Shown: in pieces, positions 1 to 64,000 of the stretch | Layout: each line of letters opens with the position of its first letter | How positions within the stretch are numbered: the stretch's first letter is position 1 | Source: Chitinibacter sp. GC72 | GTDB lineage: Bacteria > Pseudomonadota > Gammaproteobacteria > Burkholderiales > Chitinibacteraceae | NCBI RefSeq assembly: GCF_009760905.1 | Contig: NZ_VIRW01000004.1 | Span: forward strand, 39,665 to 103,664 | DNA: 64,000 nucleotides | Direction of reading: 5' to 3' | The notes under the pieces: generated by a model | Told to the model about the DNA's origin: nothing | Database searches by the model: none | The model's input: the letters and a program-made list of their open reading frames with translations, nothing else | Program-made: the position numbers and the translations under genes

Positions 1-536
1 TTGATCGCCATTTGCCTAGCCAGATATTGCGGCGCGGCCACCAGTACATTGGGCCAATCGGCCAGATGGCGGGCAATCAGGCTGGAATCTTTCAGCTCAC
101 CTGCGCGCAGCGCCAGATCGATACGATGGCTGACCAGATCAATCATTTCGTCATGAAAAAACAGCCGTAAAGATAGCTTGGGGTGCAAGGTGAGCAGCGG
201 TGCCAGCGCCTGGCTGATGAGCGGGCCAGCAAAGCCGGTGGGGGCAGACAGCCGCAGCTCGCCCACGGGCGCATCGCGTAGCTCGCTAATGCGCTGTTCG
301 GCCAGCTGCGCCGCCGCCAGCATATCGGCGCAGCCCTGATAAAACACACTGCCCGCCTCGGTGAGCGTTAGCTTGCGTGTCGTGCGGTGCAGCAAGGTGA
401 CATTGTGCTGCGCTTCCAGCTTGCTTAAATGCTGGCTCACCGCCGATGGCGTCATACCCAATGCCTTGGCGGCGGCGTTCATCGAGCCCAGCTCGACCAC
501 TCGCGCAAAAATCGCCATTCGTCGCAATGTATCCAT
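1..536 (-). CDS. LysR-family transcriptional regulator (partial, C-terminus beyond window edge)
   Basis: Reverse translation from ATG (rc of 534-536) gives MDTLRRMAIFARVVELGSMNAAAKALGMTPSAVSQHLSKLEAQHNVTLLHRTTRKLTLTEAG..., a classic LysR wHTH. The frame is open to position 1. It is divergent from the 658..1302 gene. Confidence 0.8.
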   Translation of the reverse strand, partial: MDTLRRMAIFARVVELGSMNAAAKALGMTPSAVSQHLSKLEAQHNVTLLHRTTRKLTLTEAGSVFYQGCADMLAAAQLAEQRISELRDAPVGELRLSAPTGFAGPLISQALAPLLTLHPKLSLRLFFHDEMIDLVSHRIDLALRAGELKDSSLIARHLADWPNVLVAAPQYLARQMAI

Positions 537-657
537 TCCACACCAACTATTAAGTTTTGCTAAACAATGAATGCCATTTTTGGCGGCTTATCGCGCATAA
601 AGCAAGTGATTATGATGATCTCACTATTTAATCATTCATCCATGCAAAGGAAACAAT

Positions 658-1302
658 ATGAAAATCGCTCTGATCGGTGCAACAGGTTTTGTCGGCTCGG
701 CCATCCTGCAAGAGCTCATCCACCGTGGCCATCAGGTGACGGCGCTGGTGAGTAATGTCGCCAAAGTACCCGCCCACGAATTAGTCACGGCCCGCGCCAG
801 CAATGCCTACGATGCGGCCGATATGGCTGCCGCAGTGGCGGGGCATGATGCCGTGATTTCGGCGTTTAACCCCGGCTGGGGCAAGCCCGATATTCAGGCG
901 CTATTTTTGCAAGGCCACAATGCGATTGTGGCGGGCGTAAAAGCCGCTGGCGTGGCTGATTTTCTCGAAGTCGGCGGTGCGGGCAGCTTGTATATCGCAC
1001 CGGGCGTGCAATTGATCGACACGCCCGAATTTCCGGCGGAATGGAAAGAAGGTGCATTGGGCGCACGCGAAGCGCTCAACCTGCTGCGTGCCGAGAGCGG
1101 CCTGCAATGGCGTTTTGTATCGCCACCGGTGTTTCTCGCCCCCGGCGAGCGCAGCGGCCAGTATCGCCTGGGCGGTGACGATGTGTTGTTTGCGGGTGAA
1201 CAACCGGCTGGCATTTCGGTCGCCGATCTGGCCGTGGCGATTGTGGATGAAATCGAAACGCCAAAACACATCCAGCAACGCTTTACCGTTGCCAGTGTGT
1301 AA
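658..1302 (+). CDS. NAD(P)H-binding oxidoreductase (NmrA/atypical SDR-like)
   Basis: N-terminal Rossmann motif MKIALIGATGFVGSAIL. Size is 214 aa. Divergent pairing with a LysR regulator. Confidence 0.7.
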   Translation: MKIALIGATGFVGSAILQELIHRGHQVTALVSNVAKVPAHELVTARASNAYDAADMAAAVAGHDAVISAFNPGWGKPDIQALFLQGHNAIVAGVKAAGVADFLEVGGAGSLYIAPGVQLIDTPEFPAEWKEGALGAREALNLLRAESGLQWRFVSPPVFLAPGERSGQYRLGGDDVLFAGEQPAGISVADLAVAIVDEIETPKHIQQRFTVASV

Positions 1303-1413
1303 AACGCCTGAGGGTGGCAGAACGGTATCAGCCTGATCCAGATGTCACCCACAAGGGTCGCTCACTGATTGCAGCGCAAGCCGCGGTGGGCTGAAATACT
1401 GGATTGGTGGTAC

Positions 1414-2478
1414 TCAGCCGGGCTGGCTGGCGTGTTCCAGCTCATGGGCAATCAGCCAGCGCTTGCGCTCCAGCCCGCCTGCGTAGCCGGTCAGTGAGCC
1501 ATCTTTGCCGATAATTCGATGGCAGGGAATAATAATCGCAATGCGATTGCAGCCATTGGCAGATGCCACTGCGCGCACTGCCTGTGGCTTGCCGATCACA
1601 TTGGCCTGAGCCTGATACGAAGCTGTTGTGCCATACGGCACATTGAGCAAAGCCTGCCATACCGCCTGCTGAAACGCCGTGCCCGGCGCATGAATTGCCA
1701 CCGAAAAAGTCTGCCGCGTGCCGGCAAAATACTCGTTGATTTCCTGCTCGGCCTGTCGGGTATGCCGGTTTTCCCCGGCGATGATCTTAGCTTGCAAACG
1801 GCGCTGCAGATCTTGAAACTCGGTTTCCAGCATGCGGCGGTCTACAAACTCCAGCAGACACACGCCCTGCTCGCTGGCGCAAACAAACATCGGCCCCAGC
1901 GGCGTGGTAAAGCGGTGAATCAGGATCACGGCCGAATCGCAGTTGTGCATCGGGCTCGCACCAGTGAGCTTTTTATAGGTGTAGGCAAAGCCGCTGAGTG
2001 ACTCGTAGCCGGATTCGTAAGCGGTTTCCAGCGCCCGTTTGCCGGTTTTTAATTCTTCCAGTGCGGTATTGATGCGCAGCATGCGTTGAAAAGCCTGAAA
2101 AGTCAGCCCATAGTGCTGGCCAAACCAGCGGCGCAAAATTTCCGGGCTAATTCCCTGCTGGCGCAACTGAAAGTCACTCAGTTTTTGCTTTGGATTTTGC
2201 CGCAGCAGTTGCAAAGCCTGCTCCACCTGCGGCGGTGCTGAATGCGCGTTTTCGGTAGGACGGCAAATCTTACACGGGCGGTAGCCTGCATCCAGCGCGT
2301 CTTTAAAACCGGTATAAAACTCGACATTTTCGCGCTTGGGTTTGCGGGCCCGGCAGGTGGCAATACAAAACACCGAAGTGGTTTTCACGCCAACAAAAAA
2401 GCTGCCCACATATTCGGGCGAGCGATCAAGCAAAGCCTGATAAAAGCGATCAATTTGCTCTTCATCCACTATCCGCAT
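1414..2478 (-). CDS. ada: Bifunctional Ada regulator: methylphosphotriester-DNA methyltransferase/AraC HTH fused to O6-methylguanine-DNA methyltransferase
   Basis: N-terminal Ada Zn-Cys cluster (FCIATCRARKP...CKICRP), central AraC-type HTH, C-terminal MGMT active site IPCHRIIG. Confidence 0.85.
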   Translation of the reverse strand: MRIVDEEQIDRFYQALLDRSPEYVGSFFVGVKTTSVFCIATCRARKPKRENVEFYTGFKDALDAGYRPCKICRPTENAHSAPPQVEQALQLLRQNPKQKLSDFQLRQQGISPEILRRWFGQHYGLTFQAFQRMLRINTALEELKTGKRALETAYESGYESLSGFAYTYKKLTGASPMHNCDSAVILIHRFTTPLGPMFVCASEQGVCLLEFVDRRMLETEFQDLQRRLQAKIIAGENRHTRQAEQEINEYFAGTRQTFSVAIHAPGTAFQQAVWQALLNVPYGTTASYQAQANVIGKPQAVRAVASANGCNRIAIIIPCHRIIGKDGSLTGYAGGLERKRWLIAHELEHASQPG

Positions 2479-2679
2479 TGTTAAATCCCTGTCCGAATCA
2501 CTATCACGTCAACCATATCCAGCCTAATGGATCAACAATACGGAAAACACCCGCTGCACAACAACCGAAAACTGGACAAGTATTTTTTAACGCGATATTT
2601 CCATCGTTTGGGCAGCGCCAGCTGCCTTTAGCAGAGGGCGGCAACTGACTGAAAATCAGCTTAAGTAGATGCCAAGGTA

Positions 2680-3213
2680 TTAGCGCCCCGCTGCTGGTGG
2701 CGTCTGCAATAGCGCAATAATGCGCTGCAACTGGGCATCGGGCTTGCGCTGCTGCAGTGCCTGCGCCAAAGCCAGCGCGGTTTGCTGCTGATCATTCACG
2801 CGCAGCGGGTCTGCGCCGTGCGCCAGCAAGATCGCCACTTCATCGGGCTGGCGCGCCAGAATCGACGCATGCAGCGGCAGCCAGCCCTGCGCGTCCGGCT
2901 GATTTACATCCAGCCCGCGCGCCTGCAAAAAAGCCACCAGCTCGGCTTTGTGCTGCGCGCTGGCGCGGCCCTGCACCACAAAGCCCATGCCCGCCCCTGC
3001 CTGCAGCCGGGCAATATCGTCCGTCGTACCACGCAGCTGGAAAACATAAGCGCGGCACACTTGCGCCGCAGCCGGAATCAGCAGCCCGCCTTCATCGGCG
3101 CACACCAGCGCTTGCTCGATATCCAGCCGGTGCAAGCTATAAGCCGCCCCGGCCAGATACAGCGTTGCAAGCAGGCCAACTGGTAGCAAAAGTCGTTTTT
3201 TCATGGTGAGCAT
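2680..3213 (-). CDS. Ankyrin-repeat protein with N-terminal signal peptide
   Basis: Signal peptide (MKKRLLLPVGLLATLYLAGAA) followed by ankyrin-like repeats (GLDVNQPDAQGWLPLHASILA; HGADPLRVNDQQQTALALA). Confidence 0.6.
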   Translation of the reverse strand: MLTMKKRLLLPVGLLATLYLAGAAYSLHRLDIEQALVCADEGGLLIPAAAQVCRAYVFQLRGTTDDIARLQAGAGMGFVVQGRASAQHKAELVAFLQARGLDVNQPDAQGWLPLHASILARQPDEVAILLAHGADPLRVNDQQQTALALAQALQQRKPDAQLQRIIALLQTPPAAGR

Positions 3214-3288
3214 ATCGGGCGCTCAGGTGATAGATGGTGAAGGCCAAAATCATAAATCAATGTGGCCGATTTGGGGGTTGGCCCTGCT

Positions 3289-3681
3289 TTATTCGTTTGC
3301 GGGTGTGGCGCACGCCACTGGTGGCAAAGATCGCCACCGTGATACCGCGTCAAGGACGCTGGCCGAATACGCACTGGCTACGTTGCGCAGCTGATACGGG
3401 CTTTGCGGCCCGAACGGCGCAGAATCATTGACCGCCGCCGCCAGCTGATCCAGATAGCCGCGACCAAATTGCTGATAATGGGCCAGCTCGTCGGCACTGA
3501 GCACCATCAGGAAGTCATAGCTGACCAAAGGGCTGTGGCACTGGATGTCGAGCAGTAGCTGGCCATCGTGGCTGAGTAAAAACCAGCTGTGGGCTTGGTG
3601 TTCAATCACTTGCATTTGAAAATCCGGTGATGGTTCTGGCTGGACTGCACTGATGGGGTTGGCGCTATGGTGGGTATACAT
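3289..3681 (-). CDS. Hypothetical protein
   Basis: 130-aa ORF with no recognisable motifs. The 3' part overlaps other-frame ORFs, so boundaries are uncertain. Confidence 0.3.
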   Translation of the reverse strand: MYTHHSANPISAVQPEPSPDFQMQVIEHQAHSWFLLSHDGQLLLDIQCHSPLVSYDFLMVLSADELAHYQQFGRGYLDQLAAAVNDSAPFGPQSPYQLRNVASAYSASVLDAVSRWRSLPPVACATPANE

Positions 3682-3732
3682 CCGAAAGTATTGATAATCA
3701 TGATGTTATGCACAATACATGGGCATGTATAT

Positions 3733-4617
3733 TCAGGCGCGCAGCAAATCCGCAATCATCTGCCGCGCCTGCCCCTCGTAGCCGCCGCCGAATAAATTCA
3801 CATGGTTCACGATGTGATACAAGTTATATAAAGTTTTGCGCTGCGCATAGCCCGCATCAATCGGCCACGCGGCGTGATAGGCGGCCAAAAAGCGCGAGCC
3901 AAAGCCGCCGAATAACTCGGTCATCGCCAAGTCGCATTCGCGGTCGCCAAAATAGCAGGCCGGATCGAACACCACCGGCGTACCGTCCGCTAGCCCCGCC
4001 GCATTGCCACTCCACAAATCGCCATGCAGCAAGCTCGGCTGTGGCGTGTAGTCGCGGAAAAATTCGGGGATTTTATCGAGTAGCTTTGCACCCGCCGCGC
4101 CAAAATCACAGCCATTTTGCCGTGCCAGCTTGAACTGCGGCAGCAATCGTTCCTCGCGCCAGAAATCAATCCAGCTATCGTGCCAGCGATTGCTTTGCGG
4201 CGTGCTGCCGATGGTGTTATCCATCTCCCAGCCAAAGCGCGGCGCACCCGCCGGAGCAATCCGATGCACGCGCGCCAAGGCTGCGCCCATCGCCGCAGGG
4301 TCGGGCGAGCCCGCCAGCGGCAAATATTCCAAAGCCAGCCACGCCGTAGCCGCCCCGCTCACCCCATGCGCCATCGGCTGCGGCACGCGCATCCCCTGCC
4401 CCAACGCCGCCAGCCCCGCCGCCTCGGCGACAAACATGTGATGCAGCGCCGCGCGATTGGTCTTCACAAAATACTGCCGCGCTGGGTTGGCGCGATCACT
4501 GATCACCAAGGCCTGATTAATACAGCCGCCCCCCACGCTGCGCTGTTGCTTCACGTGAAACACCGCGCCAGTGGTGGCGGAGATGGCGGATTCGAGGTCG
4601 GAAATCAAATGAGGCAT
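3733..4617 (-). CDS. Fructosamine/ketosamine-3-kinase family protein
   Basis: Kinase-like fold with HGDLWSGN catalytic-loop motif and the DP.CYFGDRE.DLA motif typical of FN3K. Probable start MPHLISDL (ORF track extends to 4743). Confidence 0.75.
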   Translation of the reverse strand: MPHLISDLESAISATTGAVFHVKQQRSVGGGCINQALVISDRANPARQYFVKTNRAALHHMFVAEAAGLAALGQGMRVPQPMAHGVSGAATAWLALEYLPLAGSPDPAAMGAALARVHRIAPAGAPRFGWEMDNTIGSTPQSNRWHDSWIDFWREERLLPQFKLARQNGCDFGAAGAKLLDKIPEFFRDYTPQPSLLHGDLWSGNAAGLADGTPVVFDPACYFGDRECDLAMTELFGGFGSRFLAAYHAAWPIDAGYAQRKTLYNLYHIVNHVNLFGGGYEGQARQMIADLLRA

Positions 4618-4798
4618 GGTGGCCGTCGCCAGCAAGATGGGGATGCAGTGATTGTAGTGCGCGGGTGTTGAGCGTGTTTTGCGCCAGGCTAAGATGTTGG
4701 GTGGGCATCGTGTGGCAAGCCTTGTTTTTCTCTCCTGCATCAACCCATAATTACCGCTCGCTGACTCAGTTTGATTGACGATTAAAAGGAAAAGCCGA

Positions 4799-5185
4799 AT
4801 GAAAAGTAATCCAGTTGCTTGGTTTGAAATTTATGTTCAAGACATGCCCCGTGCCAAGGCATTTTACGAATCGGTATTCCAAGGCTCATTGGAGGAATTA
4901 AAGAATCCTGATCCCGAAGGGTTTCCTGAGATGGAAATGTGGGCATTTCCAATGTCAATGGAAGACTCTGGTGCCGCTGGCGCACTCGTAAAAATGGCGG
5001 GCTGCCCATCTGGCGGCAGCACGATGGTTTATTTCGCGTGTGAGGATTGTGCCGTGGAGGCCGCACGAGCAGCTGCCAATGGCGGCGAAATCTTCAAGCA
5101 CAAAATGTCGATTGGCGAGCATGGCTTTATCGCGATGGTGGTCGATACCGAAGGCAATATGATTGGCCTTCATTCAATGCAATAA
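4799..5185 (+). CDS. VOC/glyoxalase-bleomycin resistance family protein
   Basis: Motif NPVAWFEIYVQDMPRAKAFYESVFQ is typical of PhnB/VOC proteins. The ORF track starts at 4775; MKSNPVAWFEI is the likely start. Confidence 0.7.
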   Translation: MKSNPVAWFEIYVQDMPRAKAFYESVFQGSLEELKNPDPEGFPEMEMWAFPMSMEDSGAAGALVKMAGCPSGGSTMVYFACEDCAVEAARAAANGGEIFKHKMSIGEHGFIAMVVDTEGNMIGLHSMQ

Positions 5186-5207
5186 GTGGGATCGTAAAGT
5201 CTCGTCG

Positions 5208-5262
5208 GGCGGGTTAGCCGAAGGCGCGCCCCAAACGAAGTCCCCTTGGGGGATAACCCGCC
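5208..5262. repeat. 55-bp GC-rich self-complementary element (left copy), ends GGCGGGTTA...TAACCCGCC
   Basis: Sequence ggcgggttagccgaaggcgcgccccaaacgaagtccccttgggggataacccgcc. Its inner part is the reverse complement of the copy at 8302-8357 (~93% identity). Confidence 0.8.
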
Positions 5263-5361
5263 AATGAGCATGCGATTCAATAGCACCGATCAGCGCAGGT
5301 CGCTACTGCCCTATTCGGCTTCTCGGGCATGGCTATCTATACCCAGTTCTCGCATTTGTTC

Positions 5362-5392
5362 CCCCCTTCGCCGAAGGGGGGCTAGGGGGATT
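5362..5392. repeat. GC-rich hairpin (REP-like): ccccccttcgccgaagggggg
   Basis: Perfect 10-bp stem ccccccttcg/cgaagggggg seen directly in the sequence. Confidence 0.6.
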
Positions 5393-5757
5393 TCTGCACT
5401 TATTTATGCTGCTGCGGTGTCGTTACACGAATAAATCTTAATGGCTGGCGTTGTAGCGCCTGAATTGAAATCCATTCTGGGATTGATCATGCCCACAATG
5501 GGTTTTTGTTTGCTTGCTGGTAGCCATTCTCAATGAGGCTGGTGCGAGTTATTGGCGCGGGATTTTTTGAAAGGAAGCGATGGATTCGGCTTAAGAATAA
5601 TCAGAAATCACTTTAAATTTAGCTGACATACGGTAGTTGGATCGGTACGATATCAGCACGTCATCAGGGCAAAAATACATCAGTGGGTATGGGGTGGCAG
5701 CCGATAATCGATATGGCCTTCAGCGACATACCCCTTAAATCAAGTCTGGATCGCAAA

Positions 5758-6105
5758 ATGAGAAAAATCCTATTGCTGATTGCATTACTCGCGATGGCCA
5801 GCGCCCAAGCTGGCGTGGTCGAGCAAACCACCCGCGAAGCTGGGCGCGGTTTTGCCAAGGGCATAAACGAAGGAACAGCGCAAGCATTTGAAAAAATGCT
5901 CGATAACAACGACAAACGAATGAAACAAAACGCAGCGGACGCCAAACGCAAGCAGCGTTTGGCGAATATTAGTGGCTGCGCGACCAATGCGAAGCGTACT
6001 TCATGCAAGTGCTTTGATAAGCAGGGATCGATTGAGACGATTCTGGATGAGAAGCAGTGTATGGAAGTGGTGAATCGCGGGTTGGCGGCAGTGAATGATT
6101 TTTAA
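5758..6105 (+). CDS. Small secreted/periplasmic protein (signal peptide, 4 Cys), first gene of island operon
   Basis: MRKILLLIALLAMASAQA signal peptide, then a Lys/Asn-rich mature region with CATNAKRTSCKCFDKQG...C. AT-rich codon usage. The ORF track starts at 5683. Confidence 0.5.
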   Translation: MRKILLLIALLAMASAQAGVVEQTTREAGRGFAKGINEGTAQAFEKMLDNNDKRMKQNAADAKRKQRLANISGCATNAKRTSCKCFDKQGSIETILDEKQCMEVVNRGLAAVNDF

Positions 6106-6128
6106 AGTGATTCTGGGATAGCGAGTGA

Positions 6129-7223
6129 ATGAAACGACTAAGTAGGTGTAATAAACAAAGATTAATCCGTTTGGCAAAAATTAGAGCTAATCACAAGAGT
6201 TCTAGAATAAAGAAAAAAGTATTAATTGGCTACATACTCAATGGTACTGGTTTTGCTAAAAAGAAAAGAAGCTCTTATGTTACTGTGAAAATTGTGGCTC
6301 CAATATCATTTAACTTGTATCAGGCCGCACGTAGGCAAAATTTAATAGTTTTTATTGATGAGATAAAAAGAGCGATTAAAGCAAATGCTTCAATCAGAAT
6401 AGATTTTAGTCATGTAAAGAGATTGAATCCGTGTGGTACAATTTTATTTATTGCTGAATTAATGAGGATTATTGAGCTGAAAGGCAATAAACAGCGGGTT
6501 ACTTGTACTTTGCCGAAAGATAAGATTGTTGAGCAGCTATTTAAACATGTAGGTATTTTAGACTTACTTGGTTGCAGAAGTAATGTTGTTGTTCAGCATG
6601 AAACAGTAAAACACTGGACTTTATGTAAAGGAGATCTTGTTGATTTGTCTGGGTTAAAAAGCTTAAAAGATAAGTTAGATATTGAATTGGGTGAAGAAAG
6701 AAGTTTTGCATTATTCACAGGCATACAAGAAGCGATTACTAATACGGTTCATCATGCATATATTGAGGAACGTGGAGATGGCTTCGATGCATCAAGTAAA
6801 AAATGGTTCCTTTTTGCAAAGCACATGGAAGGTCAGGTATCATTAGCAATCTGTGACTTAGGCATCGGGATTCGTCGATCATTGCCGAGAAAAATGCCAT
6901 GGCCAAAACAAATTTTTGATGAAACGCTTGAAAAGTTGGGTGCAAATACAGATCTCGATGCTAAGCACATAAAGGCGGCAATTATGTTGGGTGCAACCAG
7001 AACAGGACTTAGTAATCGAGGGAAAGGTTTACATGACATGAAACATGTTGCGAGCTTGTGTGAGAATGGCCGTTTGGATATATTGAGTAATAAGGGTGTT
7101 TACCGCTTTAGCAAGAAAATAAACTCTGAAATTATTCTTGACCATAAAAGTAATATCCAAGGCACTATTGTGCAATGGGGATTTAATACAAGTGATTATT
7201 TAGGATCAGAAAATGCTGATTAA
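6129..7223 (+). CDS. GHKL-superfamily ATPase / RsbW-SpoIIAB-like Ser/Thr kinase domain protein with unknown N-terminal domain
   Basis: C-terminal half carries N-box GIQEAITNTVHHAY (compare RsbW EAVTNAIIHGY), G1-box LAICDLGIGIRRS and G2-box SNRGKGLHDM. The N-terminal ~190 aa have no recognisable motif. Confidence 0.7.
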   Translation: MKRLSRCNKQRLIRLAKIRANHKSSRIKKKVLIGYILNGTGFAKKKRSSYVTVKIVAPISFNLYQAARRQNLIVFIDEIKRAIKANASIRIDFSHVKRLNPCGTILFIAELMRIIELKGNKQRVTCTLPKDKIVEQLFKHVGILDLLGCRSNVVVQHETVKHWTLCKGDLVDLSGLKSLKDKLDIELGEERSFALFTGIQEAITNTVHHAYIEERGDGFDASSKKWFLFAKHMEGQVSLAICDLGIGIRRSLPRKMPWPKQIFDETLEKLGANTDLDAKHIKAAIMLGATRTGLSNRGKGLHDMKHVASLCENGRLDILSNKGVYRFSKKINSEIILDHKSNIQGTIVQWGFNTSDYLGSENAD

Positions 7224-7533
7224 TATAGCTAAGGATTTTTCACCATTTGCTGCTGGTCGTTATCAGACTGATGGGCCCTGCTCTGGTGAAGCTTTTCGAG
7301 ATTTAGTTCTTGTTCCTAAACTTGAGCAACATAAAATGGAATTGGTGACTGTTAATTTAGATGGCACACTAGGTTTAGGTTCATCTTTTTTGGAGGAAGC
7401 ATTTGGTGGCTTGATCAGAAAGGGATTTAAGAAAGATTATTTACACTCCTATTTGATAATTGAGTGTAAACATCAATCTTATGTTGATGCCGCATGGTCA
7501 TATATCGATGGTGCAAATAATGATGGAAAATAG
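7213..7533 (+). CDS. STAS-like (DUF4325-type) small protein, putative antagonist/partner of the GHKL kinase
   Basis: 106 aa, overlaps the upstream gene by 11 nt. Motif LVTVNLDGTLGLGSSFLEEAFGGL resembles STAS-like DUF4325 proteins that occur next to HATPase_c proteins. Confidence 0.6.
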   Translation: MLINIAKDFSPFAAGRYQTDGPCSGEAFRDLVLVPKLEQHKMELVTVNLDGTLGLGSSFLEEAFGGLIRKGFKKDYLHSYLIIECKHQSYVDAAWSYIDGANNDGK

Positions 7534-8035
7534 TTGGTTTGATTTATATCGCTCTGTGATTGCACCTACTATTGCTATTGTCTTGGTTGTTATTGGATGG
7601 TTATTGGTTTCTAGAGACAATAATAGACGTGAGTTGAGAAAAGAGCTTAGAGGTATTTCATCCGAAATAGGTAAATTAGGCGAAGTTCTTTCGGAAAAGT
7701 GTTATCAATATTTCTCATCTGTAGAGGATGAAGATAAAAGATATCAGCTGGCTTTCGAAATTAAGACGGTTTTGGATAAAATTGAAACGAGTTTTTGTGG
7801 TATGTCAAAAATCAATAAAAACTTCAAAAATGAGTTTCTGGTTTTGAATTTGAGGGGTGCGGTTACTAATAACCAGTTTTTTGAGACGGCTAACTTTAAA
7901 CGACTTGATGCTCGTGATCAGATTCATTTGAATATTAAATTGAAAATTAAAGATATTGAAACTCATATTGACGAGGTTATTTTAAGAACGTATGTGATCA
8001 ATGGTGTAAGAGATTTTTTCTCTTTTTCAAACTGA
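7522..8035 (+). CDS. Membrane-anchored hypothetical protein (single N-terminal TM helix, coiled-coil/Lys-rich cytoplasmic part)
   Basis: ATG overlaps the stop of the previous gene (aATGAtggaaaatag). TM helix VIAPTIAIVLVVIGWLLV. The ORF track frame starts at 7460, but MMENSW at 7522 is the coupled start. Confidence 0.55.
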
Positions 8036-8104
8036 TGTTTACCTGCTGGTATTCTGTACAGACGCACAGAATCAATTTGAATCCAACATCCAATGCGATG
8101 TATG

Positions 8105-8128
8105 AACCGCCAGTCATGGCGGTTTTTC
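8105..8128 (+). terminator. Rho-independent terminator closing the island operon
   Basis: aaccgcca-gtca-tggcggtt followed by tttttc, 70 nt after the 8035 stop. Confidence 0.7.
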
Positions 8129-8301
8129 TTTGCTTGTAGTTTGTGATCAGGCAGCCCGAGTTCGACTGTTGGCGACGTAAATCCTTGATTTTATTAAGAG
8201 CTGTTTTAAAACGTGCCACTACATTACCCAGAATTTCGTATCTTTTTGATTCTTATACGGATTTTAAAAAAGATTGTTATTCGTGAGTGCTCGGGCTGAA
8301 T

Positions 8302-8357
8302 GGCGGGTTATCCCCCGAGGGGACTTCCTTTGGGGCGCGCCTTCGGCTAACCACGCC
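8302..8357. repeat. 56-bp GC-rich self-complementary element (right copy, inverted relative to 5208-5262)
   Basis: Sequence ggcgggttatcccccgaggggacttcctttggggcgcgccttcggctaaccacgcc is the reverse complement of the left copy with ~4 mismatches. Confidence 0.8.
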
Positions 8358-8584
8358 CTACCGCTTTCTTATTTGCCGGTGGTGTGTGGGTGGGGCTAGG
8401 GTTGTTTCTTGTTAAAGCACTGGTGGGTATTGGCTTGTAGCTATTTATCTATATGTCTTGCATGGCTATACCCTGGGTTGCTGTGTTGGCTGTTGCGGTG
8501 TGGCGGCGTCAATCTGTTTGGGCAAGGTGGTGCGCGTGATACGGCGTAGGATGTATCGCCGCAGGCAAAGACATTCTCTAAGGC

Positions 8585-8638
8585 ATGCCTGCTGCCACTT
8601 GGCGTATCGCGCTGCGCGTTCAATGCTCCCTGCCGTGC
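8585..8638. repeat. Intergenic repeat family copy R1 (~50-75 bp)
   Basis: tgctgccacttggcgtatcgcgctgcgcgttcaatgctccctgccgtgc aligns with copies at 9619-9692 and 10195-10271. It ends 1 nt before the stop codon of the 8639..9511 gene. Confidence 0.65.
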
Positions 8639-9511
8639 TTAGGCAAACACCGATAGATTGCCGCTGCTGGCTAGGCTGGCTAGGCTGGCTTCGCCGCTGG
8701 CGCTGTAGATTGCGCCGCCTTGCTGTATCGCAATTTGCGCTTGCTCATCGGCCACGCTGGCTTCGGCTTTTTGTACCGCTTCTGTGATGTCCTGCAGGCT
8801 TTTTTTGGCCGCGCGCAGCTCGCGCTGATCCATTTCGGTTTTGAGCTGGCGGTTTTCCATGGCCAGCAATTGCTTCAGTTTGTTGCTCAGCTTTTTCACT
8901 TCGGCAAAAAATTCCTTATCACCCGCATCACCTGCCCCACCTGGCCGCCGCTCTGCCGGGCTTTGTGTGCCATCGGCGCGCTGGCTGTCGGTTTTCTCGG
9001 TGGATTTTTCGCCGGATGGTTCGCTGTGTGTTGCGCTGGTTTTTTCGTCGCTGCTGGTTTGCTCGCTGGCTGATGTGCTGCTTTCTGCCAACTCGGCGGC
9101 TGCGCTGGCTGGCTCGCTGCCCGCTTGCCCGGCGGTGGCGCTCTGGCTGGTATTGCTTGTGTTGCTGGCGCTGTCACTGGCGGTCATGCTCGCGCCTGCG
9201 CTGCCGCCGTATTGCGCCACCAGCGCTTTGAGCTCTTTGGCCAGCTCGGCCACCAGGCGCGGATTGCCTTTGCCGATGCCAGCAAAGCGCATCATGTTTT
9301 CAATCCGCTGTTTGAGTTCGGCCATGCGGGCTTTGGCGGCGCTTTTGCGGTCTTGCACGGCTTGGGTGTTGATCTCTTTTGCGCGCGAGAAAAAATCGAG
9401 CCCAATTAGCTTGGCCCCACCTTTTTCGCCCTGCTGCCGGGTATCGCGCTGATTGTCGGGCCGGGCAAGCTGGGTGAGCAAGGGCTTGAGCTGGAATTGG
9501 ATCGGGTTCAT
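8639..9511 (-). CDS. Hypothetical protein with Ser/Thr/Ala-rich low-complexity centre and coiled-coil ends
   Basis: 290-aa ORF with N- and C-terminal predicted coiled coils and a central S/T/A/E-rich linker. No catalytic motifs. Confidence 0.5.
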   Translation of the reverse strand: MNPIQFQLKPLLTQLARPDNQRDTRQQGEKGGAKLIGLDFFSRAKEINTQAVQDRKSAAKARMAELKQRIENMMRFAGIGKGNPRLVAELAKELKALVAQYGGSAGASMTASDSASNTSNTSQSATAGQAGSEPASAAAELAESSTSASEQTSSDEKTSATHSEPSGEKSTEKTDSQRADGTQSPAERRPGGAGDAGDKEFFAEVKKLSNKLKQLLAMENRQLKTEMDQRELRAAKKSLQDITEAVQKAEASVADEQAQIAIQQGGAIYSASGEASLASLASSGNLSVFA

Positions 9512-9618
9512 CGCAGGGCCACCTTTATCGTTGATCCCTACTGTATCGGATGTCTTTGTGAAAGCTATAGGTCAATATTTGGCTGATTCTGACTGCAGTA
9601 CGGCGAACTGCCCCATGC

Positions 9619-9692
9619 AATAAGCGCAACCACCGTTTGCCTGGCTGCCACTGGGCGTATTGCGTTTCGCGTTCAATATTCCCTACCGTGCC
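9619..9692. repeat. Intergenic repeat family copy R2
   Basis: aataagcgcaaccaccgtttgcctggctgccactgggcgtattgcgtttcgcgttcaatattccctaccgtgcc is ~80% identical to R3. Confidence 0.7.
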
Positions 9693-9696
9693 GGGT

Positions 9697-10134
9697 TTAC
9701 GGCAGCAGCGTATGCAGCGTGATTGCGCCCATGGCAAAAATCACGGTGGGCGCGGCCAGCAGGTTGAACGGGGTGTTGACGATGACGCGCTGGTTTTTGA
9801 CCGCCAGCTTGATCGGTTCGCCCGCTCGGTATAGATACACCAGCAGTGAGTTGTCGGCGATATATTCGGCTTCATGCTGGCCGGGGCTGCGGTAGGCGAT
9901 TTTGAGATGTCTGGATTTCGTGCCTTCGGTGAGCGAATTGCGCGTTACCACGGCTTGTACGGTGCCGGTGATGTGGGTGGCGGTGAGGACAAATCTGATC
10001 CGGTAGGCCAATAGCCATAATGCCAGCACAATGCAGCCGTAGCCGATCAGGGTGAAATACAGCGTCATGTTGGCGTCCACAATTTGGGTAGTGAGTGAGG
10101 TAAGGCTTGGGCTTTTGGGGCTTTTTTCGGCCAC
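9697..10134 (-). CDS. Small membrane protein (DUF3592-like: TM - beta-rich domain - TM)
   Basis: Probable start MTLYFTLIGYGCIVLALWLLAY (near 10068). C-terminal TM LLAAPTVIFAMGAITL. Confidence 0.5.
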   Translation of the reverse strand: MAEKSPKSPSLTSLTTQIVDANMTLYFTLIGYGCIVLALWLLAYRIRFVLTATHITGTVQAVVTRNSLTEGTKSRHLKIAYRSPGQHEAEYIADNSLLVYLYRAGEPIKLAVKNQRVIVNTPFNLLAAPTVIFAMGAITLHTLLP

Positions 10135-10194
10135 CAGTCCAGCACATTAGTAGCGTATTGGCTGTGGCTTGTCTAGCACGGTACGCCGCCTGTA

Positions 10195-10271
10195 ATAAGC
10201 GCCACTGCCGTTTGCTTGGTCGCCACTGGGTGTATTGCCGCGTTGCGTCGAATACCCCCTACCTTTCTGCC
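10195..10271. repeat. Intergenic repeat family copy R3
   Basis: aataagcgccactgccgtttgcttggtcgccactgggtgtattgccgcgttgcgtcgaataccccctacctttctgcc. Confidence 0.7.
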
Positions 10272-10415
10272 TACAGGCCACTCCCCCATCCTCAGCGGTG
10301 CAATTCGCTGCGCTCAGTGCACCCTACTCCTGCTCAATACCCTGTCACGTATCAGGCTGAAACTCAGTATGAATATGGCTTCTGCGCCAATACCCATCAC
10401 CTCCCGCCAGCTCAA

Positions 10416-12005
10416 TTATTCCTCCGCCTCCAGCTCGCCAAACAAATCCGGCTGGGTTTGGCTGGGGGTGATTCGTTGGGTTTTGCGGCGTTGGCCGTGG
10501 CGGGCTGGGCTGCGGCTGCCGTGTTTTTGGTAGACGGCTTTGGCTTGTTCGCGCAGTTGGGGCTGGCTGCGCCGCCAGTCGCTAATTTTTTGCTTGGCGG
10601 CGTGCAGCGAGGTTTGCCAATCTACCACCGGCCACGGATAGTCGCGGCCGAGGATGCAGCCGGCTTCTAATTGAATCGCCGGCGGCATTTGCCATGGCTC
10701 GAAGATGCACCAGTCGGGCACGCGGCGTAGCGCGGGTAGCCAGTGGCGGACAAATGCGCCGCGAGGGTCGTGTTCCTGGGCTTGTTTGATCGGGTTGTAA
10801 ATGCGCAGCGTGTTGATGCCGGTGACGCCCGATTGCATTTGCACTTGCGGGTAATGAATGCCCGGCTCGTAGTCGAGAAACAGCCGCGCTAGCCGGGCGG
10901 CGGGTTGTGGCCAGTGTAGCCATAGGTTGTAGCTGGCAAAGCTGACCAGCATGGCGCGCATGCGAAAATTGATCCAGCCGGTGTGGCGCAGCATGGCCAT
11001 GCTGGCGTCGATCAGCGGGTAGCCGGTTTCGCCATTGGCCCAGGCCTGAAAATGCGCGCGGTTGAAGTCGGCTTCGCGCAGGCCGGCGTAGCCTGCGTGC
11101 TGCGGGGCGATTTCCAGCTCGGGCTCGCTTTCGAGTTTTTGCATGAAATGGCAATGCCAGTGCAGCCGGCTTTCAAAGCTGCGCAGCGAGGTGCGCCAAC
11201 GCTGCTCGGCGGCTTGTTCGGGCGATAATTGCGCGACGCGCCGCCGCGTGGCTTGCACAATTTCGCGCAGCGATAGACAGCCAAAGCTCAGGTACGGCGA
11301 TAGCCGCGAGCAGGCCGATACGGCTTTGAGCGGGCTGGAAATGCCGCCGCGATATTGTCCGCCGCGCTCGAATAAAAACGCCTGCAGCGTGGCCACCGCA
11401 GCGCGCCGGCCGCCGTGCTGGCGGGCGGCAAAGTCGCTGTCCCACAGCCGCAGCGGGATTTGGTCGATTTGCTCAATCGTCGGGTGCGGCCAGTGCGCTA
11501 GCGCGGCGTCTTGGGCGCTGGTGACTTTGGGCGCGGTAGCGGCGGCGAGGCGCTCGCTCCAGTAGCCATGCCAGTGGTCGCGATTGCGTAGCCGACGCAC
11601 TACGCCATTTTGTGGCCATTCTTGCCACGGTAGGCCTTGCTGCCGACACCAGTCGCCCACTGCGCGATCACGCGCAAAGCTTGCCAGATTGCCGGTTTCT
11701 TCATGCGAATACAGCCCCGCCAGCGGCACTTGGCTGTGCAGCCATTGCAAGGCATCGCGCATTTCGCCATGAAATAGATACAACCGCAGCCCGCAGCGCT
11801 GCAGATCATGCGCCAGCTCTTGCAGACATTCGCGCGCAAACCCCCAATGGCCTGCGCTGTAGTCGGGCTGGCTTTGCTGGCTAGGCTCGATGCAATACAA
11901 CGCCAACACCGGCCCACGCTGGCTGGCTTGCCACAGGGGCCAGTGATCATGCAGGCGCAGGTCTTTTTTAAACCAGACCAGATGGATGGGGGTATTGATG
12001 GGCAT
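10416..12005 (-). CDS. Cryptochrome/deoxyribodipyrimidine photolyase family protein
   Basis: N-terminal photolyase alpha/beta domain (IHLVWFKKDLRLHDHWPL) and FAD-binding domain (TG.P..DA.MR.L..TGW..NR.R). Unusual basic C-terminal tail. Confidence 0.8.
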   Translation of the reverse strand: MPINTPIHLVWFKKDLRLHDHWPLWQASQRGPVLALYCIEPSQQSQPDYSAGHWGFARECLQELAHDLQRCGLRLYLFHGEMRDALQWLHSQVPLAGLYSHEETGNLASFARDRAVGDWCRQQGLPWQEWPQNGVVRRLRNRDHWHGYWSERLAAATAPKVTSAQDAALAHWPHPTIEQIDQIPLRLWDSDFAARQHGGRRAAVATLQAFLFERGGQYRGGISSPLKAVSACSRLSPYLSFGCLSLREIVQATRRRVAQLSPEQAAEQRWRTSLRSFESRLHWHCHFMQKLESEPELEIAPQHAGYAGLREADFNRAHFQAWANGETGYPLIDASMAMLRHTGWINFRMRAMLVSFASYNLWLHWPQPAARLARLFLDYEPGIHYPQVQMQSGVTGINTLRIYNPIKQAQEHDPRGAFVRHWLPALRRVPDWCIFEPWQMPPAIQLEAGCILGRDYPWPVVDWQTSLHAAKQKISDWRRSQPQLREQAKAVYQKHGSRSPARHGQRRKTQRITPSQTQPDLFGELEAEE

Positions 12006-12043
12006 GTTCAGATTTTGTGTTGATATGGTTGAAAATGAACTGA

Positions 12044-12162
12044 ACTAGCCCCTTCCCCCTTGATGGGGGAAGGTTGGGATGGGGGTGAAAATGCTTGATT
12101 TGACGATAAATCCAAGATATCACCCTCACCCTAGCCCTCTCCCGTCAAGGGAGAGGGAACAA
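12044..12162. repeat. Cluster of GC-rich REP-like hairpins
   Basis: ccccttcccccttgatgggggaagg and ccctctcccgtcaagggagaggg stems, plus gggatgggggtga / tcaccctcaccc imperfect pair. Confidence 0.6.
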
Positions 12163-12270
12163 AAGCAATTCCACGGCTCAAAAAGCCATCAACACGTAAT
12201 CTGAAAATTACCATTTTGATGTGGGTATTGCTTTGTATGTATTGATATTATTAGGCTAGATAGCAATACC

Positions 12271-13023
12271 CTAGATTTTCGGCAAAGGATGCAAGACCGC
12301 ATGGCCGCCGTCGACGCCAATTTGTTGGCCGGTGATCCAGCGGGCGTCGTCGCTGAGCAAAAAAGCGATGAGCGCAGCGCTGTCGTCGCCACTGCCGATC
12401 AGGCCCATCGGATTCATCTTGGCATTGCGCTCGCAGGCTTCGTCGGTGCCGGTCATCCGTGCGGTCAGTGCCGAGCGGGTTAGCCCCGGCATAATCGCGT
12501 TCACCCGTATGCCGCGCTCGGCATAGGTGGCGGCGCTGGTTTGTGCCAGACTGGCGACGGCGGCTTTGGCGCTGGCGATGATCTCGTGGTTGGGAAATCC
12601 GGCGCTGGCGACCAGCGAGCCGACCAATACTGCACTGGCTGGGGTTTTTTGCCGTAGTTGCAGGGCGATAAAGGCTTTTAGCGTATAAAAGGCGCTGAAA
12701 TAATTGGCGGCGAATACCTGCTGTGCATCATTGGCACTGCTTAAATGCAGCGGTTTGATCAGCGTGCTGCCAACGCAATGCGCCAGCCGATCGGGGATAA
12801 ACCCGAGCTGGATGGCGGTCTGGATGGTTTGCTCGGCGGTGTCCGCCAGCGTGAGATCGGCGGGCAGCACCAGCGCGCTCTGGGGTAGCTGATTGGCCAA
12901 AGCCAGCAGTGCGCCCTCGTCGCGCGCGGTGAGCACTAGCCGCCAGCCCTGCTGACTAAGCCGCCGCGCCAGCGCGCTACCCATAGCGCCACTGGCGCCA
13001 GTAATCCAAGCAGTGTGAGCCAT
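12271..13023 (-). CDS. SDR-family oxidoreductase
   Basis: TGASGAMGSALARRL Rossmann motif. Size 250 aa. Confidence 0.8.
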   Translation of the reverse strand: MAHTAWITGASGAMGSALARRLSQQGWRLVLTARDEGALLALANQLPQSALVLPADLTLADTAEQTIQTAIQLGFIPDRLAHCVGSTLIKPLHLSSANDAQQVFAANYFSAFYTLKAFIALQLRQKTPASAVLVGSLVASAGFPNHEIIASAKAAVASLAQTSAATYAERGIRVNAIMPGLTRSALTARMTGTDEACERNAKMNPMGLIGSGDDSAALIAFLLSDDARWITGQQIGVDGGHAVLHPLPKI

Positions 13024-13119
13024 GCAGACCTCCCGATACCTTGCAGCGCGAATAGTTACCAGTTGGTATATTGCGCTACTGGTTGGTAATTGTCGAGTGG
13101 CCTGCTTGTGGGCTGTGAT

Positions 13120-13617
13120 TTATTCGGCGCGGGTCTCGGCAGTGATCACCGGCAGGCCGCTGGCTTGGGATAGTGCGGCGGCGGTGGCTTGGGCGGTGGC
13201 CAGATTGCGGGCGGTGGCGGGCCAGTTGGCAAAGGCAAAGCGCTCGACTTGCCCGGCCTGCTCGCCATCGCCTTTTTGGCCGCAGATCATCAGCCAAATG
13301 GTGTCTTTGCGAAACAGATTCGGGTCTTGCTCAAGACGGATTTCGCTAAATGCGCTGACTGGCTCGCTGAGTGTACGCAGCGTAATCAGGCCCAATAGCA
13401 TGGTTCGGCGCTCGAATATCCCTTTGGCAAAGCGCTGCTCACTCGGCAAAGCCCAGAATAGCGCCATGCCAGCCAGGATCGAGTAGTAAAACAGGCCATA
13501 AAAATGGTTTTCAAACTGGTCGGACAGCACCAGTGGTTTGCCCCACCAGGCCAGCGCCAGCAGAACTGCGCCAGAAAGCCACCAGCCGGGGCTGCTGGTG
13601 CTGCGATGAATAATCAT
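13120..13617 (-). CDS. Hypothetical membrane protein
   Basis: Two predicted TM helices (WWLSGAVLLALAWW; FYGLFYYSILAGMALFWAL). No known motif. Confidence 0.45.
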   Translation of the reverse strand: MIIHRSTSSPGWWLSGAVLLALAWWGKPLVLSDQFENHFYGLFYYSILAGMALFWALPSEQRFAKGIFERRTMLLGLITLRTLSEPVSAFSEIRLEQDPNLFRKDTIWLMICGQKGDGEQAGQVERFAFANWPATARNLATAQATAAALSQASGLPVITAETRAE

Positions 13618-14143
13618 GATTTATCCTTTGGGTATTGGCTTGAAGGCTAGTTTGAGGTTGCTCTGCAGGGCAATACCCTGATTTTTTGGCAATGTTCTCA
13701 ATTCGAGTTGATTGTTTTTAGCGCCTTCGGCGCGATGTTTTACAGTCGCAATCCGCGACGGGGACTCACTTTCTTTGCTTCGCCAAGAGAAGGTAAGCAA
13801 GAGAAGGCGACCCCCGCCTGCGGCCCTCCGGGCTATAAGCCTTAGGCCACGGTCTACGCTAAGGCAACAAGTTGCCAAGCTCCGCCACGCCTCGGTCGGT
13901 CGCGAGCCAAACGATAAAGCCATTTGTCTCGCTCCACTCCCTCGGCGATGGGCGACAGGGGATTTTAAGCCCCAGATCCAGCAGCGCAGCTCGGATCAAC
14001 ACGTATTGAGAACATCACCATTTCCTAGCGGGCTGCTTGATCGGTGTTGAGGTGCTTGATTCATCACTGTGCTAGCTTTTTCTCACATCAAGGACATCGG
14101 GGAACAGCCATAAGCCGACCCTCAACACCGCCGTATTGCCTGC

Positions 14144-15193
14144 TTAATCCTGCAATTTCCACGCGATGGTTTCGCCTGCGCGCAGTGGCACGACGACGCT
14201 ATCGCCAAACTGGTATTCGGCCGGTACTGTCCAGCTCTCTTTCACCAGAGTCACTTTTTCTTCGCTCACGGGCAGGCCGTAGAAAGTCGGGCCGTTGTTG
14301 CTGGCGAAGGTTTCGAGTTTGTCGAGCGCGTTGGCCGCCTCAAACACTTCGGCGTACAGCGGCAAAGCCGCGTGTGCGGTGTACATACCAGCACAGCCGC
14401 AAGATGATTCTTTCGCGCCTTTGGCGTGCGGCGCGCTGTCGGTGCCGAGGAAAAACTTGCTGCGAATGGCCACGTCGCTCGAGGTCACCGCGCGCACCAA
14501 GGCTTGGCGATGCACTTCGCGTTTCAGAATCGGCAGGCAGTACAGATGCGGGCGAATGCCGCCGACCAGCATGGCGTTGCGGTTCATTAGTAAGTGGTGC
14601 GCTGTCACGGTCGCGGCCACATTTGGACCTGCGCTGGCGACAAACTCAGCCGCATCTTTGGTGGTGATATGCTCGAAAACCACGCGAAGATCGGGAAATT
14701 TCGCCAATAATGGCAGCATAATCCGGTCGATAAACACCGCTTCGCGATCGAAAATATCAATTTCGCTATCGACCACTTCGCCGTGCACCAGAAACGGCAG
14801 CCCGACTTCGGCCATTTTGGCGATGGTCGGCAGCACTTTATTCACATCGGTACAGCCTGCGTCCGAGTTGGTGGTGGCGCCCGCCGGATACAATTTTACG
14901 CCGTGCACAAAGCCGCTGTTTTTGGCCGCGACGATATCTTCCGGGGTGGTATTGTCGGTGAGATACAGCGTCATCAGGGGCTGGAACGAAACCCCGGCTG
15001 GCAGCGCGGCCAAAATACGCTCGCGATACTCGCCTGCCAGCTTGGCATTGGTCACTGGCGGCTTCAGATTGGGCATCACAATAGCGCGGCCAAATTCACG
15101 CGCAGTATGTGGCAATACGCTAGCCAGGCCTGCGCCATCGCGCAGGTGCAAATGCCAGTCATCAGGGCGGGCAATCGTTAAAGTTTGGGTCAT
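14144..15193 (-). CDS. pyrC: Dihydroorotase (homodimeric type II)
   Basis: DWHLHLRDG metal-binding motif. 349 aa with end-to-end E. coli PyrC-like sequence. Confidence 0.9.
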
Positions 15194-15283
15194 GATGATT
15201 TCCAGTGAGGTGTAAGGGGTTGGGCGTGAGGGGCAAGGGCGTTCGGGGTCAAGGTTTTCACCTTACTCCTTTCACCTCGCTCC

Positions 15284-15523
15284 TTACCTTTTTTGGATCA
15301 GAAACAGAAATTTGCCATCGGCTTGCCAGTGCTCGACCAGCTCGTTGCCGGTTTGCTTGCAGAAGGCGGCAAAATCGGTCGGCGTGGCCGGGTCGGTGCA
15401 CGTCACTTGCAGCAATTGGCCGCTTTCCAGCGCGGCCAGTGCTTTCTTGGTGCGCAAAATCGGCAAGGGGCAATTCAGGCCGGATAAATCGGTCTGCAGA
15501 TTGGCTTCGGGGCGATTGGACAT
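15284..15523 (-). CDS. TusA-like sulfurtransferase
   Basis: LDLSGLNCPLPIL conserved Cys motif. Likely start MSNRPEANL (ORF track extends to 15592). Confidence 0.7.
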   Translation of the reverse strand: MSNRPEANLQTDLSGLNCPLPILRTKKALAALESGQLLQVTCTDPATPTDFAAFCKQTGNELVEHWQADGKFLFLIQKR

Positions 15524-15759
15524 AAACGGCTCGGCTGCGGCATGGTTGAATGCCGATATTGTACCAAGCCTGTCAAAGACGGGCAGCGCCAATCGCAGGG
15601 TAATCAGGGTATGGCCCGCTGGCTGAATGGGGGTGGCTCATTCGGGCTTATACCTCATCCATAATCGCAGCAAATTAGTCGGCCTGGCCTTGAAACTTTC
15701 TGCTTTGCCCGCCATCTGATTGCACGCAGCACTGGCTGCGTCCTTCTTCGAGAGAAATC

Positions 15760-16527
15760 ATGTTTAAAAAATTGTTTGCTTCCATTGGCGTCGGCGGCGC
15801 GACGGTGAATACAGTGCTGGACAATGCCAGCGTTTACCCCGGCGGCACTTTAAGCGGCCATGTGGAAGTTCAGGGCGGCAGCGTAGAGCAGCGAATCGAA
15901 CACATCCGGCTGGTGCTGATGGCCGAGGCTGAGCGCGATACCGAGCATGGCGAGGCGCGGGTGGCGCAGCCGATTGGCCAGTTTCAGGCCTCTGGCGCGC
16001 TGGTGGTCAAAGCCGGTGAAACCCTGCGCCTGCCGTTTTCTCTCTCGCTGCCGCTGGAGACGCCGGTGAACAATGGCATTGCGCTCTCAACCCCGGGGTA
16101 TCCGTATCAACCCCAGGTGCGTGCTGCGGTGTGGGTGCATACCGACCTGGCGATTGCCTCGGCTGTCGATGCGCAGGATCGTGATTATCTGGATGTTCAT
16201 CCGCTGCCGCAAATGCAGCGCCTGATCGCGGCGATGGGTGTGCTGGGCTATGCGCACACCAGCTGCGATGTCGAGCTGGGCTCGGTGCGGGTTAATGATG
16301 TTTACAGCAGTCTGGGTTGCTATCAGGAGTTTGAATTCCGCCCAGCACAAGGCTTTTTTGGCCGGGTGCAGGAAGTGGAAATCAGCTGCATTCCACGCAG
16401 CGAAGGCGTGCATGTGCTGATTGAAGTCGATCGCCGCTTTAGTGGCGATAGCTACCGCGCCCTGCTGATGGGGCACGACTGGCAAAGCGTTGATTGGGAA
16501 AGCCGCCTGCGCAGTATTATTGGCTAA
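15760..16527 (+). CDS. SpoOM-family (sporulation-control Spo0M-like, arrestin-fold) protein
   Basis: N-terminus MFKKLFASIGVGGATVNTVLDN...YPGGTLSGHVEVQGG is characteristic of the SpoOM family. Confidence 0.7.
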   Translation: MFKKLFASIGVGGATVNTVLDNASVYPGGTLSGHVEVQGGSVEQRIEHIRLVLMAEAERDTEHGEARVAQPIGQFQASGALVVKAGETLRLPFSLSLPLETPVNNGIALSTPGYPYQPQVRAAVWVHTDLAIASAVDAQDRDYLDVHPLPQMQRLIAAMGVLGYAHTSCDVELGSVRVNDVYSSLGCYQEFEFRPAQGFFGRVQEVEISCIPRSEGVHVLIEVDRRFSGDSYRALLMGHDWQSVDWESRLRSIIG

Positions 16528-17552
16528 TTGCCCAGCTGCGCCAGAAAATACGCCGCCACTTTCCGGTTCACCGTGGCGGTTTCGCGGCGGTCAAAACGCG
16601 GCGGGTCGGCGATCAGCTTGATCAGCAGCGGGTCACGGTAGGCGCGGATGGGCGAGAGCATCGCACCGTGCCCGCCGTACTGAAAATCATGCAGCAGGCT
16701 GCAGCGGCGGCAGGCCTGCAAAATCGGGTCGCTGTGAAACTCCGGGTGCAGCCATTGATCCTGCCGCGAAGTAATCAGCGTAAATGGTACTTTGGCGGGA
16801 GCCAGGCTTTGCGGGAGGATATTGCTGGCATACGGCACGGCGGCCACAATGGCCGCAATCCGTGGCTCGTGATAGCTGTATTCGCGGCGCTCGCTAAACC
16901 GCCAGCGCAGCACCTGCAGCACGATGGCGGTTTTAACCTCATCCAGCCAGTTGCCCCGCTGGGCAAACACCAGCCCGGCGCAGGCATTGAAATCCTGCCG
17001 GATATGCTGCTCGCAATGGCTGACTAGCCGTGCAGGCGACCAGCGAGCGCCCGCTAGTGTCAGCGCCGTGTGCCCACCGGCTGATAAACCATACATTCCA
17101 ACACGATCAAGGCGCAAATGCGGTGAAAAGCGCCGATCTTCGGCCATTGCATCAATGGCTGCCGAGATTTCAGCCGGGCGGGTTTTCCAGCTTTCCGGGC
17201 CTGCCGCGCTGTTGTCGCCACGATGGTCGCCCTTGTGCTGCGGCAGCGCAACGACAAATCCGGCCTCAACCAGCGTGCGCGCCAGATCCGCGTAGGACGA
17301 CGCCGCGCTGCCCGAGCCATGCGAAATCACGATCAGGCGGCCATTGCCCGGCTGGGGCGGCGCATTGGGCAAGGCAGCAAAGCTGACCTCGTCCTGCGTC
17401 AATGGCACATTCTGCCCCAGCGCCGGATAAAACACGGTGATTTCGGGGCGGCCCGCCTGCGCCGGGATTTTGCTCATCCCGGTGGCAGCCAAGCAGGGCG
17501 GGATGAGCGCGGCAAAAAGGCAAAGCGCACGGATTATGGCGGCGAGCGGCAT
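16524..17552 (-). CDS. Secreted alpha/beta hydrolase (dienelactone hydrolase/PAF-acetylhydrolase-like)
   Basis: Signal peptide. Nucleophile elbow GLSAGG and HGSGS motif. Confidence 0.65.
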   Translation of the reverse strand: MPLAAIIRALCLFAALIPPCLAATGMSKIPAQAGRPEITVFYPALGQNVPLTQDEVSFAALPNAPPQPGNGRLIVISHGSGSAASSYADLARTLVEAGFVVALPQHKGDHRGDNSAAGPESWKTRPAEISAAIDAMAEDRRFSPHLRLDRVGMYGLSAGGHTALTLAGARWSPARLVSHCEQHIRQDFNACAGLVFAQRGNWLDEVKTAIVLQVLRWRFSERREYSYHEPRIAAIVAAVPYASNILPQSLAPAKVPFTLITSRQDQWLHPEFHSDPILQACRRCSLLHDFQYGGHGAMLSPIRAYRDPLLIKLIADPPRFDRRETATVNRKVAAYFLAQLGN

Positions 17553-17794
17553 AGGGTTTATACGGAATCAAACAGATTAGGAGCTTAGTCGGCATTGCCG
17601 GTGGTGGCAATCGGGCTTTATGACGCCCGGCGGGCGCGGTGTGGCCGAAATATTGTGCGGCTGCAGCAAAATCGTGACCTTGTTTCAAGGCAGCGCCATA
17701 ATGGTTTACAAAGGCAAAAGGTTTACGCTGCCGCTTTGTGCCTGGCGTGAGCGCTTTTGCATATCACCGATCGCTGTATCATCTGGAGTTTGCC

Positions 17795-18949
17795 ATGTCC
17801 GCTAGCCTCGCCATCGCTCGACCCAAGATTGCACCTTTTTACCCGCCTCGCCGCACGTTGATGGGCCCGGGGCCGTCCGATGTGTATCCCAGTGTGCTCG
17901 CCGCCGGGGCCAAACCAACGCTAGGGCATCTGGACCCGCTGTTTGTCGGCATGATGGACGAAGTTAAAACGCTGCTGCAATACGCCTTCCAAACCCGCAA
18001 CGAGATGACGCTGGCCGTCTCGGCACCCGGCTCGGCCGGGATGGAGGCGTGTTTTGTTAATCTGGTCGAGCCTGGCGAGAAAGTCATCGTCTGCCGCAAC
18101 GGCGTGTTTGGCGAGCGGATGCGGCAAAACGTCGAGCGCATCGGCGCAGTGGCCGTGCTGGTTGACAATGAATGGGGCAAGTGCGTTGACGTATCGGCTG
18201 TGGAAGCGGCGCTTAAAGCCAATCCGGACGCGAAATTTCTGGCCTTTGTCCACGCCGAAACCTCTACCGGCGCTCGTTCGGACGCGCAGGCTTTGTGCGC
18301 GCTGGCCAAAAGATCAGGCTGCTTGACCATTGTTGATGCAGTGACTTCGCTGGGCGGCATTGAGCTGCGCGTTGATGACTGGGGTATCGACGCCATTTAT
18401 TCGGGCAGCCAGAAATGCCTGTCGTGCGTACCGGGCTTGTCGCCGCTATCGTTTTCCCCGGCGGCAGTAGCAAAGCTCAAGGCACGGACTACGCCGGTGC
18501 AAAGCTGGTTTCTTGATCAGACCTTGGTGATGGGCTACTGGAGCAATGCAACGGGGGCAAAACGCAGCTACCACCACACTGCGCCGGTGAATGCGCTGTA
18601 TGCGCTGCATGAATCATTGCGCTTGCTGGCCGATGAAGGGCTGGAAAACGCCTGGGCGCGCCACGCCGCCATGCATGAATTGTTGCGTGATGGCCTAGAA
18701 AAGCTCGGCATTCAATTTGTTGTGGATGCCGAATATCGGCTGCCGCAGCTCAATGCCGTGCATATTCCGGCGGGCGTGGATGATGCGGCGGTGCGTGCGC
18801 AATTGCTCAATGATTACAATCTGGAAATCGGTGCCGGGCTGGGCGCGCTGGCGGGCAAGGCCTGGCGCATCGGGCTGATGGGCTACGGCGCACGGCGTGA
18901 GAATGTGGCATTGCTAATGAATGCGCTGACGAATGTGCTGAAGGCTTGA
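17795..18949 (+). CDS. Class V aminotransferase (serine-pyruvate/alanine-glyoxylate aminotransferase family)
   Basis: PGPSDVYPSVLAA N-terminal motif. PLP-lysine region SGSQKCL. ~385 aa from MSASLAI. Confidence 0.8.
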   Translation: MSASLAIARPKIAPFYPPRRTLMGPGPSDVYPSVLAAGAKPTLGHLDPLFVGMMDEVKTLLQYAFQTRNEMTLAVSAPGSAGMEACFVNLVEPGEKVIVCRNGVFGERMRQNVERIGAVAVLVDNEWGKCVDVSAVEAALKANPDAKFLAFVHAETSTGARSDAQALCALAKRSGCLTIVDAVTSLGGIELRVDDWGIDAIYSGSQKCLSCVPGLSPLSFSPAAVAKLKARTTPVQSWFLDQTLVMGYWSNATGAKRSYHHTAPVNALYALHESLRLLADEGLENAWARHAAMHELLRDGLEKLGIQFVVDAEYRLPQLNAVHIPAGVDDAAVRAQLLNDYNLEIGAGLGALAGKAWRIGLMGYGARRENVALLMNALTNVLKA

Positions 18950-19014
18950 TGGATGTATTGCCCGCTAGAGCTTGTTCGAATTAGCTTAGCGGGCAATACC
19001 TGTGGAGGTATAAA

Positions 19015-19404
19015 GTGAAATTTGGCTATACGATTATTTATGTGCCCGACGTTGCGGCATCGCTCGAATTTTTCTCGCGCGCTTTCGGTTTTTCCCTGCG
19101 CTTTTTGCATGAATCCGGCCAGTACGGAGAGCTGGCCACCGGCGAGACCACGCTGGCCTTCGCCCAGCAGGAGCTGGCTGGCAGCCATTTTGCGGGCGGT
19201 GTGCTCACCGCTCACGCGTCCGCTCAGCCATTGGGCGTAGAGATTGCACTGGTCACCACCGACATCGACGCGGCGCATCAGCTCGCGCTCGAGTACGGTG
19301 CCAGCGAGCTGGCCGCACCCGGCCAGAAACCCTGGGGGCAAACGGTATCGTATCTGCGTTGCCCCGATGGCACGCTGGTGGAGCTGTGCACGCCAATGGT
19401 CTAG
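19015..19404 (+). CDS. VOC/glyoxalase family protein
   Basis: 129 aa with paired beta-alpha-beta-beta-beta modules and conserved H/E ligand positions. Confidence 0.65.
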   Translation: MKFGYTIIYVPDVAASLEFFSRAFGFSLRFLHESGQYGELATGETTLAFAQQELAGSHFAGGVLTAHASAQPLGVEIALVTTDIDAAHQLALEYGASELAAPGQKPWGQTVSYLRCPDGTLVELCTPMV

Positions 19405-19421
19405 CGCCACAGCCCCCACGA

Positions 19422-21059
19422 TCAGGTATTGAATTGCTGCAGCTGACGCTGCAGATCGCTGGAGGCGTCGCCAATCTGGCGAGCGATGGCGTGAATCTGC
19501 TGTGAATGCTGCGCGGTGCTGTGCAGCTGCTGATTGGCTTGCGCTGCTTCGGTGACGATATGGTGTACGGCTTGTTCGATCTGCTCGGCCTCGCTCACTG
19601 CCTCGCCCGCTTCGCTGGCGGTCTGGTGCATCATGGTGACCAGCTCGTGAATCTGGCTCACGGCCTGATCGGCGGTGGTGACCAGCTGGCTGGCGCGCTC
19701 GGACATGCCGCTCATATCGCGGGCGGTGACGCTGATGCCGTCAACCACGCGGGCAATCGCCGTGCGTGAATCCTGCAGCGAGAGCTGCGTTTGCCCGGCC
19801 AGCTTGCGCACTTCATCGGCCACCACGGCAAAGCCGCGCCCGGCTTCACCTGCCCTCGCCGCTTCGATGGCCGCGTTCAGCGCCAGCAAATTGATCTGAT
19901 CCGAAATCGCGCCAATTGCGTCGAGCACGCGGGTAATCTGCCCGGTGGCTTGCGCCAGCTGGTCCAGCTCTTGTGCCAGATTTTGCGTTGCGCCGGCATT
20001 GTGGTTAACCGCGTCATACATATTGCCAAAGCTGGTGCCCGCGCTTTGCAGGCGGGTGCCGGCCTGAATCACGCGGTCGCGCGTTGCGCCGGCCAGAGTG
20101 GCCGAATGTTGCGCGCTGCGGCTAATGGCCTGTACATCCTGATTAAGCGCTTCAATATGCTGGGTGCTGTGTTGCAGATTGCGGCTCATGTTTTCGGTGA
20201 GGCCGTGAAACTGGCTGGCAGCGACCACATTGCTGGTGGCGCTGCTGCCCGCTTTGGCCAGCGTGTCACGCAGCAATTGCAGCAGCTGATTGAGCTGATT
20301 CATCATGGCTGCAATTTCATCTGCGCCCTCTTCCTGCAGCGACTGGCGCAAATCGCGTTGCGTAGCCATCTGCGCAATGCGCTGCGCCGAGCTTTGCAGA
20401 CGGCGCGCCATTTGCCGGGCGGCAAACCAGGCCAGCACGCTGCCCAGTGCCAAGCACAGCAAGGCCAGCTCGACGATGTGGATCAGCTCGTCGCGTTGCG
20501 CTTGTGCGACCTGCGCAGTGGTGACGTCAGCACCGATCAGGTATTGCTGATTGCCTTGCGTCACAGGCATAAAGACCGAGCGGAATTCGCCGTATTTGTC
20601 GCGATATTCGGCAAACTGCGTCTGCTTGCCTTGCCAGGCGGTTAAAATCGCCGGGTCGGCATCGCTGTAGTGCTCGAAATATTTGGCGTAGCTGCCAGCG
20701 GCCACTTCGACTTCGGGCGCGCCATCGCCCAGGTAATACACTTTGCCGTCGCGTACGGTCAGCACATAGCAGTAAGCCAGACCCACGCGGCGCGAGTATT
20801 CGCCCAGCCGCAGCACCAGTGCACGGTATTCTTTCTCGTCAATGCTGCCAGCCTGGCTGGCACGGCTGATGTAGTCGGTGCTGAGCATATACGGCACCGA
20901 ATTGGCCGCGGCCACCAGCCGGGCGTCCATGCTGTGCCGCACATCGGCGATTTTGCCGTAGTAACTGCTGGCACTGAATACCAGAATGGCCAGCAGCTGA
21001 ACCGCCAGTAGCCAGAGCAGAATGCGGGTAAACAGGGATAATCGGTGAAAAAGGCGCAT
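19422..21059 (-). CDS. Methyl-accepting chemotaxis protein (periplasmic sensor + HAMP + MCP signalling domain)
   Basis: Two TM helices. Conserved MCP hairpin tip [23 protein letters not shown]. Confidence 0.85.
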
Positions 21060-21386
21060 TGACAGCTCCGTAATTTGTCTTTCTTGATGTTGAATCAAGG
21101 GTATCAAGTACGGAAAGTATATGCAATCGGGATGCCGTCATGCTCGGCCACACCGTTGTTTGTGGGTCGATGTGTAGCTTGTCTACAGCCATCTCAAGCC
21201 GGACAGGATAGATACTGTTGCCGGTATATGCTGAGGTGTCTTGTGATGGTTGATCTGCAGCAATATACCCTTTAGTGATTTGTGCCGCCAATACCAAGCC
21301 ACAACAGCGGTGGCGGCCAGTAGCCACGCTGGCCAGATCGGACCAAATAGCCAAGCGATCAGACTGGCCAGCAGCTGAGGTGTGGT

Positions 21387-21866
21387 TTACTCGTCATCAT
21401 CATCGTCGTCGTTTTTGCGCACCAGCAACACCGGGATGGTGGTGTGGTGCAGCAGGCTTTCGGCGACGCTGCCAAAAATCAGGTGCATAAAACCCGAGTA
21501 GCCATGCGTGCCCATCACGATCAGGTCGGCGTGGCAATCGGTGGCGGCGCTGAGCAGGGTGCGTGCCGGATCGCCGCCCCATTGCTCGATCAGCCGGGTT
21601 TCACAGGCCAGATCGCAGGCTTTTGCACGTGCGGCATAGGCTTCCAGAAACTCGCGGCTGGCGGCCGCCTGCGTTTCACGCGCTACGCCATAGCCCGGGT
21701 AATCCAGCCCCGGCAAAGCCCCGGCCGCCATCACGGCGGGCGCAATATCGAGGACATGCACCAGATACAGGCGGGCATTGCACAGCGCGGCCATTTCCAG
21801 CGCATGCTCGAACGCCGCCGCTGCCGTATCGCCCTGATCCAGTGGAACAAGTATATGTTGATACAT
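21387..21866 (-). CDS. Universal stress protein (UspA family) with poly-Asp C-terminus
   Basis: ILVPLD....HVLD...LIVMGTHG..G....GSVAE motifs. Ends KNDDDDDDE. Confidence 0.8.
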   Translation of the reverse strand: MYQHILVPLDQGDTAAAAFEHALEMAALCNARLYLVHVLDIAPAVMAAGALPGLDYPGYGVARETQAAASREFLEAYAARAKACDLACETRLIEQWGGDPARTLLSAATDCHADLIVMGTHGYSGFMHLIFGSVAESLLHHTTIPVLLVRKNDDDDDDE

Positions 21867-22168
21867 GATGAACTCCTTGCCGGCCTGCGGCGCTGAGTTG
21901 GAGGGAATACTTCAGTCTAGTGCCCGCGCCACGCTGTTGCTGGCACGCCGGGCATGAGCGGGGTTTGAACGGTGCGTGCCGGGAATCAGGCTTGCGGATT
22001 GATAGTGAATGTCTATTGATGTGCTGAATACAATCAATTTTATCTTGTGATTGAGAATGATTATTATCAGCTCAAGCCTGTGATGATCAATGCATTCAGA
22101 GGCCAGCGTTTCCCCGCCTAATTAGCTGGCGTGAAAACTCGAAACGACAGCCACTCTAGGAGCTCATC

Positions 22169-22390
22169 ATGACTAAAACAATTACTTTTGCGGTGGTGCA
22201 TTTCACCGTGGCCTTTACCGTTGCCTATGTGTTGACCGGCAGTTTTGGCATTGCCAGCGCCTTGGCGCTGATCGAACCCATGGTCAACACCGTGGCGTAT
22301 TTTTTCCATGAAAAAGTGTGGGACGCCTATCGTGGTGCACAGGCTGCGCAGCAGAGCGATGCCACCCACGAAACTGGCATGCTGGCTTGA
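22169..22390 (+). CDS. DUF2061-like small membrane protein
   Basis: 73 aa with two TM helices; pattern MTKTITFAVVHFTVAFTVAYVLTGS. Confidence 0.55.
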   Translation: MTKTITFAVVHFTVAFTVAYVLTGSFGIASALALIEPMVNTVAYFFHEKVWDAYRGAQAAQQSDATHETGMLA

Positions 22391-22422
22391 GATAAATACG
22401 CGTCCATCAAGAGGTGATTGAT

Positions 22423-22503
22423 ATGCAGATCATCACAGAGCTAGGGTATATGCCTGTACGCTTTTTTCAGCAATTGCTGCATGCCTATACCCTTGGGCAG
22501 TAA
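22423..22503 (+). CDS. Candidate 26-aa small protein (MQIITELGYMPVRFFQQLLHAYTLGQ)
   Basis: Consensus RBS AAGAGG 7 nt upstream of the ATG. Sits in an otherwise empty 115-bp gap. Confidence 0.3.
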   Translation: MQIITELGYMPVRFFQQLLHAYTLGQ

Positions 22504-22506
22504 TCA

Positions 22507-22728
22507 TCAGGTTTTGCGTGCTGTGGCAGGCATGGCAGTGCGCTCGGCGGCGCTGCGCAGGCGCTCGCAGGCTCTTTCGCACAGGGCGCGGGTTTCGTAT
22601 TCCATTGCCTCGTCTTCGGCCAGATGGGCCAGCAGGTTTGCGGCCTGTTGCGCCGCGTGATTACAGCCAGTTTCGGTGTGGATCAGCACCAAGCTGAGGG
22701 CACCAGCCCAAAGGGGTGAATGCGTCAT
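22507..22728 (-). CDS. Hypothetical small protein
   Basis: 73-aa ORF. No motif. Confidence 0.25.
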   Translation of the reverse strand: MTHSPLWAGALSLVLIHTETGCNHAAQQAANLLAHLAEDEAMEYETRALCERACERLRSAAERTAMPATARKT

Positions 22729-22965
22729 GGCTTGCTTTCCTGTCAGTGTTGGGAGGCTTCAGCCCGCAGGCCTGCCGATTGAACGATGATGGACTCAATC
22801 TAGCTGCTTTCGAATATAAATGCAATTGCAAATCGTTATCATTTGTTCGGCGCTTGATGCAGCGCAAAGGCCGCCCGGCTGACCGCTCAGGCGTGCAAAT
22901 TTTCCCATCTGCGCGCGGGGCGCGTACCATAGCGGGCAAATTTGATCGAAAGACAGGACAGCGGC

Positions 22966-23331
22966 ATGAGCGGTAAATTAACCAAAGACGAAATGGACGC
23001 ATTAAAAGAAGTGGCACGCGGCCTAAAAACCACGCGGCTAAGCCACAAGGTGTTTAAAAACGTGAAAGCGCTAACTAGCCAGAAGCTGGCGGCCTACGAG
23101 CGCAAAACCGGTATTTTGCAAATTACCGATCTGGGCAAGCAGACCATTTTCATGACGCTGTGCATTGATTGCTTGCGCCAGCTGAAAGCCGACCCCTGCG
23201 TTAAAGTGAATGGCGAGGCGCTGGCTTTTTTGCTGCGCAAAGGCCATCTGGAAACACGCGAAGGGGAAGTCGGGTACTTTATCACCGCCAAGGGTGAGGA
23301 ATCACTGGCGGATATTGACGCCCAGCGGTAA
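22966..23331 (+). CDS. Hypothetical protein
   Basis: ORF with moderate GC; no motif recognised. Its 3' end overlaps the GGDEF/EAL gene end by ~30 nt on the opposite strand. Confidence 0.4.
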   Translation: MSGKLTKDEMDALKEVARGLKTTRLSHKVFKNVKALTSQKLAAYERKTGILQITDLGKQTIFMTLCIDCLRQLKADPCVKVNGEALAFLLRKGHLETREGEVGYFITAKGEESLADIDAQR

Positions 23332-25704
23332 ATCTTGCGGGCTGCGCGATTGCCAGTCCAGACGGCAGGCTTGCTCGAATTCGGCCATCAGCATGGGCTT
23401 GCCAAACAGATAGCCCTGAAAACGGTAGCAGTGGTTTTCCAGCAAAAACTGCTGCTGCGCCTCGGTTTCAACGCCTTCGGCGATAACGTCCAGATTCAGG
23501 CTGTGGCCCAGTGCGACAATCGCTTTAACAATCGCGGCGTCGCTGGGATTCACCGTCATATCGCACACAAATGACTGGTCAATCTTGAGCTGGTCAAACG
23601 GCATGTTTTTCAGGTAGGACAGCGAAGAAAAACCGGTGCCAAAGTCGTCCAGCGCAAAGCTCACCCCATAGTTGCGCAGCATTTGCATATTGCTAGTCAC
23701 TTGCTCGACATCGGAGGCCAGAATGCTTTCGGTAAGCTCCAGCTTCAGACGGCGAGGATTGGCACCGCTTTTTTCCAGCACGCTGACGACGCGCTCGACA
23801 TAATCGGGCAAGACAAACTCTTGTGCCGAGACATTCACCGCCAGCACCAGATGCGCCGTCTCCGGCTCGCTGGCCCAGCGCCTGAGCTGTTTGCACGCTT
23901 CTTCCAGCGCCCAGTGCCCGATCACGATAATCAGCCCGGTTTCTTCGGCCAATGGAATAAAGCGCGCCGGAGAAATCATGCCCAGCTGCGGTTGCTGCCA
24001 GCGTGCCAGCAGCTCGGCTCCCAGGATATGGCCGTTCTGGTCGATTTGTGGCTGATACAGCAGGTACATTTCGCCCGGCATGGCCTGGCGTAGCAGGCGC
24101 TCCATCAGCACGCGCTCGTCCAGGCTGGCCTGCATGGCTTCGTCAAAAAACACAATTTTGCTGTGATGCGAATTTTTGGCGTCAAACATTGCCACTTCGG
24201 CCTGCTTGAATACCTCGTTGGCGGTGATGCTGCGCTCGCCAAACAGGCTGATGCCCACCGAGGCGTGGCAGTGATAAAGCTTGCCGCCCAGATCAACAAG
24301 CTGCTTGATTCGTGTGAGGGCCTGTTGCGCCCAGTCGGCGGCCAGCTGGCGTGCCTGCTCTTTGTGCGGCGCTGAAAACAGCGCGACAAACTCGTCGCTA
24401 CCCAGCCGCGCCAGCATATCGCAGGGCACGGCAATGCCCTGCATCCGGCGGGTAATTTCAATCAGCAGCTGATCACCCGCTTCATCGCCTAGGGTGTCGT
24501 TCAGATGGCTGAAATGGTCCAGATCAATCAGCACAATGGCACCGAACTGTGCGTGCTGCGCCTGTTTTTGCAGGGCGGTGTTTAAATATTCGCGCGCCCG
24601 CCGCCGGTTCGCCAGCCCGGTGAGCAGGTCAAAATACGCCAGCTGGTGCATCACCTGCCCCATCATTCCCACTTCATCGCGCTGGTTTTGTTCCGGTTTG
24701 GCGGGTGTTTCGCTGCCAGAGACCGGGTACATTCTGGCCAGCTCGGCCAGCGCCACAATCGGGCGTACCACCCGTCCGGCAATGCTCCAGGATACCAGCG
24801 CAAAGATCGCCGCTCCGGTAATCACCAGCAGCAGCATCAGATTGCGCGTGTATTTGATCGGTGCCAGAACATGCTGTGCCTGCTCGCGCACCACCACAGT
24901 CCAGCGGACTTGCTCGATCGAGTGCTGAAAATGCAGCGTGGTTTGTGCTGACAGATAGCGTTCCGGATCCTGTTGCGCCGCCATTTGCGCCAGATTGTGC
25001 GAAGGCTCGGCCAGCGGCTTCATAATCCAGTTGCCTTTCTGGTCAGCCAGCAGAACTTCGATCTCCTCGGTTTCGTTGACGCTGTGGACAATGGATTTGG
25101 CCCAGTCCCAGTACAGATGCGCGCCCAGCACGCCGGTGAGTTGATTGCTGGCGTTGCGTATGGGCACTGCGACATCAATAAAGCGCAAAGGCTCGCCATC
25201 CGCTCTGGCCGGAAAATGCTTGGCGAGCAGCACGGCTTCATGCGGCTCGCCAAAAAATGGCCCGCGCAAACCGGCCTGAAACCAGTAGCGCTGCGCCACG
25301 TTTCTGTTTTCCAGCAGGCCACGGCTTGATACTTGCACCAGCCCGTCGGCATCGACCAGCCCGATCCAGGCGTAATCGGCCTGCCGCTGCTGTAGCTGGT
25401 CAAACAGCCGGCGGATACTGGCGGGCTCTGGCTGCGGTGACAGGGAAATTACATCGGCCAGCTGCTGAATCTGCAGCTGGCGATTGCCCAGATTTTCCAG
25501 CAAGGCGTCGGCTGCGCGTTGGGCGGTTAATTGCAGGCGGGTCTGGGCGGCCGAGCGCACGCTGTCTTCCCAGCGCCAGTGCATGACGGCGGTGAGGAGA
25601 ATGCCCAGCACAATACCAGCCACACCCATTGCCGTAGAAACACGGCCACGCACGCTTTGCGCGGATGAAAATCTGGTATAAAAGCTGCGAATGGCATGCC
25701 ACAT
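23302..25704 (-). CDS. Sensor diguanylate cyclase/phosphodiesterase (periplasmic sensor-TM-GGDEF-EAL)
   Basis: GGDEF-domain signature (RLGSDEF) and EAL-domain motifs (EFVLPDY...DDFGTGFSSLSYL) visible in the translation. Confidence 0.85.
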   Translation of the reverse strand: MWHAIRSFYTRFSSAQSVRGRVSTAMGVAGIVLGILLTAVMHWRWEDSVRSAAQTRLQLTAQRAADALLENLGNRQLQIQQLADVISLSPQPEPASIRRLFDQLQQRQADYAWIGLVDADGLVQVSSRGLLENRNVAQRYWFQAGLRGPFFGEPHEAVLLAKHFPARADGEPLRFIDVAVPIRNASNQLTGVLGAHLYWDWAKSIVHSVNETEEIEVLLADQKGNWIMKPLAEPSHNLAQMAAQQDPERYLSAQTTLHFQHSIEQVRWTVVVREQAQHVLAPIKYTRNLMLLLVITGAAIFALVSWSIAGRVVRPIVALAELARMYPVSGSETPAKPEQNQRDEVGMMGQVMHQLAYFDLLTGLANRRRAREYLNTALQKQAQHAQFGAIVLIDLDHFSHLNDTLGDEAGDQLLIEITRRMQGIAVPCDMLARLGSDEFVALFSAPHKEQARQLAADWAQQALTRIKQLVDLGGKLYHCHASVGISLFGERSITANEVFKQAEVAMFDAKNSHHSKIVFFDEAMQASLDERVLMERLLRQAMPGEMYLLYQPQIDQNGHILGAELLARWQQPQLGMISPARFIPLAEETGLIIVIGHWALEEACKQLRRWASEPETAHLVLAVNVSAQEFVLPDYVERVVSVLEKSGANPRRLKLELTESILASDVEQVTSNMQMLRNYGVSFALDDFGTGFSSLSYLKNMPFDQLKIDQSFVCDMTVNPSDAAIVKAIVALGHSLNLDVIAEGVETEAQQQFLLENHCYRFQGYLFGKPMLMAEFEQACRLDWQSRSPQDLPLGVNIRQ

Positions 25705-25937
25705 GATTGATCGTCACCGGGATGATTCCAGTTATTACTCTTACTACCAAACTGTTGAATATACAAATCAAATTAAGTAATGAGCAGAGCTGCAGAAAGG
25801 ATGCGCCTTGCCATTAACCGTTCATCAGCGGTGCAAGGTTACATCCCGCAACAACGCCGTGCTTTGATTTGTCCCTCGCCGCATATATGCTGCAGACCAT
25901 TCTATTGATCAACCGTACTGTAAAGGAGAAACAAATC

Positions 25938-25976
25938 ATGCAAAACACCACCACATTCTCCGCAGTCCGCGCCTAG
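25938..25976 (+). CDS. Candidate 12-codon leader mini-ORF MQNTTTFSAVRA upstream of rtcB2
   Basis: Strong RBS taaAGGAGaaacaaatcATG, ~90 nt upstream of the RtcB2 start. Confidence 0.2.
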   Translation: MQNTTTFSAVRA

Positions 25977-26068
25977 CTTGATCGAGATTTCCTCGCTGTA
26001 AATCCTTCGTCTTGCCCAGGGCTGCGGCCTGCCACATCAAATATTTCAAAAATTGATATGGATTTATC

Positions 26069-27208
26069 ATGGGCACAAACGTACAAAATCTGTCTGCGCG
26101 CGTTAATTTAATCGCGGCAGCAGACACCTGGATCGAAGGCGATGCGATTCAGCAGCTCCAAAACACCGCCAAACTCCCCGGCATGCAATACGTTTCCGGC
26201 ATGCCGGATTTACACCCTGGCCGCGGCTATCCGGTTGGTGCGGCTTTTTTCTCTACTGAATACATTTACCCGGCGCTGATTGGTGGCGATATCGGCTGCG
26301 GTATGGCGCTCTGGCAAACTAATCTGGACGCCAGAAAAGTCAGCCTCAGCAAGCTGGAAAAGAAAATCGGCAATATCGATGGCCCCTTGGACGAAGAATG
26401 GCAGGCTGTGATTGCCAGCCAATTACCTGCCGAAATTGGTTTCCGGCAAGCGCTGGGTACTATTGGCGGTGGCAATCATTTTGCCGAATTGCAGTGCTTC
26501 GACGAGATTCACGATGTTGAAGCATTTGCGGCCTTGGGGCTGAACAAAGCGCAGCTGCAACTGTTGGTACACAGCGGCTCGCGTGGCTTGGGGCAGCATA
26601 TTTTGCGCCAGCATATTGACCAGCACGGCCATCAGGGTTTGCTGGCCGACTCAAAGGAATGCCGGGCGTATCTGGCCGAGCATGATCAGGCGGTGCGTTT
26701 TGCCGAAGTAAACCGGCATCTGATTGCGCAGCGCATTCTGGCGAAACTGGCTTGCGATGGGTCGCAAATTCTCGATGTGAATCACAATCTGGTGCTGCCA
26801 GCACAGATGCACGGCCAGCCAGGCTGGATACATCGCAAAGGCGCAACGCCAGCCGATCAAGGCGCGGTGGTGATTCCCGGCTCGCGCGGTGATTACAGCT
26901 ATCTGGTTCAACCCATGCCCAGCGACATCAGCCTGCAATCGCTCGCGCATGGCGCGGGTCGCAAGTGGATGCGCAGCGAATGCAAAGGCCGCTTGAGTGG
27001 CCGCTATACCGTCGCGCAATTGAGCCGCACCAAGCTCGGCAGCCAGGTGATTTGCGCCGATCGCGCGCTGATTTACGAGGAAGCGCCGGAGGCCTACAAA
27101 CCGGCCAGCAATATCATTGCTACCTTGGTCGGCGCAGGGTTGGTCAAAGTGATTGCGCGGCTCAAACCCGTGCTCACCTACAAAACGCGTGGGGAGTGCT
27201 GCGAATGA
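26069..27208 (+). CDS. RtcB-family RNA ligase, PrfH-associated paralog (RtcB2)
   Basis: RtcB metal/GTP motifs (GGDIGCGMA, GGNHFAE, HSGSRGLG, HGAGR). Translationally coupled (ATGA) to the downstream prfH. Confidence 0.85.
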   Translation: MGTNVQNLSARVNLIAAADTWIEGDAIQQLQNTAKLPGMQYVSGMPDLHPGRGYPVGAAFFSTEYIYPALIGGDIGCGMALWQTNLDARKVSLSKLEKKIGNIDGPLDEEWQAVIASQLPAEIGFRQALGTIGGGNHFAELQCFDEIHDVEAFAALGLNKAQLQLLVHSGSRGLGQHILRQHIDQHGHQGLLADSKECRAYLAEHDQAVRFAEVNRHLIAQRILAKLACDGSQILDVNHNLVLPAQMHGQPGWIHRKGATPADQGAVVIPGSRGDYSYLVQPMPSDISLQSLAHGAGRKWMRSECKGRLSGRYTVAQLSRTKLGSQVICADRALIYEEAPEAYKPASNIIATLVGAGLVKVIARLKPVLTYKTRGECCE

Positions 27209-27825
27209 GTTTAATGCAAATCTCCGCCGCGCAAGGGCCGCAGGAATGCCAGCTGGCGGTCGCCAAAGCGCTCGGCCGTATGATTGAAGAGGCCGCACAG
27301 CGCAAGCTGGTGCTGGATCTGCTGGAGCAAGAAGCTGGCGATAAAGCTGGTACTTTGCGCTCGGTATTGCTCAGTATTGATGGCGAAGGCGCAGATCAAC
27401 TGATCCGGCAATGGGAGGGTACGATCCAGTGGATTTGCGCCAGCCCGTATCGCCCCCGGCATCTGCGCAAAAATTGGTTTATTGGTGTTTTTCGCTGCGC
27501 CACGCCTGCGAGCGATCTGGCCAATGAAATCCGTTTTGAAACGACGCGTTCATCTGGCCCCGGCGGGCAGCATGTCAATAAAACCGAATCGGCAGTGCGC
27601 GCCACGCATATCGCCAGCGGCATTACGGTGAAAGTGCAAACCGAGCGCAGCCAGCATGCCAATAAACGGCTGGCCGAGCAGCTAATCGCCCACCGTCTGG
27701 CCAGCCGCGCTGCGGATGAGTTGGGCGCACAGCGCGCAGAACGACGCTTGCAGCACTACCAGCTAGAACGCGGCAGCCCGAAACGGGTTTTCAAGGGCGA
27801 GCAATTTATTGAAAACTTAGCCTGA
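27205..27825 (+). CDS. prfH: Peptide chain release factor H (PrfH)
   Basis: GGQ motif in SSGPGGQHVNKTESAVRATH. Short (~207 aa) RF lacking the codon-recognition domain. Downstream of RtcB2. Confidence 0.85.
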   Translation: MSLMQISAAQGPQECQLAVAKALGRMIEEAAQRKLVLDLLEQEAGDKAGTLRSVLLSIDGEGADQLIRQWEGTIQWICASPYRPRHLRKNWFIGVFRCATPASDLANEIRFETTRSSGPGGQHVNKTESAVRATHIASGITVKVQTERSQHANKRLAEQLIAHRLASRAADELGAQRAERRLQHYQLERGSPKRVFKGEQFIENLA

Positions 27826-27903
27826 TTGGGTATTGCCATGTAGCTCATATTGGATATGGCTTGCATGGCAATACCCTGCAGATTAAAGATTGGGAGTGAA
27901 GCA

Positions 27904-28251
27904 ATGGCACAAAAATCAGAGCGCACCAAGGTCCTGTTTATTTGCAGCCGCAATCAGTGGCGCAGCCCGACGGCCGAGCAGCTTTGGCGCCAGCATCCGC
28001 GGCTGCAAACGCGCTCGGCGGGCACCAGCCCGAATGCGCGGCATACGGTGTCGGTCGATGATATTCGCTGGGCGGATGTGATTTGCGTGATGGAAGAAAA
28101 GCACCAATCACGGCTGCGCGCGCAATTTAGTCGCTTGCTGAGCAACAAACCCATCCATGTGCTCGATATTCCCGACGACTACCAATTTATGGCGCCAGAG
28201 CTGATCGATCTATTGGAGCAATCGGTGGCTGGCATTCTTGACCTTAACTAA
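27904..28251 (+). CDS. Low-molecular-weight phosphatase-like protein (LMW-PTP/ArsC-type CX5R P-loop)
   Basis: KVLFICSRNQWRSPTAEQ matches the C(X)5R(S/T) P-loop of LMW protein-tyrosine phosphatases. 115 aa. Follows prfH on the same strand. Confidence 0.65.
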   Translation: MAQKSERTKVLFICSRNQWRSPTAEQLWRQHPRLQTRSAGTSPNARHTVSVDDIRWADVICVMEEKHQSRLRAQFSRLLSNKPIHVLDIPDDYQFMAPELIDLLEQSVAGILDLN

Positions 28252-29275
28252 CAACTATCTCTACGCCGCCTTCCACCTGCGTTTGCGTGATATTAACGGG
28301 CAGAAATTGCCTGATCACGTCGATATTACTCAGCAAATGCGCTGACGCGTGCGTTGTCGTAAAGCGCCCCGACCCTGCCAGCGCAAAAGCCAGCACCAAC
28401 TGATCAGCCAAAAACTCGTCCACTGCCGCGCCGCTATGCAAATAGCGCTGCACCTGATGTGCGACTTGCTTGCCGACCGCTTCGGCGCTGACGCCTTTTT
28501 CGCCAAAGCTGGTGAACATTTCGGTGATATTTTCATGCTCAATTTCAATCAGCACCGCATTGCCGGGGCCTTGATCGTTGCTGAGCCCGCGTACCGCAGT
28601 GCTGACGCCAGCAATTTTTTGCTCGATTTCGGCCAGCTCACGCTGCGCGACTTTGGCCGGCACACCCGCAATCAGCGCCGTGGCGCTAATACTGCGCAAA
28701 GCACCGCGCTGGCACAGATCGAAACCCTGCAATGATGGGCACGGCGACACTGTCGCGCAAATTTCGCCACCGCCCGCCGGATAAAAACCGTGCCGCTTTA
28801 GTGTGATTTCTTGCTGCACGCCCATGCGCGCCATCAGCGGCTGCCAAACGCGAATTAGAAAATCGGCCGGCGGCGCGGCTTTATTGTGCGTACCACCCTT
28901 CACCGACACAGAGCTGGGCGCATCGGCAAACCACAGCGCAGGTAATATCGTTTGCAGCACCAGCGTACAGCTACCGGCGGTGCCAATCGCAAAATGGTAA
29001 TCGCCAGCGCGAATCGCGCCGGGCTTGAAACTGAGCGACGTTGAGCCGATCTGAGCGCCGGTCATCTGCGCCCCGCAAATCGCCGCCGCAGCTTCAACCG
29101 CTGTTAAATGCTGGCGTAGCAAGCCGGGTTTGGGGCGCTTGGCGCGGATATTTTTAATCTGGAATGCCTGACCCGTGATCATTGCCAGCGTCAGCGCACT
29201 ACGCAAAATCTGGCCACCGCCTTCGCCGCTAGCGCCGTCGATTTCAATGAGTTGTTTGTTCATTATTATTTTCAC
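28244..29275 (-). CDS. rtcA: RNA 3'-terminal phosphate cyclase
   Basis: IDGASGEGGGQILRSALTLAMITGQAF...LLRQHLTAV; end-to-end similarity to E. coli RtcA. Confidence 0.9.
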   Translation of the reverse strand: MKIIMNKQLIEIDGASGEGGGQILRSALTLAMITGQAFQIKNIRAKRPKPGLLRQHLTAVEAAAAICGAQMTGAQIGSTSLSFKPGAIRAGDYHFAIGTAGSCTLVLQTILPALWFADAPSSVSVKGGTHNKAAPPADFLIRVWQPLMARMGVQQEITLKRHGFYPAGGGEICATVSPCPSLQGFDLCQRGALRSISATALIAGVPAKVAQRELAEIEQKIAGVSTAVRGLSNDQGPGNAVLIEIEHENITEMFTSFGEKGVSAEAVGKQVAHQVQRYLHSGAAVDEFLADQLVLAFALAGSGRFTTTHASAHLLSNIDVIRQFLPVNITQTQVEGGVEIVVS

Positions 29276-29336
29276 TTCATATTAAAACCGCAGTGCTGCC
29301 GTGCCATTGATGAAGACGTACAGCCGCTGCGATTTT

Positions 29337-30143
29337 CTAATTGCTGTGTTGCAGCACCGCTTGGCGCAATAGCTGATCCAGCAAAGCCTGCTGGCCATTG
29401 GGCTTGCGAAAGTCGGTACTCGTCTTATGCTGCTCCGCCAGTTGGTGCTCGATAAACGCATGAATCAATGGAAAGCGCGCGCCATATTCAGCCTCGCCTG
29501 AGCGCATTTTGATCGCCAGTAATTCATTGACTTCACGTACCAACTCAGGCTGATCTTTGAGCATGACTTCGGCCAAAGCGGCAAACTTCATCGGTGGCAT
29601 GCCCAGGCCTGCGTCTATCCACTGCATGGCCAGCAAGGGGCGTAACACGTACAGGTACTTCTTCATCCGCACGGACTCGCTTTGCAGATAGCCACGGAAA
29701 TTCTTTTTGGCCATCGACACATAATGCCAGTGTGCTTTTTGTTCGGAAAAATAGTCGCTCATCAAACCACGCAATGGCTCGGTGAGCGTCGCCTGTTCCT
29801 GATAAATGACTGGCGAATCCAGCCATTCAAACAAGGTCGGATTGGATTTGCCCAGCAAGGCCAGCGCTTTGCGCAATTCCCAACCGCAAATATCGAGCTC
29901 ATCGCTGATCGGCACTTCGATCACATCGCGCTGCGGGGTGACGCTGAGATACCAATCAAGGCGATGAACATAGACAAAACGCACGTCGTAATCGCTATCG
30001 GGCGAAGCAAAGCCCCAGCCACGGCTGCCCGATTCGCAAGCGAACAGAATCGTGACATTGTGACGCGCTTCAATGGCTGCGAGTTCGAGCTGGATGCGCT
30101 CTGCGATTGCCGGATCGATTGGATGTTCACTCAGTATTTTCAT
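29337..30143 (-). CDS. Pol-beta-superfamily nucleotidyltransferase (COG3541-like) embedded in rtc operon
   Basis: CESGSRGWGFASPDSDYDVRFVY contains the G[SG]...D.D nucleotidyltransferase signature. Lies between rtcB and rtcA on the same strand. Confidence 0.65.
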   Translation of the reverse strand: MKILSEHPIDPAIAERIQLELAAIEARHNVTILFACESGSRGWGFASPDSDYDVRFVYVHRLDWYLSVTPQRDVIEVPISDELDICGWELRKALALLGKSNPTLFEWLDSPVIYQEQATLTEPLRGLMSDYFSEQKAHWHYVSMAKKNFRGYLQSESVRMKKYLYVLRPLLAMQWIDAGLGMPPMKFAALAEVMLKDQPELVREVNELLAIKMRSGEAEYGARFPLIHAFIEHQLAEQHKTSTDFRKPNGQQALLDQLLRQAVLQHSN

Positions 30144-30146
30144 TTT

Positions 30147-31367
30147 CTATCCTTTCACACACACCACCTGACGCAGCGTATGCACGACTTCGACCAGATC
30201 GGATTGCGCGGCCATCACGGCGTCGATGTCTTTGTATGCCATCGGGATTTCGTCGATCACGGCTGCGTCTTTACGGCATTCGACGTGCGCGGTGGCTTTG
30301 ATCTGGTCTTCCACGGTAAACAGTTTCTGCGCCTTGGTTCGGCTCATCGTGCGACCGGCGCCGTGGCTGCAGGAACAGAATGATTCTTCATTTCCTAGCC
30401 CGCGCACGATAAAGCTTTTCGCTCCCATCGAACCCGGAATAATCCCCAGCTGGCCTTTCTGTGCCGACACCGCGCCTTTACGCGTTACCAGTACTTCGCT
30501 ACCAAAGTGCGTTTCTTTCTGTACATAGTTATGGTGGCAGTTCACCGCTTCCACATCGGCAGCAAACGGTTTGGTGATGATTTTGCGCGCGGCTGCGATG
30601 ACGTTTTGCATCATCACCATACGGTTACGGCGCGCAAAATCTTGCGCCCAACCCACGGCTTCGACGTAATCGTCAAAATGCTGGCTACCTTCGGTGAAGT
30701 AAGCCAAGTCGCGATGCGGCAAATTGGCAATGTGCGAGCGCATATCGGCCTGCGCCAATTCGATAAAGTGCGTTCCAATCGCGTTCCCTACCCCGCGTGA
30801 ACCGGAATGCAACATAAACCAGACGCGGTTTTCTTCATCGAGACACACTTCGATAAAGTGGTTTCCCGTTCCCAAAGTCCCCAAGTGCTTATGGTTATTG
30901 GTGTTTTTCAAGCGCGGGTATTTATCGGTAATGCGCTTGAAGCCTTCATGCAACTCACCCCACATCGTGTCGACCGACGCGGGTGGCGTATCCCACGAAC
31001 CTTTATCGCGGCCCGCGCGGCTATTGGTGCGACCATGCGGTACAGCGGCTTCAATCGCGCTACGCAATCCGGCCAGATTGTCGGGCAAATCGCTGGCAGT
31101 CAGCGTGGTACGCGCCGCCATCATTCCGCAGCCGATATCAACACCAACGGCGGCAGGAATAATTGCGCCGTGCGTGGGGATCACGCTACCGATGGTGGAG
31201 CCTTTCCCCAGATGTACGTCGGGCATTACGGCCAGATGTTTAAAAATAAACGGCATTTTGGCCGTGTTGATCAACTGCTCGCGTGCTTCGTCTTCGACCG
31301 GAACGCCGCTGGTCCACAGCTTGATGGGCTTACCGTTTTGTACTTGCAAAATATCAAACTTGCTCAT
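30147..31367 (-). CDS. rtcB: RNA-splicing ligase RtcB
   Basis: 406 aa. Motifs GVDIGCGMMA, GTGNHFIE, HSGSRGVG, CSHGAGR. Confidence 0.9.
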   Translation of the reverse strand: MSKFDILQVQNGKPIKLWTSGVPVEDEAREQLINTAKMPFIFKHLAVMPDVHLGKGSTIGSVIPTHGAIIPAAVGVDIGCGMMAARTTLTASDLPDNLAGLRSAIEAAVPHGRTNSRAGRDKGSWDTPPASVDTMWGELHEGFKRITDKYPRLKNTNNHKHLGTLGTGNHFIEVCLDEENRVWFMLHSGSRGVGNAIGTHFIELAQADMRSHIANLPHRDLAYFTEGSQHFDDYVEAVGWAQDFARRNRMVMMQNVIAAARKIITKPFAADVEAVNCHHNYVQKETHFGSEVLVTRKGAVSAQKGQLGIIPGSMGAKSFIVRGLGNEESFCSCSHGAGRTMSRTKAQKLFTVEDQIKATAHVECRKDAAVIDEIPMAYKDIDAVMAAQSDLVEVVHTLRQVVCVKG

Positions 31368-31432
31368 GCTCTTTCCTTTGTAGGGGTATATTGTTGTGGC
31401 TTATTTCGGGTAATACCTGCAGGGATATACCC

Positions 31433-32569
31433 CTATTTACCTAACTTGATCATGCCGTTGAGCAATTGATCAAACCCGCCAAAAACCGAGATTTTATCGA
31501 TCCGTTCGGCCAGTTTTTCCAGCGTTTCCAGCTCTTTCAGCCGTAGCGCGGTTGGGTTGTCTTCCATCACTTTGGCGGTATTGAGCAGCGAGCGCGTCGC
31601 GCCGGTTTCTTCGCGGCGGCGGATTACATTGGCCTGCGCGGCTTTTTCGGCCTCGACCACTTGTGCCAGCAGCATTTTCATTTCGCCGGGCAGCACAATA
31701 TCCTTCACGCCCACGCTGTGTATGCACATCCCCAATCCGGCCAGCCGGGTGCGCATATGCGCAGCGACCACGTCGTCGATCAGTTGTTTGTTTTCCAGCA
31801 ATTCGTCCAGCGTGCGGGTGCCCACCGCTGCACGCAAGCCAAACTGCAATTCGCGGTACAGAAAATCCACAGGCTTGGGCAGCTGGGTAAATGCCAGCTC
31901 GATATCGGTCAACTGCCAGTTGGCCGCCAGATTGAGCCGCAAGGAAACTTTGTCCCGGGTCAGGATTTCCTGCCCGCTCACTTCGACGGTTTGCTGGCGG
32001 GTATCGACCAGCTCAACGGCCAGCTCGCGGCCAAAACGCCAGAAGCCATAACGCCCAGGCTTGAGCTGGCGCTGGAATTGGCCGTTGCTATGCAGCAGGC
32101 CGATATGGCTTTCCGGCACTTGCACCTGCAGCACGGTGTTGTTGTTGCGTATGGTTTTGGCGCGCAGCGCGGCCTGCGTCAGCGTTGCCAGCACCGCAGG
32201 CGACAATTCAAATTGCGTACGCAAGTCGATGCGCTCAAAAGTTTGCGGCGCGGCGGCTTTCCAGTACAGCTGGCGTGAGCCGGGCAGCAGGATTTCAGCC
32301 AGTACGCCATTTTCATAGCGCAGCGCCGCTTCGTGGTCGGCCAGCTCGACACGCTGGAAATGCGTCTCGACCAATGCGGCCTCATTACGGCACAGATAAT
32401 CGGCCAGCGCGTGGGTAAAGGCGGCCTCGTCGAGCGAAAAGGTCAGCAAGGTATAGCGTTTGGGCCAGTTCCACAGATGAAATTCACCGGGTTCCAGCAG
32501 TTTTTGTACATCTCCGTTGCGCAGCAACAGGCCACGTTCGTTCTTTTTAACTTGAAAGCGTTGCCACAT
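31433..32569 (-). CDS. SPFH/band-7 (slipin-like) domain protein, first CDS of the rtc operon
   Basis: SPFH core (VSLRLNLAANWQL...VKDIVLPGEMK) with C-terminal coiled coil. Confidence 0.7.
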   Translation of the reverse strand: MWQRFQVKKNERGLLLRNGDVQKLLEPGEFHLWNWPKRYTLLTFSLDEAAFTHALADYLCRNEAALVETHFQRVELADHEAALRYENGVLAEILLPGSRQLYWKAAAPQTFERIDLRTQFELSPAVLATLTQAALRAKTIRNNNTVLQVQVPESHIGLLHSNGQFQRQLKPGRYGFWRFGRELAVELVDTRQQTVEVSGQEILTRDKVSLRLNLAANWQLTDIELAFTQLPKPVDFLYRELQFGLRAAVGTRTLDELLENKQLIDDVVAAHMRTRLAGLGMCIHSVGVKDIVLPGEMKMLLAQVVEAEKAAQANVIRRREETGATRSLLNTAKVMEDNPTALRLKELETLEKLAERIDKISVFGGFDQLLNGMIKLGK

Positions 32570-32639
32570 TTTTATTCTCCTTATTTAAAACCCGGCTGCA
32601 GCGCAGTGCGGATGTGCGGTTGACCAGCGCATGGGCAGG

Positions 32640-32995
32640 AACAAGGGGAGCAGCCCAAGATTGCGGCATTTCCTGTTGTTCCCGCTGATGCGCGGAGAAC
32701 CGGACACCGGCGGCATTGCTGCGGTGGCTCAATGCGCCACACCGGGTACTGCGTGTTTCGTTCGTATGCCCTTGCAGGCGTGGAGCGGGAGTCGAACCCG
32801 CGACAATCGGTTTCATCAACCGAGGCTCTATCCAGTCTGAGCTATCCAGAGGTGGTGAACCGGGAATCGAACCCGGATAACGCAAACCATTGCCATCACC
32901 GTTATGCAGGAGATCATCGGGCGGTATACCCACTGGCAAAACGCCAGCAGTACCGGAGCGGGGTGAGAGCCGCTACCTGTTGCCGGTCAGAGCCG
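32640..32995 (-). ncRNA. Y-RNA-like (YrlA-type) structured leader RNA containing tRNA-mimic modules
   Basis: Minus-strand sequence between the sigma54 start (~33003) and the SPFH gene. It contains ...GGCAATGGTTTGCGTTATCCGGGTTCGATTCCCGGTTCACCACC followed by a near-complete tRNA-like unit with D-arm AGCTCAGACTGGATAGAGC, anticodon-like arm TCGGTTGATGAAACCGA, T-arm GCGGGTTCGACTCCCGC and a shortened acceptor. No ORF. Confidence 0.55.
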
Positions 32996-33014
32996 ATCTG
33001 CATGGCTAATTAAT

Positions 33015-33030
33015 AGCAACGGCTGTGCCA
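33015..33030 (-). promoter_or_regulatory. sigma54 (-24/-12) promoter of the rtc operon
   Basis: Reverse complement reads TGGCACagccgTTGCT, a perfect GG-N10-GC spacing. Positioned ~430 nt upstream of the first CDS with the Y-RNA-like leader between. Confidence 0.8.
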
Positions 33031-33134
33031 GTTTGGATTTTTGGATTTTTAATTTATTCAATGCACTGATTTTTAATGAAAATATCCGTTTTGATCTAGC
33101 ATTGGCCTCATATTTCCATCTGGATTGATCGGAG

Positions 33135-33160
33135 AATGACGATATAATCAGATCGTCATT
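33135..33160. promoter_or_regulatory. Perfect palindrome AATGACGAT-N8-ATCGTCATT (candidate RtcR UAS / autoregulatory operator)
   Basis: 9-bp inverted arms. ~120 bp upstream of the sigma54 -24 element and overlapping a TATAAT hexamer (33143-33148) 32 nt before the rtcR ATG. Confidence 0.5.
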
Positions 33161-33179
33161 TATCTAAAAAGATAAAAAT

Positions 33180-34769
33180 ATGAAGCGCACAGTGGTGTTT
33201 GGCTTTGTTGGCACGGTGTTGGATTTTGCCGGGCGGGGTAGTCAGCGTTGGGAAAAGTGGCGGCCAACAATCGGTTTGTGCCAGCACGATGATGTGCTGA
33301 TCAGCCGGATCGAGCTGCTGCACGATAGCCGCAGCAAAAGCCTGTTCGAGCGCCTGAAGCAGGATATTGCGCAGGTGTCGCCCGAAACCGAGGTGGTGAG
33401 TGTTGAGGTGAATCTGAGCGATCCGTGGGATTTCGAGGAGGTGTATGCCTGCCTGCACGATTTTGGGCGCAGTTATGAGTTTGATGTTGAAGCCGAGGAT
33501 TATCTGATCCACATCACCACCGGCACGCACGTGGCGCAGATTTGCTGGTTCCTGCTGGCCGAGGCCTGCTACTTCCCCGCGCGGCTGGTGCAAACTTCGC
33601 CGCCGCGCAAGCGCGAAACCGATGGCGTAGCGGGCAAATACACGCTGATTGATCTGGATTTATCGCGCTACAACAAAATTGCCAGCCGCTTTGCCCAAGT
33701 GCGCGACGAAGCGGTGTCGTTTTTAAAATCAGGCATTGCCACGCGTAACCCGCGCTTTAACCGGATGATCGAGCAGATCGAGCGCGTCGCGATACGCTCG
33801 AAAGCGCCGATTTTGCTGTGCGGGCCAACGGGCGCAGGCAAATCGTTTCTGGCGCGGCGAATTTATGAAATGAAGGTGGCGCGCCATCAAATCAGCGGGC
33901 GCTTTGTCGAAGTCAATTGCGCCACGCTACGCGGCGATAGCGCGATGTCGACTTTGTTCGGGCATGTGAAAGGCGCATTTACCGGCGCACAAACCGAGCG
34001 CGCAGGCTTGCTGCGCAGTGCTGACGGCGGGCTGCTGTTTCTGGATGAAATCGGCGAGCTGGGTCTGGACGAGCAGGCCATGCTGCTCAAAGCTATCGAG
34101 GAAAAGCGCTTTTTCCCTTTTGGTAGTGATAAGGAAGTCACCAGTGATTTTCAGCTGATTGCCGGGACGGTGCGCGATTTAAAACAGTGGGTGGCTGAGG
34201 GTAAATTTCGCGAGGATTTGTATGCGCGGATTAATTTGTGGCTGTACGAGCTACCCGGTCTGGCAGAGCGCAGCGAAGATCTGGAGCCCAATCTGGATTT
34301 TGAATTGCTCCGCTTTGCCAAAGAGCAGGGCGAGCAAGTGCGGTTTAATTCAGAAGCTAAGCAGCGGTTCTTGAAATTTGCTGCTTCAGCGGAAGCTAAA
34401 TGGTCGGGCAATTTTCGCGAACTGTCGGCCGCGGTGACGCGGATGGCGACGCTGGCAGAAAATGGCCGCATTACGCTGGCGCAGGCCGATGAGGAAATCG
34501 ACCGGCTGCGCCTGTCCTGGCAGCTTAGCTCGCCAGGCGTGATTGATGTAGTGTTGGGTGAGCGCGCTAGCGAGCTTGATCTGTTTGACCGGCTGCAACT
34601 CGAGCGGGTGATTCAGGTGTGCCAGGCCGCCGATTCGCTCTCCGACGCCGGGCGGCGCTTGTTCAATATCTCGCGGCAGGAAAAAGCCAAAAGCAATGAC
34701 GCCGACCGGCTACGCAAATATCTGGCGCGGTTTGGGCTGGATTGGGCGAGCGTGAAAGGTACGCGCTGA
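33180..34769 (+). CDS. rtcR: sigma54-dependent transcriptional activator RtcR (CARF-like N-domain + AAA+ + HTH)
   Basis: AAA+ sigma54 activator motifs ([31 protein letters not shown]-like [12 protein letters not shown]). N-terminal non-receiver domain as in RtcR. Divergent to the rtc operon. Confidence 0.9.
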
Positions 34770-34826
34770 CTGGCGCGGAAAAACAAAAAGCCCCAACCGA
34801 AGTTGAGGCTTTTTGCTTAATTCGTG

Positions 34827-34899
34827 TGGGTCGGGAGGGATTCGAACCCTCGACCAACGGATTAAAAGTCCGCTGCTCTACCGACTGAGCTACCGACCC
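34827..34899 (-). tRNA. tRNA-Lys (anticodon TTT)
   Basis: rc: GGGTCGGTAGCTCAGTCGGTAGAGCAGCGGACTTTTAATCCGTTGGTCGAGGGTTCGAATCCCTCCCGACCCA. Canonical cloverleaf; CCA not encoded. Confidence 0.9.
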
Positions 34900-34911
34900 A
34901 GAGGTCTTGTG

Positions 34912-34984
34912 TGTGCGATGGTGGGTCGGGAGGGATTCGAACCCTCGACCAACGGATTAAAAGTCCGCTGCTCTACCGACTGAG
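34912..34984 (-). tRNA. tRNA-Lys (anticodon TTT), second identical copy
   Basis: Identical 73-nt sequence, 12 nt from the first copy. Confidence 0.9.
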
Positions 34985-35151
34985 CTACCGACCCGCGTCG
35001 TCACATACAGAGATGCGCATTATAAGGTTATTTTCGCGCCTGTCAACGATTAATCTGCAGAAATTTTGCCCGGCTTTGGCATTATGCCGCGCGACTAGCC
35101 GCGCTGGCTCGCGGTAAACTACCGCCCTATTGTTGAAAAAAAGGAAAAATC

Positions 35152-35532
35152 ATGCGGATTTTACATACGATGTTGCGCGTTGGTGATCTGGAACGCTCGA
35201 TTGCGTTTTACACCGAGGTGCTGGGGATGAGCTTATTGCGGCGCAAGGATTATCTGGAGGGTCGTTTTACGCTAGCCTTTGTCGGTTATGGCGCGGAGGC
35301 GGAACAAACGGTGCTGGAGTTGACTCACAACTGGGATACGCCGGCTTACGACTTGGGCACTGGTTATGGCCATATTGCACTGGAAACCGACGATATTGTG
35401 GCAACATGCGAGGCGGTACGTGCCAAGGGTGGCAAAGTAATTCGTGAGCCGGGGCCGATGAAACATGGCACCACGGTGATTGCTTTTGTCGAAGACCCGG
35501 ATGGTTACAAAATCGAGTTTATTCAACCCTAA
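35152..35532 (+). CDS. gloA: Lactoylglutathione lyase (glyoxalase I)
   Basis: [21 protein letters not shown]...[12 protein letters not shown]...KIEFIQ: near-canonical GloA. Confidence 0.9.
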
Positions 35533-35605
35533 TGGGTATATATTTGTAGGCCTTTATTAATATGGCCTATGGATATATACCTGTTTATTTAATAGGTGAA
35601 ATTAG

Positions 35606-37006
35606 ATGAAGCTTAAATTAGCTTTGCTCTTGCTCAGCCTGCTGCCCGGCGTGGCAATGGCGGCTGGGCTGGATGGCAGCAGCATGTCGCTAACCTGGGT
35701 CATTCCGTTTGCCGGCCTGTTGCTGTCGATAGCGCTGTTTCCCATTTTCGCGCCCCATTTCTGGCACGAAAATTTTGGCAAGATCGCGGCATTCTGGGGC
35801 GCTTTGTTTGTGCTGCCGTTTGCGTTGTACGCGGGTGTCGGGCCAACAACAGGGGTGATTGCCCATGCGATTCTGGAAGAATACATCCCCTTTATCTTGA
35901 TTCTGTTTGCACTGTACACCGTGTCGGGCGGAATTCTGGTCTGGGGTAATCTGCATGGCTCGCCCAAGCTCAATACCGGTATTTTGGCGCTGGGTACGGT
36001 GCTGGCATCTGTAATGGGAACGACTGGCGCGGCGATGCTGCTGATTCGCCCGATTTTGAAAGCCAATGATAACCGGGTGCATAACGTTCATGTGGTAGTC
36101 TTCTTTATCTTCTTAGTCGCTAACGTGGGCGGTGGTTTAACGCCACTGGGCGATCCGCCGCTGTTTCTGGGTTTTTTGAAAGGCGTGGATTTCATGTGGA
36201 CGGTCGAGCATATGGCGGCTCCTGTCCTACTGATGAGTGTATTGCTGCTGGCGATGTTCTACGCGATTGATAGCTACTACTTCAACAAAGAAGGCGTTTT
36301 GCCGCGTGATAAAACACCCGATAGTGCCTTGAAAATCTATGGCAAACGCAATTTCTTCCTGCTGGGGGGCATTATCGCGCTGGTGGTGATGTCCGGCATC
36401 TGGAAGCCTGGCGTGAGCTTTGAAGTACTGGGCTCGCATCTGCAATTGCAAAACCTGGTTCGCGATTTTGGCCTGCTGCTGATTGGCCTACTCTCGCTCA
36501 AGATCACCCCGGCACCAGTACGTGCGGGCAATGATTTTAACTGGGGACCGATTCTGGAAGTGGCCAAGCTGTTTGCCGGGATCTTTATCGCCATGGCACC
36601 AGCGATTGCGATTTTGCGGGCTGGCACTGATGGTGCAATGGGCGGCCTGGTGGCTTTGGTGAGCAATCCGGATGGCACGCCGCATGATGCAATGTATTTC
36701 TGGATGACCGGTTTGCTATCGGCATTCCTTGACAATGCGCCGACCTATTTGGTGTTCTTCAATCTGGCGCACGGCGATGCCGCGCATATGATGGGCCCAT
36801 ATGCTTCAACGCTCTTGGCGATTTCTTGCGGTGCCGTCTTTATGGGCGCGATGAGTTATATCGGTAATGCGCCCAACTTTATGGTCAAAGCCGTGGCAGA
36901 AGATCGCGGGATCAAAATGCCGAGCTTCTTTGGCTATATGGCTTGGTCAGTTTGCCTGTTGCTGCCGGTCTGCGTGATTATGACGATGGTTTTTTTCCAC
37001 TACTAA
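35606..37006 (+). CDS. ArsB/NhaD-superfamily ion transporter (putative Na+/H+ antiporter NhaD-like permease)
   Basis: 466 aa, ~11-12 TM helices, two repeated halves with GGxLTPLGDPP-type motif. Confidence 0.6.
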   Translation: MKLKLALLLLSLLPGVAMAAGLDGSSMSLTWVIPFAGLLLSIALFPIFAPHFWHENFGKIAAFWGALFVLPFALYAGVGPTTGVIAHAILEEYIPFILILFALYTVSGGILVWGNLHGSPKLNTGILALGTVLASVMGTTGAAMLLIRPILKANDNRVHNVHVVVFFIFLVANVGGGLTPLGDPPLFLGFLKGVDFMWTVEHMAAPVLLMSVLLLAMFYAIDSYYFNKEGVLPRDKTPDSALKIYGKRNFFLLGGIIALVVMSGIWKPGVSFEVLGSHLQLQNLVRDFGLLLIGLLSLKITPAPVRAGNDFNWGPILEVAKLFAGIFIAMAPAIAILRAGTDGAMGGLVALVSNPDGTPHDAMYFWMTGLLSAFLDNAPTYLVFFNLAHGDAAHMMGPYASTLLAISCGAVFMGAMSYIGNAPNFMVKAVAEDRGIKMPSFFGYMAWSVCLLLPVCVIMTMVFFHY

Positions 37007-37506
37007 GCGTTTAAGCGGGCCAGCCCGCTCTAGTTATGCTCAGCCCAGCCCACCAGCCATGGTGGGCTTTTTTTATGCGTGGCAATACTACCTTGCCTAT
37101 TTGCAATTTTAGTTCGTATTCTACGACAGCAATCGCAGTGAAATATGTAAAAGATAGAGTGGGCCGCTTGTAGGTGGCTTTCGTGCTCCCAGCTTGGTGC
37201 TGCGCTTGCCCCTACCTTTACACCCATCGAGATTGGGCAGTTTTGGCAGGATGGGTATTGGTGCAATTTGTTGTATCTGGTGGCAAAAAACGCCACTGGC
37301 CAAGTAATAAAATTACAGAAATCGCCCGGATTTTTGCGCTGTATCAAGCATTCGAGCTTCTGGGGCCTAAAAGCCGACGCAGGATTTGATTTGTATCAGT
37401 AGCGGCCAGCCAACACTCCGTATACTGGCTTCATCGGGTGAAGGGAAAGCAAGCAAAAGCCTTTTACCCAGCAATCACAAACACAACCCATATAAGAGGT
37501 GTTACC

Positions 37507-39912
37507 GTGGCTCAACCGTTATCTCCAAGCGTATTAGATAGAATGCACCGCTACTTCCAGGCGGCGAACTATTTGTCTGTTGGTCAGATTTATTTGCTCG
37601 ACAATCCAATGCTGAAATTGCCGCTCAAACGCGAGCACATCAAGCCACGTTTGTTGGGCCACTGGGGTACTACACCTGGTTTGAACTTCATTTTTGCTCA
37701 CGCTAACCGCATCATCACCGAGCGTGAAGTGAACATGATCTACATCACTGGCCCTGGCCATGGTGGCCCTGGTTTCGTTGCGAATACCTGGCTGGAAGGT
37801 TCTTACGAAGAGTTTTTCCCAAGCATCGACCGTACTGAAGCAGGTATGCAACGCCTGTTCAAACAATTCTCTTTCCCACGCGGCATCCCATCGCACGTAG
37901 CTCCTGAAACGCCAGGTTCTATGCACGAAGGTGGCGAGTTGGGTTACTCAGTATCACACGCTTACGGCGCGGCTTTGGACAATCCAGACCAAGTTGTGAT
38001 CGCAGTTGTGGGTGATGGTGAAGCTGAAACTGGCCCATTGGCTGCTTCTTGGCACTCGACTAAATACATCCACCCGATCAATGATGGTTTTGTATTGCCA
38101 ATCTTGCACCTGAACGGCTACAAAATTGCCAACCCAACGCTTCTTGCCCGTATGGACAAAGAAGAAGTGACTGCGCTGTTCACGGGTTACGGCTATGAGC
38201 CAATCTTCGTTGAATTGAAAAACGAAACCTTCAACGACCAACCAGAAACTTTCGTCCAAATCCACCAAGACATGGCTGCGGCAATGGACTTGTGTATGGA
38301 TAAATTCGCTGCAATCCGCGCTGCTGCGATTGCTGAAAAAGACGCTGGCAAACCAGTCACTCGCCCACGTTGGCCAATGATTGTAATGCGCACGCCAAAA
38401 GGCTGGACTGGCCCGAAAGAAATCAAAGGCAAAAAAGTAGAAGACTACTGGCGCAGCCACCAGGTGCCATTCTCTGATATCGACGGCGAGAATGTGATCA
38501 ACCTGGAAAACTGGATGCGTTCATACAATGTAGACACATTGTTTAATGCGGATGGTTCGGTGAAAGAAGACATCGTGTCATTGGCACCAAAAGGCATCAA
38601 ACGTATCGGCTCTAACCCAGTCGTACACGGCCAGGTTTCTAAAGACCTGAAAATGCCAGACTTCCGTAACTACGAAGTGAAGTTTGCCAAGCCAGGTACT
38701 GAAAACGCTGAAATGACTCGCGTGATGGGTAACTTCCTCGCCGACATCATGAAAGAGAACGAAGCTGAGAAAAACTTCCGTATCTTTGGCCCGGATGAAA
38801 CCGCATCTAACCGTTGGAATGCAACGATTGAGTACTCTGGTAAAACCTGGTTGGCTAACCACTTCGAAGTGGACGGCGTGAACAAGAATGACAACCTGCA
38901 ACAAGATGGCCGCGTCATGGAAATCTTGTCTGAGCACACTTGCCAAGGTTGGCTCGAAGCGTACAACTTGACGGGTCGTCACGGTTTCTTTAGCTGCTAC
39001 GAAGCGTTCATCCACGTGATCGATTCAATGTTTAACCAGCACGCTAAATGGCTGAAAACCACGCGTCACATCAACTGGCGCAAACCAATTCCGTCATTGA
39101 ACTACTTGTTGACTTCACACGTATGGCGTCAAGACCACAACGGCTTCTCTCACCAAGATCCAGGCTTTATCGATCACGTGGTTAACAAAAAAGCTGAAGT
39201 GATCCGTGTTTACTTGCCAGCTGATGCGAACACACTGTTGTCGGTGACTGACCATGTATTGCGTTCACGTCACTATGTGAACGTGGTTGTAGCCGGTAAA
39301 CAGCCAGCGCTGCAATACCTGACTATGGACCAAGCGATCAAACACGCAACTAAAGGTCTGGGTATCTGGGATTGGGCATCTAATGACCAAGACGGCGAGC
39401 CAGATGTAGTGATGGCGTGTGCGGGTGAAATCCCGACGATGGAAGCTTTGGCTGCAACTGATATGCTGCGTCAACACTTCCCGGATCTGAAAATCCGCTT
39501 CGTTAACGTGTGCGATTTGATGACGCTGCAACCTGAAGAAGAGCACCCTCACGGCTTGTCAGACCGCGAATTTGACGCGATCTTCACGACTGACAAACCA
39601 GTGATGTTTGCTTTCCACGGCTACCCATGGTTGATCCACCGTCTGACTTACCGTCGTAACGGCCACGCTAACATCCATGCTCGTGGTTACATCGAAGAAG
39701 GCTCTACTTCGACGCCGTTCGACATGGTGGTGGTGAATCAGCTGGACCGCTTCAACTTGGCAATCGACGTGATCGACCGTGTACCTAAACTGCAAAAAAT
39801 CGGTGCCCATGTTCGTCAAAAACTGACTGACAAACTGGTTGAACACGCTCAGTACATCGCGAAATACGGCGATGACATGCCAGAAGTGAAAGACTGGAAA
39901 TGGCCTTATTAA
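37507..39912 (+). CDS. xfp: Xylulose-5-phosphate/fructose-6-phosphate phosphoketolase
   Basis: GTG start after [27 protein letters not shown] and EGGELGYS motifs. ~800 aa. Lower-GC, high-expression-type codon usage. Confidence 0.9.
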
Positions 39913-40145
39913 TCTGAATGCGGCGGGTTAAGAAACCCGCCCTACAGATGAGGTCATTGAAAATAGAAAAACCCGCGTTGAATCATCAGCGCGGGTTTTT
40001 TTTGGCCTGCATTCCCCGTAAACTATCCCTTTACAAGGTCGTACCCCGGCAGTAGATGAACAAAAGTGTTGCTCCAAGGCCACCCCGCCACGCAAGGCGG
40101 GACTGCGTGGGCGCTTTTGCTGTTGCACTCACAAAGAGATGATTC

Positions 40146-40949
40146 GTGAATAAAGTTCCCAGCCCCTCATTGCAAGCCCTGATCCAGATCGCCCGCGAAG
40201 TGGCCGCGAGCGAGATTATGCCGCGTTATCAAAAAGTAGTGGCTGAACTCAAACACGATGGCAGCCTGTTCACCGAAGCCGATCTGGCTGCGCAAACCGC
40301 CTTGCAGCGCCTGCTGCCCCAGCTGGTTGATTGCCCGGTACTCGGTGAGGAAATGAGCCAGACCGAGCAGGAAGCGCTGTGGCATGCGCATCCGGCCGGG
40401 CTGTGGATTGTCGATCCGATCGATGGCACCAGCAATTTCGCGCATGGCCTGCCCTACTTTGCCGTCTCGATTGCCTTATATCGCGACCATAGACCGGTGC
40501 TGGGCGTGGTATATATCCCGGTGCTGGATGAATGCTTTGCCGCCGAAGCCGGGCAGGGTGCGTGGCTTAATAGCGAGCGTCTGCCGCTACTGGGCGATGA
40601 TAAAGTGCTCAAACACGCGATGGCGTCGATTGAGACCAAATGGCTCTCTGGCCATCTGGCCACGCGCGTCGTGACTGTTAACCCCTATCACAGCCACCGC
40701 AACTTTGGCGCCTCCACCATTGACTGGTGCTGGCTGGCCGCCGGGCGCACCGATGTGATGCTGCATGGCGCGCAAAAGCTGTGGGATTACGCGGCGGGCG
40801 TGCTGATTCTGCTTGAAGCGGGCGGCCAGGTCGGCGCGCTGTTTCACGATGATTACTGGGATGAAAATCCGTGGCACCGCAGCGCCATCGCCGCGCGCAC
40901 GCCCAGCCTGTTCACCAGCTGGATGGCGTGGGTGCAGAAAAACAAGTAG
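40146..40949 (+). CDS. Inositol monophosphatase family protein (SuhB/CysQ-like)
   Basis: WIVDPIDGTSNFAHGLPYFAVSIAL and WDYAAG motifs. Confidence 0.8.
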   Translation: MNKVPSPSLQALIQIAREVAASEIMPRYQKVVAELKHDGSLFTEADLAAQTALQRLLPQLVDCPVLGEEMSQTEQEALWHAHPAGLWIVDPIDGTSNFAHGLPYFAVSIALYRDHRPVLGVVYIPVLDECFAAEAGQGAWLNSERLPLLGDDKVLKHAMASIETKWLSGHLATRVVTVNPYHSHRNFGASTIDWCWLAAGRTDVMLHGAQKLWDYAAGVLILLEAGGQVGALFHDDYWDENPWHRSAIAARTPSLFTSWMAWVQKNK

Positions 40950-41081
40950 GGTATGGTCTTGAAGGTCTTTCTGGTTACGCTCTCTGGCTATATACCCTTA
41001 GCCTTGATGATTCCATTCGATTGACTGGCCTAAGCCATTTCGCAGGGCCAGCGCAGTGTGTGCGTCAGCGCTGCGGGCGGC

Positions 41082-41291
41082 TTATTTCTTTTTGCGTTTA
41101 AGCTGTTCGACTTCCTGTTTATCCAGATAGCGCTGCGCGGCGGCTTCGCGGCCGCTTTGTTTGCGCTGGCTCAGTGCTTCGTTCAGCGCTTTGCGCCGCT
41201 GCGAATTGATCAGCTCGTCTTCCATATGCCCGGCTTCCTGCATCGCCTGTTTGAGTGCCTTGGCATCCTGCTTGGCCTGATTAATGCCCAT
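41082..41291 (-). CDS. Small charged coiled-coil protein (hypothetical)
   Basis: 69 aa, K/E/Q-rich, ends RKKK. No motif. Confidence 0.4.
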   Translation of the reverse strand: MGINQAKQDAKALKQAMQEAGHMEDELINSQRRKALNEALSQRKQSGREAAAQRYLDKQEVEQLKRKKK

Positions 41292-41436
41292 GCTGTTCTC
41301 CTTTGGCGTGATTGTAGCAAACCTGACCGTAGCAAACCCGGCCAGCGTGCTGCGACGGCGGCCGGGTTTGCTGCGCTGCGCTCCAGAGCCGCCAACCGCG
41401 TGGCCGCGAAATGGGCGCTGGAGGCAGGCTCCGGGT

Positions 41437-42957
41437 TTAGAGGGTGCCGACGCGGAAAAAGCCCACCGTTTCCTGCAGATGGATCGCCTGCGTGCTCATC
41501 TCTTCGGCGGTGGCCGAGAGCTCTTCCGATGACGAGGCATTAAGCTGGGTGGTGTGCGCCAGCTGGCTAATGGCGCTATTGATCTGGTCGATGCCATTAC
41601 TTTGCTCGCGTGAGGCGGCGGAGATTTCCTGCACCAGATCAGCCGTTTTGCGGATCGACGGCAGCATTTCATCGAGCAAATGCCCGGCGTTTTGCGCCTG
41701 CGTCACGCTATTGCTCGCCAGCTCGCTGATTTCCTGGGCCGCAATCTGGCTGCGTTCGGCCAGCTTGCGCACTTCGGCAGCGACCACCGCAAAGCCTTTG
41801 CCGTGCTCACCAGCGCGTGCTGCTTCAATCGCGGCATTGAGCGCCAGCAAATTGGTCTGGTAGGCAATATCATCAACAATGCTGATTTTATTGGCGATCT
41901 GCTGCATGGCGATGACGGTTTTCTTTACCGCTTCGCCGCCATCGCCAGCGTCGCTGGCCGATTTGCTCGCCATCCCGTCGGTAATGCGGGCATTGTCGGC
42001 GTTTTGCGAAATGGTTGAGCTGATTTCTTCGACCGCCGCGCTGGTCTGCTCAACGCTGGCCGCCTGCTCGGACGAATTCTGGCTCAGGGTTTGCGCCGAT
42101 GCGCTGACTTCTTCGGATGCTGACGCCAGCGCATTGGCCGACTGGGTGACTTCACCAATCACGCTGGTCAGCTTGCTGACCATTTGCTGGATGCTAAAGA
42201 GCATCGAGCTGTGATCGTTGGCGTTCAGATTCACGCGTACAGTCAGGTCGCCATCTGCCACCCGCTGCAGCACGGCTACGGCTTCGCTGGGCTCGCCACC
42301 CACTTGACGCATAATCATGCGGGTGACAAACAGGCCGATCACCACCGCCAGCACAAAACCACCCAGCATCAGGCCGATCATCAGCTGCACCATTTGCTCG
42401 GCGGTGCTGCGGGACTCCTGGTCCATCTGCGTGGCGTAGTCGTCATTGACCTTGATCAGCTTGCCGATTGTCGCCGCCAGCGCGTCATACAGAGGTCGGG
42501 TTTCATTGCTGATGACGTGCTGTGCGTCGGCGACTTGTTCCGCCAGCAGTAGGTCGGTCACTTTTTTGGCTGACGCACGATAGGCGGGCAATTGCTGTTT
42601 GTATTCGGTGATCAGGCGCTTTTCTTCATCGATCAGCAGGGTGTTTTCATAGGCGGTAAACAGGCTGTCCAGCGCCTGTTCGGTGGCAGCATTTTGCTTG
42701 AGCAAATCAAGTGTTCGTTCTTTGTTCTGAAACATGATGGCCACGTAGAGGCGGCGATAGTGGTGCAGATTTTGCGTCTCTACCTTGGACAAATCACGAA
42801 TCGGTACTAGCCGGTCGGCGTACATGCTGGACATCAATTGCGTCATGACCTTCAGCTCCTTGACGGCGATGCCGCCAATCAGCAAGGCGATGGTGGCCAC
42901 CACCAGAAAGGAGACGATCAGTTTGCTCATCAGACGAAGTTTGGAAAACCATGCCAT
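41437..42957 (-). CDS. Methyl-accepting chemotaxis protein (4-helix-bundle sensor type)
   Basis: N-terminal TM, second TM + HAMP, MCP tip EAARAGEHGKGFAVVAAEVRKLAERS. Confidence 0.85.
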   Translation of the reverse strand: MAWFSKLRLMSKLIVSFLVVATIALLIGGIAVKELKVMTQLMSSMYADRLVPIRDLSKVETQNLHHYRRLYVAIMFQNKERTLDLLKQNAATEQALDSLFTAYENTLLIDEEKRLITEYKQQLPAYRASAKKVTDLLLAEQVADAQHVISNETRPLYDALAATIGKLIKVNDDYATQMDQESRSTAEQMVQLMIGLMLGGFVLAVVIGLFVTRMIMRQVGGEPSEAVAVLQRVADGDLTVRVNLNANDHSSMLFSIQQMVSKLTSVIGEVTQSANALASASEEVSASAQTLSQNSSEQAASVEQTSAAVEEISSTISQNADNARITDGMASKSASDAGDGGEAVKKTVIAMQQIANKISIVDDIAYQTNLLALNAAIEAARAGEHGKGFAVVAAEVRKLAERSQIAAQEISELASNSVTQAQNAGHLLDEMLPSIRKTADLVQEISAASREQSNGIDQINSAISQLAHTTQLNASSSEELSATAEEMSTQAIHLQETVGFFRVGTL

Positions 42958-43232
42958 ACAAAACCCCTTAGTTTGATTGCGATCGCTACCCGGATTAGCA
43001 AGCGCTCATGGAGTATAGAAAATCCGCTACTTTTTGCTGACAGAGTCGTGCCACGATAGCCACAGCCCAGCTGTCACCATCTGCACATCGAGTGGAGTGA
43101 ATCGTGTTAGTGGGATGGTGTCGCCAGATACTGCTTTGGGTATTGCTGGCAATGTCAGTATTTGCGTGAAATGTAGCCATATACCGTGAATAATCGCATC
43201 TGTGTGCAGGGTGAATCAGGAGCGCTTATAAA

Positions 43233-43559
43233 TTGGTTTTATATCTGGCTATTGCGATTATTGCCGAGGAGATCGCCACTTCAGCGCTCAAGGCCACGGC
43301 GGGCTTTAGCCGTCTATTACCGTCGCTGCTGGTCGTGGTAGGCTATGGCACGGCGTTTTATTTTTTGTCGCTCACGCTACGCAGTATCCCGCTGGGGATG
43401 GCCTATGCGCTGTGGTCTGGGATAGGGATTGTTTTGGTTAGCATTGTCGGCTGGCTGCTGTATCGCCAAAGCTTGGATCTGCCGGCGATGGTGGGCATTG
43501 CGCTGATTATCAGTGGGGTGCTGGTGATTAATCTGTTTTCCAGAAGCGCCGGACTTTAG
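43233..43559 (+). CDS. SMR-family (EmrE/SugE-like) small multidrug efflux protein
   Basis: 108 aa, 4 TM, conserved Glu in TM1 (IIAEEIATSALKAT). Start codon appears to be TTG. Confidence 0.7.
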   Translation: MVLYLAIAIIAEEIATSALKATAGFSRLLPSLLVVVGYGTAFYFLSLTLRSIPLGMAYALWSGIGIVLVSIVGWLLYRQSLDLPAMVGIALIISGVLVINLFSRSAGL

Positions 43560-43687
43560 TCTCGATATACTAGCCATAGTATTGACGTGTAGGCTTTATC
43601 TAGATTGGTCTGTATTAATATACCCCTTGGTGAAACGAGGCTTGAAGAAGGGGCCGTCATCCATCAGGGTGATGGATGACGTAGCGC

Positions 43688-44728
43688 TTAGGTTTTGTGT
43701 GTGAAATGGGTTGGTTGATCCGGGGCAGGATTCCCGCCTAGATTGGCCGCCGTATCGCGCGTGAATGGCTGATCCAGATCGGTATTCAAATCAATCTGCC
43801 GCACCGTGCCAGCGCCGCCCTGCTCGCCTAGCCAGATGCCGCTGGCGCGCAGTTGAGCCAGCACGACATCGGCGGCTTTTTCGCTAAAAGGCGTGGCCAC
43901 TGACTGCACCGAAATCGCGCCCACGCCAGCCTGATGCAGGCTGCGCACCTGATCGCTGCCGCTATGCCACAGCTTGAGCTGCTCAAACGCCGCGTCGCCG
44001 CTATCGAGCCAGCCGTTGCCATCACGATCAAGCCGCGCCAGCTCGGCAAAGCCATTGCCGCTTTGTGCGCCAAACAGCTCTGTGCCATCGTCCGCTTTGC
44101 CATTCTGGTTGCGATCCACAAACAGCAGCTCGGCTTGCGGCAGGCGCAGCGCTTCGACCTGGCCATCGGCATCCAGATCAAAATTCACACGCGTTTGATT
44201 GAGCGCCATGCCGGGTGCGCCAAAATCAAGCACCAGCGGATCGCGCAGGACGCTATGGGTGCTGCTAACGCTGCTATAGCTCGCTTCGCGCCGCAGTGTG
44301 TAATCCACTGCAAATTGCCGCTGGCTGCCATCGGCAAGGCAAACTTTGCCGACTGCATTCATGCTGCACGATTCGCTTTCGCGCACATGCACCCGGGTGG
44401 TGGTCTCCAGCCATTGTGGCGTTGCTGGTGCTGTGCCTGTGTTGCTGAGGTCGGGGGCTGGGAGCGGGGTGATGGGCTTGGCCTGACATGGCGAGTGATC
44501 GCCAAACAGGAGGGCGAGCAAAGACTGAAAACGCTTGCGCTTGGCTTCCAGCGCGGCCTCGGTTTCGGCCGCAGGCGTGGCCGGGTTACTGCCTATTTCG
44601 GCTTTGACTTGCGCCAGCAGGCTGCTAAAGCTGGGCTGTTTCGACAGTGCGATTTCGCTGCTGAGCCAGCGCTCGCTCTGCTCCTCGTGCGCGCTGCTCA
44701 GTTGCAATTGGCTGGACAGAATATGCAT
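43688..44728 (-). CDS. Hypothetical protein with EF-hand/dockerin-like Ca2+-binding loops
   Basis: DRNQNGKADDGTE and DRDGNGWLDSGD loops. Probable start MHILSSQLQ (ORF track extends to 44842). Confidence 0.45.
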   Translation of the reverse strand: MHILSSQLQLSSAHEEQSERWLSSEIALSKQPSFSSLLAQVKAEIGSNPATPAAETEAALEAKRKRFQSLLALLFGDHSPCQAKPITPLPAPDLSNTGTAPATPQWLETTTRVHVRESESCSMNAVGKVCLADGSQRQFAVDYTLRREASYSSVSSTHSVLRDPLVLDFGAPGMALNQTRVNFDLDADGQVEALRLPQAELLFVDRNQNGKADDGTELFGAQSGNGFAELARLDRDGNGWLDSGDAAFEQLKLWHSGSDQVRSLHQAGVGAISVQSVATPFSEKAADVVLAQLRASGIWLGEQGGAGTVRQIDLNTDLDQPFTRDTAANLGGNPAPDQPTHFTHKT

Positions 44729-44854
44729 GACAACACTCCTGACGGGGGTAGAAGTTGATGCCATGCATAAGCCATGCCAAGCCGATAAATCAGGTTTAAA
44801 CTTGATCTCTACTATGCAAGTCTTGATCAAATTGACGTGCAAGGAGGAATAGTC

Positions 44855-45694
44855 ATGTACCGCAGCTTGATTTTCTTCACTACTTTAACCCTTTCCTCCT
44901 TGGGGACTGCACAAGGCTGTACCATGATCATGGGTTATCGCACCACGGATCGACTACCTTATATTGAGGCTGCGCCTGACAACTCAGGGCTTTATCTCGA
45001 TTTATATACCGAGGCCAGCCGGCGTATTGGCTGCCAGCTCAAAGTCATCCGTGAGCCGAAAAATCGGATCATGGAGTCAGTAAAAAGTGGCAGGATTGAT
45101 TTTTATCCGGGACTCATTTTTTCCCCAGAGCGTGCTAAAGATTTCTTCTTTGCTCCAAATGGCTTGCCCTCGCAGCAGGTAGCACTCACCCGCAGTGGTT
45201 TACCATTAATGAACTCATTGCAAAGCATGCGTGGTAAAACGCTGATTATGGCCATGGGCGGCGCTTACAAGCATGCTATTCAATATGGCATCAATGTGCG
45301 CACCCCACCCGAGCTAGAGGTAGAGAAAGGTATCGAGTTTATCGAAGAAGGAAAGGGAGATGTGTATGTTGACGAGTTAAGTACCTTGAGTTTTTATCTG
45401 AACAACTATGCAAAAAAAGATAAGCTGATGCTGCATCCCAATTGTTGCGGCGGTGCGAGCCATTTCACGATGGGGCTCTCACGCAAATCCAAAAACGCTC
45501 GCTATATTCCCAATCCGAAGTTTGATCCATTCAACGAAATTTCTATTGGGAATGATCCCATCAAGCTCGCTCCCGACTCGCTACTCGGGCGCTTTAGCCA
45601 AGCGGTATTACAGCTCGGTAAAGATGGCTTTACCGAAAAACTGTACAAACAATATTATGGTATTGAAATGCCCAAGGTTCCCGAAGGCAACTAA
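44855..45694 (+). CDS. Periplasmic solute-binding protein (SBP family 3-like)
   Basis: Signal peptide MYRSLIFFTTLTLSSLGTAQG. Two-lobe SBP pattern. Somewhat AT-richer than its neighbours. Confidence 0.55.
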   Translation: MYRSLIFFTTLTLSSLGTAQGCTMIMGYRTTDRLPYIEAAPDNSGLYLDLYTEASRRIGCQLKVIREPKNRIMESVKSGRIDFYPGLIFSPERAKDFFFAPNGLPSQQVALTRSGLPLMNSLQSMRGKTLIMAMGGAYKHAIQYGINVRTPPELEVEKGIEFIEEGKGDVYVDELSTLSFYLNNYAKKDKLMLHPNCCGGASHFTMGLSRKSKNARYIPNPKFDPFNEISIGNDPIKLAPDSLLGRFSQAVLQLGKDGFTEKLYKQYYGIEMPKVPEGN

Positions 45695-45791
45695 GCGCTA
45701 ATGCCAAGAGCCCCGCAATGCGGGGCTTCTAAATATCTCCTCGATCCATATACCTACAGACCAATTCGAACAACAATCACAACATCAGATC

Positions 45792-47273
45792 CTAGCGTTT
45801 TTCCCCGTGCAGCAGCGCTTCGTTGGCATCGGCAAAACTCATTTCATGGTTTTGCACAAAGCGCGTTTTGTACTTGATGCGATAGCCGAACCAGATCGCA
45901 AAAAACATCGGGATACCGATATACGTCGCCGCAACGCCGATCCAGTCGATATGGCCCGCGACAAAGGCCTGATAATTCTGCCCCAGCATCACCAGCACAC
46001 ACAGCGCAAAAGCAAACAGCGGCCCGTAGGGGAAGAATGGCGATTGATACGGCAATTCTGCAAGTGAATGGCCTTGTGCCAGAAACCCTTGGCGGAAGCG
46101 ATAGTGGCTCACCGCGATGCCGAGCCAGGCAATAAAGCCAGTCATCCCCGACATATTCAATAGCCACAGATAGACGGTTTTATCTTCGCCGAGCGCAGTT
46201 AGAAAGCACAGCATGCCGACTGCAGTGGTGGCATACAGCGCATTGCGCGGCACGCCATTATTGGCCAGTTTGCCAAAGATTTTGGGCGCCAGACCTTGCG
46301 TTGCCAGCGTGTAGAGCATGCGCGTTGACGCATACATGCCCGAGTTACCCGCCGAAATAATTGCCGTCAAAATCACCGCATTCATCAGCGCCGCCGAGAA
46401 GGCCAAACCGGCATTCTGGAACACCAGCGTGAAGGGGCTCAGGCCAATGTCGGCGATGTCGTTCTTGAGCAAATGCGGATCGGTATACGGAATCAGCATG
46501 CCGATCAGGAAAATGGCGATCACATAAAACAGCAGAATGCGCCAGAACACCTGGCGAATTGCGCGCGGAATCGCCTTGTGCGGGTTTTCGGCTTCCCCGG
46601 CTGCCACGCCGATCAGCTCGGTGCCCTGGAATGAAAACCCCGCCACCATCATTACACCGATCATCGCCGGTAAACCACCCACAAAAGGCGCGTCGCCCGT
46701 CGTGAAGTTATGCCAGCCCGCCTGCTCGCCGCCATGCATAATGCCGGCGATCATCAGTACGCCAGTGACGATAAACACGATCACTGTCACCACCTTGATC
46801 AGCGAACACCAGAATTCAGCCTCGCCAAAGCCGCGTACCGAGATCACATTGAGTGCAAACATCACGGCTAAAAACAGGCCACTCCAGTAAATGCCAGGCA
46901 CATCGGGAAACCAGAACGCCATAATCAGCTGCGCGGCGACCAGCTCGACGGCAATCGTTACCGCCCAGTTGTACCAGTAATTCCAGCCCAGCGCGAAGCC
47001 AAAACCCGGCTCGACAAAGCGCGCACCATAGGTGGCAAACGAGCCCGACACCGGCATATAGGCCGCCAGCTCACCGAGACTCGTCATTAGGAAATACACC
47101 ATCAGACCGATCAACAGGTAGGCCCCAATCGCGCCGCCTGGGCCGGCTTGGGCAATGGTGGCGCCCGAGGCCACAAACAGCCCGGTACCGATTGAGCCGC
47201 CGATCGCGATCATGGAAAGATGGCGCGCTTTTAAATTGCGCCGCAAAGTGCCCGGAGGTGAAGTGGTGCTCAT
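45792..47273 (-). CDS. Amino acid permease (APC/AAT family; LysP/AroP-like)
   Basis: RNLKARHLSMIAIGGSIGTGLFVASG signature of AAT-family permeases. 12 TM. Confidence 0.8.
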   Translation of the reverse strand: MSTTSPPGTLRRNLKARHLSMIAIGGSIGTGLFVASGATIAQAGPGGAIGAYLLIGLMVYFLMTSLGELAAYMPVSGSFATYGARFVEPGFGFALGWNYWYNWAVTIAVELVAAQLIMAFWFPDVPGIYWSGLFLAVMFALNVISVRGFGEAEFWCSLIKVVTVIVFIVTGVLMIAGIMHGGEQAGWHNFTTGDAPFVGGLPAMIGVMMVAGFSFQGTELIGVAAGEAENPHKAIPRAIRQVFWRILLFYVIAIFLIGMLIPYTDPHLLKNDIADIGLSPFTLVFQNAGLAFSAALMNAVILTAIISAGNSGMYASTRMLYTLATQGLAPKIFGKLANNGVPRNALYATTAVGMLCFLTALGEDKTVYLWLLNMSGMTGFIAWLGIAVSHYRFRQGFLAQGHSLAELPYQSPFFPYGPLFAFALCVLVMLGQNYQAFVAGHIDWIGVAATYIGIPMFFAIWFGYRIKYKTRFVQNHEMSFADANEALLHGEKR

Positions 47274-47447
47274 CGTTTCTGCTTCAGTAATTTGATTAAA
47301 AAATAAGCAATGATGATGCCCTAAACTGCGGGGATTGTCGTTTGTGGCTATCCCCTAGGCCTTGTGAATGCCCTAATGGCTGACTATAGTTCAAGCCGAT
47401 TTTCAGGCTTGGTCATGATCTGATTTTTAGGTTTGTTTGGAGGTCTT

Positions 47448-48182
47448 ATGTTGCCTGGAATATTGCTGCTACGATCAGGCCTGGCGGCTGTTTTAGGCGC
47501 CAGCGTGTTACTGTATGGCAGCAGCACGGTACAGGCAGCTGGCTTGCCCGAGTTGACCATTTATACCGAGAACGATCCGCCGTATGTCACCGTGGACGAA
47601 CAAGGCCGGATTGGCGGCCTGACCAAGCCTAGGCTGCAGCGCTTTTTGCAATCGATCGGCTATTCGACCCGCGATATCAAAGTCCAGCCTTGGGTGCGTG
47701 CCTACAAAGAGGCGATGAGCCAGCCCAATGTCCTGATTTACCCGATTGCCAAAACCCCGGAGCGTGAAGCGCGGCTGACTTATCTGTACCGGCTATATGA
47801 TGCCAGTGTCTATTTTTATCGGCTTAGCGAGCGCACCGATATTCGGGTAAATAATCTGGCCAGCGCCAAAAAATACCGCGTCTGCGCCGTGCGCGGCGAT
47901 TACCGGGCCGAATACCTGCAAAGCCAGCGGTTTGAGCGCATTGATCTGGCGCCCGATTCAACGGCCAACCTGAAAAAACTCCTCGCCGGACGCTGCGATC
48001 TGGCCATCCTCACCGAAATCGGTATCCACAGCAAACTGGCGCAGCTCAACGAACAACCCGAACGTGTCAGCATTGCCTATCCTTTGCTTGAACTCGATAG
48101 CAATCTATATATCGCCATCAATAGCTCAAGCAAACCCGAGACCATTAAGCTACTGAAAAAACGCGCCGCAGCGCTCGATTAG
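47448..48182 (+). CDS. Periplasmic substrate-binding protein (ABC/SBP family 3)
   Basis: Signal peptide and SBP_bac_3-like two-lobe architecture. Confidence 0.6.
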   Translation: MLPGILLLRSGLAAVLGASVLLYGSSTVQAAGLPELTIYTENDPPYVTVDEQGRIGGLTKPRLQRFLQSIGYSTRDIKVQPWVRAYKEAMSQPNVLIYPIAKTPEREARLTYLYRLYDASVYFYRLSERTDIRVNNLASAKKYRVCAVRGDYRAEYLQSQRFERIDLAPDSTANLKKLLAGRCDLAILTEIGIHSKLAQLNEQPERVSIAYPLLELDSNLYIAINSSSKPETIKLLKKRAAALD

Positions 48183-48223
48183 CCAAGCAGTTTCTGTGCT
48201 GGTGCTTCTATCACTGCGCTCAT

Positions 48224-48682
48224 TTACTCTTGCGCAATACAATTGGGGCAGGTGGCGGTGATTTCGATTTCTTTTTCCATCAGCCGAAAGCCTGATGCGG
48301 CTAAGGCATCCAACAGACTATGGTTGACCGAATCATTATCGTATTCGGTCACATGCTGACAACGCGGGCAAATTAATAAAAAGCTGGGTGTGTCCGCGTG
48401 ATGGCAAAGATGCTTGCAGGCAACAAAGGTATTGAGCTTGCAGATCTTGTGTGCAAAACCATGCTCAAGCAGAAAATCCAATGCTCTGTAGGCGGTGGGC
48501 GGCGTTGCCGATGACTTTTGTAACTTGATTTTGTCGAGCAACTCATAGGCTTTTAAGCCATTGGGGGCGCTAAATAGCAGTGAAAATGCCAGCTTTCTGA
48601 TTGGGGTGAGCTGGATCGCCTTTTGCTGGCAGATGGTCTCGATCTCGCTAAGAGCCGATTGAAGATCGCATGTGGACATCAC
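48224..48682 (-). CDS. Fur-family metalloregulator (Zur-like), divergent from COG0523 operon
   Basis: Fur-family wHTH (TPIRKLAFSLL...TAYRALDFL) and C-terminal metal sites CKHLCHH...CPRC...CPNC. Confidence 0.7.
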   Translation of the reverse strand: MMSTCDLQSALSEIETICQQKAIQLTPIRKLAFSLLFSAPNGLKAYELLDKIKLQKSSATPPTAYRALDFLLEHGFAHKICKLNTFVACKHLCHHADTPSFLLICPRCQHVTEYDNDSVNHSLLDALAASGFRLMEKEIEITATCPNCIAQE

Positions 48683-48737
48683 TTAACTCGCCTGCTGACG
48701 GATTTGACTTGAAATTCTAGTCGCTAGACGTTGCTGA

Positions 48738-48757
48738 TGCAATGTTATAATATTGCA
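48738..48757. promoter_or_regulatory. Zur-box-like palindrome TGCAATGTTATAATATTGCA
   Basis: Perfect 6-bp inverted arms around an AT core. Left half AATGTTATAATAT matches the proteobacterial Zur-box consensus. Lies between the Fur-family gene and cobW-like gene. Confidence 0.55.
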
Positions 48758-48787
48758 TTCAATTGTTTAGAAATGAGAAAAGTTGCT

Positions 48788-49861
48788 ATGGGGGCCGAAA
48801 AGCAGATTGACAGGCGGATACCAGTAGCCGTGCTGACGGGTTTTCTGGGGGCAGGAAAAACGACGCTCCTTAATCAGCTGCTAAAAGAGCCCGATTTTCA
48901 AGACACTGCAGTCATCATTAATGAGCTAGGAGAGATCGGTGTTGATCATCACTTGGTCAACGTCTTGGATGAACACACTTTTCTACTGGCAGCGGGCTGC
49001 ATTTGCTGCTCTGTGCAAGGCGAGCTGGTTGATACGCTCAAACAATTGTTCATGCGCGTCACCAACAAGGAAATCAAACCGTTCAAGCGCGTAATCATCG
49101 AAACCACCGGGCTCGCCGATCCGTCTCCGGTGCTGTATTCCTTGCGAAACGAGGGTTTTCTGGAAGATCGATATCGTTTTGATGGCACTTGCACTGTGGT
49201 TGATGCCAAGCTGGATTTAGACACCATCCAGCGCAGACCCGAAGCCGCGCAGCAAATCGCGCTGGCCGACTTGATCGTGCTGAGCAAAACCGATTTGGTG
49301 AGTGATGAGCGGCGCAGCCAAATCGAGGCCACGCTATCGACGATGAATGCTTCTGCCCAGCAGATCAGCAGCGATCAAGTGGCAAGCATTGCCCAGTTGT
49401 TTGGCCAGCTCAATCCCGTGCAAACCAACCAGCCCGCCAAAGCCACGCGTACTTGGCTCACCGGCCAAGCCAGGCCGCTTGGCCGTCTTAGACCGAGTTT
49501 GGCGTCGAATACGCGTCGAAGTTTAGGCGAGCAGCACCCCGGTGTTTCAACCTTCGTACTGCGCTTGAATGAATCACTCTCTCCACTGCGCTTTTTTACG
49601 TGTATGGAAGCGCTGCAGATTTTTTACGGCAAGCAAATTTTACGTTTCAAAGGCATTGTGCAATTTGAAGGTAAAGATCAATGGCAAGTGATTCAAGGGG
49701 TGCACGGTCAGCTTTATCCACTGGGGACCTTGGACAGCGTGATTGACCCCGAATGGCGCTCTTGCTTGGTGTTTATTGTTGACCGGCTCGATCACAAAGA
49801 AATTGAAGAGGACATCCAAAATATTCTTTTCAATCCGCAGCACCAAGCGGCCCCGGCATGA
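48788..49861 (+). CDS. COG0523 (CobW/ZigA/YeiR-type) G3E-family GTPase metallochaperone
   Basis: P-loop [23 protein letters not shown] metal motif, C-terminal CobW_C domain. Confidence 0.85.
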
Positions 49862-50136
49862 AAAAGCCACTCCAATTTCTGGCGATAAAGGCTTTACGTT
49901 TTTATCAAATCGCAATTAGCCCGCTGCTTGGGCCACGCTGCCGGTTTTATCCCAGTTGCTCAAGCTATGCGATTGAATCGATTGCGAAATATGGCTTCTT
50001 TGTCGGTGGCTATTTGAGTCTTCGCCGTTTGTTGCGCTGCCACCCCTTCAATCCCGGTGGCTACGACCCTGTGCCCTCTGATTTGTGCAAAGAGCGTGCG
50101 CCCTTCAATCGATATATCAGGAATAGAAAATCATGA
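49858..50136 (+). CDS. yidD: Membrane protein insertion efficiency factor YidD
   Basis: [28 protein letters not shown] is the canonical YidD motif. Confidence 0.8.
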
Positions 50137-51470
50137 AACCCATCTTAATTCGCAATGCTCGTTTAGTGAATGAAGGGGTTGAATCCATGGTGGATATTCG
50201 TATCCTGAATGGCCGTATTCACCAAATTGCCAGTAGCTTGCAGGGGCGTCAGGGCGAGATTGATCTGGATGCGGATGGCTGCTTTGTGCTGCCGGGCATG
50301 ATCGATGATCAGGTGCATTTTCGTGATCCGGGCTTTCCAAATAAAGCGACGATGGCTTCTGAATCAAGGGCTGCGGTAGCAGGCGGCATTACCAGCTTTA
50401 TGGATATGCCCAACACCAATCCTCCTACCTTGACGCGAGCGGCGCTGGCCGAGAAAAAGTTGCGCGCAGCCGATAGCTCGCTGGCCAACTATGCGTTTCA
50501 CTTTGGCGTGAGTAAGGAAAACTTGGCGACAGTGGCGCAACTTGATCCGCGTGAAGTCTCTGGCGTTAAAGTGTTTATGGGCGCATCGACGGGCAATATG
50601 CTGGTGGATGATCCGGTGATTCTTGAAAACTTATTCGCTAATTGCCCGACTATTTTGCTGACCCATTGTGAATACACCCCGCGCATTCGTCAGCGCGAAA
50701 TCGCATGGGCCGCGCGCTTTGGTGACGATATTCCGGCAAATCAACATCCGCTAATTCGCGATGATGAAGCCTGCTATCAATCGTCGAGCTTAGCCGTGTC
50801 ATTGGCTAAGCGCTATGGTACACAGCTGCATGTATTGCACATTACCACGGCTAGAGAGTTAGCTTTATTTGAAAGCGGTCCATTAAGCGGTAAATCGATT
50901 ACGGCCGAAGTGTGCGCGCATCATTTATTGTTTGATGACCGTGATTACGCCCAATTAGGGCATTTGATCAAATGCAATCCCGCCATCAAAACCGCTGCCG
51001 ATAAGGCCGCGCTCCAAGCGGCATTGCTGAGCAATACGCTGGATATTATCGGCACCGATCATGCGCCGCATACGTGGCAGGAAAAGCAGCAGACCTATAT
51101 GAAAGCGCCGTCCGGCCTGCCGCTGGTTCAGCATGCGCTGCCCGCTTTGTTGGAGTTGGTGAATGATGGCGTCATGCCTATCACCACGCTGGTGAGCAAA
51201 ACCAGCCACGCCGTGGCAGAGCGCTTTGCAATCGAGCAACGCGGCTATGTACGTGAGGGCTACTGGGCTGATCTGACCATCGTGAAGCGGCACGCAACGC
51301 CACAAGCAGTGGCCAGTGCCCCGATTCTGGCGCAGTGTGGCTGGACGCCGTTTCAGCACTATGCCTTTCATCACACCATTGAAACCACCATCGTGTCTGG
51401 TCAGATCGCGTGGCATCACGGTGAAATCAATTCGCACTGCCAAGGTCTTCCGCTGCGCTTCAATCGCTAA
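50133..51470 (+). CDS. Dihydroorotase-like cyclic amidohydrolase (second PyrC-type paralog)
   Basis: [15 protein letters not shown] (HxH metal site), 445 aa, multimeric-DHOase/allantoinase-like. A distinct type-II pyrC lies at 14144..15193. Confidence 0.7.
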
Positions 51471-51513
51471 GCGGCTTTCTCATTCATCACCGAACCTCGA
51501 ACGCCTTATTTAT

Positions 51514-53448
51514 ATGCCACAAATCACTTTACCCGACGGTCGCCAGATTCAATACGCGGCGCCAATCACTGCCCATCAAGTTGCCTTGGATATCAGTCTG
51601 GGCCTTGCCAAAGCCACGCTTGCCGCACAGGTCAATGGGGTTTTGGTTGATAGCCAGACTGGCATTGAGTCGGATGCTTCAGTGCGGCTGATTACTACCA
51701 AAGATCCTGAAGGCCTTGATATCCTGCGCCACTCTTGTGCGCATCTGCTGGCCATGGCGGTGAAATCTCTGCACCCGACCGCACAGGCCACTATCGGTCC
51801 GGTGATCGATGACGGGTATTATTATGACTTTGCGTTTGAGCGTAGTTTCACGCCCGACGATCTGCTTGAGATCGAACAGCGTATGCGCGAATTGGCCGCG
51901 GCCAATTTACCTATCCAGCGCCGCACCTTGGCGCGCGATCAGGCGATAGAGTTGTTTCTCGCCAAGGGTGAGCACTATAAAGCTCAATTGATCCAAGACA
52001 TTCCAGCTGATGAAGTCTTGTCACTGTACCAACAAGGCGAATTTGAAGACTTGTGTCGCGGGCCGCATCTGCCTCGCACCGGCTTGATTGAGCATTTCAA
52101 ACTAATGCGGGTGGCCGGGGCGTATTGGCGTGGTGATGCAAAAAACGCCATGCTGCAACGCATTTACGGCACTTGCTGGGCTGATCAAAAATCGCTCAAA
52201 GCGCATTTACACCGGCTAGAAGAAGCCGCGAAACGCGATCATCGCAAGCTGGGCACCCAGCTTGATTTATTCCATTTTGACGAATGTGCGCCCGGCGCGG
52301 TGTTTTGGCACCCGAAGGGCTGGACGCTCTTTCAACAGCTGATTAGCTTTATGCGCCAGCAGCAAAATGACGCCGGCTATGTCGAGGTCAATACGCCCGA
52401 TGTAATGGATCGCGGATTGTGGGAGCTATCTGGTCACTGGATGAATTATCGTGATCATATGTTCACCACCACGACGGAAGACGAGCGCATTTTCGCCTTA
52501 AAACCGATGAATTGCCCAGGGGCGGTGGCCTTGTATGCGCGCGGGATTCGTAGCTACCGCGAGCTACCTTTGCGCATGGCCGAGTTTGGCAAAGTGCACC
52601 GCTATGAGCCTTCAGGCGCTTTGCATGGGTTGATGCGGGTGCGGCATTTTACGCAAGACGATGCGCATATTTTTTGTACCCAAGCGCAGATGCAGCAAGA
52701 GTGCGCCCAAACCATCCAGCTGATTTTCAATATTTATCGCCAATTTGGCTTTACCGAGATCAAAGTCAAGCTCTCGACTCGGCCTGAAAACCGGATCGGC
52801 AGTGATGAAAATTGGGATGTACTCGAAGGCGCGCTGCATGGGGCTCTAGCGAGCCAGAATATTGCATATCAGATCAACCCCGGCGAAGGCGCTTTCTACG
52901 GCCCGAAACTGGAGTTTGTGCTGTGCGATGCGATTGGCCGTCATTGGCAATGCGGTACGCTGCAGGTGGATCTGAATCTGCCCGAACGTTTTGATATCAG
53001 CTTTATTAATGAGCATAACGAGCGGGAACGCCCGGTGATGTTACACCGTGCTTTATTTGGCTCGCTGGAGCGCTTTATTGGTATTTTGATCGAGCACTAC
53101 AGTGGCATCCTACCGCTGTGGCTGGCGCCAGTGCAAATTGTGGTGCTCAGCATTAGCGAAGCACAGGCCGAATACGCCAAAACGGTTTTCCGATTATTAA
53201 AACAAGCCGGCTTTAGGGCAAAACTGGATGTTCGTAACGAGAAAATCGGCGTTAAGATCCGTGAGCATACCTTGCAAAAAGTGCCTTATCTCGTCGTGCT
53301 TGGCGAGCGGGAAATGGCCGAATCGCAACTGACACTGCGCAGCCAAGCGGGTGAAAATCTGGGCAGCTTTAGCCATGCCGAGGCGATTGAGCAACTTCGC
53401 AGCCTGAGCAAAATCGTCCCCATCGACGCGGAGGTACTTGGCGGATGA
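51514..53448 (+). CDS. thrS: Threonine--tRNA ligase
   Basis: TGS domain, class II motifs, Zn-site RHSCAHLLA...H...H. 644 aa from [14 protein letters not shown]. Not followed by infC-rpmI-rplT. Confidence 0.9.
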
Positions 53449-53855
53449 GCATCTGGCTAAATCTAGAACAAGCCCAGCTGGGCGAGAGCCAGCCATTACA
53501 CGAAGTGATTGCGGCCATCCCGTGGAATCAGGATGGACTCATCGCCGCCATTGCCCAGCAACACGATAGCGGCGAAGTGCTGATGCTGGCGTGGATGAAT
53601 CAGCAGGCCTTGCTCGAAACCTTGGCCACCGGCCGCGTCTGCTATTGGTCGCGCTCACGTCAGCAACTCTGGCGTAAAGGCGAAAGTAGCGGCCACACGC
53701 AATATCTGGTGAAGGCCCGTCTTGATTGCGATGGCGATGCCATTTTGCTGCAAGTCAGGCAAGACGGCCCCGCTTGCCATACCTTGAGGTCCAATTGTTT
53801 TTATAACGAGATCGCTGCGGATCAGGTCGTCGTCATCAGTCGTCCTCAGGACTAA
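53445..53855 (+). CDS. Phosphoribosyl-AMP cyclohydrolase (HisI-like paralog)
   Basis: [52 protein letters not shown]...CDGD matches HisI. Overlaps the thrS stop. Confidence 0.75.
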
Positions 53856-53865
53856 AACGTCTATT

Positions 53866-54693
53866 TTGCATACTCCCTCTGGAATCGCTATGAATCCCTT
53901 ATCTTGCCCGCCACAAGCACTGGTTGATGTTCAGTCATCACACGATCAGCGCAATATCGCCATTCAGAAAGTCGGCGTGAAGTCAGTACGCCATCCGATC
54001 GTTTTCAGCGACAGCGATGGTATCGCGCAGCCAACGATTGGCGACTTCTCGCTGTATGTGCATTTGCCAGCGCACTATAAAGGCACGCATATGTCACGTT
54101 TTTTGGCCTTGCTCAATGATGGCGAAGTGGATTTATCGTTGTCGCGCTTTCCTGCTTTGCTGCAGCAAATGCGGGATAAGCTCGAAGCGAGTCATGGCTA
54201 TATCGAGGTGAGCTTTCCATATTTTCGCCGCAAAATTGCGCCAGTATCGGGTGTTTCCAGCTTGCTCGATTATCAGGTGAAACTGATTGGCGAGGTTGAT
54301 GAGCATGGGGTATCACTCTGTGTTCAAGTGATAGTGCCAGTTACTAGCCTATGCCCCTGCTCAAAGAAAATCTCGAATTACGGCGCGCACAATCAGCGTA
54401 GCCATGTCACCCTCACGGTACGCCCGCATGCGGGCACGCAGATCAGCCTGAATCAGCTGATTGACATTGCCGAGCGTGAAGCCTCGTGCGAGCTATATGG
54501 CCTGCTCAAACGCCCTGATGAAAAATATGTCACCGAGCGCGCCTACGAAAACCCGAAATTTGTCGAAGATCTGGTGCGAGATCTAGTAGCCAGCTTGCAA
54601 TCAGACCCGCGCATCGCCTCATACACCGTCGAAGCTGAAAATTTTGAATCGATACATAATCATTCGGCCTACGCCCAGATTAGTAGCTTGTGA
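53866..54693 (+). CDS. folE2: GTP cyclohydrolase FolE2 (zinc-independent GCYH-IB)
   Basis: Full-length FolE2/MptA-like protein (LPDVQ-region, CPCSK motif). Confidence 0.8.
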
Positions 54694-54752
54694 GCGATGA
54701 GATTTGGCGTCGGATTACACTGGTGACTGGGAGCTCGCACGCTCTGGCAAGC

Positions 54753-55664
54753 TTAATGCGGGCTAGTGCCGAGCTTCTCGGCTAAAACGTCGAGCAAAGC
54801 GCGAACCGCTGGGGCTAGGCCGCGCTGGCTGACATACACCGCCTGCACATGGCTGAGTGGGAACTGCCACTCGGGGAGGACTTCCGCCAGATCGCCGTTT
54901 TCCAAGTCGGCACTCACATAATCACTCGGCAGCATGGTGACGCCCAGGCCCGCGATTGCCGCTTGGCGGCGTAGGCCAAAATGCTCGGTGACCAGTCGGG
55001 GCGGTAACACAAATTCGCGGCTTTCTGCTGCGGCGTTGACCAGTCGCCAATGGATATTCTGGTCAGCACTCACCATGCCGAGAGCGGGTGCCATCGTGAG
55101 TGCACCGGGGGTGGTAATGCCGCCGTATTGCGCAATCAAGCGCGGGCTGGCGACCAGCATTGCGCGCGTTGAGCGCAGTCGCCGCGTGGCCCATTGCGGG
55201 TCTTCATCATCGGTGGCGCGCACGCGCAATGCGACATCGATGCCCTCTTCCAGTAAATCGACCCGTCTAGTGGTCGAAATAATTTCCAGCACCACCTTGG
55301 GGTGATCGACGATAAATTGGTGCAAGATGTCCGCCAGACTATCCATCATCGCCGGCGGTACGCTAAGGCGCACCCGCCCAGCTGGCTCGGCGCGCAGGCT
55401 GGCGACCACGCATTCGGCGGCTTCGGCTTCGCGCAGCACGGCCTGGCAGTGCCCCAGAAATTTTTGCCCCACATCGGTCAATGTCAGTTTTCGGGTGCTG
55501 CGTTGCAGTAGTCGCACGCCCAGACGCTCCTCAAGAGCGGCAATCCGGCGCGATAACCGCGATTTGGGTATCCCTAATTGCCGTGCCGCTGCGGAAAAGC
55601 CGCCAAATTCGATCACGCGGGCGAAATACACATAATCGTTAAAATCTGCGCCGATTGGTGTCAT
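54753..55664 (-). CDS. LysR-family transcriptional regulator
   Basis: wHTH YFARVIEFGGFSAAARQLGIPKSRLSRRIAALEERLG. Divergent from azoR. Confidence 0.8.
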   Translation of the reverse strand: MTPIGADFNDYVYFARVIEFGGFSAAARQLGIPKSRLSRRIAALEERLGVRLLQRSTRKLTLTDVGQKFLGHCQAVLREAEAAECVVASLRAEPAGRVRLSVPPAMMDSLADILHQFIVDHPKVVLEIISTTRRVDLLEEGIDVALRVRATDDEDPQWATRRLRSTRAMLVASPRLIAQYGGITTPGALTMAPALGMVSADQNIHWRLVNAAAESREFVLPPRLVTEHFGLRRQAAIAGLGVTMLPSDYVSADLENGDLAEVLPEWQFPLSHVQAVYVSQRGLAPAVRALLDVLAEKLGTSPH

Positions 55665-55762
55665 CAGTAGAACAATCCTTCCCAATTTTGCTATCTAGTG
55701 GCTATTTTGCGCCAAATATAAGATGCCTACATCAAAACTATTTAGCCACAAAGGATTGCACC

Positions 55763-56365
55763 ATGAACTTGCTCCAGATTGATTCCAGCATTTTGGGTGA
55801 TCACTCAGTATCACGCCAACTGACCAAAGAAGTGGTTGAAAGTATCCGCTTGGCCGAGCCAGCGGTGAATATCACTTACCGCGATGTGACCAGCGCGGCG
55901 ACTTTGCATCTGGATGGCCCTTTGCTCGCCGCCAAAGGGATGCCCGAGCAACAGCGCAACGCACAACAAGCGCATCAGGTTAGCATTGCCGAGGCGGTGA
56001 TGGCCGAGTTTCTGGCGGCCGATGTGTTAGTGATTGGCGCGCCAATGTACAACTTCTCGATCCCGAGCCAGCTCAAAGCATGGATCGATATGATCACCGT
56101 GGCGGGCGTGACATTCAAATATGGCGCGAATGGCCCCGAAGGTCTGGCGGGTGGTAAACGCGCGGTGATTGTGGCCACCGCGGGCGGCCAACATGCCGGC
56201 ACGCCGACTGGCATTGCGCATATTGATTACCTGCGTGTATTGCTGGGCTTTTTGGGGATTAGCGACGTTCGCGTCATCGCGGCCGAAGGCTTGGCGATGG
56301 GGCCCGAGGTGCGTGATCCTGCGCTGGCCGCGGCCCGTGCAAAATTGAGCTCAATTGCAGCTTAA
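55763..56365 (+). CDS. azoR: FMN-dependent NADH-azoreductase
   Basis: MNLLQIDSSILGDHSVSRQLT...PMYNFSIPSQLKAWID matches AzoR. Confidence 0.85.
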   Translation: MNLLQIDSSILGDHSVSRQLTKEVVESIRLAEPAVNITYRDVTSAATLHLDGPLLAAKGMPEQQRNAQQAHQVSIAEAVMAEFLAADVLVIGAPMYNFSIPSQLKAWIDMITVAGVTFKYGANGPEGLAGGKRAVIVATAGGQHAGTPTGIAHIDYLRVLLGFLGISDVRVIAAEGLAMGPEVRDPALAAARAKLSSIAA

Positions 56366-56406
56366 ATAAGATAAAAGTAGTTTAAAGCTAATATATTCAA
56401 TTAAAA

Positions 56407-56440
56407 ACGGCCAATTTCATGCTTGAATTGGCCGTTTTTT
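56407..56440 (+). terminator. Rho-independent terminator after azoR
   Basis: cggccaatt-N-aattggccg stem followed by tttttt. Confidence 0.65.
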
Positions 56441-56450
56441 ACGCCTATAT

Positions 56451-56480
56451 TTGCAACATAGTTGCGCAACTATGTTGCAA
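56451..56480. promoter_or_regulatory. Perfect 30-bp palindrome TTGCAACATAGTTGC|GCAACTATGTTGCAA upstream of second COG0523 gene
   Basis: 15+15 perfect inverted repeat 38 nt before the 56518 start. Shares TGCAA...TTGCA arms with the 48738 palindrome. Confidence 0.55.
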
Positions 56481-56517
56481 TTGTCTATGCTAATGGCTTT
56501 TTGGGCGGAGCCGTAGC

Positions 56518-57726
56518 ATGAAAAAACTACCTGTCACCGTTTTATCCGGCTTTTTGGGCGCAGGTAAAACCACTTTGATGAATCACGTGCTGAAAAACCG
56601 CGCTGGCCTGCGCGTGGCGGTGATTGTGAATGATCTATCAGACGTCAATATCGACGGTGAGCTCATTCATCAGGGCGGCTTTGCGCGCGGCGAAGAGCGC
56701 CTCGTCGAAATGAGCAATGGCTGTATTTGCTGCACGCTGCGCGAAGATTTACTCGAAGAAGTCGCGCGTTTGGCCAAAGAAGATCGCTTTGATTATTTGC
56801 TGATCGAATCAACCGGCATTGCCGAGCCTTTACCAGTCGCCGAGACATTTACTTTCCGTGACGAGCAAGGCCAATCGCTATCCGATCTGGCACAGCTCGA
56901 TACGATGGTGACGGTGGTGGATGCATTTAACTTTTTGCGCGACTATGCTGGCGGCGATTTACTGGCCGAGCGCGGCGAAACGGCCGGCGAAGGCGACGAT
57001 CGCACCGTGGTGGACTTGCTGATCGAGCAAGTCGAATTTTGCGATGTGCTGGTGATTAGCAAGCCCGATCTGGTTAGCGCCGAGCAGCTGGAACAATTGC
57101 AGGGAATTTTATCTGCGCTCAACCCACGCGCAGTGCAATTGATCGCCGAAAACGGCGAGGTGCCACTGAATGCGATTTTGGGAACCGGCCGCTTTGATTT
57201 TGATGAGGCCGCTAACGCGCCGGGCTGGCTGGCCGAATTGCGCGGTGATCATGTGCCGGAAACCGAGGAATATGGCATTAGTAGCTTCGTCTGGAATGCG
57301 CGCCGCCCGCTGCACCCACAGCGTTTCTGGGATTTGATCCACAGCGAATGGGATGGCGTGTTGCGCTCAAAAGGTTTCTTCTGGCTAGCCAGCCGCCCGA
57401 GTTTTGCCGGTAGCTGGTCACAAGCCGGTGGTGCGTGTCGCCATGGTGCAGGCGGCTACTGGTGGGCCAGCGTGCCGAAAGAGCATTGGCCGCAAGACGA
57501 TGATTCGCTCGACGCAATTGCCGATGGTTGGGATGATAATTTTGGCGACCGTAAACAGCAAATCGTATTTATTGGCATAGAGATGGACGAAGATCTGCTC
57601 AAATCACGACTGAATGCCTGCCTGCTGACCGATGCCGAATTGGCCAGCAAAGATTGGAGCAACTACCCCGATCCATTCCCGGCATGGGGTGTCGCCGCCG
57701 ATGAGCCAGAGGCCGTACCGGCGTAA
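56518..57726 (+). CDS. COG0523 G3E-family GTPase metallochaperone (second copy)
   Basis: [18 protein letters not shown]-loop, GCICCT motif, acidic His/Asp-rich C-terminal region. Confidence 0.85.
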
Positions 57727-57751
57727 ATCAGCGCCGTGTCGCAGGGCTTAG

Positions 57752-58435
57752 CTATTCGGGTAAGCACTGCGCCGGTAGATCGGCAATCGCATTCATGACG
57801 CTGGCGGCGGTGAATTTGAAACGGCTCCAGATCGGCAGCCCGGCGCGGGCTAGCCGCTGGGCCGTCCAGCTATTGCAGGTGTTCAGCAGGTAATAGTTGC
57901 CGACGGCCGCAAAGAATTCGCTGTCGCCATACAGCCCGGAGCCTAGTGGCTGCACGTCTTGCTGTGCGTTCAGCGCCAGACTCTCGCTAATTGCTGCGTT
58001 AAGCTGCTCCAGTTGGGTATTGCTTAGGCATAAAGCCTTGATATGCTCTTTAGCTATATACTTGGCTGGGGTATTGCCAAGCCCGACAATATGCATAATC
58101 GAACCGGAGAGGCCAAACATGGCCTTGAACGTGATTTTGGTGGTGATTTCCTTGGCCTGATAAAACCCCTTATCCCCCCAGCCGATTTCAAAATGACTGG
58201 CCGCAGCAAAGCGTTTTTGCAGCGCAGGAAAGCGCTCTTTAAATGGCGCTGCTGGCACGATCAGGCCGGTATGCCAGCCATTATTGACCACATACACGGT
58301 CTGCTGATTCGGTGCTGTTTCTGCGTGCGCCAGAGGTGTCAGTGCGCACAGGAGTGTATACAGAGCCAGCGCAGCGATGAGCTGGCCGATCTGCCTGATG
58401 TGTTGGGGTAAGTCGCGTTTGAATTGGGTCAACAT
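57752..58435 (-). CDS. DUF2459-family secreted hypothetical protein
   Basis: Signal/TM segment, then YVVNNGWHTGLIVP motif. Probable start MLTQFKRDL (ORF track extends to 58537). Confidence 0.5.
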   Translation of the reverse strand: MLTQFKRDLPQHIRQIGQLIAALALYTLLCALTPLAHAETAPNQQTVYVVNNGWHTGLIVPAAPFKERFPALQKRFAAASHFEIGWGDKGFYQAKEITTKITFKAMFGLSGSIMHIVGLGNTPAKYIAKEHIKALCLSNTQLEQLNAAISESLALNAQQDVQPLGSGLYGDSEFFAAVGNYYLLNTCNSWTAQRLARAGLPIWSRFKFTAASVMNAIADLPAQCLPE

Positions 58436-58627
58436 AGGTACTCCACACTGGAAGTCCGCAGCATAGATGCGGGAAAAAGCAGTGTCCATGCAGGCGATGT
58501 TACGGTGGGTGCCTGCGTGTTGAGCGCAAGTACACATAGAGGAGCTCGGCGGATTTTTCGGTAAAAAGGCTGCCTAATTGGGGTAGGCAAGCTAAGTTAA
58601 AACATTGCCTCTAGCCTGACATTCGCC

Positions 58628-59269
58628 ATGACTTTGCCCGCCCCAACCTGGCTGCATATCGAAGAGCCAACGCTGCGCCGCCTGCACGAACCGATGTATG
58701 GCAATCTGCAGCCCCACCATCTGGGCAAGCTGGCGCACTCGATTGTGGCTGGCGAAGTGGCCGTGCATCACCATTGCCCGATTAAAACCACGCTGGGCTC
58801 CTGCATTGCGGTGTGCCTGTTTGATCCGCACAGCAGGCTGATCGGCATGAATCATTTCATGGTGCCGCTGCGTCATAGCAAGGATGATCTGGACGGCTAC
58901 TTTTCCGGCATGGCGTCGATGGAAGTACTGGTCAACGCGATGATGAAGGCGGGCGCGCTCAAGCATCATTTGCTGGCCAAAGCGTTTGGCGGCGGCGACG
59001 TGCTGGATATGAACCAGCGCCCGACTGTGGGTCAGGCCAATATCGAATTTACCGAAACCTGGTTGCGCAACGAAAAAATACCCTTGGTCGCCAGCGATCT
59101 GGGTGGGAAATGGGCGCGGCAGGTGATTTTTGAGCCATCGACCGGCGATGTATTTTGCCGCCGCTTTAGCGCGCACGCCGCCCGCAGCCGCGAGCTGGGC
59201 AAGGCCGAGCTGCAATACGCCGCACAATTGCAGCTGTCGCAGCGCGTGACCAAGATTGATTACTTCTAG
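58628..59269 (+). CDS. Chemoreceptor glutamine deamidase CheD-like protein
   Basis: TTLGSCIAVCLFDP...GMNHFMVP matches the CheD catalytic Cys region. The antisense 58592..59401 ORF is judged spurious. Confidence 0.6.
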   Translation: MTLPAPTWLHIEEPTLRRLHEPMYGNLQPHHLGKLAHSIVAGEVAVHHHCPIKTTLGSCIAVCLFDPHSRLIGMNHFMVPLRHSKDDLDGYFSGMASMEVLVNAMMKAGALKHHLLAKAFGGGDVLDMNQRPTVGQANIEFTETWLRNEKIPLVASDLGGKWARQVIFEPSTGDVFCRRFSAHAARSRELGKAELQYAAQLQLSQRVTKIDYF

Positions 59270-59483
59270 CTTGGCTTGGCGTAAGGGTATTGCCTTGTAG
59301 ATCAATATATTACTGGTCTGCAAGGCAATACATGCCAGGTGTATCTGCGGGGTAGGCGCAAAAAAACCGGAGCCAGTGCAATGCCTGATAGCGCATTGCA
59401 CCCAGTTCCGGTGTTTTTTCTGCCTAGGCGGGCTGAGCTGCTTAGGGCGGCTCAGTTTGGCTAGGTTGATTGCTTGGACGAGT

Positions 59484-60548
59484 TTAAAGCTTACTTAGTG
59501 CGCGGCGTGTAGCCACGGCGTTGGCCAGATCCGACAGCAGTTTTTCGGTGTCATCCCAGCCGATGCACGCGTCGGTAATCGATTGGCCGTAGCACAATTC
59601 TTTACCCGCGCCATCGTCCTGACGGCCTTCAACCAGATGGCTTTCCACCATCACGCCAAAGATCGCGTCGTTGCCGCTGGATACTTGGGCACAGGTATCA
59701 GCGCACACTTCCATCTGGCGACGGTAGTCTTTGCGGCTATTGGCGTGGCTGAAGTCGATCATGATTTTCTTGGCCAGACCGGCTGCGGCCAGATCAGCCG
59801 ATGCTGCACGGACATGCGTTTCGTCGTAGTTCGGCTCTTTACCGCCGCGCAGAATCACGTGGCAATCCGGATTGCCGCCAGTGGCCACAATCGCCGAGTG
59901 GCCGTATTTGGTCACTGACAGGAAGTGGTGTGGCTGACCGGCGGATTTGATCGCATCGAAAGCGATTTTCAGATTGCCGTCGGTGCCATTTTTAAAGCCC
60001 ACCGGGCAAGATAGGCCTGAAGCCAGCTCGCGGTGAACTTGTGATTCGGTGGTGCGGGCGCCAATCGCACCCCAGCTCATCAGATCGGCCACATATTGCG
60101 GCGTGATCATGTCGAGGAATTCGCCTGCCGTTGGCATGCCGGTGTTGTTCAGGTCAACCAGCAATTTACGCGCAATGCGCAGGCCTTCGTTGATATTGAA
60201 GCTGCCATTGAGGAACGGATCGTTGATCAGGCCTTTCCAGCCGACGGTGGTACGCGGTTTTTCAAAGTAAACGCGCATCACGATTTCCAGCTGGCCTTTG
60301 TATTGCTCGCGCAATTTAAGCAGGCGCTGGCCGTATTCAAGCGCAGATTTCGGGTCGTGAATCGAACAGGGGCCAATGATAACCAGCAGGCGGTCGTCAT
60401 TACCGGTCAGCATTTGATGAATCGCCTGGCGCGTTTCAAATACCGAGGTCGACGCGGTTTCATTCACTGGATATTTTTCGATTACTGCCACGGGCGGGAG
60501 TAACTCTTTGATTTCGCGGATGCGGACGTCGTCGGTTTGGTAATGCAT
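59484..60548 (-). CDS. aroG: 3-deoxy-7-phosphoheptulonate synthase (class I-alpha DAHP synthase)
   Basis: LLVIIGPCSIHD, KPRTTVGWKGL and IGARTTESQ motifs. 354 aa. Confidence 0.9.
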   Translation of the reverse strand: MHYQTDDVRIREIKELLPPVAVIEKYPVNETASTSVFETRQAIHQMLTGNDDRLLVIIGPCSIHDPKSALEYGQRLLKLREQYKGQLEIVMRVYFEKPRTTVGWKGLINDPFLNGSFNINEGLRIARKLLVDLNNTGMPTAGEFLDMITPQYVADLMSWGAIGARTTESQVHRELASGLSCPVGFKNGTDGNLKIAFDAIKSAGQPHHFLSVTKYGHSAIVATGGNPDCHVILRGGKEPNYDETHVRAASADLAAAGLAKKIMIDFSHANSRKDYRRQMEVCADTCAQVSSGNDAIFGVMVESHLVEGRQDDGAGKELCYGQSITDACIGWDDTEKLLSDLANAVATRRALSKL

Positions 60549-60683
60549 GATCTTCCCTGCAGGCTAAGTGCAATCAGAGATTGCCTGTATATTCTTTAAA
60601 GAGAAGAGATTATCGTCTAAAGCGCTTGGCGGCAAGCGACGAAACGCAAAAAGCGCGTGGCAGGTGACTGGATGGAGGAGAAA

Positions 60684-61100
60684 TCAGGCTGATTTGCAGT
60701 CAGCGCAAATGCCTTTGACGGTAATTTCTACCGAGTCGGCGATAAATGACTTGGGCAGCGCCACGGGCAGATCGGTTTTGACGTCTTCCAGGCAATAAAA
60801 CCGGCCGCATTGCTGGCAATGAAAATGCGCATGATGATGCGGCGCTTTGGCTGCCGAGAAGCGCCAAACCCGATCGTCGCCGGATAATTTGTGCGCCAGA
60901 TTTTCGGCGGTCAGCCAGTCGAGCACGCGGTAAACGGTAACGCGATCAAGCCCCGGCGCGAGCAATTCCTGAATATCCAGATGCGACAGCGGGCGCTGTG
61001 CGCCAAGCAGGGCCGCCAAAATATCAACCCGCGCTGGCGTGATGCGAGCGCGGGTTTTGCTGATCAGTTCACGCGCGGTGGCGCGTGTGGTGTCATTCAT
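60684..61100 (-). CDS. zur: Zinc uptake regulator Zur (Fur family)
   Basis: Fur-family wHTH (RVDILAALL...VTVYRVLDWL), His-rich HHHAHFHCQQCG and C-terminal CADC. Start MNDTTRATAR. Confidence 0.75.
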   Translation of the reverse strand: MNDTTRATARELISKTRARITPARVDILAALLGAQRPLSHLDIQELLAPGLDRVTVYRVLDWLTAENLAHKLSGDDRVWRFSAAKAPHHHAHFHCQQCGRFYCLEDVKTDLPVALPKSFIADSVEITVKGICADCKSA

Positions 61101-61110
61101 GGGGGGGCAA

Positions 61111-61527
61111 TCAATCCGCGTACTGTTTTTTCTGTCGTTCGCGGCGTTCCTGCGCTTCCAGCGACAAAGACGCCGTTGGGCGCGCCAGCAGACGCAGCAG
61201 ACCGATCGGCTCACCAGTATCTTCGCAATAGCCGTAATTTTCTTCGGCGATTTTGCGCAATGTCGAGTCGATTTTCAGCAATAGCTTGCGTTCGCGGTCA
61301 CGCGTGCGCAATTCCAGTGCATATTCCTCTTCCAGAGTGGCACGGTCAGCCGGATCAGGCGTTGCTTCCTGTTCCTGCAGATGGCTGGTGGTCTGGCTGG
61401 CATTAGCCACCAGCTCGGCTTTCATTTGCACCAGACGCTCGCGGAAGAACTCGAGGTGATCCGCGTTCATATAGTCATCTTCGGGGCCTTTCCAGTCCCG
61501 GATGTCTTGTTCCGTGAGTTTTGCCAT
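61111..61527 (-). CDS. DksA-family transcription factor, Cys-depleted DksA2-like (zinc-independent) paralog
   Basis: DksA coiled coil with DxxDxA tip region. C-terminal region YGYCEDTGEPIGLLRLLARPTASLSLE retains only one of the four Zn-finger Cys (E. coli DksA has CESCG...CIDC). Immediately upstream of and cotranscribed with zur. Confidence 0.7.
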   Translation of the reverse strand: MAKLTEQDIRDWKGPEDDYMNADHLEFFRERLVQMKAELVANASQTTSHLQEQEATPDPADRATLEEEYALELRTRDRERKLLLKIDSTLRKIAEENYGYCEDTGEPIGLLRLLARPTASLSLEAQERRERQKKQYAD

Positions 61528-61653
61528 GATTATTCTCGCTTTTTGACAAGGTTGGCCGCTTACAAAATAAGCAACCCAGTAGGGCACGCAGCTTAATCAA
61601 CTCCGCAGAGCAATGCAATAAGGTTGCGTGACAATCGTATTAAATCTAGCGTT

Positions 61654-61968
61654 TTATTGCGCCAAAACCCAGCGAATAATCACGCGCAGGTCTTTGTCTT
61701 CAATCTGCTGGGCCGGCATTGGAATTTTGCCCCATTTCCCGCCGGGCAGGCCTTTGCGTACTTCGGCCATCAGCATTGCTTCGGCGTCTTTCTGGCCTTT
61801 GTAGCGCTTGGCCACTTCTTTGTACGAGGGGCCAACGATTTTCTGATCGACCGAGTGACAGGCCAGACAATTGTACTTGGCGGCGATCTTGGCACCGTCA
61901 TCAGCAGCAAATACCGAGCTAGAGCATAGCAAAGCCAGAACCATCAAAGTGTTGCGCATAATCATCAT
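61654..61968 (-). CDS. Class I c-type cytochrome (c551/c552-like)
   Basis: Signal peptide, single heme motif CLACH, Met ligand region. ~85 aa mature. Confidence 0.8.
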   Translation of the reverse strand: MMIMRNTLMVLALLCSSSVFAADDGAKIAAKYNCLACHSVDQKIVGPSYKEVAKRYKGQKDAEAMLMAEVRKGLPGGKWGKIPMPAQQIEDKDLRVIIRWVLAQ

Positions 61969-62092
61969 TCCTTCCCAAAATGTGCAACTATTCTACTCCG
62001 CTTCACAGCAGATGCGCGCCTGCGATAAGCCCTTATCTCGGCTGTGCTACACTCGCGCGATTGAGCGGACAATTGATTTGGGAAGACAAGAG

Positions 62093-62965
62093 ATGGATCG
62101 TGGGCAACGTTTTATGGCTGCGGCGATGGTTTTATCGCTGATTGCGCACGCCTTCCCCATTTTTGGCATTCAGTTTGTGCTGCCTGATCCACGCCAGTTT
62201 ATTTCGCAGCAACCGCTGGATATTGTGCTGGTCAACCAGAAAACCACAACCCGCCCCAGCAATGCCGAAGTTGAAGCGCAGGCCGATCTGGACGGTGGCG
62301 GCAATACCGACGCACCCAATCACCGAGTTAAATCCGCACTGCCTGCCAAATCCAAGCAAACCGAGCTGGAGCTGGAGCAGGTGGAATCGCGCCTGAAAAA
62401 GCTGGAAGAGCAAAACAACCAGCTGATGACGCAGCTTAAATCACCGCAGAAAGCTGCGACCGATAGCAAAAATGTGCAGGATAAGCCTGACGGTCAGCCG
62501 CTGGATCTGGAAGAACTCAAAGACCAGGTGCGCAAGCAGCAGGAAATCGCCGGCCTAGCCGCCCAGATTGCCAAGCAGAATCACGAATACCAAAGCAAGC
62601 CGCGCAAGGCCTTTGTCGGCGCGCGCGCCAAGCAAACCAGTGTGGCCATGTATATGGACGGCTGGCGGCAGAAAATCGAGAAAGTGGGCACCATGGCCTA
62701 TCCGGTCGATGCCACAGGTAAGAAAATCTACGGTCAATTGCGCGTTACAGTTGAAATTGACGCCGATGGCGCAATGCGTAGCGCCCAAATTGACAAAAGC
62801 TCGGGCAATCCACAGCTTGATGCCGCCGCGCTGCGTATTTTGAAAATGGCCGCGCCATTTTCCAGATTGCCACCCGACATGCTCGATTCCAGCGGCAAAC
62901 CCGCCACGGTGCTGGTGATTACCCGTACCTGGACCTTCGAGCGCCAAACGCTGACCTCCGATTAA
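62093..62965 (+). CDS. TonB-family energy transducer
   Basis: N-terminal TM anchor, Pro/Lys/Glu-rich spacer, C-terminal TonB domain ([13 protein letters not shown]...[12 protein letters not shown]). Confidence 0.7.
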
Positions 62966-63486
62966 TGCGCATCCTCGGTATCGACCCCGGTTCGCGCACC
63001 ACCGGTTTTGGCGTGATCGACGTTGTTGGCCAGAATCGCGTTTATGTCGCTTCAGGCTGTATCAAAACCCAGGGCGGGCCGCTGCCCGAGCGCATCAAAA
63101 TCATCCTCGATGGCATCGCGCAAATTGTCGCGACGTACAAGCCCGATGAATCAGCGATCGAACAAGTCTTTGTTAACGTCAACCCTGCTGCCACTTTGAT
63201 GCTGGGCCAGGCGCGCGGTGCAGCTGTGGCGGCTTTGGTGTTGGCTGGACTACCTGTGACGGACTACACCGCGTTGCAAGTGAAACAAGCCGTTGTGGGT
63301 AATGGCCATGCCGACAAAGCTCAGGTCGGGCTGATGGTGCAGCGCCATTTGCGCCTGTCGGGCGTACCGCAAGCCGACGCCGCCGACGCGCTCGGCGTCG
63401 CCCTGACGCATGCCCAGCACCAGGGCGGCGCAGCCAAGCAACTTGCGGCGTACCGGATGTCGATGAAGCGCGGGCGAATGGCCTAG
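62965..63486 (+). CDS. ruvC: Crossover junction endodeoxyribonuclease RuvC
   Basis: [17 protein letters not shown]...; 173 aa canonical RuvC. Confidence 0.9.
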
Positions 63487-63666
63487 GGGTATGTGCTTGT
63501 AAGCCTTGTTGTAATTGCTCTACAAATATATACATTGCCATGTATTGAGGCGCGCTACTGTTTATGAGTGAATTGCACGGTAGCGGACAGACGATTTTGA
63601 TTTTCGCCCCGCAAAGCCGTTATACTGTACGTTCGTTCACTTTGGCGCTAGGCGCAGAGCTGCATC

Positions 63667-64000
63667 ATGATTGGTCGTCTCACAGGCAAACTACTGGAAA
63701 AACAACCGCCGCAAATTCTGCTCGATGTTGGCGGTGTCGGTTATGAAGTGGATGTGCCGATGAGCACTTTCTATGTCTTGCCGCATCTCGGGGACGCGAC
63801 CACGCTGTTTACCCATCTGGTGGTGCGTGAAGATGCCCAGCTGCTCTATGGTTTTGCGACTCGCGAGGAGCGCAATAGTTTTCGCACCTTGATCAAGGTG
63901 TCGGGGATTGGCGCCAAAATCGCGCTCGCGGTCTTGTCGGGTATGACGGCGGATGAGCTGGCGCTGGCGGTGGCCTCGGAAGACATCAAGCGCCTCTCCG
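63667..64000 (+). CDS. ruvA: Holliday junction DNA helicase RuvA (partial, 3' end beyond window)
   Basis: [28 protein letters not shown]... canonical RuvA N-terminus. Frame open to window end. Confidence 0.9.

Follow-up and report, generated by a model that had tools for sequence, protein, structure and literature searches.

How did a block of AT-rich genes come to lie between two inverted palindromic repeats in Chitinibacter sp. GC72, and what might these genes do? The question arises in a 64,000-nucleotide stretch of the genome (hereafter, the window). An original prediction, made from the letters alone, offered two readings of the repeats: they are the ends of a MITE/TIR-bounded cassette, or they mark a REP-associated hotspot that captured foreign DNA. 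The account we favor, with somewhat more confidence than doubt, is that the repeats are an ordinary REP pair whose left copy is resident, that a phage-type triad of genes (a kinase, a STAS-like protein, and a membrane protein) was acquired horizontally between them, and that the triad would function in a manner akin to VapKSC. The features on which the first part of this argument draws are the following.

4799-5185, plus strand: VOC/glyoxalase-family gene (Pfam Glyoxalase, E 3.8e-6; GC 0.49), ending 20 nt before the left REP
5206-5290, plus strand: left REP, long form, with a GTCG head, the stem GGCGGGTTA...TAACCCGCC at 5208-5262, and a family-typical tail to ~5290
5227-5253, plus strand: 27-nt element nested in the left REP loop, sequence CGCCCCAAACGAAGTCCCCTTGGGGGA
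5350-5389, unstranded: small palindromic repeat CCCCCCTTCGCCGAAGGGGGG, with two matches in Chitinibacter sp. S2-10 (L008) at 87-97% identity
5467-5505, unstranded: palindrome GAAATCCATTCTGGGATTGATCATGCCCACAATGGGTTT ("REP4"), found directly upstream of the MNT-HEPN pair in Chitinibacter sp. ZOR0017 and Deefgea
5587-5603, plus strand: conserved 17-mer CGGCTTAAGAATAATCA, 17/17 in L006 and L007
6106-8290, plus strand: compositionally foreign segment of ~2.2 kb, GC 0.32-0.40 versus a window mean of 0.548
8275-8358, minus strand: right REP, long form, inverted, with its GTAG head outward and its tail towards the AT-rich DNA
8311-8337, minus strand: nested 27-nt element of the right REP, one position off the metagenome consensus (CCTCGG)
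8591-8639, unstranded: copy of a second REP-like family, with more copies at 9638-9691 and 10222-10269

The predicted inverted repeat pair is real. Its arms (5212-5269 and 8295-8352) are 58 nt each, 93% complementary, and 3025 nt apart, and the window contains no other inverted pair of this kind. Each half of the element has two matches in the 64 kb at three or fewer mismatches, where shuffled sequences give an expectation of 0.00. The element is self-complementary, with an outer stem of GGCGGGTTA/TAACCCGCC that in the right REP is one base longer (GGGCGTGG), and an MFE of about -30 kcal/mol, although dinucleotide shuffles of the same GC-rich sequence fold about as well (z = -0.3 to -1.4).

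These arms belong to a dispersed family. Specifically, 124 genomic copies define a REP consensus, GTAGGGCGGGTTAGCCGAAGGCGTAACCCGCC, with a conserved 5' GTAG head and the flanking consensus GTAGGGCG. At least 119 genomic DNA stretches from Alpha-, Beta-, and Gammaproteobacteria contain the 24-nt core, with Bradyrhizobium, Rhodopseudomonas, Pseudomonas, Deefgea, and Vitreoscilla among the sources; for a REP family, conservation of a core in three proteobacterial classes is unusual in its breadth. Multiple copies per genome exist in Bradyrhizobium, in Deefgea (four in the 8 kb of comparison sequence L064), and in one Vitreoscilla MAG. The window arms are the lineage-specific long form of this family, with a 27-nt element in the loop, and Deefgea sp. 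CFH1-16 also harbors long-form REPs. The two window copies are 93% alike, and they are barely less similar to the Deefgea copies (88-89%; the left REP is 89% identical to L064 4530-4593). Like REPs and REPINs, which are mobilized by RAYT transposases, the elements are short, GC-rich, imperfect palindromes with a 5' GTAG head that are extragenic, are sometimes arranged as inverted doublets, and are, in several lineages, numerous within single genomes. The window copies lie 3 kb rather than tens of nucleotides apart; the pair is therefore not a REPIN. A further difference is the nested 27-nt insert that the copies carry.

The nested element has a distribution of its own. The 27-mer of the left REP is exactly what the short-form hairpin of Chitinibacter sp. 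ZOR0017 is missing, with no accompanying duplication, and the same 27-mer, almost invariant, appears in 37 metagenome contigs with unrelated flanks, often at the tip of the hairpin that hosts it. One could imagine that REP hairpins plus the 27-mer are sites of cassette exchange in the Chitinibacteraceae, playing the part of attC in integrons, and that promoterless accessory and defense cassettes (VOC, MNT-HEPN, and the triad) are swapped there; the 27-mer would then be a mobile element of minute size with hairpin loops as its target, a scenario we judge very unlikely. The 27-mer is a loose end: either a very small mobile element or a conserved hairpin cap.

Do the arms delimit a transposable unit? 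The original prediction called for a comparison with relatives. ZOR0017 carries a short-form hairpin at the same place 3' of the same VOC gene, the 77 nt leading into the hairpin are 97% identical to those in the window, and the triad is absent. The left REP is therefore resident DNA, part of a VOC-REP unit. A single composite, non-autonomous MITE-like transposon spanning 5206-8358, bounded by TIRs and served by a transposase in trans, would account for the 58-nt inverted repeat at 93% with its heads outward, for the transposase-free cargo, and for the terminator inside. However, such a unit is barely credible. ZOR0017 possesses the left arm without the cargo; no target-site duplication exists, in that the outer flanks, ...AAAGTCTCGT and ACCGCTTTCTT... 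as read from the sequence, share no k-mer; the interior is mixed in composition, its boundary lying well inside the left arm; and the unit was not found a second time. Comparable flanking inverted repeats are likewise absent from five other triads (Kerstersia, Achromobacter, Chromobacterium, Marinobacter phage AS1, and an Acinetobacter plasmid), and the arms are about as close to Deefgea REPs as to one another. The MITE/TIR reading is accordingly not supported, and the REPs are ordinary genome repeats, not mobile-element ends. For annotation, the lesson is that an inverted REP pair around foreign DNA does not equal transposon ends unless relatives are checked.

Composition places the foreign DNA more narrowly than the repeats do. 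The low GC content that had been predicted for everything between the repeats holds for ~6106-8290, but it does not extend to 5263-6105, the 0.9 kb that adjoins the left REP on its inner side and includes the first ORF, where GC is ~0.50. The predicted deviation in codon style is borne out in the three triad genes, which have GC of 0.32-0.37 and GC3 of 0.25-0.30, as compared to a GC3 of 0.48-0.73 in the remaining 63 called ORFs of the window. At one end, the AT-rich DNA runs up to the tail of the right REP; at the other, it begins 25 nt or less from the first start codon, ~850 bp inward of the left REP. From this profile, we infer that ~2.2 kb of AT-rich DNA was acquired horizontally between the REPs; composition is what indicates both that an insertion occurred and where exactly its junctions lie, and the route of insertion is deduced. 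Because the AT-rich segment lacks an upstream region of its own, the triad is probably transcribed together with the resident upstream gene.

The site itself is a variable accessory hotspot adjoining a fructosamine-kinase gene. Its content differs among all Chitinibacter species examined. The VOC gene is a portable accessory gene, with copies 77-91% identical in unrelated contexts; it is present in ZOR0017 and missing from the same site in C. bivalviorum. Small palindromic repeats of several families occupy the intergenic spacers at the locus, the 17-mer CGGCTTAAGAATAATCA, adjoining the kinase/VOC locus, is common to three Chitinibacter genomes, and all three copies of the second REP-like family match ZOR0017 (L007 9260-9316). 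The surrounding genes (Ada, an ankyrin-repeat protein, photolyase, and SDR) do not form a defense island, and no phage genes surround the triad in the window. The REP identity of the arms, the variability of the locus, the end of the AT-rich DNA at the right REP, and cassettes delimited by REPs in Deefgea go most of the way toward supporting the second reading in the original prediction, that of a REP-associated hotspot with captured foreign DNA. Of what the prediction named as counting against it, half applies: the element did prove to be a common REP, yet in relatives the genes at this position are different ones.

Could the hairpins, perhaps together with "REP4," be the recombination sites at which such cassettes are swapped? 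Under this proposal, promoterless accessory cassettes (VOC, MNT-HEPN, PDZ, and the triad) would be exchanged at REPs that are attC-like in function, with catalysis by a trans-acting recombinase, of the RAYT type or another, whose gene lies elsewhere. The arrangement of the REPs is suggestive: both copies in the 64 kb flank its sole foreign segment, and the AT-rich DNA stops at the tail of the right one. In Deefgea sp. CFH1-16 (L064), REPs of the same family delimit two cassettes in the order REP - MNT/HEPN - REP - low-GC cassette - REP, while ZOR0017 has the order VOC - REP - HEPN/MNT with a HEPN gene product 90% identical to that of Deefgea. Moreover, window positions 5204-5516 are collinear with the Deefgea REP-to-MNT leader, and the left junction carries a ATTCTGGGAT half-site (6110-6119), with an inverted near-copy at 8225-8234. 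Nonetheless, exchange at REPs seems unlikely. The left compositional junction is 850 bp away from the left REP, the REPs do not keep one orientation relative to the cassettes (in Deefgea cassette 1 they are direct, in the window inverted), and most of the Deefgea REP copies inspected lie in ordinary spacers with normal GC. The ATTCTGGG motif is weakly enriched, with 11 occurrences versus 5.8 expected, and 2 of 100 shuffles reach 11. Hairpin polarity also differs: GTT precedes AAC (GGGTTA...TAACCC), opposite to attC. An integron gene cassette, which requires 5' RYYYAAC ... GTTRRRY 3' and an intI integrase, was rejected on this same polarity, and phmmer, whose sensitivity is limited, revealed no tyrosine-recombinase relative in the window.

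Nor did searches for other mobility functions identify candidates. Across the whole window, phmmer was negative for relatives of a P4-type integrase, a DDE transposase, an rve transposase, and a serine recombinase, and Pfam detected no mobility domain among 18 ORFs between 658 and 16527. As had been predicted, the four proteins encoded between the repeats contain no integrase or transposase domain. Returning to the REPs as ordinary repeats, a functional link between them and cassette turnover may still exist, since both REPs in the 64 kb sit at the AT-rich island, which is unlikely if they are placed at random, and since the Deefgea REPs delimit cassettes.

The genes between the repeats are as follows.

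5758-6105, plus strand: signal peptide-bearing small secreted protein, 115 aa; GC 0.50 and GC3 0.56, near host composition
6129-7223, plus strand: gene K, 364 aa, whose basic N-terminal helix is followed by a STAS-like domain and a GHKL kinase/ATPase domain
7213-7533, plus strand: gene S, 106 aa, STAS-like (DUF4325; Pfam PF14213, E 2.1e-9)
7520-8035, plus strand: gene T, 171 aa; its N terminus is a hydrophobic segment with GW at the end, next comes the basic juxtamembrane stretch SRDNNRRELRKELR, and the C-terminal portion is helical
8104-8135, plus strand: intrinsic terminator of the operon, a 9-bp stem at 8104-8125 with a 4-nt loop, then a T-run

The four predicted codirectional ORFs and their intrinsic terminator are present, but the first ORF does not belong to the conserved unit: mutual overlaps, and joint occurrence in other genomes, are confined to the last three. 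The 115-aa protein matches no family in Pfam, NCBIfam, PHROG, or PADLOC and has no relative in any triad locus. In contrast, the triad core (6129-8035) is conserved; its products are a kinase with STAS and GHKL domains, a STAS-like protein of the DUF4325 type, and a small protein anchored in the membrane.

Gene K bears the hallmarks of a GHKL enzyme. Its N-box, G1, and G2 motifs are invariant (E201/N205, D243-x-G245-x-G247, and R297-G-K-G300, with G247 nearly so), and it matches phrog_3364 (E 1.4e-47). An AF2 model (pLDDT 90.9) leads Foldseek to the GHKL fold, with SpoIIAB as the target of top coverage, and against PDB profiles the top sequence matches of the kinase domain are RsbW and SpoIIAB. 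The gene S products share 39-59% identity over six loci, with G56-S57-S58 invariant in the six sequences. The gene T product, the presumed effector, has no Pfam, NCBIfam, PHROG, or PADLOC match, and no relative of known function was detected; its single-sequence AF2 model is unusable (pLDDT 44.8).

With which characterized systems might the triad be compared? VapKSC is a kinase-gated toxin–antitoxin system with anti-phage activity, and CapK-CapS are related regulators (Chambers et al., EMBO J 2026, PMC13373217). Profile comparisons indicate that the gene K kinase is homologous to VapK and CapK: with an 82-sequence profile, hhalign aligns the gene K family to VapK at 93.7% (E 1.9e-7) over 239 columns spanning both domains, and to CapK at 85% (E 6e-6). 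By virtue of this homology, the triad looks like a VapKSC in which a membrane effector replaces the PIN toxin. The gene order is the same (STAS+GHKL kinase, small STAS protein, effector), and both STAS proteins combine a conserved serine with a short extension at the C terminus. In the alignment, S57 falls opposite the VapS phospho-acceptor S48, albeit in a weak match (hhalign E 0.054), so that the DUF4325-type gene S protein is only marginally alignable to VapS. The triad differs in its effector, a membrane-anchored helical protein of ~150-190 aa where VapC is a PIN-domain nuclease, in the additional basic N-terminal helix of its kinase, and in its strong tie to prophage immunity regions; here, it is known from sequence. 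Analogous to RsbW-RsbV and SpoIIAB-SpoIIAA, the triad pairs a GHKL serine kinase with a putative STAS substrate (SpoIIAB Foldseek TM 0.65, target-normalized). Unlike those systems, it has no sigma factor partner, its kinase carries a STAS domain of its own, its output is a membrane protein, and it is carried by mobile elements.

A concrete link between the triad and phages comes from its distribution. The family comprises 2009 clusters at 50% identity (E <= 1e-30), and the triad normally travels in temperate phages. In IMG/VR, relatives occur on 137 viral contigs, with the STAS gene next in 79 of the 80 kept. The third gene is of the N-terminally membrane-anchored, hydrophobic-GW-basic type in all 45 loci with a called downstream ORF. 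The triad is common in prophages, often directly 3' of a CI-type repressor gene: the upstream ORF encodes Peptidase_S24 in 20 of 58 cases and HTH_3 in 13 of 58. Specifically, a Kerstersia prophage carries the triad directly 3' of a Peptidase_S24 repressor gene, and in Marinobacter phage AS1, it sits in the immunity region. An Achromobacter triad adjoins an integrase outside any prophage body, an Acinetobacter plasmid copy adjoins a toxin–antitoxin pair, and Chromobacterium also has a copy. In phage lambda, cI-rexA-rexB is a lysogen-expressed exclusion module immediately downstream of the prophage repressor gene. The triad resembles rexAB in occupying the slot downstream of the repressor and in combining a cytoplasmic sensor with a membrane protein; it differs in having three components and in that signaling would use a kinase.

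Residence next to CI-type repressors also fits a different role, namely, that of a phage regulatory device in which a partner-switching kinase/STAS pair would control a membrane protein that acts in lysogeny maintenance, envelope superinfection exclusion, or lysis timing, and which would survive here as a functionless prophage remnant. That no PADLOC model matches the triad, that the window has no phage genes nearby, and that the triad is without its own promoter are all consistent with this role. We consider it fairly unlikely nevertheless. The three ORFs are intact and their catalytic motifs invariant; the plasmid copy by a toxin–antitoxin pair and the integrase-adjacent copy outside a prophage form the pattern of a portable defense or addiction module; and VapKSC, the closest characterized relative, gives phage protection (PMC13373217).

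The notion we prefer is that of a defense system, drawn by analogy to VapKSC. The STAS protein would keep the membrane protein inactive until a signal of infection or DNA damage switches the kinase on. The kinase would then phosphorylate the invariant serine S57, releasing the membrane protein, which, once free, would harm the membrane and abort the infection. The role in phage defense, the toxicity of the membrane protein, and the phosphorylation of S57 are each suggested by likeness to that system.

If this account is correct, a membrane effector, too, is under the control of the kinase/STAS switch described in 2026 for VapKSC and CapK-CapS, and the membrane-effector version, with ~2000 clusters at 50% identity, is the common one in temperate phages, where the triad would often fill the repressor-adjacent slot that in lambda is held by rexAB. 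A second effector type would become available for testing how the kinase senses infection, and a sizeable unannotated family would join the immunity systems encoded by prophages.

The inverted repeats that the original prediction placed around an AT-rich segment of the window are real. The elements discussed here, in window coordinates, are as follows.

4799-5185: VOC gene
5212-5269: left arm of the inverted pair, a long-form REP
5227-5253 and 8311-8337: 27-nt element (CGCCCCAAAGGAAGTCCCCTTGGGGGA) nested in both REPs
5467-5505: REP4, a palindrome
5758-6105: resident ORF encoding a secreted protein of 115 aa, GC3 0.56
6129-7223: gene K, STAS and GHKL kinase, 364 aa
7213-7533: gene S, STAS-like, 106 aa
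7520-8035: gene T, membrane-anchored presumed effector, 171 aa
8104-8125: terminator hairpin, followed by a T-run
8295-8352: right arm of the inverted pair, a long-form REP

The two 58-nt arms are 93% complementary and lie 3025 nt apart, and each half-element has exactly two occurrences in the 64 kb of the window (at most 3 mismatches; 0 occurrences expected by chance). The outer stem comprises 9 bp (GGCGGGTTA/TAACCCGCC) and encloses small hairpins. In folding energy, the element does not surpass shuffles of matched composition (z = -0.3 to -1.4), and Rfam contains no family matching the repeat. An attC identity of the hairpin was also considered and was rejected because the polarity is wrong.

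Related DNA reveals what the arms are. Specifically, in Chitinibacter sp. ZOR0017, the same position after the VOC gene carries a short hairpin, GGGCGGGTTAGCCGAAGGCGTAACCCGCC, preceded by 77 nt that match the window at 97% identity. The left copy in the window is the ZOR0017 hairpin with exactly 27 additional nt (CGCCCCAAACGAAGTCCCCTTGGGGGA) separating GGCG from TAACC and no duplication. A gapped-pattern scan of one genome per species located the REP core in at least 119 stretches. Among the matches listed, all contain the short form, several copies per genome are common, and the hosts are Bradyrhizobium, Rhodopseudomonas, Pseudomonas, Deefgea, Vitreoscilla, and other Alpha-, Beta-, and Gammaproteobacteria. 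REPs are characterized by a GTAG head followed by a palindrome; here, alignment of 124 copies gives the flanking consensus GTAGGGCG. The long form also exists in Deefgea sp. CFH1-16, which has two copies at one locus (L064, 3118-3175 and 4533-4590), the better of which (4533-4590) is 88-89% identical to the window copies. The window arms, at 93%, are thus hardly closer to one another than to the Deefgea copies, which argues against a recent duplication tied to insertion.

Other repeated sequences are present in the window. A second REP-like repeat occupies three successive intergenic spacers to the right of the island (8591-8639, 9638-9691, and 10222-10269) and is also found in ZOR0017 (L007 9260-9316). 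A short repeat at 13761-13813 recurs in Deefgea chitinilytica (twice in locus L097, once in L119) and in ZOR0017 (L007 5293-5345). Finally, the minus strand carries a tandem pair of identical tRNA genes at 34827-34994, separated by 95 nt.

The segment between the arms had been described as markedly lower in GC than the rest of the window, and this description applies to its larger part: GC is 0.32-0.40 from about 6106 to 8290, but about 0.50 in the first 0.9 kb inside the left repeat. The distinct codon style is borne out for genes K, S, and T, whose GC3 of 0.25-0.30 compares with 0.48-0.73 in the 63 other ORFs called in the window. Likewise, four ORFs are codirectional, as predicted, and the last three form a unit to which the first, resident ORF does not belong. 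The terminator does end the operon, and none of the four proteins carries an integrase or transposase domain. A search within the window for mobility genes near the locus found none.

Two explanations had been offered for this arrangement: a MITE or TIR-bounded cassette, and a REP-associated hotspot that captured foreign DNA. Several observations oppose the first. The left arm is found in ZOR0017 without the cargo; the change in composition on the left falls about 850 bp inward of the left arm, past an interval that holds other small repeats and a 17-mer common to C. bivalviorum and ZOR0017; the outer flanks contain no common duplication; and five other copies of the cargo are without comparable flanking inverted repeats. 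We therefore reject the TIR-bounded transposon.

The hotspot explanation is retained, on the grounds that the accessory locus differs in each relative and that the VOC gene is portable. The nearest three genomes are other species, in which synteny is lost at the locus: the window fructosamine kinase is 84-86% identical in amino acids to the C. bivalviorum, ZOR0017, and Chitinibacter sp. S2-10 versions. Its gene was used as the synteny anchor, the VOC gene being unusable because its closest homologs reside in unrelated contexts. A search for an empty site in these three genomes and in Deefgea chitinilytica did not find one. Rather, the DNA on the island side of the fructosamine-kinase gene is different in each of the three: a serine recombinase, a DUF5906 protein, and a deaminase-domain protein in C. 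bivalviorum; the VOC gene, then an HEPN/MNT pair and an IS, in ZOR0017; and an AAA_15 ATPase in S2-10. The VOC gene (GC 0.49) is missing at the homologous site of C. bivalviorum and has copies of 77-91% identity in many unrelated contexts among Betaproteobacteria, a distribution that marks it as portable. A flank that differs in every relative, combined with a portable VOC gene, points to a variable hotspot. Exact-protein look-ups returned no record for the VOC and kinase-like proteins of the window. We note that one metagenome-assembled locus with a VOC copy (L001), in which BrnT/BrnA, DinB, and methyltransferase genes also occur, looks like a cassette array.

On the other side of the anchor, the NmrA-like and fructosamine-kinase genes, adjacent in C. 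bivalviorum and ZOR0017, are separated in the window by an Ada-type methyltransferase regulator gene, a gene for an ankyrin-repeat protein, and an ORF of 130 aa (1303-3732). Thus, both sides of the fructosamine-kinase gene are variable. Farther right, the photolyase gene (10439-11991) is 94% identical in DNA and 95% in protein to that of Deefgea chitinilytica LMG 24817 (L097 3971-5520). It is the sole gene in common there, with unalignable flanks, and the single further stretch of coding sequence seen to align with a Deefgea genome has about 73% identity (L015). This pattern suggests recent transfer of the photolyase gene alone.

Could the REPs nonetheless take an active part in cassette turnover? 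The only foreign segment in the 64 kb has both REP copies as its flanks, and AT-rich DNA reaches the tail of the right REP. Moreover, in the Deefgea sp. CFH1-16 locus, REPs of the same family delimit two cassettes within an array spanning 3118-5820: an MNT-HEPN pair between long REPs, and, bounded by a long REP on one side and an inverted short REP on the other, two low-GC genes for a PDZ-domain protein and a protein of 114 aa. The HEPN proteins of ZOR0017 and Deefgea share 90% identity, and window positions 5204-5516 are collinear with the Deefgea leader running from REP to MNT; a search of the window for MNT or HEPN remnants found none. Against this role, most REP copies inspected in Deefgea loci sit in spacers without GC anomaly. 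Weighing the Deefgea cassettes against these ordinary spacers, we consider active REPs improbable and a passive REP in a busy accessory locus most likely. With respect to REP4, the full palindrome precedes MNT genes in two other genomes. A half-copy (ATTCTGGGAT) lies at the left AT-rich junction (6101-6119), and an inverted near-copy of the half-site occurs at 8225-8239, about 55 nt before the right REP tail, while enrichment of the half-site is weak (11 matches vs 5.8 expected).

The nested 27-mer has a wider distribution of its own. It is almost unchanged in 37 metagenome contigs (L137-L173) of 55-71% GC with unrelated flanks. In about one-third of these, the flanks are clearly complementary to each other, so that the 27-mer caps a local hairpin; one such hairpin is followed by a T-run and is terminator-like. 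Flank complementarity is modestly enriched relative to mismatched flank pairs (p = 0.007). In four contigs, the 27-mer lies directly against the CTAC end of another kind of REP, the GTAGGAGCGGC type, which we take to be Pseudomonas-like. A test for 27-mers in coding regions must be read against the many long stop-free frames of high-GC DNA. Rfam has no family for the 27-mer or its metagenome contexts, and a literature search for its sequence gave no match. Candidate identities for the 27-mer are a very small mobile element and a conserved hairpin cap.

The three AT-rich genes constitute a unit conserved in other genomes, often those of phages. The triad directly follows a Peptidase_S24 repressor gene in a Kerstersia gyiorum prophage, adjoins an integrase in Achromobacter xylosoxidans, is present in Chromobacterium vaccinii, lies in the immunity region of Marinobacter phage AS1, and adjoins a RelE/ParE pair on an Acinetobacter plasmid. 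In all five, the triad has a lower GC than its surroundings, marginally so on the plasmid (0.305 vs 0.321). IMG/VR yielded 137 viral contigs with relatives; 80 were kept, and in 79 the STAS gene is immediately downstream. The ORF just upstream of the triad encodes Peptidase_S24 in 20 of 58 cases and HTH_3 in 13 of 58. Wherever a downstream ORF was called (45 of 45 loci), the third gene encodes a protein of about 150-190 aa whose N-terminal hydrophobic segment ends in GW and is followed by a basic stretch. The gene K protein, 100% identical to a Chitinibacter sp. GC72 entry labeled hypothetical protein, matches phrog_3364 (E 1.4e-47), and its family comprises about 2009 clusters (50% identity, E <= 1e-30). 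PADLOC and NCBIfam returned no match for any triad protein, and no other paper on such a triad was found in the literature library searched.

Across 82 sequences of the gene K family, E201 and N205 of the GHKL N-box, the G1 box D243-x-G245-x-G247 (G247 nearly so), and the R297-G-K-G300 motif are invariant. The AF2 model is confident (pLDDT 90.9), and Foldseek recovers a GHKL fold, with SpoIIAB giving the best target coverage; among PDB sequences, RsbW and SpoIIAB match best. An alpha/beta domain made up of residues 52-170 aligns with the VapK STAS domain, and a profile comparison of this N-terminal domain with the DUF4325 protein was negative. The product of gene S belongs to the STAS-like DUF4325 family (E 2.1e-9), and its GSSFLEEAFGG motif is invariant; a PDB search with its STAS profile gave only a marginal STAS match (E 1.1), and VapS was not among the hits. 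For gene T, single-sequence AF2 modeling gave an unusable structure (pLDDT 44.8).

The closest known systems are CapK-CapS and VapKSC. CapK, an HTH-STAS-GHKL kinase, is activated by ssDNA and has the STAS protein CapS as its substrate (Chambers et al., EMBO J 2026, PMC13373217). In the three-gene VapKSC system, phosphorylation of VapS by VapK leads VapS to release VapC, a PIN toxin, and the system protects about 100-fold against one phage (PMC13373217). With the sequences from Appendix Table S2 of that study, the alignment of the gene K family to VapK covers 239 columns (93.7%, E 1.9e-7) and that to CapK 214 columns (85%, E 6e-6), and S57 of gene S aligns with the VapS phospho-site S48, in a weak match (E 0.054). 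Unlike in VapKSC, the third gene is no PIN nuclease; since the PIN nuclease is a defining feature, the triad falls outside VapKSC.

In the window, the triad is without the usual upstream repressor gene and begins 23 nt past the stop of the resident 115-aa gene. Thus, it is probably transcribed from a host promoter. One candidate lies at 5623-5651, in a region where promoter-like sites are no more frequent than in shuffles. By analogy, the triad plausibly works as VapKSC does, with a membrane effector. Specifically, the STAS protein would keep the membrane protein inactive; infection or DNA damage would activate the kinase, leading to phosphorylation of S57; and the freed membrane protein would compromise the membrane, aborting the infection.

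Follow-up and report, generated by a model that had tools for sequence, protein, structure and literature searches.

The analysed window, i.e. the whole 64-kb stretch of Chitinibacter sp. GC72 DNA, harbours four consecutive, codirectional open reading frames on the plus strand, here termed A to D, as had been proposed in the initial annotation; the NCBI annotation lists the same four consecutive proteins for this strain. Gene A (5758-6105) codes for a putative secreted protein of 115 aa with four cysteines. The product of gene B (6129-7223) is a 364-aa protein that resembles VapK and CapK in joining a STAS domain to a GHKL domain of the SpoIIAB/RsbW type. Gene C (7213-7533) encodes a 106-aa STAS-like protein of the Pfam family DUF4325 that resembles VapS, and gene D, which starts at 7520 or 7523 and ends at 8035, encodes a single-pass membrane protein of 171 or 170 aa, the putative effector. 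A and B are separated by 23 nt, and B and C share the 11 nt (7213-7223) that had been reported before. The junction between C and D had to be corrected. It had been described as a 4-nt ATGA overlap, but this was due to a misread frame. Since the end of C reads AAT AAT GAT GGA AAA TAG, its stop codon is the TAG at 7531-7533 and is not part of the ATGA at 7520-7523. The overlap thus amounts to 14 nt if D starts with the ATG at 7520, or to 11 nt with the ATG at 7523.

The base composition bears out the island character that had been ascribed to this region. A sharp low-GC stretch extends from 6100 to 8150, and the GC contents of B (0.35), C (0.37) and D (0.32) contrast with that of the whole window (0.55). 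The terminator proposed to follow D was retrieved by a pattern scan as a plus-strand hairpin with a T-rich tail (8104-8135). The hairpin itself (8104-8125; GAACCGCCA-GTCA-TGGCGGTTT) comprises 9 bp, five of them G-C, with a loop of 4 nt, and lies 69 nt past the stop codon of D. It is present in the minimum-free-energy fold, and the 110-nt stretch scores z = -2.6. Upstream of A and B, the sole sigma-70-like match on the plus strand (5623-5651) is a weak consensus match (9/12), and the number of promoter matches in the region is no higher than in shuffled sequence. An Rfam scan of 4500-10500 yielded no credible RNA family. The two copies of a 67-nt inverted repeat (5204-5269 and 8295-8361), which are 91% identical, are the only ones within the window, and synteny with C. 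tainanensis ends at 5188. In the window, B-C-D stands on its own as a low-GC insert of the Chitinibacter sp. GC72 chromosome.

It had been suggested that all four genes form one operon, with A as a secreted, periplasmic partner of the kinase, STAS and membrane proteins. The N-terminus of A is indeed signal-peptide-like (MRKILLLIALLAMASAQA), and the four cysteines are located at positions 74, 83, 85 and 101. Furthermore, A is codirectional with B, and the copies of the inverted repeat enclose A together with B-C-D. Because the pattern scan revealed neither a promoter-like site nor a terminator between A and B, A may be co-transcribed with the other three genes in GC72. From a comparative genomics perspective, however, the four-gene model is largely refuted, and we regard it as very improbable. 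No homologue of A was found in 89 loci (L001-L089), 86 of which are B-C-D loci; A forms a singleton cluster at 90% identity and gives no match above threshold to a family in Pfam, PADLOC, NCBIfam or PHROGs. Its GC content (0.50) differs from that of B-C-D (0.32-0.37), and elsewhere B is preceded by a repressor, an integrase or an unrelated gene. Judging from these comparisons, the conserved unit is the three genes B-C-D, and the upstream secreted mini-protein lies outside it.

The tight gene coupling pointed out in the initial annotation recurs at the B-C and C-D junctions of other genomes. The order B-C-D, with each junction at about -4 nt, was found in about 150 fetched loci, among them temperate phages, plasmids and integrase islands. 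When comparing 69 related loci, the median was -4 nt for both junctions, with the B-C distance within +/-40 nt in 66 and the C-D distance within +/-60 nt in 67 of them. The layout was identical for all six B homologues inspected individually, which come from a Kerstersia prophage, an Achromobacter integrase island, Pseudomonas, Acinetobacter, Chromobacterium and plasmid contigs. In 80 genome loci, which were fetched through a motif of C, B is located directly upstream in 77 cases, and it is present in 76 of 80 viral contigs from IMG/VR, the other four being cut by the contig end.

The trio frequently occupies the immunity region of temperate phages. In Marinobacter phage AS1 it follows directly after a CI-type repressor and is divergent from a cro-like gene. 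For Francisella phage KIRK, the order CI, 293-aa protein, DUF4325 protein and TM protein has been reported (PMC7924643). In 18 of the 80 viral loci and in at least 6 of the 80 genome loci, the gene immediately upstream codes for an S24 repressor and has the same orientation as the trio. Other neighbours include integrases, type I R-M systems, BrnTA, MazEF and an antirestriction gene; known defence genes are few among the immediate neighbours. Among the families matched by the two genes nearest to the trio on either side (120 and 118 families), the 25 most frequent ones included neither sigma-factor nor PP2C families, and neither kind of gene lies beside the trio in the window. Likewise, no phosphatase that could reset a switch is present with the trio. 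None of the models in PADLOC-DB v2.0 was matched by B, C or D at E <= 1. B-C-D is a self-contained, horizontally mobile three-gene module, and we found no description of it in the literature on DUF4325, or on STAS or partner switching in combination with phage defence. The sole relevant publication found was the CapK/VapKSC paper (PMC13373217).

In the B protein, a basic helix takes up about residues 1-45; it is followed by a STAS domain (about 50-165) and by a GHKL kinase/ATPase domain of the SpoIIAB/RsbW type (about 170-355). The N-terminus is extremely basic and forms one long helix ahead of the STAS domain (residues 6-37) in the predicted model. While a PDB sequence search with B alone gave nothing useful, profile comparison matched the B family with VapK (probability 91%, E 1e-6, identity about 20%) and with CapK (probability 94%, E 2e-7). 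Among 161 homologues whose selection did not involve B, the residues E201, N205, D243-x-G245, R297-G298-x-G300 and T346 show little or no variation. Judging from its fold and sequence, B has the composition expected of a VapK-type kinase, i.e. STAS plus GHKL with an intact N-box Asn and intact G1 and G2 boxes. B has no Pfam match to an HTH domain, and the N-terminal HTH of CapK is absent; longer B homologues (P0152, P0171) are extended at the N-terminus, but no Pfam domain was found in this part either. The B family is large, with 1,958 representatives at 50% identity matching the profile at E <= 1e-30, and includes phrog_3364. Fusions of B and C occur as well (L056 and phrog_5816). We also considered the STAS domain of B as a duplicate of C, but rejected this idea, as hhalign gave no match between the two.

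The assignment of C as a STAS-like protein was corroborated by a match to DUF4325 (PF14213; E 2e-9, 37.4 bits versus a cut-off of 23). VapS belongs to the same Pfam family (E 3e-17), and a direct profile comparison of C with VapS gave a weak match (E 0.003). An invariant motif, G-S57-S58-F-L-E-E-x-F-G-G-L-x-R, coincides with the site of the phospho-acceptor serine in VapS, CapS and SpoIIAA; its invariance is partly imposed, since GSSFLEE was contained in the pattern used to fetch the loci. In the in-register alignment, S57 of C is opposite S48 of VapS, and S58 of C is opposite S54 of CapS. C may therefore be described as VapS-type, being a DUF4325 protein with a conserved candidate acceptor serine at the start of helix 2, with the reservation that this very motif formed part of the retrieval pattern. 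The protein consists of the STAS domain only, and the alignment with CapS covers just the STAS strand and helix. A C-terminal wHTH is lacking, which rules out that C is a repressor of the CapS type. A PDB sequence search with C alone gave nothing useful, and a search with the C profile returned only a marginal STAS match (E 0.17), the VapS and CapS entries being unmatched at E <= 10.

For D, the N-terminal membrane anchor noted earlier holds, as a single hydrophobic segment is followed by a strongly basic stretch; the description of its tail as Lys-rich does not, given 13 K in 170 aa. The N-terminal TM helix of D has G-W at its end and is followed by the motif R-R-E-x-R-K-E-x-R, which is juxtamembrane and conserved, and by a predicted helical cytoplasmic domain. 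For the TM segment, the median Kyte-Doolittle value is 1.78, and the net charge following it is positive in all 76 scored sequences. A structural model based on a 5-sequence alignment is all-helical but of low confidence (pLDDT 44, pTM 0.29), so that the coiled coil proposed earlier for the tail is tentative. D matches no family in Pfam, PADLOC, NCBIfam or PHROGs, and no similarity to known toxins or pore formers was detectable. In a word-indexed search the single query retrieved only itself, and the D profile retrieved 6 proteins. D evolves fast, and positional homologues were therefore recovered from the loci. By profile, such a homologue was identified in 63 of the 80 genome loci and in 66 of the 80 viral loci, and most loci lacking a profile match have an ORF of 140-190 aa with an N-terminal hydrophobic segment.

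The closest characterised relative is VapKSC, which consists of the kinase VapK, the STAS antitoxin VapS and the PIN toxin VapC (Chambers et al., EMBO J 2026, PMC13373217). VapS is the antitoxin of VapC, the phosphomimetic variant S48E frees VapC, and the system protects by about 2 logs against one phage (PMC13373217). B-C-D shares with it the order kinase, STAS protein and third gene (a putative effector in B-C-D), a kinase made of STAS plus GHKL without an HTH domain, a small DUF4325 protein with a conserved serine at the start of helix 2, and a patchy, mobile distribution. On the other hand, D has no Pfam match to a PIN domain, and in place of a VapC-like nuclease the third gene codes for a single-pass membrane protein. 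Moreover, the conserved, highly basic N-terminal helix of B (about 45 aa) is absent from VapK. B-C-D is also frequent in prophage immunity regions. A further difference relates to the aromatic residue that is needed for activation by ssDNA, W68 in CapK and F54 in VapK (PMC13373217), which is not evidently conserved in B. The column of VapK F54 corresponds to R98 of B and holds K, R, E, L or S across the 161 homologues, as judged from an hhalign alignment at about 20% identity whose register may be off by a few residues. Since this column is K or R in B, the trigger of B may differ from the ssDNA that activates CapK and VapK.

CapK and CapS provide a second point of reference. CapK, activated by ssDNA, phosphorylates CapS at S54, and the pair is a transcriptional controller of immune operons, i.e. 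a regulator and not an effector (PMC13373217). Common to both systems are the STAS-GHKL kinase and a STAS protein, the substrate of CapK and the putative substrate of B, whose acceptor site carries an S-S-F motif. Yet B lacks the N-terminal HTH and C the C-terminal wHTH, and the B-C pair is followed by D alone plus a terminator instead of a CBASS, Bub or Thoeris operon. At the related loci, too, D alone follows the pair, and there is no multi-gene immune operon. The combination of a GHKL Ser-kinase of the anti-sigma fold with a STAS antagonist also recalls SpoIIAB-SpoIIAA and RsbW-RsbV. However, B is fused to a STAS domain of its own, and the trio is mobile and prophage-borne and not part of a core regulatory circuit. 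Neither a sigma factor, a PP2C phosphatase nor a diguanylate cyclase is linked to the trio, which sets it apart from these two systems and from SiaB-SiaC.

In being located directly downstream of and codirectional with a prophage repressor, the trio is reminiscent of lambda cI-rexA-rexB, and both would pair a cytoplasmic sensor (putative in the trio) with a membrane protein. Similarity to Rex at the sequence level was not detected, and B, C and D gave no Pfam match to RexA or RexB at E <= 1. RexB is polytopic, whereas D is a single-pass protein, and Rex lacks a kinase-STAS pair. The likeness to RexAB is an analogy of context only.

Taken together, B-C-D has the appearance of a hitherto undescribed relative of the anti-phage system VapKSC, one with a putative membrane effector. 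The earlier reading as a toxin-antitoxin or defence module thereby stands, in that it fits this closest characterised relative (PMC13373217), while the four-gene composition including A does not. We see a slightly better than even chance that the trio works like VapKSC, as a kinase-controlled TA anti-phage system in which a membrane protein replaces the PIN nuclease as output. The best reading, derived from homology and context, is a kinase-gated, TA-like module that would use a membrane effector for abortive infection or superinfection exclusion; the effector role is assigned to D because it is the only remaining gene. From homology we infer the kinase action on C, the binding of C to D, the toxicity of D, the trigger and the protection against phage. 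In the unperturbed cell, C would be bound to the membrane-anchored D and keep it inactive. An infection-associated cue would then switch on the kinase B, with its conserved, very basic N-terminal helix as candidate nucleic-acid sensor; for CapK and VapK the activating cue is single-stranded DNA (PMC13373217). B would phosphorylate C where STAS helix 2 begins, on one of the invariant residues Ser57 and Ser58, and phospho-C would release D, which may damage or depolarise the inner membrane, so that growth would stop and the infection would be aborted. As the cassette often lies directly behind a CI/S24 repressor in temperate phages, it would be made in lysogens, where it could act as superinfection exclusion, as rexAB does for lambda. 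A more far-reaching version is tentative and, in our estimation, rather unlikely. According to this, the trio would be a widespread prophage-borne exclusion system, in which the B-C phosphorylation switch gates a new family of single-pass membrane toxins and the conserved polybasic helix of the kinase, not an aromatic pocket for ssDNA as in CapK and VapK, senses the infection.

The frequent position in the immunity region beside CI/S24 repressors would also agree with a regulatory partner switch that serves the phage or mobile element itself, in decisions on lysogeny and induction, lysis timing or plasmid behaviour, D being a membrane target or signal input and not a toxin. B resembles the anti-sigma kinases of developmental and stress switches, and CapK/CapS is itself a regulator (PMC13373217). 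We nevertheless consider such a role improbable. The STAS-only protein C is devoid of the DNA-binding wHTH of CapS, and the trio is not accompanied by a sigma factor, transcription factor or phosphatase. Furthermore, the cassette is not confined to prophages but is also found on plasmids and as an independent insertion in a chromosome; therefore, an autonomous function fits better than a phage-specific circuit.

A similarly low probability is assigned to an addiction module that stabilises a plasmid, prophage or island by post-segregational killing, with D as stable toxin, C as labile antitoxin and no role in phage defence. Carriage on plasmids and mobile elements, the vicinity of the TA pairs BrnTA and MazEF and the tight, TA-like operon coupling are in line with this scenario, as is the fact that VapS-VapC is a bona fide TA pair (PMC13373217). 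Against it, a dedicated and strictly conserved kinase with intact catalytic residues argues for signal-dependent activation over passive decay of an antitoxin, and the characterised relative VapKSC does protect against a phage (PMC13373217). Addiction and defence are, however, not mutually exclusive.

For the window, the unit is reduced from four to three genes and the C/D junction is corrected. If B-C-D indeed is a membrane-effector relative of VapKSC, the CapK/VapK kinase-STAS sensor pair would gain a membrane effector as its third type of output, and the view of this pair as a portable immunity sensor module would be strengthened. If the more far-reaching version held as well, the pair would be a general, exchangeable sensor for repressor, PIN nuclease or membrane-protein effectors, and the trio would match lambda RexAB in function while its signalling chemistry is defined. 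Under the VapKSC-like reading, a candidate function would also be available for a large hypothetical family (about 2,000 clusters at 50% identity for the kinase alone), to which phrog_3364, many DUF4325 proteins and an unnamed membrane-protein family belong and whose members reside in the immunity regions of numerous temperate phages. The trio would then represent a tractable system for the exclusion of competitors by prophages, with three small genes and clear point-mutant targets, namely B N205A, S57/S58 of C and D without its TM segment. A cultured phage that carries the cassette is Marinobacter phage AS1.

The genes B, C and D, encoding an STAS-GHKL kinase-like protein, a DUF4325 STAS-like protein and a membrane-anchored protein, form a widespread, uncharacterised cassette in which a sensor pair of kinase and STAS protein is joined to a new putative membrane effector. 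In the window, B (6129-7223, 364 aa), C (7213-7533, 106 aa) and D (7520 or 7523-8035, 171 or 170 aa) follow gene A (5758-6105, 115 aa), which codes for a predicted secreted four-Cys protein. All four ORFs lie on the plus strand, and in the NCBI annotation of Chitinibacter sp. GC72 they appear as four consecutive singleton proteins, with C named 'STAS-like domain-containing protein' and the others 'hypothetical'. The 11-nt overlap of B and C noted in the initial annotation is borne out, whereas the 4-nt ATGA coupling proposed for C and D resulted from a frame error. The 3' end of C reads ...AAT AAT GAT GGA AAA TAG, and since its stop codon is the TAG at 7531-7533, the true overlap amounts to 14 or 11 nt. 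A hairpin (8104-8125) followed by a T-rich tail fits an intrinsic terminator. The GC content drops from about 0.55-0.6 in the surroundings to 0.32-0.37 over B-C-D; that of gene A is 0.50.

The trio was found in the same order at all six B homologues (30-44% identical) whose genomic context was examined. In a Kerstersia prophage, where BrnTA lies downstream, it overlaps an S24 repressor gene at the stop codon of the latter, and in Achromobacter it adjoins an integrase; further trios from B-homologue contexts belong to Pseudomonas, Acinetobacter and Chromobacterium. Small plasmid contigs are also among these contexts, with Rep3, relaxase and type I R-M genes as neighbours. When 185,579 species genomes were scanned with a motif of C, 257 relatives emerged. 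In the 80 best loci, a B-like ORF is located directly upstream of C in 77 and a D-like ORF was recognised by profile in 63; most loci without such a match have instead a 140-190 aa ORF with a hydrophobic N-terminal segment. In IMG/VR, 182 viral contigs bear a C relative, and the best 80 include B in 76 cases (the contig end cuts the locus in the remaining 4) and D in 66. The median distance is -4 nt at both the B-C and the C-D junction (69 loci), and the kinase family comprises 1,958 representatives at 50% identity (E <= 1e-30). The conserved unit is thus B-C-D only, as gene A has no homologue in the 89 related loci compared, 86 of them B-C-D loci. Accordingly, the four-gene operon of the initial annotation is confirmed in part, with the C/D junction corrected and A excluded, and its interpretation is partly supported.

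B and C occur as one fused ORF in an alphaproteobacterial MAG (L056, 6882-8306), and the phage family phrog_5816 of PHROGs has a DUF4325 domain at 341-428 of its 441-position profile. Such fusions speak for B and C being physical partners. On the Pseudomonas sp. PLMAX plasmid pPLMAXa (L025, about 7971-8930), a C relative with no B detectable upstream precedes a 192-aa ORF without a hydrophobic N-terminus; this ORF may encode another effector, or the locus may be degenerate. At two genome loci (L071, L076) the B-like ORF is split into parts about 1.1-1.3 kb apart, an indication that some copies carry insertions or are pseudogenes.

In the confident structure model of B (pLDDT 89.7), a long N-terminal helix precedes a STAS and a GHKL domain. 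Across 161 homologues, the Glu and Asn of the N-box show virtually no variation, and neither do the G1 and G2 boxes. The family, phrog_3364 in PHROGs (function not assigned there), begins with M-[KR]-[RK]-L-S, and residues 1 to about 45 form an extraordinarily basic stretch whose net charge has a median of +14. C has an invariant G-S-S-F-L-E-E-x-F-G-G-L-x-R motif, an invariance that is partly built in because the retrieval pattern contained part of it. D has a single TM helix with G-W at its end and a conserved juxtamembrane R-R-E-x-R-K-E-x-R motif; the rest is helical with a few conserved positions (Y63, T115, F120). Positive charge follows the TM helix in 76/76 scored homologues, which by the positive-inside rule indicates an N-out, C-in topology. 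D gave no match in Pfam, PADLOC, NCBIfam or PHROGs, and its structure prediction no usable model.

A full-text literature search returned a single relevant study (Chambers et al., EMBO J 2026; PMC13373217). There, CapK (HTH-STAS-GHKL) is activated by ssDNA and phosphorylates the STAS-wHTH protein CapS at Ser54, which de-represses adjacent immune operons. The related three-gene operon vapKSC encodes VapK (STAS-GHKL), the antitoxin VapS (STAS plus a short tail) and the PIN toxin VapC, which is released by phosphomimetic VapS S48E; protection reached about 2 logs against one phage (PMC13373217). When compared with the sequences published in the appendix of that study, the B family profile matches VapK across both domains (prob 91%, E 1e-6) as well as CapK (prob 94%, E 2e-7); the conserved polybasic N-terminal helix is absent from both. 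VapS, too, falls within DUF4325 (E 3e-17) and hence shares a Pfam family with C; VapS S48 and CapS S54 align with S57 and S58 of C. The search in PMC13373217 retained only vapC-bearing loci, the words 'transmembrane' and 'DUF4325' are absent from that text, and our literature search brought up no account of a variant whose third gene encodes a membrane protein.

Temperate phages harbour the trio in the immunity region. Marinobacter phage AS1 has it immediately behind a CI-type HTH repressor and divergent from a cro-like gene, and Francisella phage KIRK has the order CI, 293-aa protein, DUF4325, TM protein (PMC7924643). Of the best 80 viral loci, 18 have a codirectional S24 repressor directly upstream, as do at least 6 of the genome loci. 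At other loci, neighbouring genes include integrases, type I R-M, BrnTA, MazEF and an antirestriction gene.

The gene architecture, the folds, the conserved residues and the presence of the trio on mobile elements and in prophage immunity regions are directly seen in the data. By homology with VapKSC, from which we infer all biochemical steps and the phenotype, C would keep D inactive until an infection cue switches on B, which would then phosphorylate C at S57 or S58; the released D would act on the inner membrane and abort the infection. In prophages, co-expression with the repressor would let the cassette serve for exclusion. Least secure in this mechanism is the trigger; in an alignment at about 20% identity, which may be a few residues out of register, the ssDNA-contacting F54 of VapK falls opposite R98 of B, a column with K or R, but also E, L or S, in 161 homologues. 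We rate three other readings lower than the VapKSC-like model: B-C-D as a regulatory switch internal to the phage, B-C-D as a pure addiction module, and the initial four-gene model including A as a periplasmic partner.

Synteny with C. tainanensis stops at 5188, the end of a VOC/glyoxalase-family gene (4799-5185, plus strand, GC 0.49). The 90%-identity cluster of this protein comprises 356 sequences over Acinetobacter, Thauera and Chitinibacter. The gene itself seems to have spread horizontally. Exactly the low-GC segment with A and B-C-D is enclosed by a 67-nt inverted repeat (5204-5269 and 8295-8361; 91% identical, one indel). It has only these two copies in the 64-kb window, each itself a hairpin, and the syntenic locus of C. 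tainanensis lacks it. No target-site duplication was seen at the bracketed segment, and the repeats could either mark the termini of a non-autonomous mobile element or be an intergenic element of the REP-like kind. Downstream of the island, two minus-strand genes without family match encode a Ser-, Ala- and Glu-rich protein of 290 aa (8639-9511) and a 145-aa protein with hydrophobic segments (9697-10134); both are absent from the C. tainanensis locus (L092, a 16-kb stretch around the VOC gene there). For the tRNA-His at 32777-32851 (minus strand), ARAGORN gave the anticodon 'atg', the usual one being GTG. A second intergenic repeat family (8586-8638/9638-9691 and 8424-8475/27827-27878, 81-85% identical) sits just 3' of the stop codons of neighbouring minus-strand genes.

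Follow-up and report, generated by a model that had tools for sequence, protein, structure and literature searches.

There is, in our estimate, about an even chance that the three overlapping genes at positions 6129-8035 of the 64,000-nucleotide stretch of Chitinibacter sp. GC72 analysed here (the window), designated A, B and C, constitute a horizontally acquired operon, a version of the VapKSC kinase/STAS/toxin system whose effector is a membrane protein. VapKSC consists of a kinase, a STAS antitoxin and a PIN toxin and has been shown to provide approximately 2-log protection against a phage (Chambers et al., EMBO J 2026; PMC13373217). Both systems share the gene order of kinase, small STAS protein and third gene, both kinases are STAS+GHKL fusions homologous to each other, and both systems are found in mobile or defence neighbourhoods. 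In contrast, the third gene of the cassette described here codes for a membrane protein that has one TM segment and lacks a PIN domain, which places the locus outside VapKSC in the strict sense. This protein C is the obvious candidate for the output of the module, as a predicted effector or toxin.

Organization and acquisition of the cassette

The 364-aa and 106-aa open reading frames, A and B, which an earlier note on this DNA had described, are present and overlap by 11 nt, the start of B lying within the end of A (Table 1). That note had taken the pair for a standalone two-gene module of unknown output that ends at position 7533, a view which has to be revised, as a third, translationally coupled gene, C, belongs to the unit; its start lies within the end of B (14 nt overlap), it is conserved with the pair and it supplies a candidate output. 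The limits of a low-GC islet coincide with genes A, B and C, and the low GC content together with the GC skew is a signature of horizontal acquisition of the 1.9 kb cassette. Also elsewhere, the GC content of the cassette is below that of its flanks, namely in 47 out of 47 testable homologous loci, with a median difference of -10 GC points.

Table 1. Positions of the genes, protein regions and sequence elements of the cassette, counted from the first nucleotide of the window
Feature	Position	Strand	Description
58-nt inverted repeat, left arm	5212..5269	.	93% complementary to 8295-8352
Low-GC islet	6100..8150	.	31-42% GC vs ~57% in flanks; GC skew strongly positive
Gene A	6129..7223	+	364 aa, ATG start; STAS-GHKL Ser-kinase, VapK/CapK-like
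A, basic helix	6129-6278	+	residues 1-50
A, STAS fold	6279-6578	+	residues ~51-150
A, RsbW/SpoIIAB-like Bergerat ATP-binding domain	6684-7196	+	residues ~186-356
Gene B	7213..7533	+	106 aa, ATG start; DUF4325 (STAS-like), predicted kinase substrate/switch
B, candidate phospho-acceptor codons	7381-7386	+	S57, S58
Gene C	7520..8035	+	171 aa; single-pass membrane protein, predicted effector/toxin
C, N-terminal TM helix	7553-7612	+	residues ~12-31
Intrinsic-terminator-like hairpin	8104..8135	+	9-bp stem, 5 GC pairs, T-rich tail; closes the A-B-C operon
58-nt inverted repeat, right arm	8295..8352	.	partner of 5212-5269

The islet and one small upstream ORF are enclosed by a 58-nt inverted repeat, which may have a bearing on insertion. 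The repeat has no Rfam match, its folding gave nothing and it was not found in the other fetched homologous loci. Ten genes flanking the cassette were scanned, among them those for Ada, an ankyrin protein and a fructosamine kinase on one side and for a photolyase, an SDR protein and an amidohydrolase on the other. In the Chitinibacter window the neighbours of the cassette are housekeeping genes with no prophage, leaving a bare chromosomal islet, and no immune operon is located downstream.

A predicted kinase of the CapK/VapK family

The N-terminal domain of A, approximately 190 aa which had previously been considered unrecognisable, begins with a basic helix, after which comes a STAS fold, and this fold makes A a STAS-GHKL kinase and a member of the CapK/VapK family. 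The Bergerat motifs pointed out earlier are indeed present, with E201/N205 as the N-box, D243-x-G-x-G as the G1 box and R297-G-x-G as the G2 box; among 134 distinct members of the A family, E201, N205, D243, G245 and G300 are 100% conserved and R297, G298, G345 and T346 reach 96-99%. The profile of the A family aligns with VapK across both domains (hhalign probability 96.0%, E 4e-9, 232 columns) and with the homologous STAS-GHKL core of CapK (hhalign probability 92.9%, E 3.7e-7, 216 columns), the identity between A and VapK being only ~21%. The catalytic Asn, N218 in CapK, has its equivalent in N205, present along with the G1 and G2 boxes. Judged from its sequence, A is a Ser-kinase that retains an intact site for ATP binding and catalysis and shares homology with VapK and CapK.

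A single-sequence search of A against the PDB gave nothing above noise (G-alpha, de novo TIM barrels), the viral folds of BFVD included no informative relative and NCBIfam gave no usable matches, with the partner-switching equivalog scoring 13 bits against a cut-off of 135. The reading of A as a histidine kinase of a two-component system was rejected, with no HisKA/DHp match, as the earlier note had held, no response regulator and anti-sigma kinases as the top structural matches.

At its N-terminus A differs from both relatives, as VapK lacks the extra, highly basic helix of ~45 aa and CapK carries an HTH in its place. CapK is activated by ssDNA, and an aromatic residue in the STAS-GHKL groove, W68 in CapK and F54 in VapK, makes the contact with ssDNA, which for VapK F54 is a proposal (PMC13373217). 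VapK F54 is not conserved in A, where it aligns to R98 in a variable column occupied mostly by K/R, which suggests that the trigger may differ from the ssDNA of CapK/VapK. Aromatic residues occupy the columns near R98 only in part; in the sequence alignment, roughly half of the members have H/Y/F at position 100, and the column of F61 holds F/L/I.

A bare STAS protein as the putative switch

B passes the cut-off of the Pfam family PF14213 (DUF4325) with 37.4 vs 23 bits, to which VapS, with 116 versus 106 aa of similar size, belongs as well (62.7 bits). The assignment of the pair as an RsbW-like Ser-kinase with a DUF4325-type partner, made previously from the DNA letters, is borne out, with GHKL and STAS backed by HMM and fold searches. 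B contains the invariant block G56-S57-S58-F-L-E-E-A-F-G-G-L-x-R69, whose S57 aligns to VapS S48, a conserved residue where the same helix begins, and whose S58 aligns to CapS S54, both of these being validated phospho-sites; the context 'D-S-S-F' of the substrate Ser in CapS accordingly corresponds to 'G-S-S-F' in B. Based on this alignment, S57 or S58 is the predicted phospho-acceptor. Both residues are invariant in 8 B sequences retrieved through A and in a larger set of 151 B sequences, the latter invariance of the GSSFLEE block being partly circular because the same motif was used as search seed.

A and B together exhibit several features of a CapK/VapK-type module, namely a STAS-GHKL fusion, homology over two domains, the active site and a downstream STAS partner with a Ser conserved where the second helix begins. 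CapKS itself combines a DNA-damage-activated kinase with a STAS-wHTH repressor that controls adjacent immune operons (PMC13373217). Whereas CapS carries a wHTH and is a transcriptional repressor, B is a bare STAS domain of 106 aa with no DNA-binding domain or wHTH detected by Pfam, and whereas CapKS is found upstream of CBASS, Bub or Thoeris operons, the cassette ends at a terminator after C.

The kinase fold and the N-box of A are nearest to SpoIIAB and RsbW, as would befit a housekeeping module for partner switching which has an alternative sigma factor, or some other transcription factor encoded at another locus, under its control. We regard such a role as having next to no probability. The sigma factor and PP2C phosphatase that belong to the SpoIIAB/SpoIIAA and RsbW/RsbV systems are absent from the cassette, the kinase is fused to a STAS domain of its own and B is devoid of a DNA-binding domain. 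No sigma factor, phosphatase or two-component gene is present among the ten scanned flanking genes, in agreement with the earlier note, nor were a sigma factor or PP2C phosphatase seen among the recurrent neighbours in 37 genomes. Moreover, the cassette is mobile, AT-rich foreign DNA which is phage- or plasmid-borne and occupies different genomic places in related taxa, and its homologs are not embedded in housekeeping sigma-factor operons. Sigma-factor partner switching was rejected on these grounds.

A fast-evolving membrane protein as candidate effector

C is, on the evidence of its amino acid sequence, a single-pass inner-membrane protein which travels with A and B. Its N-terminal TM helix, with a conserved G26-W27, is followed by the basic juxtamembrane stretch SRDNNRRELRKELR and an all-helical domain, and the net positive charge after the TM segment suggests that this domain is probably cytoplasmic and within the reach of B. 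Conservation is poor, with only G26, W27 and T116 above 85%, and an AlphaFold2 model based on 5 sequences is likewise poor (pLDDT 44.5). A word-indexed homolog search recovered only C itself and a profile search 6 matches; the family encompasses 263 cluster representatives, all small, standalone proteins among the 150 matches listed. C has no match among Pfam, NCBIfam or PHROG families and no PIN domain, and in PADLOC-DB v2.0 only the generic '1TM effector' model came up, at chance level (E 0.029). The same database holds no model for A or B, the cassette proteins are named 'hypothetical' in every source that names them and literature searches did not turn up an account of a kinase-STAS-membrane system; the paper on VapKSC and CapKS mentions neither a membrane variant nor any of the genera that carry the cassette (PMC13373217).

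Distribution of the cassette and its association with phages

Homologous loci were gathered through the B motif as search seed. Of 80 species-level loci for which B was the only query, 71 have a full-length A next to it, and C follows B in 68 as detected by profile HMM, to which 9 divergent TM ORFs of the same size can be added, amounting to ~77 of 79-80. A similar picture emerged from 80 loci on viral contigs, where A is full-length in 70 and C present in 68. The cassette is no rarity, as at least 263 species-representative genomes carry it, and so do 182 IMG/VR viral contigs and plasmids. It resides in prophages and next to integrases, related taxa carry it at different genomic places, and the cultured phage AS1 harbours the trio in its immunity region. 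Recurrent neighbours comprise RM, AbiEii-like, MADS and TOTE genes, integrases and BrnTA/MazEF, defence or MGE genes being a minority of the immediate neighbours. That such ATPase and STAS-like pairs recur in mobile islands, as proposed before, thus holds with respect to prophages, plasmids and a conflict context, but their designation as predicted and not demonstrated conflict systems is superseded by the characterisation of CapKS and VapKSC in 2026 (PMC13373217).

On the viral contigs, an S24 CI-type repressor is the gene immediately upstream in 14 of 54 distinct neighbours. The cassette also directly follows the repressor in phage AS1, a Pasteurella phage-like replicon and a Kerstersia prophage, it often shares the orientation of the CI/S24 prophage repressor, a placement which implies expression in the lysogen, and in some prophages it is preceded by holin or lysis genes. 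Proteins of the SieA or Imm type block phage DNA entry. The cassette could alternatively serve as a prophage superinfection-exclusion or lysogeny-control module in place of a suicidal toxin, with C acting at the inner membrane to block DNA entry in this manner or to modulate lysis or induction, and the phospho-switch of A and B tuning C upon DNA damage or infection, the host not being killed. A small, fast-evolving inner-membrane protein is what would be expected of a factor that faces diverse phages. However, the cassette is also located on plasmids and in prophage-free chromosomal islets, including the one in this window, the only characterised relative of the trio is a toxin-antitoxin system and no link of C to known Sie families was found in Pfam or PHROG, and we consider a non-suicidal exclusion or lysogeny-control role unlikely.

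The genes rexA and rexB of phage lambda are expressed from the immunity region just downstream of cI and code for a cytoplasmic sensor and an inner-membrane protein. Similarly, the cassette can be situated downstream of a prophage repressor and combines a cytoplasmic part with a membrane protein, a likeness which is a functional analogy only, as the two are unrelated in sequence and fold and Pfam gave no match to Rex families. C crosses the membrane once, unlike the polytopic RexB, and Rex works without a kinase or STAS switch.

In five loci A is destroyed by differing lesions with B and C intact, and this decay of A with retention of B and C is a toxin-antitoxin-like pattern. A pure addiction module serving the stability of mobile elements, or a general stress response to DNA damage, in either case with no dedicated anti-phage role, would account for the persistence of B and C without A, for BrnTA and MazEF as neighbours and for the location on plasmids. 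In addition, an E. coli three-gene candidate of the order 'hypothetical / STAS-like / hypothetical' (VPUS; WP_000060412.1, WP_001244589.1 and WP_000154254.1), which after exact look-up of VapK and VapS and tblastn against plasmids and phages could be of the PIN or the membrane type, was non-defensive in one screen (DefensePredictor), and the authors of the VapKSC study call the border between stress response and immunity blurred (PMC13373217). On the other hand, VapKSC did protect against a phage, conflict with phages is indicated by the placement in prophage immunity regions and by RM/Abi genes as neighbours, and the active site of the kinase is invariant across the 134 sequences, which speaks for a trigger under regulation and not for mere decay of an antitoxin. 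A role confined to addiction or general stress therefore appears quite improbable to us.

The same five loci bear on the reverse logic, according to which C would be a membrane anchor or sensor and A the output, phosphorylating proteins of the phage or the host upon displacement of B, its pseudosubstrate inhibitor. The loss of A with B and C kept is hard to reconcile with A as the effector, and the kinases of both characterised relatives have no target other than their STAS partner (PMC13373217). With this evidence we give the reversed assignment a very low probability and retain C as the candidate effector.

A model for phosphorylation-gated release of C

In VapKSC, the S protein is the antitoxin and its phosphomimetic form frees the toxin (PMC13373217). 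By analogy with VapKSC and CapKS, unphosphorylated B would bind the cytoplasmic helical domain of C in the resting cell and keep C inactive. Phage infection or DNA damage would generate a cue, probably a single-stranded nucleic acid, which may be sensed by the STAS-GHKL groove of A and/or its basic N-terminal helix and so turn on the kinase. A would then phosphorylate B at S57 or S58, and phosphorylated B would release C. Free C is proposed to perturb the membrane, so that either the infected cell would stop growing or die, which amounts to abortive infection, or the superinfecting phage would be excluded. It is from the characterised relatives that we infer the toxicity of C, its binding by B, the activating cue and the phosphorylation of B.

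Taken further, this model would give phage defence its first membrane effector gated by phosphorylation, with a STAS phospho-switch that directly holds and releases a single-pass membrane protein. Temperate phages would express the cassette from their immunity region, where it would be a functional counterpart of lambda RexAB built on a kinase, and it might respond to a trigger other than the ssDNA of CapK/VapK, sensed through the family-specific basic N-terminal helix. We put this forward tentatively, at clearly less than an even chance.

Recognition of the kinase-STAS switch as an immune sensor module dates back no further than 2026. A repressor and a PIN toxin are its two known outputs (PMC13373217), to which the cassette would add a membrane protein as a third output class. 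Its frequent position right after prophage repressors makes the cassette a candidate for a system of exclusion or abortive infection that is expressed by lysogens of Pseudomonas, Acinetobacter, Achromobacter, Pasteurella and further genera. The cassette is small and readily tested, and it lends itself to studying the control of a membrane effector by a soluble phospho-switch.

A three-gene cassette in a low-GC islet

The low-GC islet of Chitinibacter sp. GC72 holds a three-gene kinase-STAS-membrane-protein cassette, an observation that is genuine and goes far past what chance would give. The ORFs of A, a STAS-GHKL serine kinase, and B, a STAS-like DUF4325 protein, are both present exactly where the earlier note had placed them, while the two-gene unit that it claimed had overlooked a third gene in the islet, the membrane protein gene C. 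The ORFs of A and B share 11 nt and the start of C overlaps the stop of B by 14 nt; a 'hypothetical protein' recorded for Chitinibacter sp. GC72 matches A at 100% identity. The islet has sharp edges and a strongly positive GC skew, and lies between housekeeping genes on one side (Ada, ankyrin protein and fructosamine kinase) and on the other (photolyase, SDR and amidohydrolase), with no integrase among the surrounding genes of the window.

Features of the cassette and its islet (window positions)
Feature	Position	Strand	Description
Gene A	6129..7223	+	ORF, 364 aa
Gene B	7213..7533	+	ORF, 106 aa; DUF4325
Gene C	7520-8035	+	ORF from ATG, 171 aa; same direction as A and B
Terminator-like hairpin, strong	8104-8125		3' of C
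Low-GC islet	~6100-8150		31-42% GC; flanks ~57% GC

The islet and a small upstream ORF are enclosed by a 58-nt inverted repeat (arms 5212-5269 and 8295-8352, 93% complementary), which occurs in two copies only in the 64-kb window, has no Rfam match, folds no better than shuffled controls and is missing from the other loci retrieved; it may represent an insertion or recombination footprint, or else an unrelated REP-like element. The small ORF (5758-6105, +; 115 aa from an in-frame ATG), just 5' of A within the repeat-bracketed segment, starts with a clear signal-peptide-like N-terminus (MRKILLLIALLAMASAQA), has a GC content of ~50%, between islet and flank values, and gave no significant match in a family search. 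Adjoining the islet, a gene at 8639-9511 (-), in a region of extreme AT skew (down to -0.78), encodes a 290-aa acidic, low-complexity, Ser/Ala/Glu-rich protein with no Pfam match. Elsewhere in the window, ARAGORN called a tRNA-His (32777-32851, -; anticodon 'atg' at the unusual position 36), which may be aberrant or a pseudo-tRNA because its anticodon arm (CTCGGTTGATGAAACCGAT) is without the standard 5-bp stem and 7-nt loop.

Conservation of the three-gene unit

A, B and C are one conserved unit, a three-gene operon. All seven loci of A homologs examined (Kerstersia, Achromobacter, Pseudomonas, Acinetobacter, Chromobacterium, an uncultured MAG and wastewater plasmid-like contigs) carry a ~105-112-aa DUF4325 gene and a 150-183-aa ORF 3' of A. 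A scan of 185,579 species, one genome each, seeded with the conserved motif of B alone, gave 263 positive genomes; among the 80 best loci, A was full-length and adjacent in 71, fragmentary in four, cut by the contig end in two and absent in three, while the ORF directly 3' of B was detected by the C profile in 68 and was of the same size with an N-terminal hydrophobic segment in nine more. Viral relatives of B were found on 182 IMG/VR contigs, the best 80 of which encode a full-length A in 70 and a detected C in 68 cases.

In five species' loci (L079:5633-7992, L023:7477-7980, L070, L031 and L086), A has been destroyed by differing lesions, namely a ~1.15-kb insertion splitting the gene, internal deletion, 5' truncation or complete loss, and B and C are intact in 5/5, a small sample whose retrieval was conditional on the presence of B. 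This intactness fits an antitoxin/toxin-like pair B-C with A as a dispensable trigger; a rival reading takes the cassette as a pure addiction or stress module.

Other arrangements also occur. L062:6882-8306 encodes A and B as a single 474-aa ORF, a natural kinase-substrate fusion. On a Binatia MAG contig, a C-like gene (L094:1123-1704, -) directly follows B on the opposite strand, which may reflect either misassembly or inversion of a local segment. Plasmid pPLMAXa of Pseudomonas sp. PLMAX (L033) carries a B-like DUF4325 gene without A or C, followed by a different 192-aa non-membrane ORF, a pairing that suggests further partner combinations for the STAS subfamily of B.

Kinase and STAS protein resemble recently described immune switches

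B passes the Pfam DUF4325 threshold (37.4 against 23 bits). A alone scores 19.4 bits against HATPase_c_2, below the 27.4-bit threshold; the GHKL assignment can nevertheless be regarded as secure, because HATPase_c_2 reaches E<0.01 in 25 of 45 family members and the Bergerat motifs are near-invariant: among 134 distinct sequences E201, N205, D243, G245 and G300 are 100% and R297, G298, G345 and T346 96-99% conserved, leaving the catalytic site intact. A has no DHp/HisKA domain. The GHKL-plus-STAS reading of the earlier note was correct but incomplete, the feature being a cassette of three genes. B also matches positions 341-428 of the 441-position phage profile phrog_5816 (PHROG), so the DUF4325 domain is C-terminal in some longer phage proteins.

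The DUF4325 literature is almost empty; one paper reports a VapC PIN clade transcriptionally coupled to DUF4325 genes, and a second lists, behind the CI repressor of Francisella phage KIRK, a hypothetical protein (293 aa), a DUF4325 protein (112 aa) and a TM protein (125 aa). Characterized kinase-STAS systems are CapK/CapS and VapKSC (Chambers et al., EMBO J 2026; PMC13373217). CapK, an HTH-STAS-GHKL protein activated by ssDNA, phosphorylates Ser54 of CapS (STAS-wHTH), upon which adjacent immune operons are de-repressed. In the related three-gene system VapKSC, the kinase is of the STAS-GHKL type, the antitoxin VapS is a STAS protein of 116 aa and the toxin is the PIN protein VapC; S48 of VapS lies buried at the interface with the toxin, an S48E mutant fails to neutralise VapC, and the operon confers ~2-log protection against phage Bas42 (PMC13373217).

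VapK, VapS and CapK were taken from the source files that accompany PMC13373217. The A-family profile matches VapK with 96% probability (E 4e-9, 232 columns across STAS and GHKL) and CapK with 92.9% (E 3.7e-7). VapS scores 62.7 bits against DUF4325 and thus belongs to the same Pfam family as B, whose invariant S57 and S58, candidate phospho-acceptors, align with VapS S48 and CapS S54 respectively. In contrast, the third gene encodes a membrane protein in the cassette and a PIN nuclease in VapKSC, A carries an N-terminal basic helix where CapK has an HTH and VapK neither, and the wHTH of CapS is not found in B. F54, the residue with which VapK is proposed to stack on ssDNA, falls opposite a variable K/R column in A; the trigger of A may be other than ssDNA.

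Neither a membrane variant nor the genera carrying the cassette are mentioned in PMC13373217, and wider literature searches yielded no description of a kinase-STAS-membrane-protein system. Table S6 of DefensePredictor (PMC13092281) lists VPUS, a three-gene E. coli candidate, 'hypothetical / STAS-like domain / hypothetical', of 1871 bp (WP_000060412.1, WP_001244589.1, WP_000154254.1), cloned and scored non-defensive in that screen; it is of the VapKSC (PIN) kind or else related to the membrane-protein cassette described here.

The membrane protein

C has the topology of a membrane protein with a single N-terminal TM segment containing the conserved G26-W27, and the net positive charge of the following juxtamembrane stretch implies that the helical C-terminal domain is cytoplasmic. 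The protein evolves rapidly; conservation above 85% is limited to G26, W27 and T116 (115 sequences), and no family was matched in Pfam, PADLOC or PHROG. Searched exhaustively with the profile, a set of 1.84 billion representatives yielded 263 relatives; every one of the 150 listed is small and standalone, with lengths of 63-245 aa, for the most part ~140-200, and without fusion to another domain. The AF2 model (pLDDT 44.5) is too poor for use, and C shows no recognisable fold. As a rival to C as the effector, kinase A would itself be the effector and C an anchor.

A mobile, prophage-borne distribution

The cassette is AT-richer than its flanks in 47/47 testable loci (median -10 GC points). Its start overlaps the S24 repressor stop in a Kerstersia prophage, with BrnTA alongside; it adjoins a phage-type integrase in Achromobacter, closes a P2-like prophage 3' of gpD and the lysis genes in Pseudomonas and adjoins type I RM M and S genes on small Rep3 or relaxase/T4CP contigs. 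PLSDB contains it on five plasmids, one with MazEF beside it, and 6/52 loci have a tRNA gene no more than ~500 nt away. Marinobacter phage AS1, a cultured temperate phage, carries the trio (AS1_41/40/39) divergent from the Cro/CI-family gene AS1_43, and in the lambdoid immunity region of a Pasteurella phage-like replicon an XRE/CI-type regulator, A, DUF4325 and a hypothetical protein follow in order, divergent from an HTH-CII-antirepressor-replication P block. The 54 distinct viral genes immediately upstream include 14 S24 CI-type repressors, three holins and additional HTH_3/HTH_31 proteins. A non-lethal superinfection-exclusion or lysogeny function is a rival reading of the cassette.

Chromosomal neighbours (two nearest genes per side, 37 genomes) are mixed, part housekeeping and part mobile or defence, with S24 (5), ResIII (4), integrase (3), type I RM subunits, AbiEii-like AAA_21, phage CII, IS200, MADS and TOTE primase recurring. 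Neither a sigma factor nor a PP2C phosphatase is among these recurrent families, and partner switching of the classical sigma-factor kind is effectively excluded.

Proposed mechanism and significance

By analogy with VapKSC, B would bind and silence C until a nucleic-acid or other infection cue switches on A, which would phosphorylate B at S57 or S58; C, set free, would perturb the membrane and cause abortive infection or exclusion.

To the kinase/STAS immune-switch family, described in 2026, the cassette contributes a variant that is new, widespread and uncharacterised. Because effector swapping is an expected theme of defence systems, this is no revolution; the cassette is a concrete and testable case, its rexAB-like position in prophages is notable, and it would add a new output class to a very new kinase/STAS family.

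Follow-up and report, generated by a model that had tools for sequence, protein, structure and literature searches.

The locus of Chitinibacter sp. GC72 very probably consists of two already-described RNA-repair modules, an rtcB2-prfH pair and an RtcR/sigma-54 operon, that are independent of one another and placed tail to tail in the genus Chitinibacter. The locus is ordinary, with one testable new regulatory hypothesis arising from the leader of rtcB2. Gene identities, a promoter motif, RNA covariation, the conservation of a uORF, and the distribution of the arrangement are the direct observations of the analysis, which covers a stretch of 64 kb (the window; GCF_009760905.1, NZ_VIRW01000004.1:39665-103664).

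Layout of the Locus

The gene-family assignments of the locus are all far above the curated cut-offs in profile searches. Every gene named in a preliminary description of this DNA is found at or very near the position given there, and the genes of the two modules are full-length family matches. On the plus strand, rtcB2 (26069-27208), encoding a PrfH-associated RtcB-family RNA ligase of 379 amino acids (TIGR03073, 579.8 bits; NF007153, 578.2 bits; Pfam RtcB, 256 bits), is followed by prfH (27205-27825) for release factor H of 206 amino acids (TIGR03072, 295.7 bits with a cut-off of 167 bits) and by a gene (27904-28251) for a small LMW-PTP/ArsC-like protein of 115 amino acids. The minus strand carries the sigma-54 operon, composed of genes for a Band-7/SPFH ("slipin") protein of 378 amino acids (31433-32569; Band_7 family), the canonical RtcB 3'-phosphate RNA ligase of 406 amino acids (rtcB, 30147-31367; Pfam RtcB, 440.7 bits, full length), the Pol-beta-type nucleotidyltransferase RlaP (rlaP, 29337-30143; PF10127, 318.8 bits, positions 2-249 of 249), and, last in the operon, the RNA 3'-terminal phosphate cyclase (rtcA, 28244-29275; NF003246, 470 bits; Pfam RTC, 273.6 bits, plus RTC_insert). 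Divergent from the operon is rtcR (33180-34769, plus strand), encoding a CARF-domain, sigma-54-dependent activator (NF038308, 846.9 bits with a cut-off of 650 bits). RtcB2 and RtcB of the locus are paralogs with 29% identity. The two units are adjacent and convergent, as previously described, with the stop codons of rtcA and the phosphatase-like gene overlapping by 8 bp.

The RtcR/Sigma-54 Operon

RtcR is made up of a CARF-type domain (PF06956, residues 2-185; Pfam RtcR, 282.6 bits) and a sigma-54 AAA+ domain (PF00158, residues 187-353; Sigma54_activat, 170 bits). The sigma-54 promoter TGGCACagccgTTGCT (33030-33015, minus strand) is an exact match to TGGCAC-N5-TTGCW and the sole one in the whole 64 kb; the transcription start of the operon would lie near 33004. 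Of 54 RtcR-adjacent loci, 38 have the same consensus in the homologous position, and together the motif and its homologs support, from sequence, the RtcR/sigma-54 control of the Band-7-RtcB-RlaP-RtcA genes that had been proposed.

In the Band-7 protein, two beta-rich repeats at the N terminus are followed by an SPFH domain (150-321) and then by a long helix at the C terminus, and no transmembrane segment is evident. A cage like that of the major vault protein was considered and rejected, as the arrangement of MVP repeat domains N-terminal to an SPFH shoulder and cap helix is not found in this protein. The rlaP gene is placed between rtcB and rtcA, beside the RNA ligase gene, and the activity of Pseudomonas RlaP orthologs has been reported (PMC12776372). 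A TROVE/Ro60 gene is absent from the operon, in agreement with the preliminary description. The same source called the gene complement different from the textbook, which is correct with respect to E. coli rtcBA, but the complement is not unusual, being shared by dozens of genomes: the order RtcR<>Band7-RtcB-(RlaP)-RtcA is found in most of 80 Band-7 loci, and Pseudomonas, Acidovorax, Delftia, and Chitinibacteraceae together supply dozens of genomes with the arrangement. The combination of Band-7, associated tRNA, and RlaP was predicted by Burroughs and Aravind (2016), as cited in bioRxiv 10.1101/312249 and PMC12776372, and the P. aeruginosa Band-7 gene of such a locus is PaFlo8 (PMC13086221).

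The tRNA-like Leader of the Operon

A tRNA-mimic leader had been suggested for the operon and is real, with ARAGORN calling a tRNA at 32851-32777 on the minus strand (Rfam tRNA, 35.9 bits). The detail added here is that the leader carries two tRNA-like modules in tandem, which covary strongly and in which the anticodon loop is not conserved. Module 1 (32850-32900, minus strand) is a mini-tRNA with a GGUGA/UCACC acceptor, one hairpin, and a T-arm (32876-32860) followed by ACCU; in relatives it has a 7-bp covarying acceptor followed by NCCA. Module 2 (32777-32849, minus strand), the band-7-associated tRNA, is a full cloverleaf with an acceptor of 4-5 bp, G at position 33, and no CCA. A spacer of 207 nt with a long predicted hairpin (32570-32776, minus strand) connects the modules to the Band-7 start codon. 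Across 48 sequences 96% of the cells of the module 2 structure are paired, compared with 34-50% in slid controls, with compensatory changes in 16 of 24 pairs and a covariation score of 0.43 (0.06-0.10 for slid controls). Nearly all loci have a further T-loop motif, located 66-82 nt upstream of the first. The anticodon loop differs in both sequence and length across loci, tetraloops included. A genuine tRNA gene, with a 7-bp acceptor, U33, and a conserved anticodon loop, is ruled out by the acceptor of 4-5 bp and G at position 33. In the locus a Band-7/SPFH gene adjoins RtcB, a tRNA-like gene accompanies it, and the RNA has a conserved cloverleaf, which are the features of the band-7-associated tRNA system of Burroughs and Aravind (2016) in the form in which bioRxiv 10.1101/312249 relays them; according to the latter source the prediction was without experimental validation as of 2018.

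The operon may work as follows. On the Salmonella model, the ligand of the RtcR CARF domain would be damaged tRNA fragments that end in a 2',3'-cyclic phosphate, and RtcR would then open the sigma-54 promoter. The transcript would begin with a leader of roughly 430 nt bearing the two tRNA-like modules, which tRNA-processing enzymes probably release as stable RNAs and which are probable partners of the soluble Band-7/SPFH oligomer; this would parallel the pair of Ro60 and Y RNA of the Salmonella operon. RtcB would seal 3'-phosphate or 2',3'-cyclic phosphate ends to 5'-OH ends, RlaP would restore one or two missing nucleotides, and RtcA would cyclize 3'-phosphates.

The rtcB2-prfH Module and Its Leader

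RtcB2-PrfH is a characterized 16S rRNA repair pair (PMC9304027, PMC9223846, PMC13166195); the E. coli and C. gingivalis proteins are the only ones demonstrated to repair 16S rRNA that has been cut between A1493 and G1494 (PMC9304027, PMC12829566). The prfH ATG overlaps the rtcB2 TGA (ATGA, 27205-27208), indicating translational coupling. PrfH aligns with E. coli PrfH (PDB code 7SA4) over residues 1-203 with 252 bits and with the GGQ motif present, and it has neither RF domain 1 nor a C-terminal tail, which makes it the E. coli type (the tail-less subfamily as defined in PMC12829566). In Chitinibacter, ribosomes that stall because their 16S decoding center has been cut would have their peptide released by PrfH, after which RtcB2 would re-ligate the rRNA. 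No sigma-54 motif is found in the region upstream of rtcB2. The module instead appears to have its own sigma-70-type promoter, the putative elements being TTGATT and TATGCT separated by 16 nt (25864-25891, plus strand), a match of 8/12 that is below the scan threshold; better matches occupy the equivalent place in Ralstonia (TTGCGA-17-TAGTAT) and E. coli (TTGCAA-17-TAGTAT).

Downstream of the putative promoter the rtcB2 leader contains a Shine-Dalgarno (SD) sequence, AAGGAG (25923-25928), and a uORF of 12 codons (25938-25976, plus strand; MQNTTTFSAVRA followed by a stop). All 12 proteobacterial rtcB2 leaders examined, that of E. coli among them, have a uORF of 12-16 codons preceded by an SD, compared with 8% of shuffled leaders, and its conservation extends from Chitinibacter to E. 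coli, Proteus, Ralstonia, and resistance plasmids. Two further leader elements follow on the plus strand, element 2 (UUGCCC AGGGCUGCGGCCUGCC, 26012-26033) and a hairpin CCACAUCA/UGAUAUGG (26032-26039 with 26054-26061) that contains the rtcB2 SD. Element 2 is predicted to pair with either the 3' end of the uORF (-21.1 kcal/mol) or the rtcB2 start AUGGGCAC (-10.7 kcal/mol). These pairings are mutually exclusive, their footprints sharing 5 nt in Chitinibacter and 5-10 nt across leaders. The pairing pattern is kept with compensatory changes in the leaders of E. coli, Proteus, a Klebsiella plasmid, and Ralstonia, and the change from UGCCC/GGGCA in E. coli to UGUCC/GGACA in Proteus costs a Gly-to-Asp substitution in the protein.

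In folding predictions, blocking the 3' part of the uORF gives pairing of the start region and element 2 with P 0.43-0.75, and blocking the uORF start alone gives P 0.00-0.47. A wider accessibility measure (-14 to +6) has no consistent direction, and in GC-rich leaders several duplex energies are no better than those of shuffled controls. The three alphaproteobacterial leaders have the uORF and lack the predicted switch. For the beta- and gammaproteobacterial leaders the alternative pairings predict a translation-sensing switch, and we tentatively propose that uORF and pairings could form an attenuator that senses translation and reports ribosome damage. The direction we infer for it is that normal translation of the uORF by healthy ribosomes would leave element 2 to pair with and mask the rtcB2 start, and that when ribosomes fail to traverse the uORF its 3' end would capture element 2, the rtcB2 start would be freed, and the repair pair would be translated. 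Ribosomes crippled at the decoding center are reported to stall at or near start codons in the case of colicin E3 (PMC13166195). No description of the rtcB2 leader switch was found in the literature searched, and how RtcB2-PrfH is switched on is not addressed in the literature found on the system; the attenuator, if true, would explain this.

Relationship of the Modules and Alternative Readings

The preliminary description regarded the locus as one integrated RNA-damage island in which RtcR/sigma-54 and both ligase systems form a single co-regulated program. The two units are physically adjacent and convergent, both have damage to the translation apparatus as their target, and the block from rtcR to rtcB2 is kept intact in a second genome, Chitinibacter sp. 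S2-10, despite both flanks being different, and therefore some selection for linkage or joint mobility is possible. However, this second genome is the only one of 80 related Band-7 loci with the modules adjacent, the pairing is missing from all 78 other Band-7 loci and from all seven PrfH loci with 10 kb or more of flanking sequence, the region upstream of rtcB2 lacks the sigma-54 motif, and the conserved leader of rtcB2 is also present in genomes with no neighboring rtc operon (E. coli, Ralstonia, and plasmids). A dedicated island is thus not borne out by the distribution, and a single program is very unlikely. The same intact block, of roughly 9 kb, might alternatively be a mobile or horizontally exchanged repair/defense islet moving as a unit within Chitinibacter. 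Its proteins are 86-98% identical between the window and S2-10 with the flanks entirely different, two tRNA-Lys genes abut rtcR, and PrfH-RtcB2 is known to spread horizontally (PMC6514570) and is found on conjugative plasmids. Exchange as a unit is nevertheless unlikely, as no integrase, transposase, or repeat is noted among the flanking genes scanned, the neighbors are ordinary chromosomal genes (GGDEF-EAL, glyoxalase, citrate transporter, and phosphoketolase), and the GC content of the block matches its surroundings, in a comparison that covers two genomes only. Two independent modules remain the preferred reading.

The phosphatase-like gene and the leader RNA each have a further possible interpretation. 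The protein has an intact CX5R(S) loop (CSRNQWRS) and a DIPDDY stretch, with a weak match to PF01451 (LMWPc, 26.8 bits, positions 1-43 of 144) and a best PDB match at E = 7e-4. It has 6053 homologs. As a third working part of the RtcB2-PrfH module, such as an RNA end-healing phosphatase, it would fit with the intact loop, with the position of the gene downstream of prfH on the same strand here and in S2-10, and with an unrelated metagenomic contig in which the gene lies 14 nt after prfH (PrfH 42% and phosphatase 62% identical). The "syntax" of RNA-repair systems set out by Burroughs and Aravind in 2016 is also said to include end-modifying phosphatases. Against this, five of five other contexts of close homologs have no RNA-repair neighbor, and the gene is absent from 13 of 14 other PrfH loci with downstream sequence and also from the loci of E. 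coli, Ralstonia, and Methylosinus. The "extra LMW phosphatase" of the preliminary description exists as a gene with a CX5R loop, but a part in RNA repair is quite improbable and it is probably a bystander, a common stand-alone gene. For the leader, the alternative to a distinct band-7-associated tRNA pair would be a Y RNA of the YrlA type, or tRNA genes that have simply decayed. A sub-threshold Rfam YrlA match runs from the module 1 T-arm to the module 2 D-arm (29.8 bits here and 34.5 bits in a Pseudomonas locus), compared with a gathering threshold of 69 bits for YrlA (RF02553). There is, however, no Ro60/TROVE gene in the operon and no Ro-binding stem, and the strands corresponding to the acceptor hairpin of YrlA are paired here, with covariation, to distant partners. 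The leader RNA keeps a fixed position between loci with respect to the promoter and Band-7, in about 70 of them belonging to several orders, and these interpretations are extremely improbable.

Comparison with Known Systems

Among the closest known systems is the Pseudomonas locus rtcR/Band-7 (PaFlo8, PA14_60630)-rtcB-rlaP-rtcA with its band-7-associated tRNA (Burroughs and Aravind 2016; Carruthers et al. 2025, PMC12776372; PMC13086221). The divergent RtcR, the position of the sigma-54 promoter, the gene order, and the tandem tRNA-like leader are shared, and the Band-7 proteins are 61-62% identical. Module 1 forms a complete cloverleaf, lacking CCA, in Pseudomonas and the reduced mini-tRNA ending in ACCU in Chitinibacter, and accessory genes vary, with a HEAT-repeat or Ank-Kelch protein inserted in some relatives. 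Salmonella rsr-yrlBA-rtcBA (PMC7790460) has the same RtcR/sigma-54 control with a candidate scaffold protein and a tRNA-like non-coding RNA upstream of rtcB and rtcA; there these are Ro60/TROVE and YrlA/YrlB in place of Band-7/SPFH and two separate tRNA-like modules, and RlaP is present in the Chitinibacter operon. E. coli rtcR-rtcBA shares RtcR, the sigma-54 promoter, RtcA, and RtcB (74% nucleotide identity) but is without the Band-7 gene, the tRNA-like leader, and RlaP.

The rtcB2-prfH pair of E. coli ATCC 25922 and ATCC 11775 (PMC9304027, PMC9223846) is similar in the start/stop codon overlap, the tail-less PrfH, and a leader with an SD-preceded short reading frame and a AUGGGCAA start. It differs in genomic position, with yafP and pepD on either side and rtcBA far away, and no phosphatase-like gene follows it. 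In leader-peptide translational attenuators of the ermC type, a short frame with a strong SD is combined with alternative pairings among three elements, by which the downstream start is either masked or made accessible. The rtcB2 leader is predicted to resemble these in its short frame, strong SD, and three-element alternative pairing at the rtcB2 start. Unlike in the ermC type, no drug-specific stalling peptide is evident in the rtcB2 leaders because the uORF peptides are poorly conserved, and the proposed signal would be a general one, ribosomes failing to traverse the frame.

Gene Content of the Locus

The rtcB2 gene (26069-27208, + strand) scores ~580 bits against two models for PrfH-associated RtcB, TIGR03073 and NF007153, and is followed by prfH (27205-27825, +; TIGR03072, 296 bits), with the TGA of rtcB2 and the ATG of prfH sharing an ATGA overlap. 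An end-to-end alignment with E. coli PrfH (PDB code 7SA4) scores 252 bits, and the PrfH sequence contains the GGQ motif and is without the C-terminal tail typical of the Flavobacteriia subfamily. A phosphatase-like gene of 115 amino acids (27904-28251, +) carries a CX5R(S) loop and gives a weak, partial match to the LMW phosphatases. The second repair module is an operon on the - strand composed of a Band-7/SPFH gene (31433-32569), rtcB (30147-31367), the Pol-beta-type nucleotidyltransferase rlaP (29337-30143, PF10127) and rtcA (28244-29275), from which rtcR (33180-34769, +) diverges. The two RtcB paralogs are 29% identical. ORF listing and profile searches bear out every gene identity named in the preliminary description. 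Two proteins encoded in the region are 100% identical to database entries from Chitinibacter sp. GC72.

At their stop codons, the convergent rtcA and phosphatase-like genes overlap by 8 bp (28244-28251), and no terminator-like site is present between the two units, such that each transcript would read antisense into the other. Elsewhere in the window, a low-GC islet with strong GC skew (5683-8035, GC 0.36 compared with ~0.56) contains four ORFs, one with a DUF4325 STAS-like domain and the remainder without a Pfam match; the islet may have come in by horizontal transfer.

Predicted Sigma-54 Control of the rtc Operon

The sole exact match to TGGCAC-N5-TTGCW in the 64 kb is located at 33030-33015 (-), between rtcR and the operon, and its position places the putative transcription start near 33004 with a leader of ~430 nt. 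The comparison set comprised 80 genome loci taken around Band-7 relatives; of the 54 with an adjacent RtcR, 38 carry the strict consensus at the equivalent position. Because the consensus is conserved in this position, dependence of the rtc operon on sigma-54 and RtcR, as first proposed, is well supported at the level of sequence.

Nine Band-7 loci without an RtcR neighbor (L010, L023, L039, L045, L056, L062, L064, L071, and L078) have a conserved TGGCCGCGCGCCTGC motif with -24/-12 spacing 5' of the tRNA-like modules, approximately -535 to -575 from the Band-7 start, with the variant TGGCCGCGCGGCTGC in L023, which suggests sigma-54 control through a different activator. Directly past rtcR are two tandem tRNA-Lys(UUU) genes (34826-34994) with a perfect sigma-70 promoter (TTGACA-16-TATAAT, 35019-35046, -), the only signal above shuffled expectation in a promoter and terminator scan of the region.

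Tandem tRNA-like Modules in the Band-7 Leader

A single tRNA-like element is called by ARAGORN and Rfam at 32851-32777, confirming the tRNA-mimic leader that had been noted upstream of the operon. Reading the leader together with its relatives shows two tandem tRNA-like modules, and nearly every locus has a pair of T-loop motifs separated by 66-82 nt and set at a constant distance from the Band-7 start. Module 2 folds as a full cloverleaf in which the D-stem is invariant and all five pairs of the anticodon stem covary. The "anticodon" loop differs between loci in both sequence and length, tetraloops included, the window copy has G in place of the invariant U at position 33, and the acceptor stem is only 4-6 bp with no CCA following. 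Across 48 distinct module 2 sequences, 96% of cells are paired compared with 34-50% for slid partners, compensatory changes occur in 16 of 24 pairs, and the covariation score is 0.43 compared with 0.06-0.10 in controls.

Module 1 varies with lineage. Pseudomonas has another full cloverleaf in this place (Rfam tRNA, 56 bits), and Chitinibacter (32900-32850) a mini-tRNA version with a 5-bp acceptor and an ACCU end. The Burkholderiales mini-tRNA of ~50-60 nt consists of an acceptor, one hairpin and a T-arm, then NCCA directly before module 2; its 7-bp acceptor has a lineage-specific sequence in which complementarity is kept. Sub-threshold Rfam matches to YrlA (window 32797-32896 and positions 9619-9670 of comparison locus L018) span the junction from the module 1 T-arm to the module 2 D-arm. 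This fits the reported processing of M. smegmatis YrlA, which is cut by RNase P in the acceptor hairpin and receives CCA (PMC4201824), and it hints at an evolutionary relationship between the tandem modules and permuted YrlA-type Y RNAs. The leader modules would be set free as stable RNAs by tRNA-processing enzymes. For the band-7-associated tRNA, which still awaits validation, the comparative data provide a concrete model backed by covariation, with two tandem modules, the first often a mini-tRNA whose encoded NCCA end sits exactly at the expected RNase P cut, and the model shows experimenters which RNA species to seek.

The Band-7 Protein

No transmembrane segment is seen in the Band-7 sequence. 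The AlphaFold model (pLDDT 81.6) has two N-terminal β-rich repeats, an SPFH domain and a long helix, and its top structural matches are stomatin and HflK/C. Long Foldseek alignments to the major vault protein prompted a vault-like reading, which is rejected, as a model of the N-terminal domain by itself (pLDDT 89) gives weak matches to SPFH proteins only and has no vault repeat. Because of this result and a weak Pfam Band_7 match in the N-terminal domain, the protein is treated as a probable soluble SPFH oligomer with duplicated SPFH-like β units. The Salmonella pair of Ro60 and Y RNA (PMC7790460) suggests by analogy that it may be a partner of the tRNA-like RNAs.

Relationship of the Two Repair Modules

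The preliminary description took the locus to be one dedicated RNA-damage island, a view that the comparative evidence does not sustain. Among the 80 Band-7 loci, PrfH and RtcB2 lie within 10 kb of Band-7 only in L001, from another Chitinibacter. From the PrfH side, a metagenome scan yielded ~15 true PrfH loci, and RtcR, Band-7, RlaP or RtcA was found near PrfH in none of the seven with at least 10 kb of flank; the rtcB2-prfH pair stands alone in E. coli, Ralstonia, Methylosinus and the plasmid copies. Sigma-54 control of rtcB2 is rejected, no motif being found upstream on the right strand with up to two mismatches allowed. The L001 locus keeps the block that runs from rtcR to rtcB2, with different flanks on both sides, an inserted Ank-Kelch gene behind rtcB, and rlaP broken into two frames. 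Shared inheritance or transfer of the block within the genus is therefore possible, and general functional coupling of the modules is not supported. The adjacency of the modules appears peculiar to a single genus.

The window genes beyond rtcR have no match in L001, and the neighborhood is apparently not conserved there. On a conjugative IncC Klebsiella plasmid (L177, 838-2549), rtcB2-prfH and the leader frame lie directly beside sul1, so that resistance genes and the ribosome-repair pair travel together.

Homologs of the phosphatase-like protein number 6053, with 70-75% identity typical across Betaproteobacteria, and in five other genomic contexts their neighbors are unrelated. The only repeat of the pairing found outside Chitinibacter is an unrelated metagenomic contig (L095, 39-1072) where prfH (42% identity) is followed after 14 nt by a phosphatase-like copy (62% identity). 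This arrangement is a hint of linkage and no more, and the gene is rejected as a conserved partner.

A Candidate Translation-sensing Leader of rtcB2-prfH

The region before rtcB2 is 364 nt and contains a strong Shine-Dalgarno (SD) sequence, AAGGAG (25923-25928), preceding a 12-codon frame (25938-25976); it also holds a conserved stretch that closes with a hairpin containing the rtcB2 SD. L001 and a Ralstonia-like metagenomic contig share this layout, as does E. coli ATCC 11775, where the frame encodes MTNPLSMTLCRPFQD. Further rtcB2 loci were taken from plasmid and megaplasmid records of Ralstonia (three), Proteus, Klebsiella (the IncC plasmid), Methylosinus, Tritonibacter and Rhizobium. All 12 proteobacterial leaders carry a single SD-preceded frame of 12-16 codons that starts 112-152 nt 5' of rtcB2, compared with 8% of shuffled leaders, and the frame is absent from three non-proteobacterial rtcB2 loci. 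The leader peptides are poorly conserved and the leader RNA is conserved (window 25864-26071, with counterparts in L001, L084, L172-L178, L181, and L182). The RtcB2-PrfH literature searched has no mention of the leader, its upstream frame or native regulation, and no match to the E. coli peptide sequence.

In eight beta- and gammaproteobacterial leaders an element at -63 to -35 can form two mutually exclusive pairings, one with the 3' end of the frame (-13 to -29 kcal/mol) and one with the rtcB2 start region AUGGGCAA (-9 to -13.5 kcal/mol), with footprints overlapping by 5-10 nt; some of these duplex energies are no better than shuffles. Compensatory changes support both pairings in sequence comparison. 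Frame and element change together as GCAGGCC/GGCCUGC in Ralstonia, GCAGAC/GUCUGC in E. coli and GCGGACA/UGUCCGC in Proteus, and element and start region as UGCCC/GGGCA in E. coli, CUGCC/GGCAG in the Klebsiella plasmid and UGUCC/GGACA in Proteus, the last at the cost of a Gly to Asp change in the protein.

The proposed switch was modeled by partition-function folding with ribosome-like blocks. With the 3' part of the frame occupied, the start region pairs with the element at P 0.43-0.75, compared with 0.00-0.47 (≤0.21 in six of eight leaders) when the frame start alone is occupied. The folding thus predicts a switch set by occupancy of the frame. Accessibility of the wider SD region (-14 to +6) is rejected as a readout since it has no consistent direction under these constraints; only the start-codon region (AUG to +9) is consistent, and only in beta- and gammaproteobacteria, and the alphaproteobacterial leaders do not exhibit the switch. 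The accumulation of colicin E3-cleaved ribosomes at start codons (PMC13166195) fits the proposed signal. The rtcB2-prfH leader is a candidate translation-sensing leader. Its conserved frame and alternative pairings, present also in E. coli strains with an intact operon, offer an answer, open to direct test, to the question of how the decision to make the ribosome-repair system is taken.

Comparison with Known rtc Loci

The gene complement had been described as unusual, and in this respect the locus proves ordinary. The order of RtcR divergent from Band-7-RtcB-(RlaP)-RtcA is found repeatedly in Chitinibacteraceae, many Pseudomonas, Acidovorax, Delftia and others. The Band-7 family has >7800 members under the database label "slipin family protein", including that of P. 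aeruginosa, where the gene, embedded in the rtc locus, was recently named PaFlo8 (PMC13086221). RlaP takes its name from its association with RNA ligases, and two Pseudomonas enzymes from rtcB-rlaP-rtcA operons add 1 or 2 nucleotides to RNA 3'-OH ends (PMC12776372). A "band 7-associated tRNA" beside Band-7 and RtcB is a 2016 prediction of Burroughs and Aravind, as related in a bioRxiv paper (10.1101/312249).

Repeat-protein genes lie within or beside repair operons in Chitinibacter S2-10 (L001, 12475-14722), where the Ank-Kelch gene follows rtcB, in a P. aeruginosa strain (L171, 8422-9795), where rtcB is followed by a HEAT-repeat protein gene, and in Methylosinus (L176, 4050-4609), where such a gene is two genes 3' of prfH.

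Because the order recurs widely and each part has been described before, the arrangement, which differs from that of E. coli, is a common variant already known. Earlier work had predicted or characterized both repair modules, the tRNA-like RNA and the RlaP enzyme, and the locus as such adds little beyond known systems; its main value lies in opening two testable subjects, the anatomy of the band-7-associated tRNA pair and the candidate rtcB2-prfH leader.
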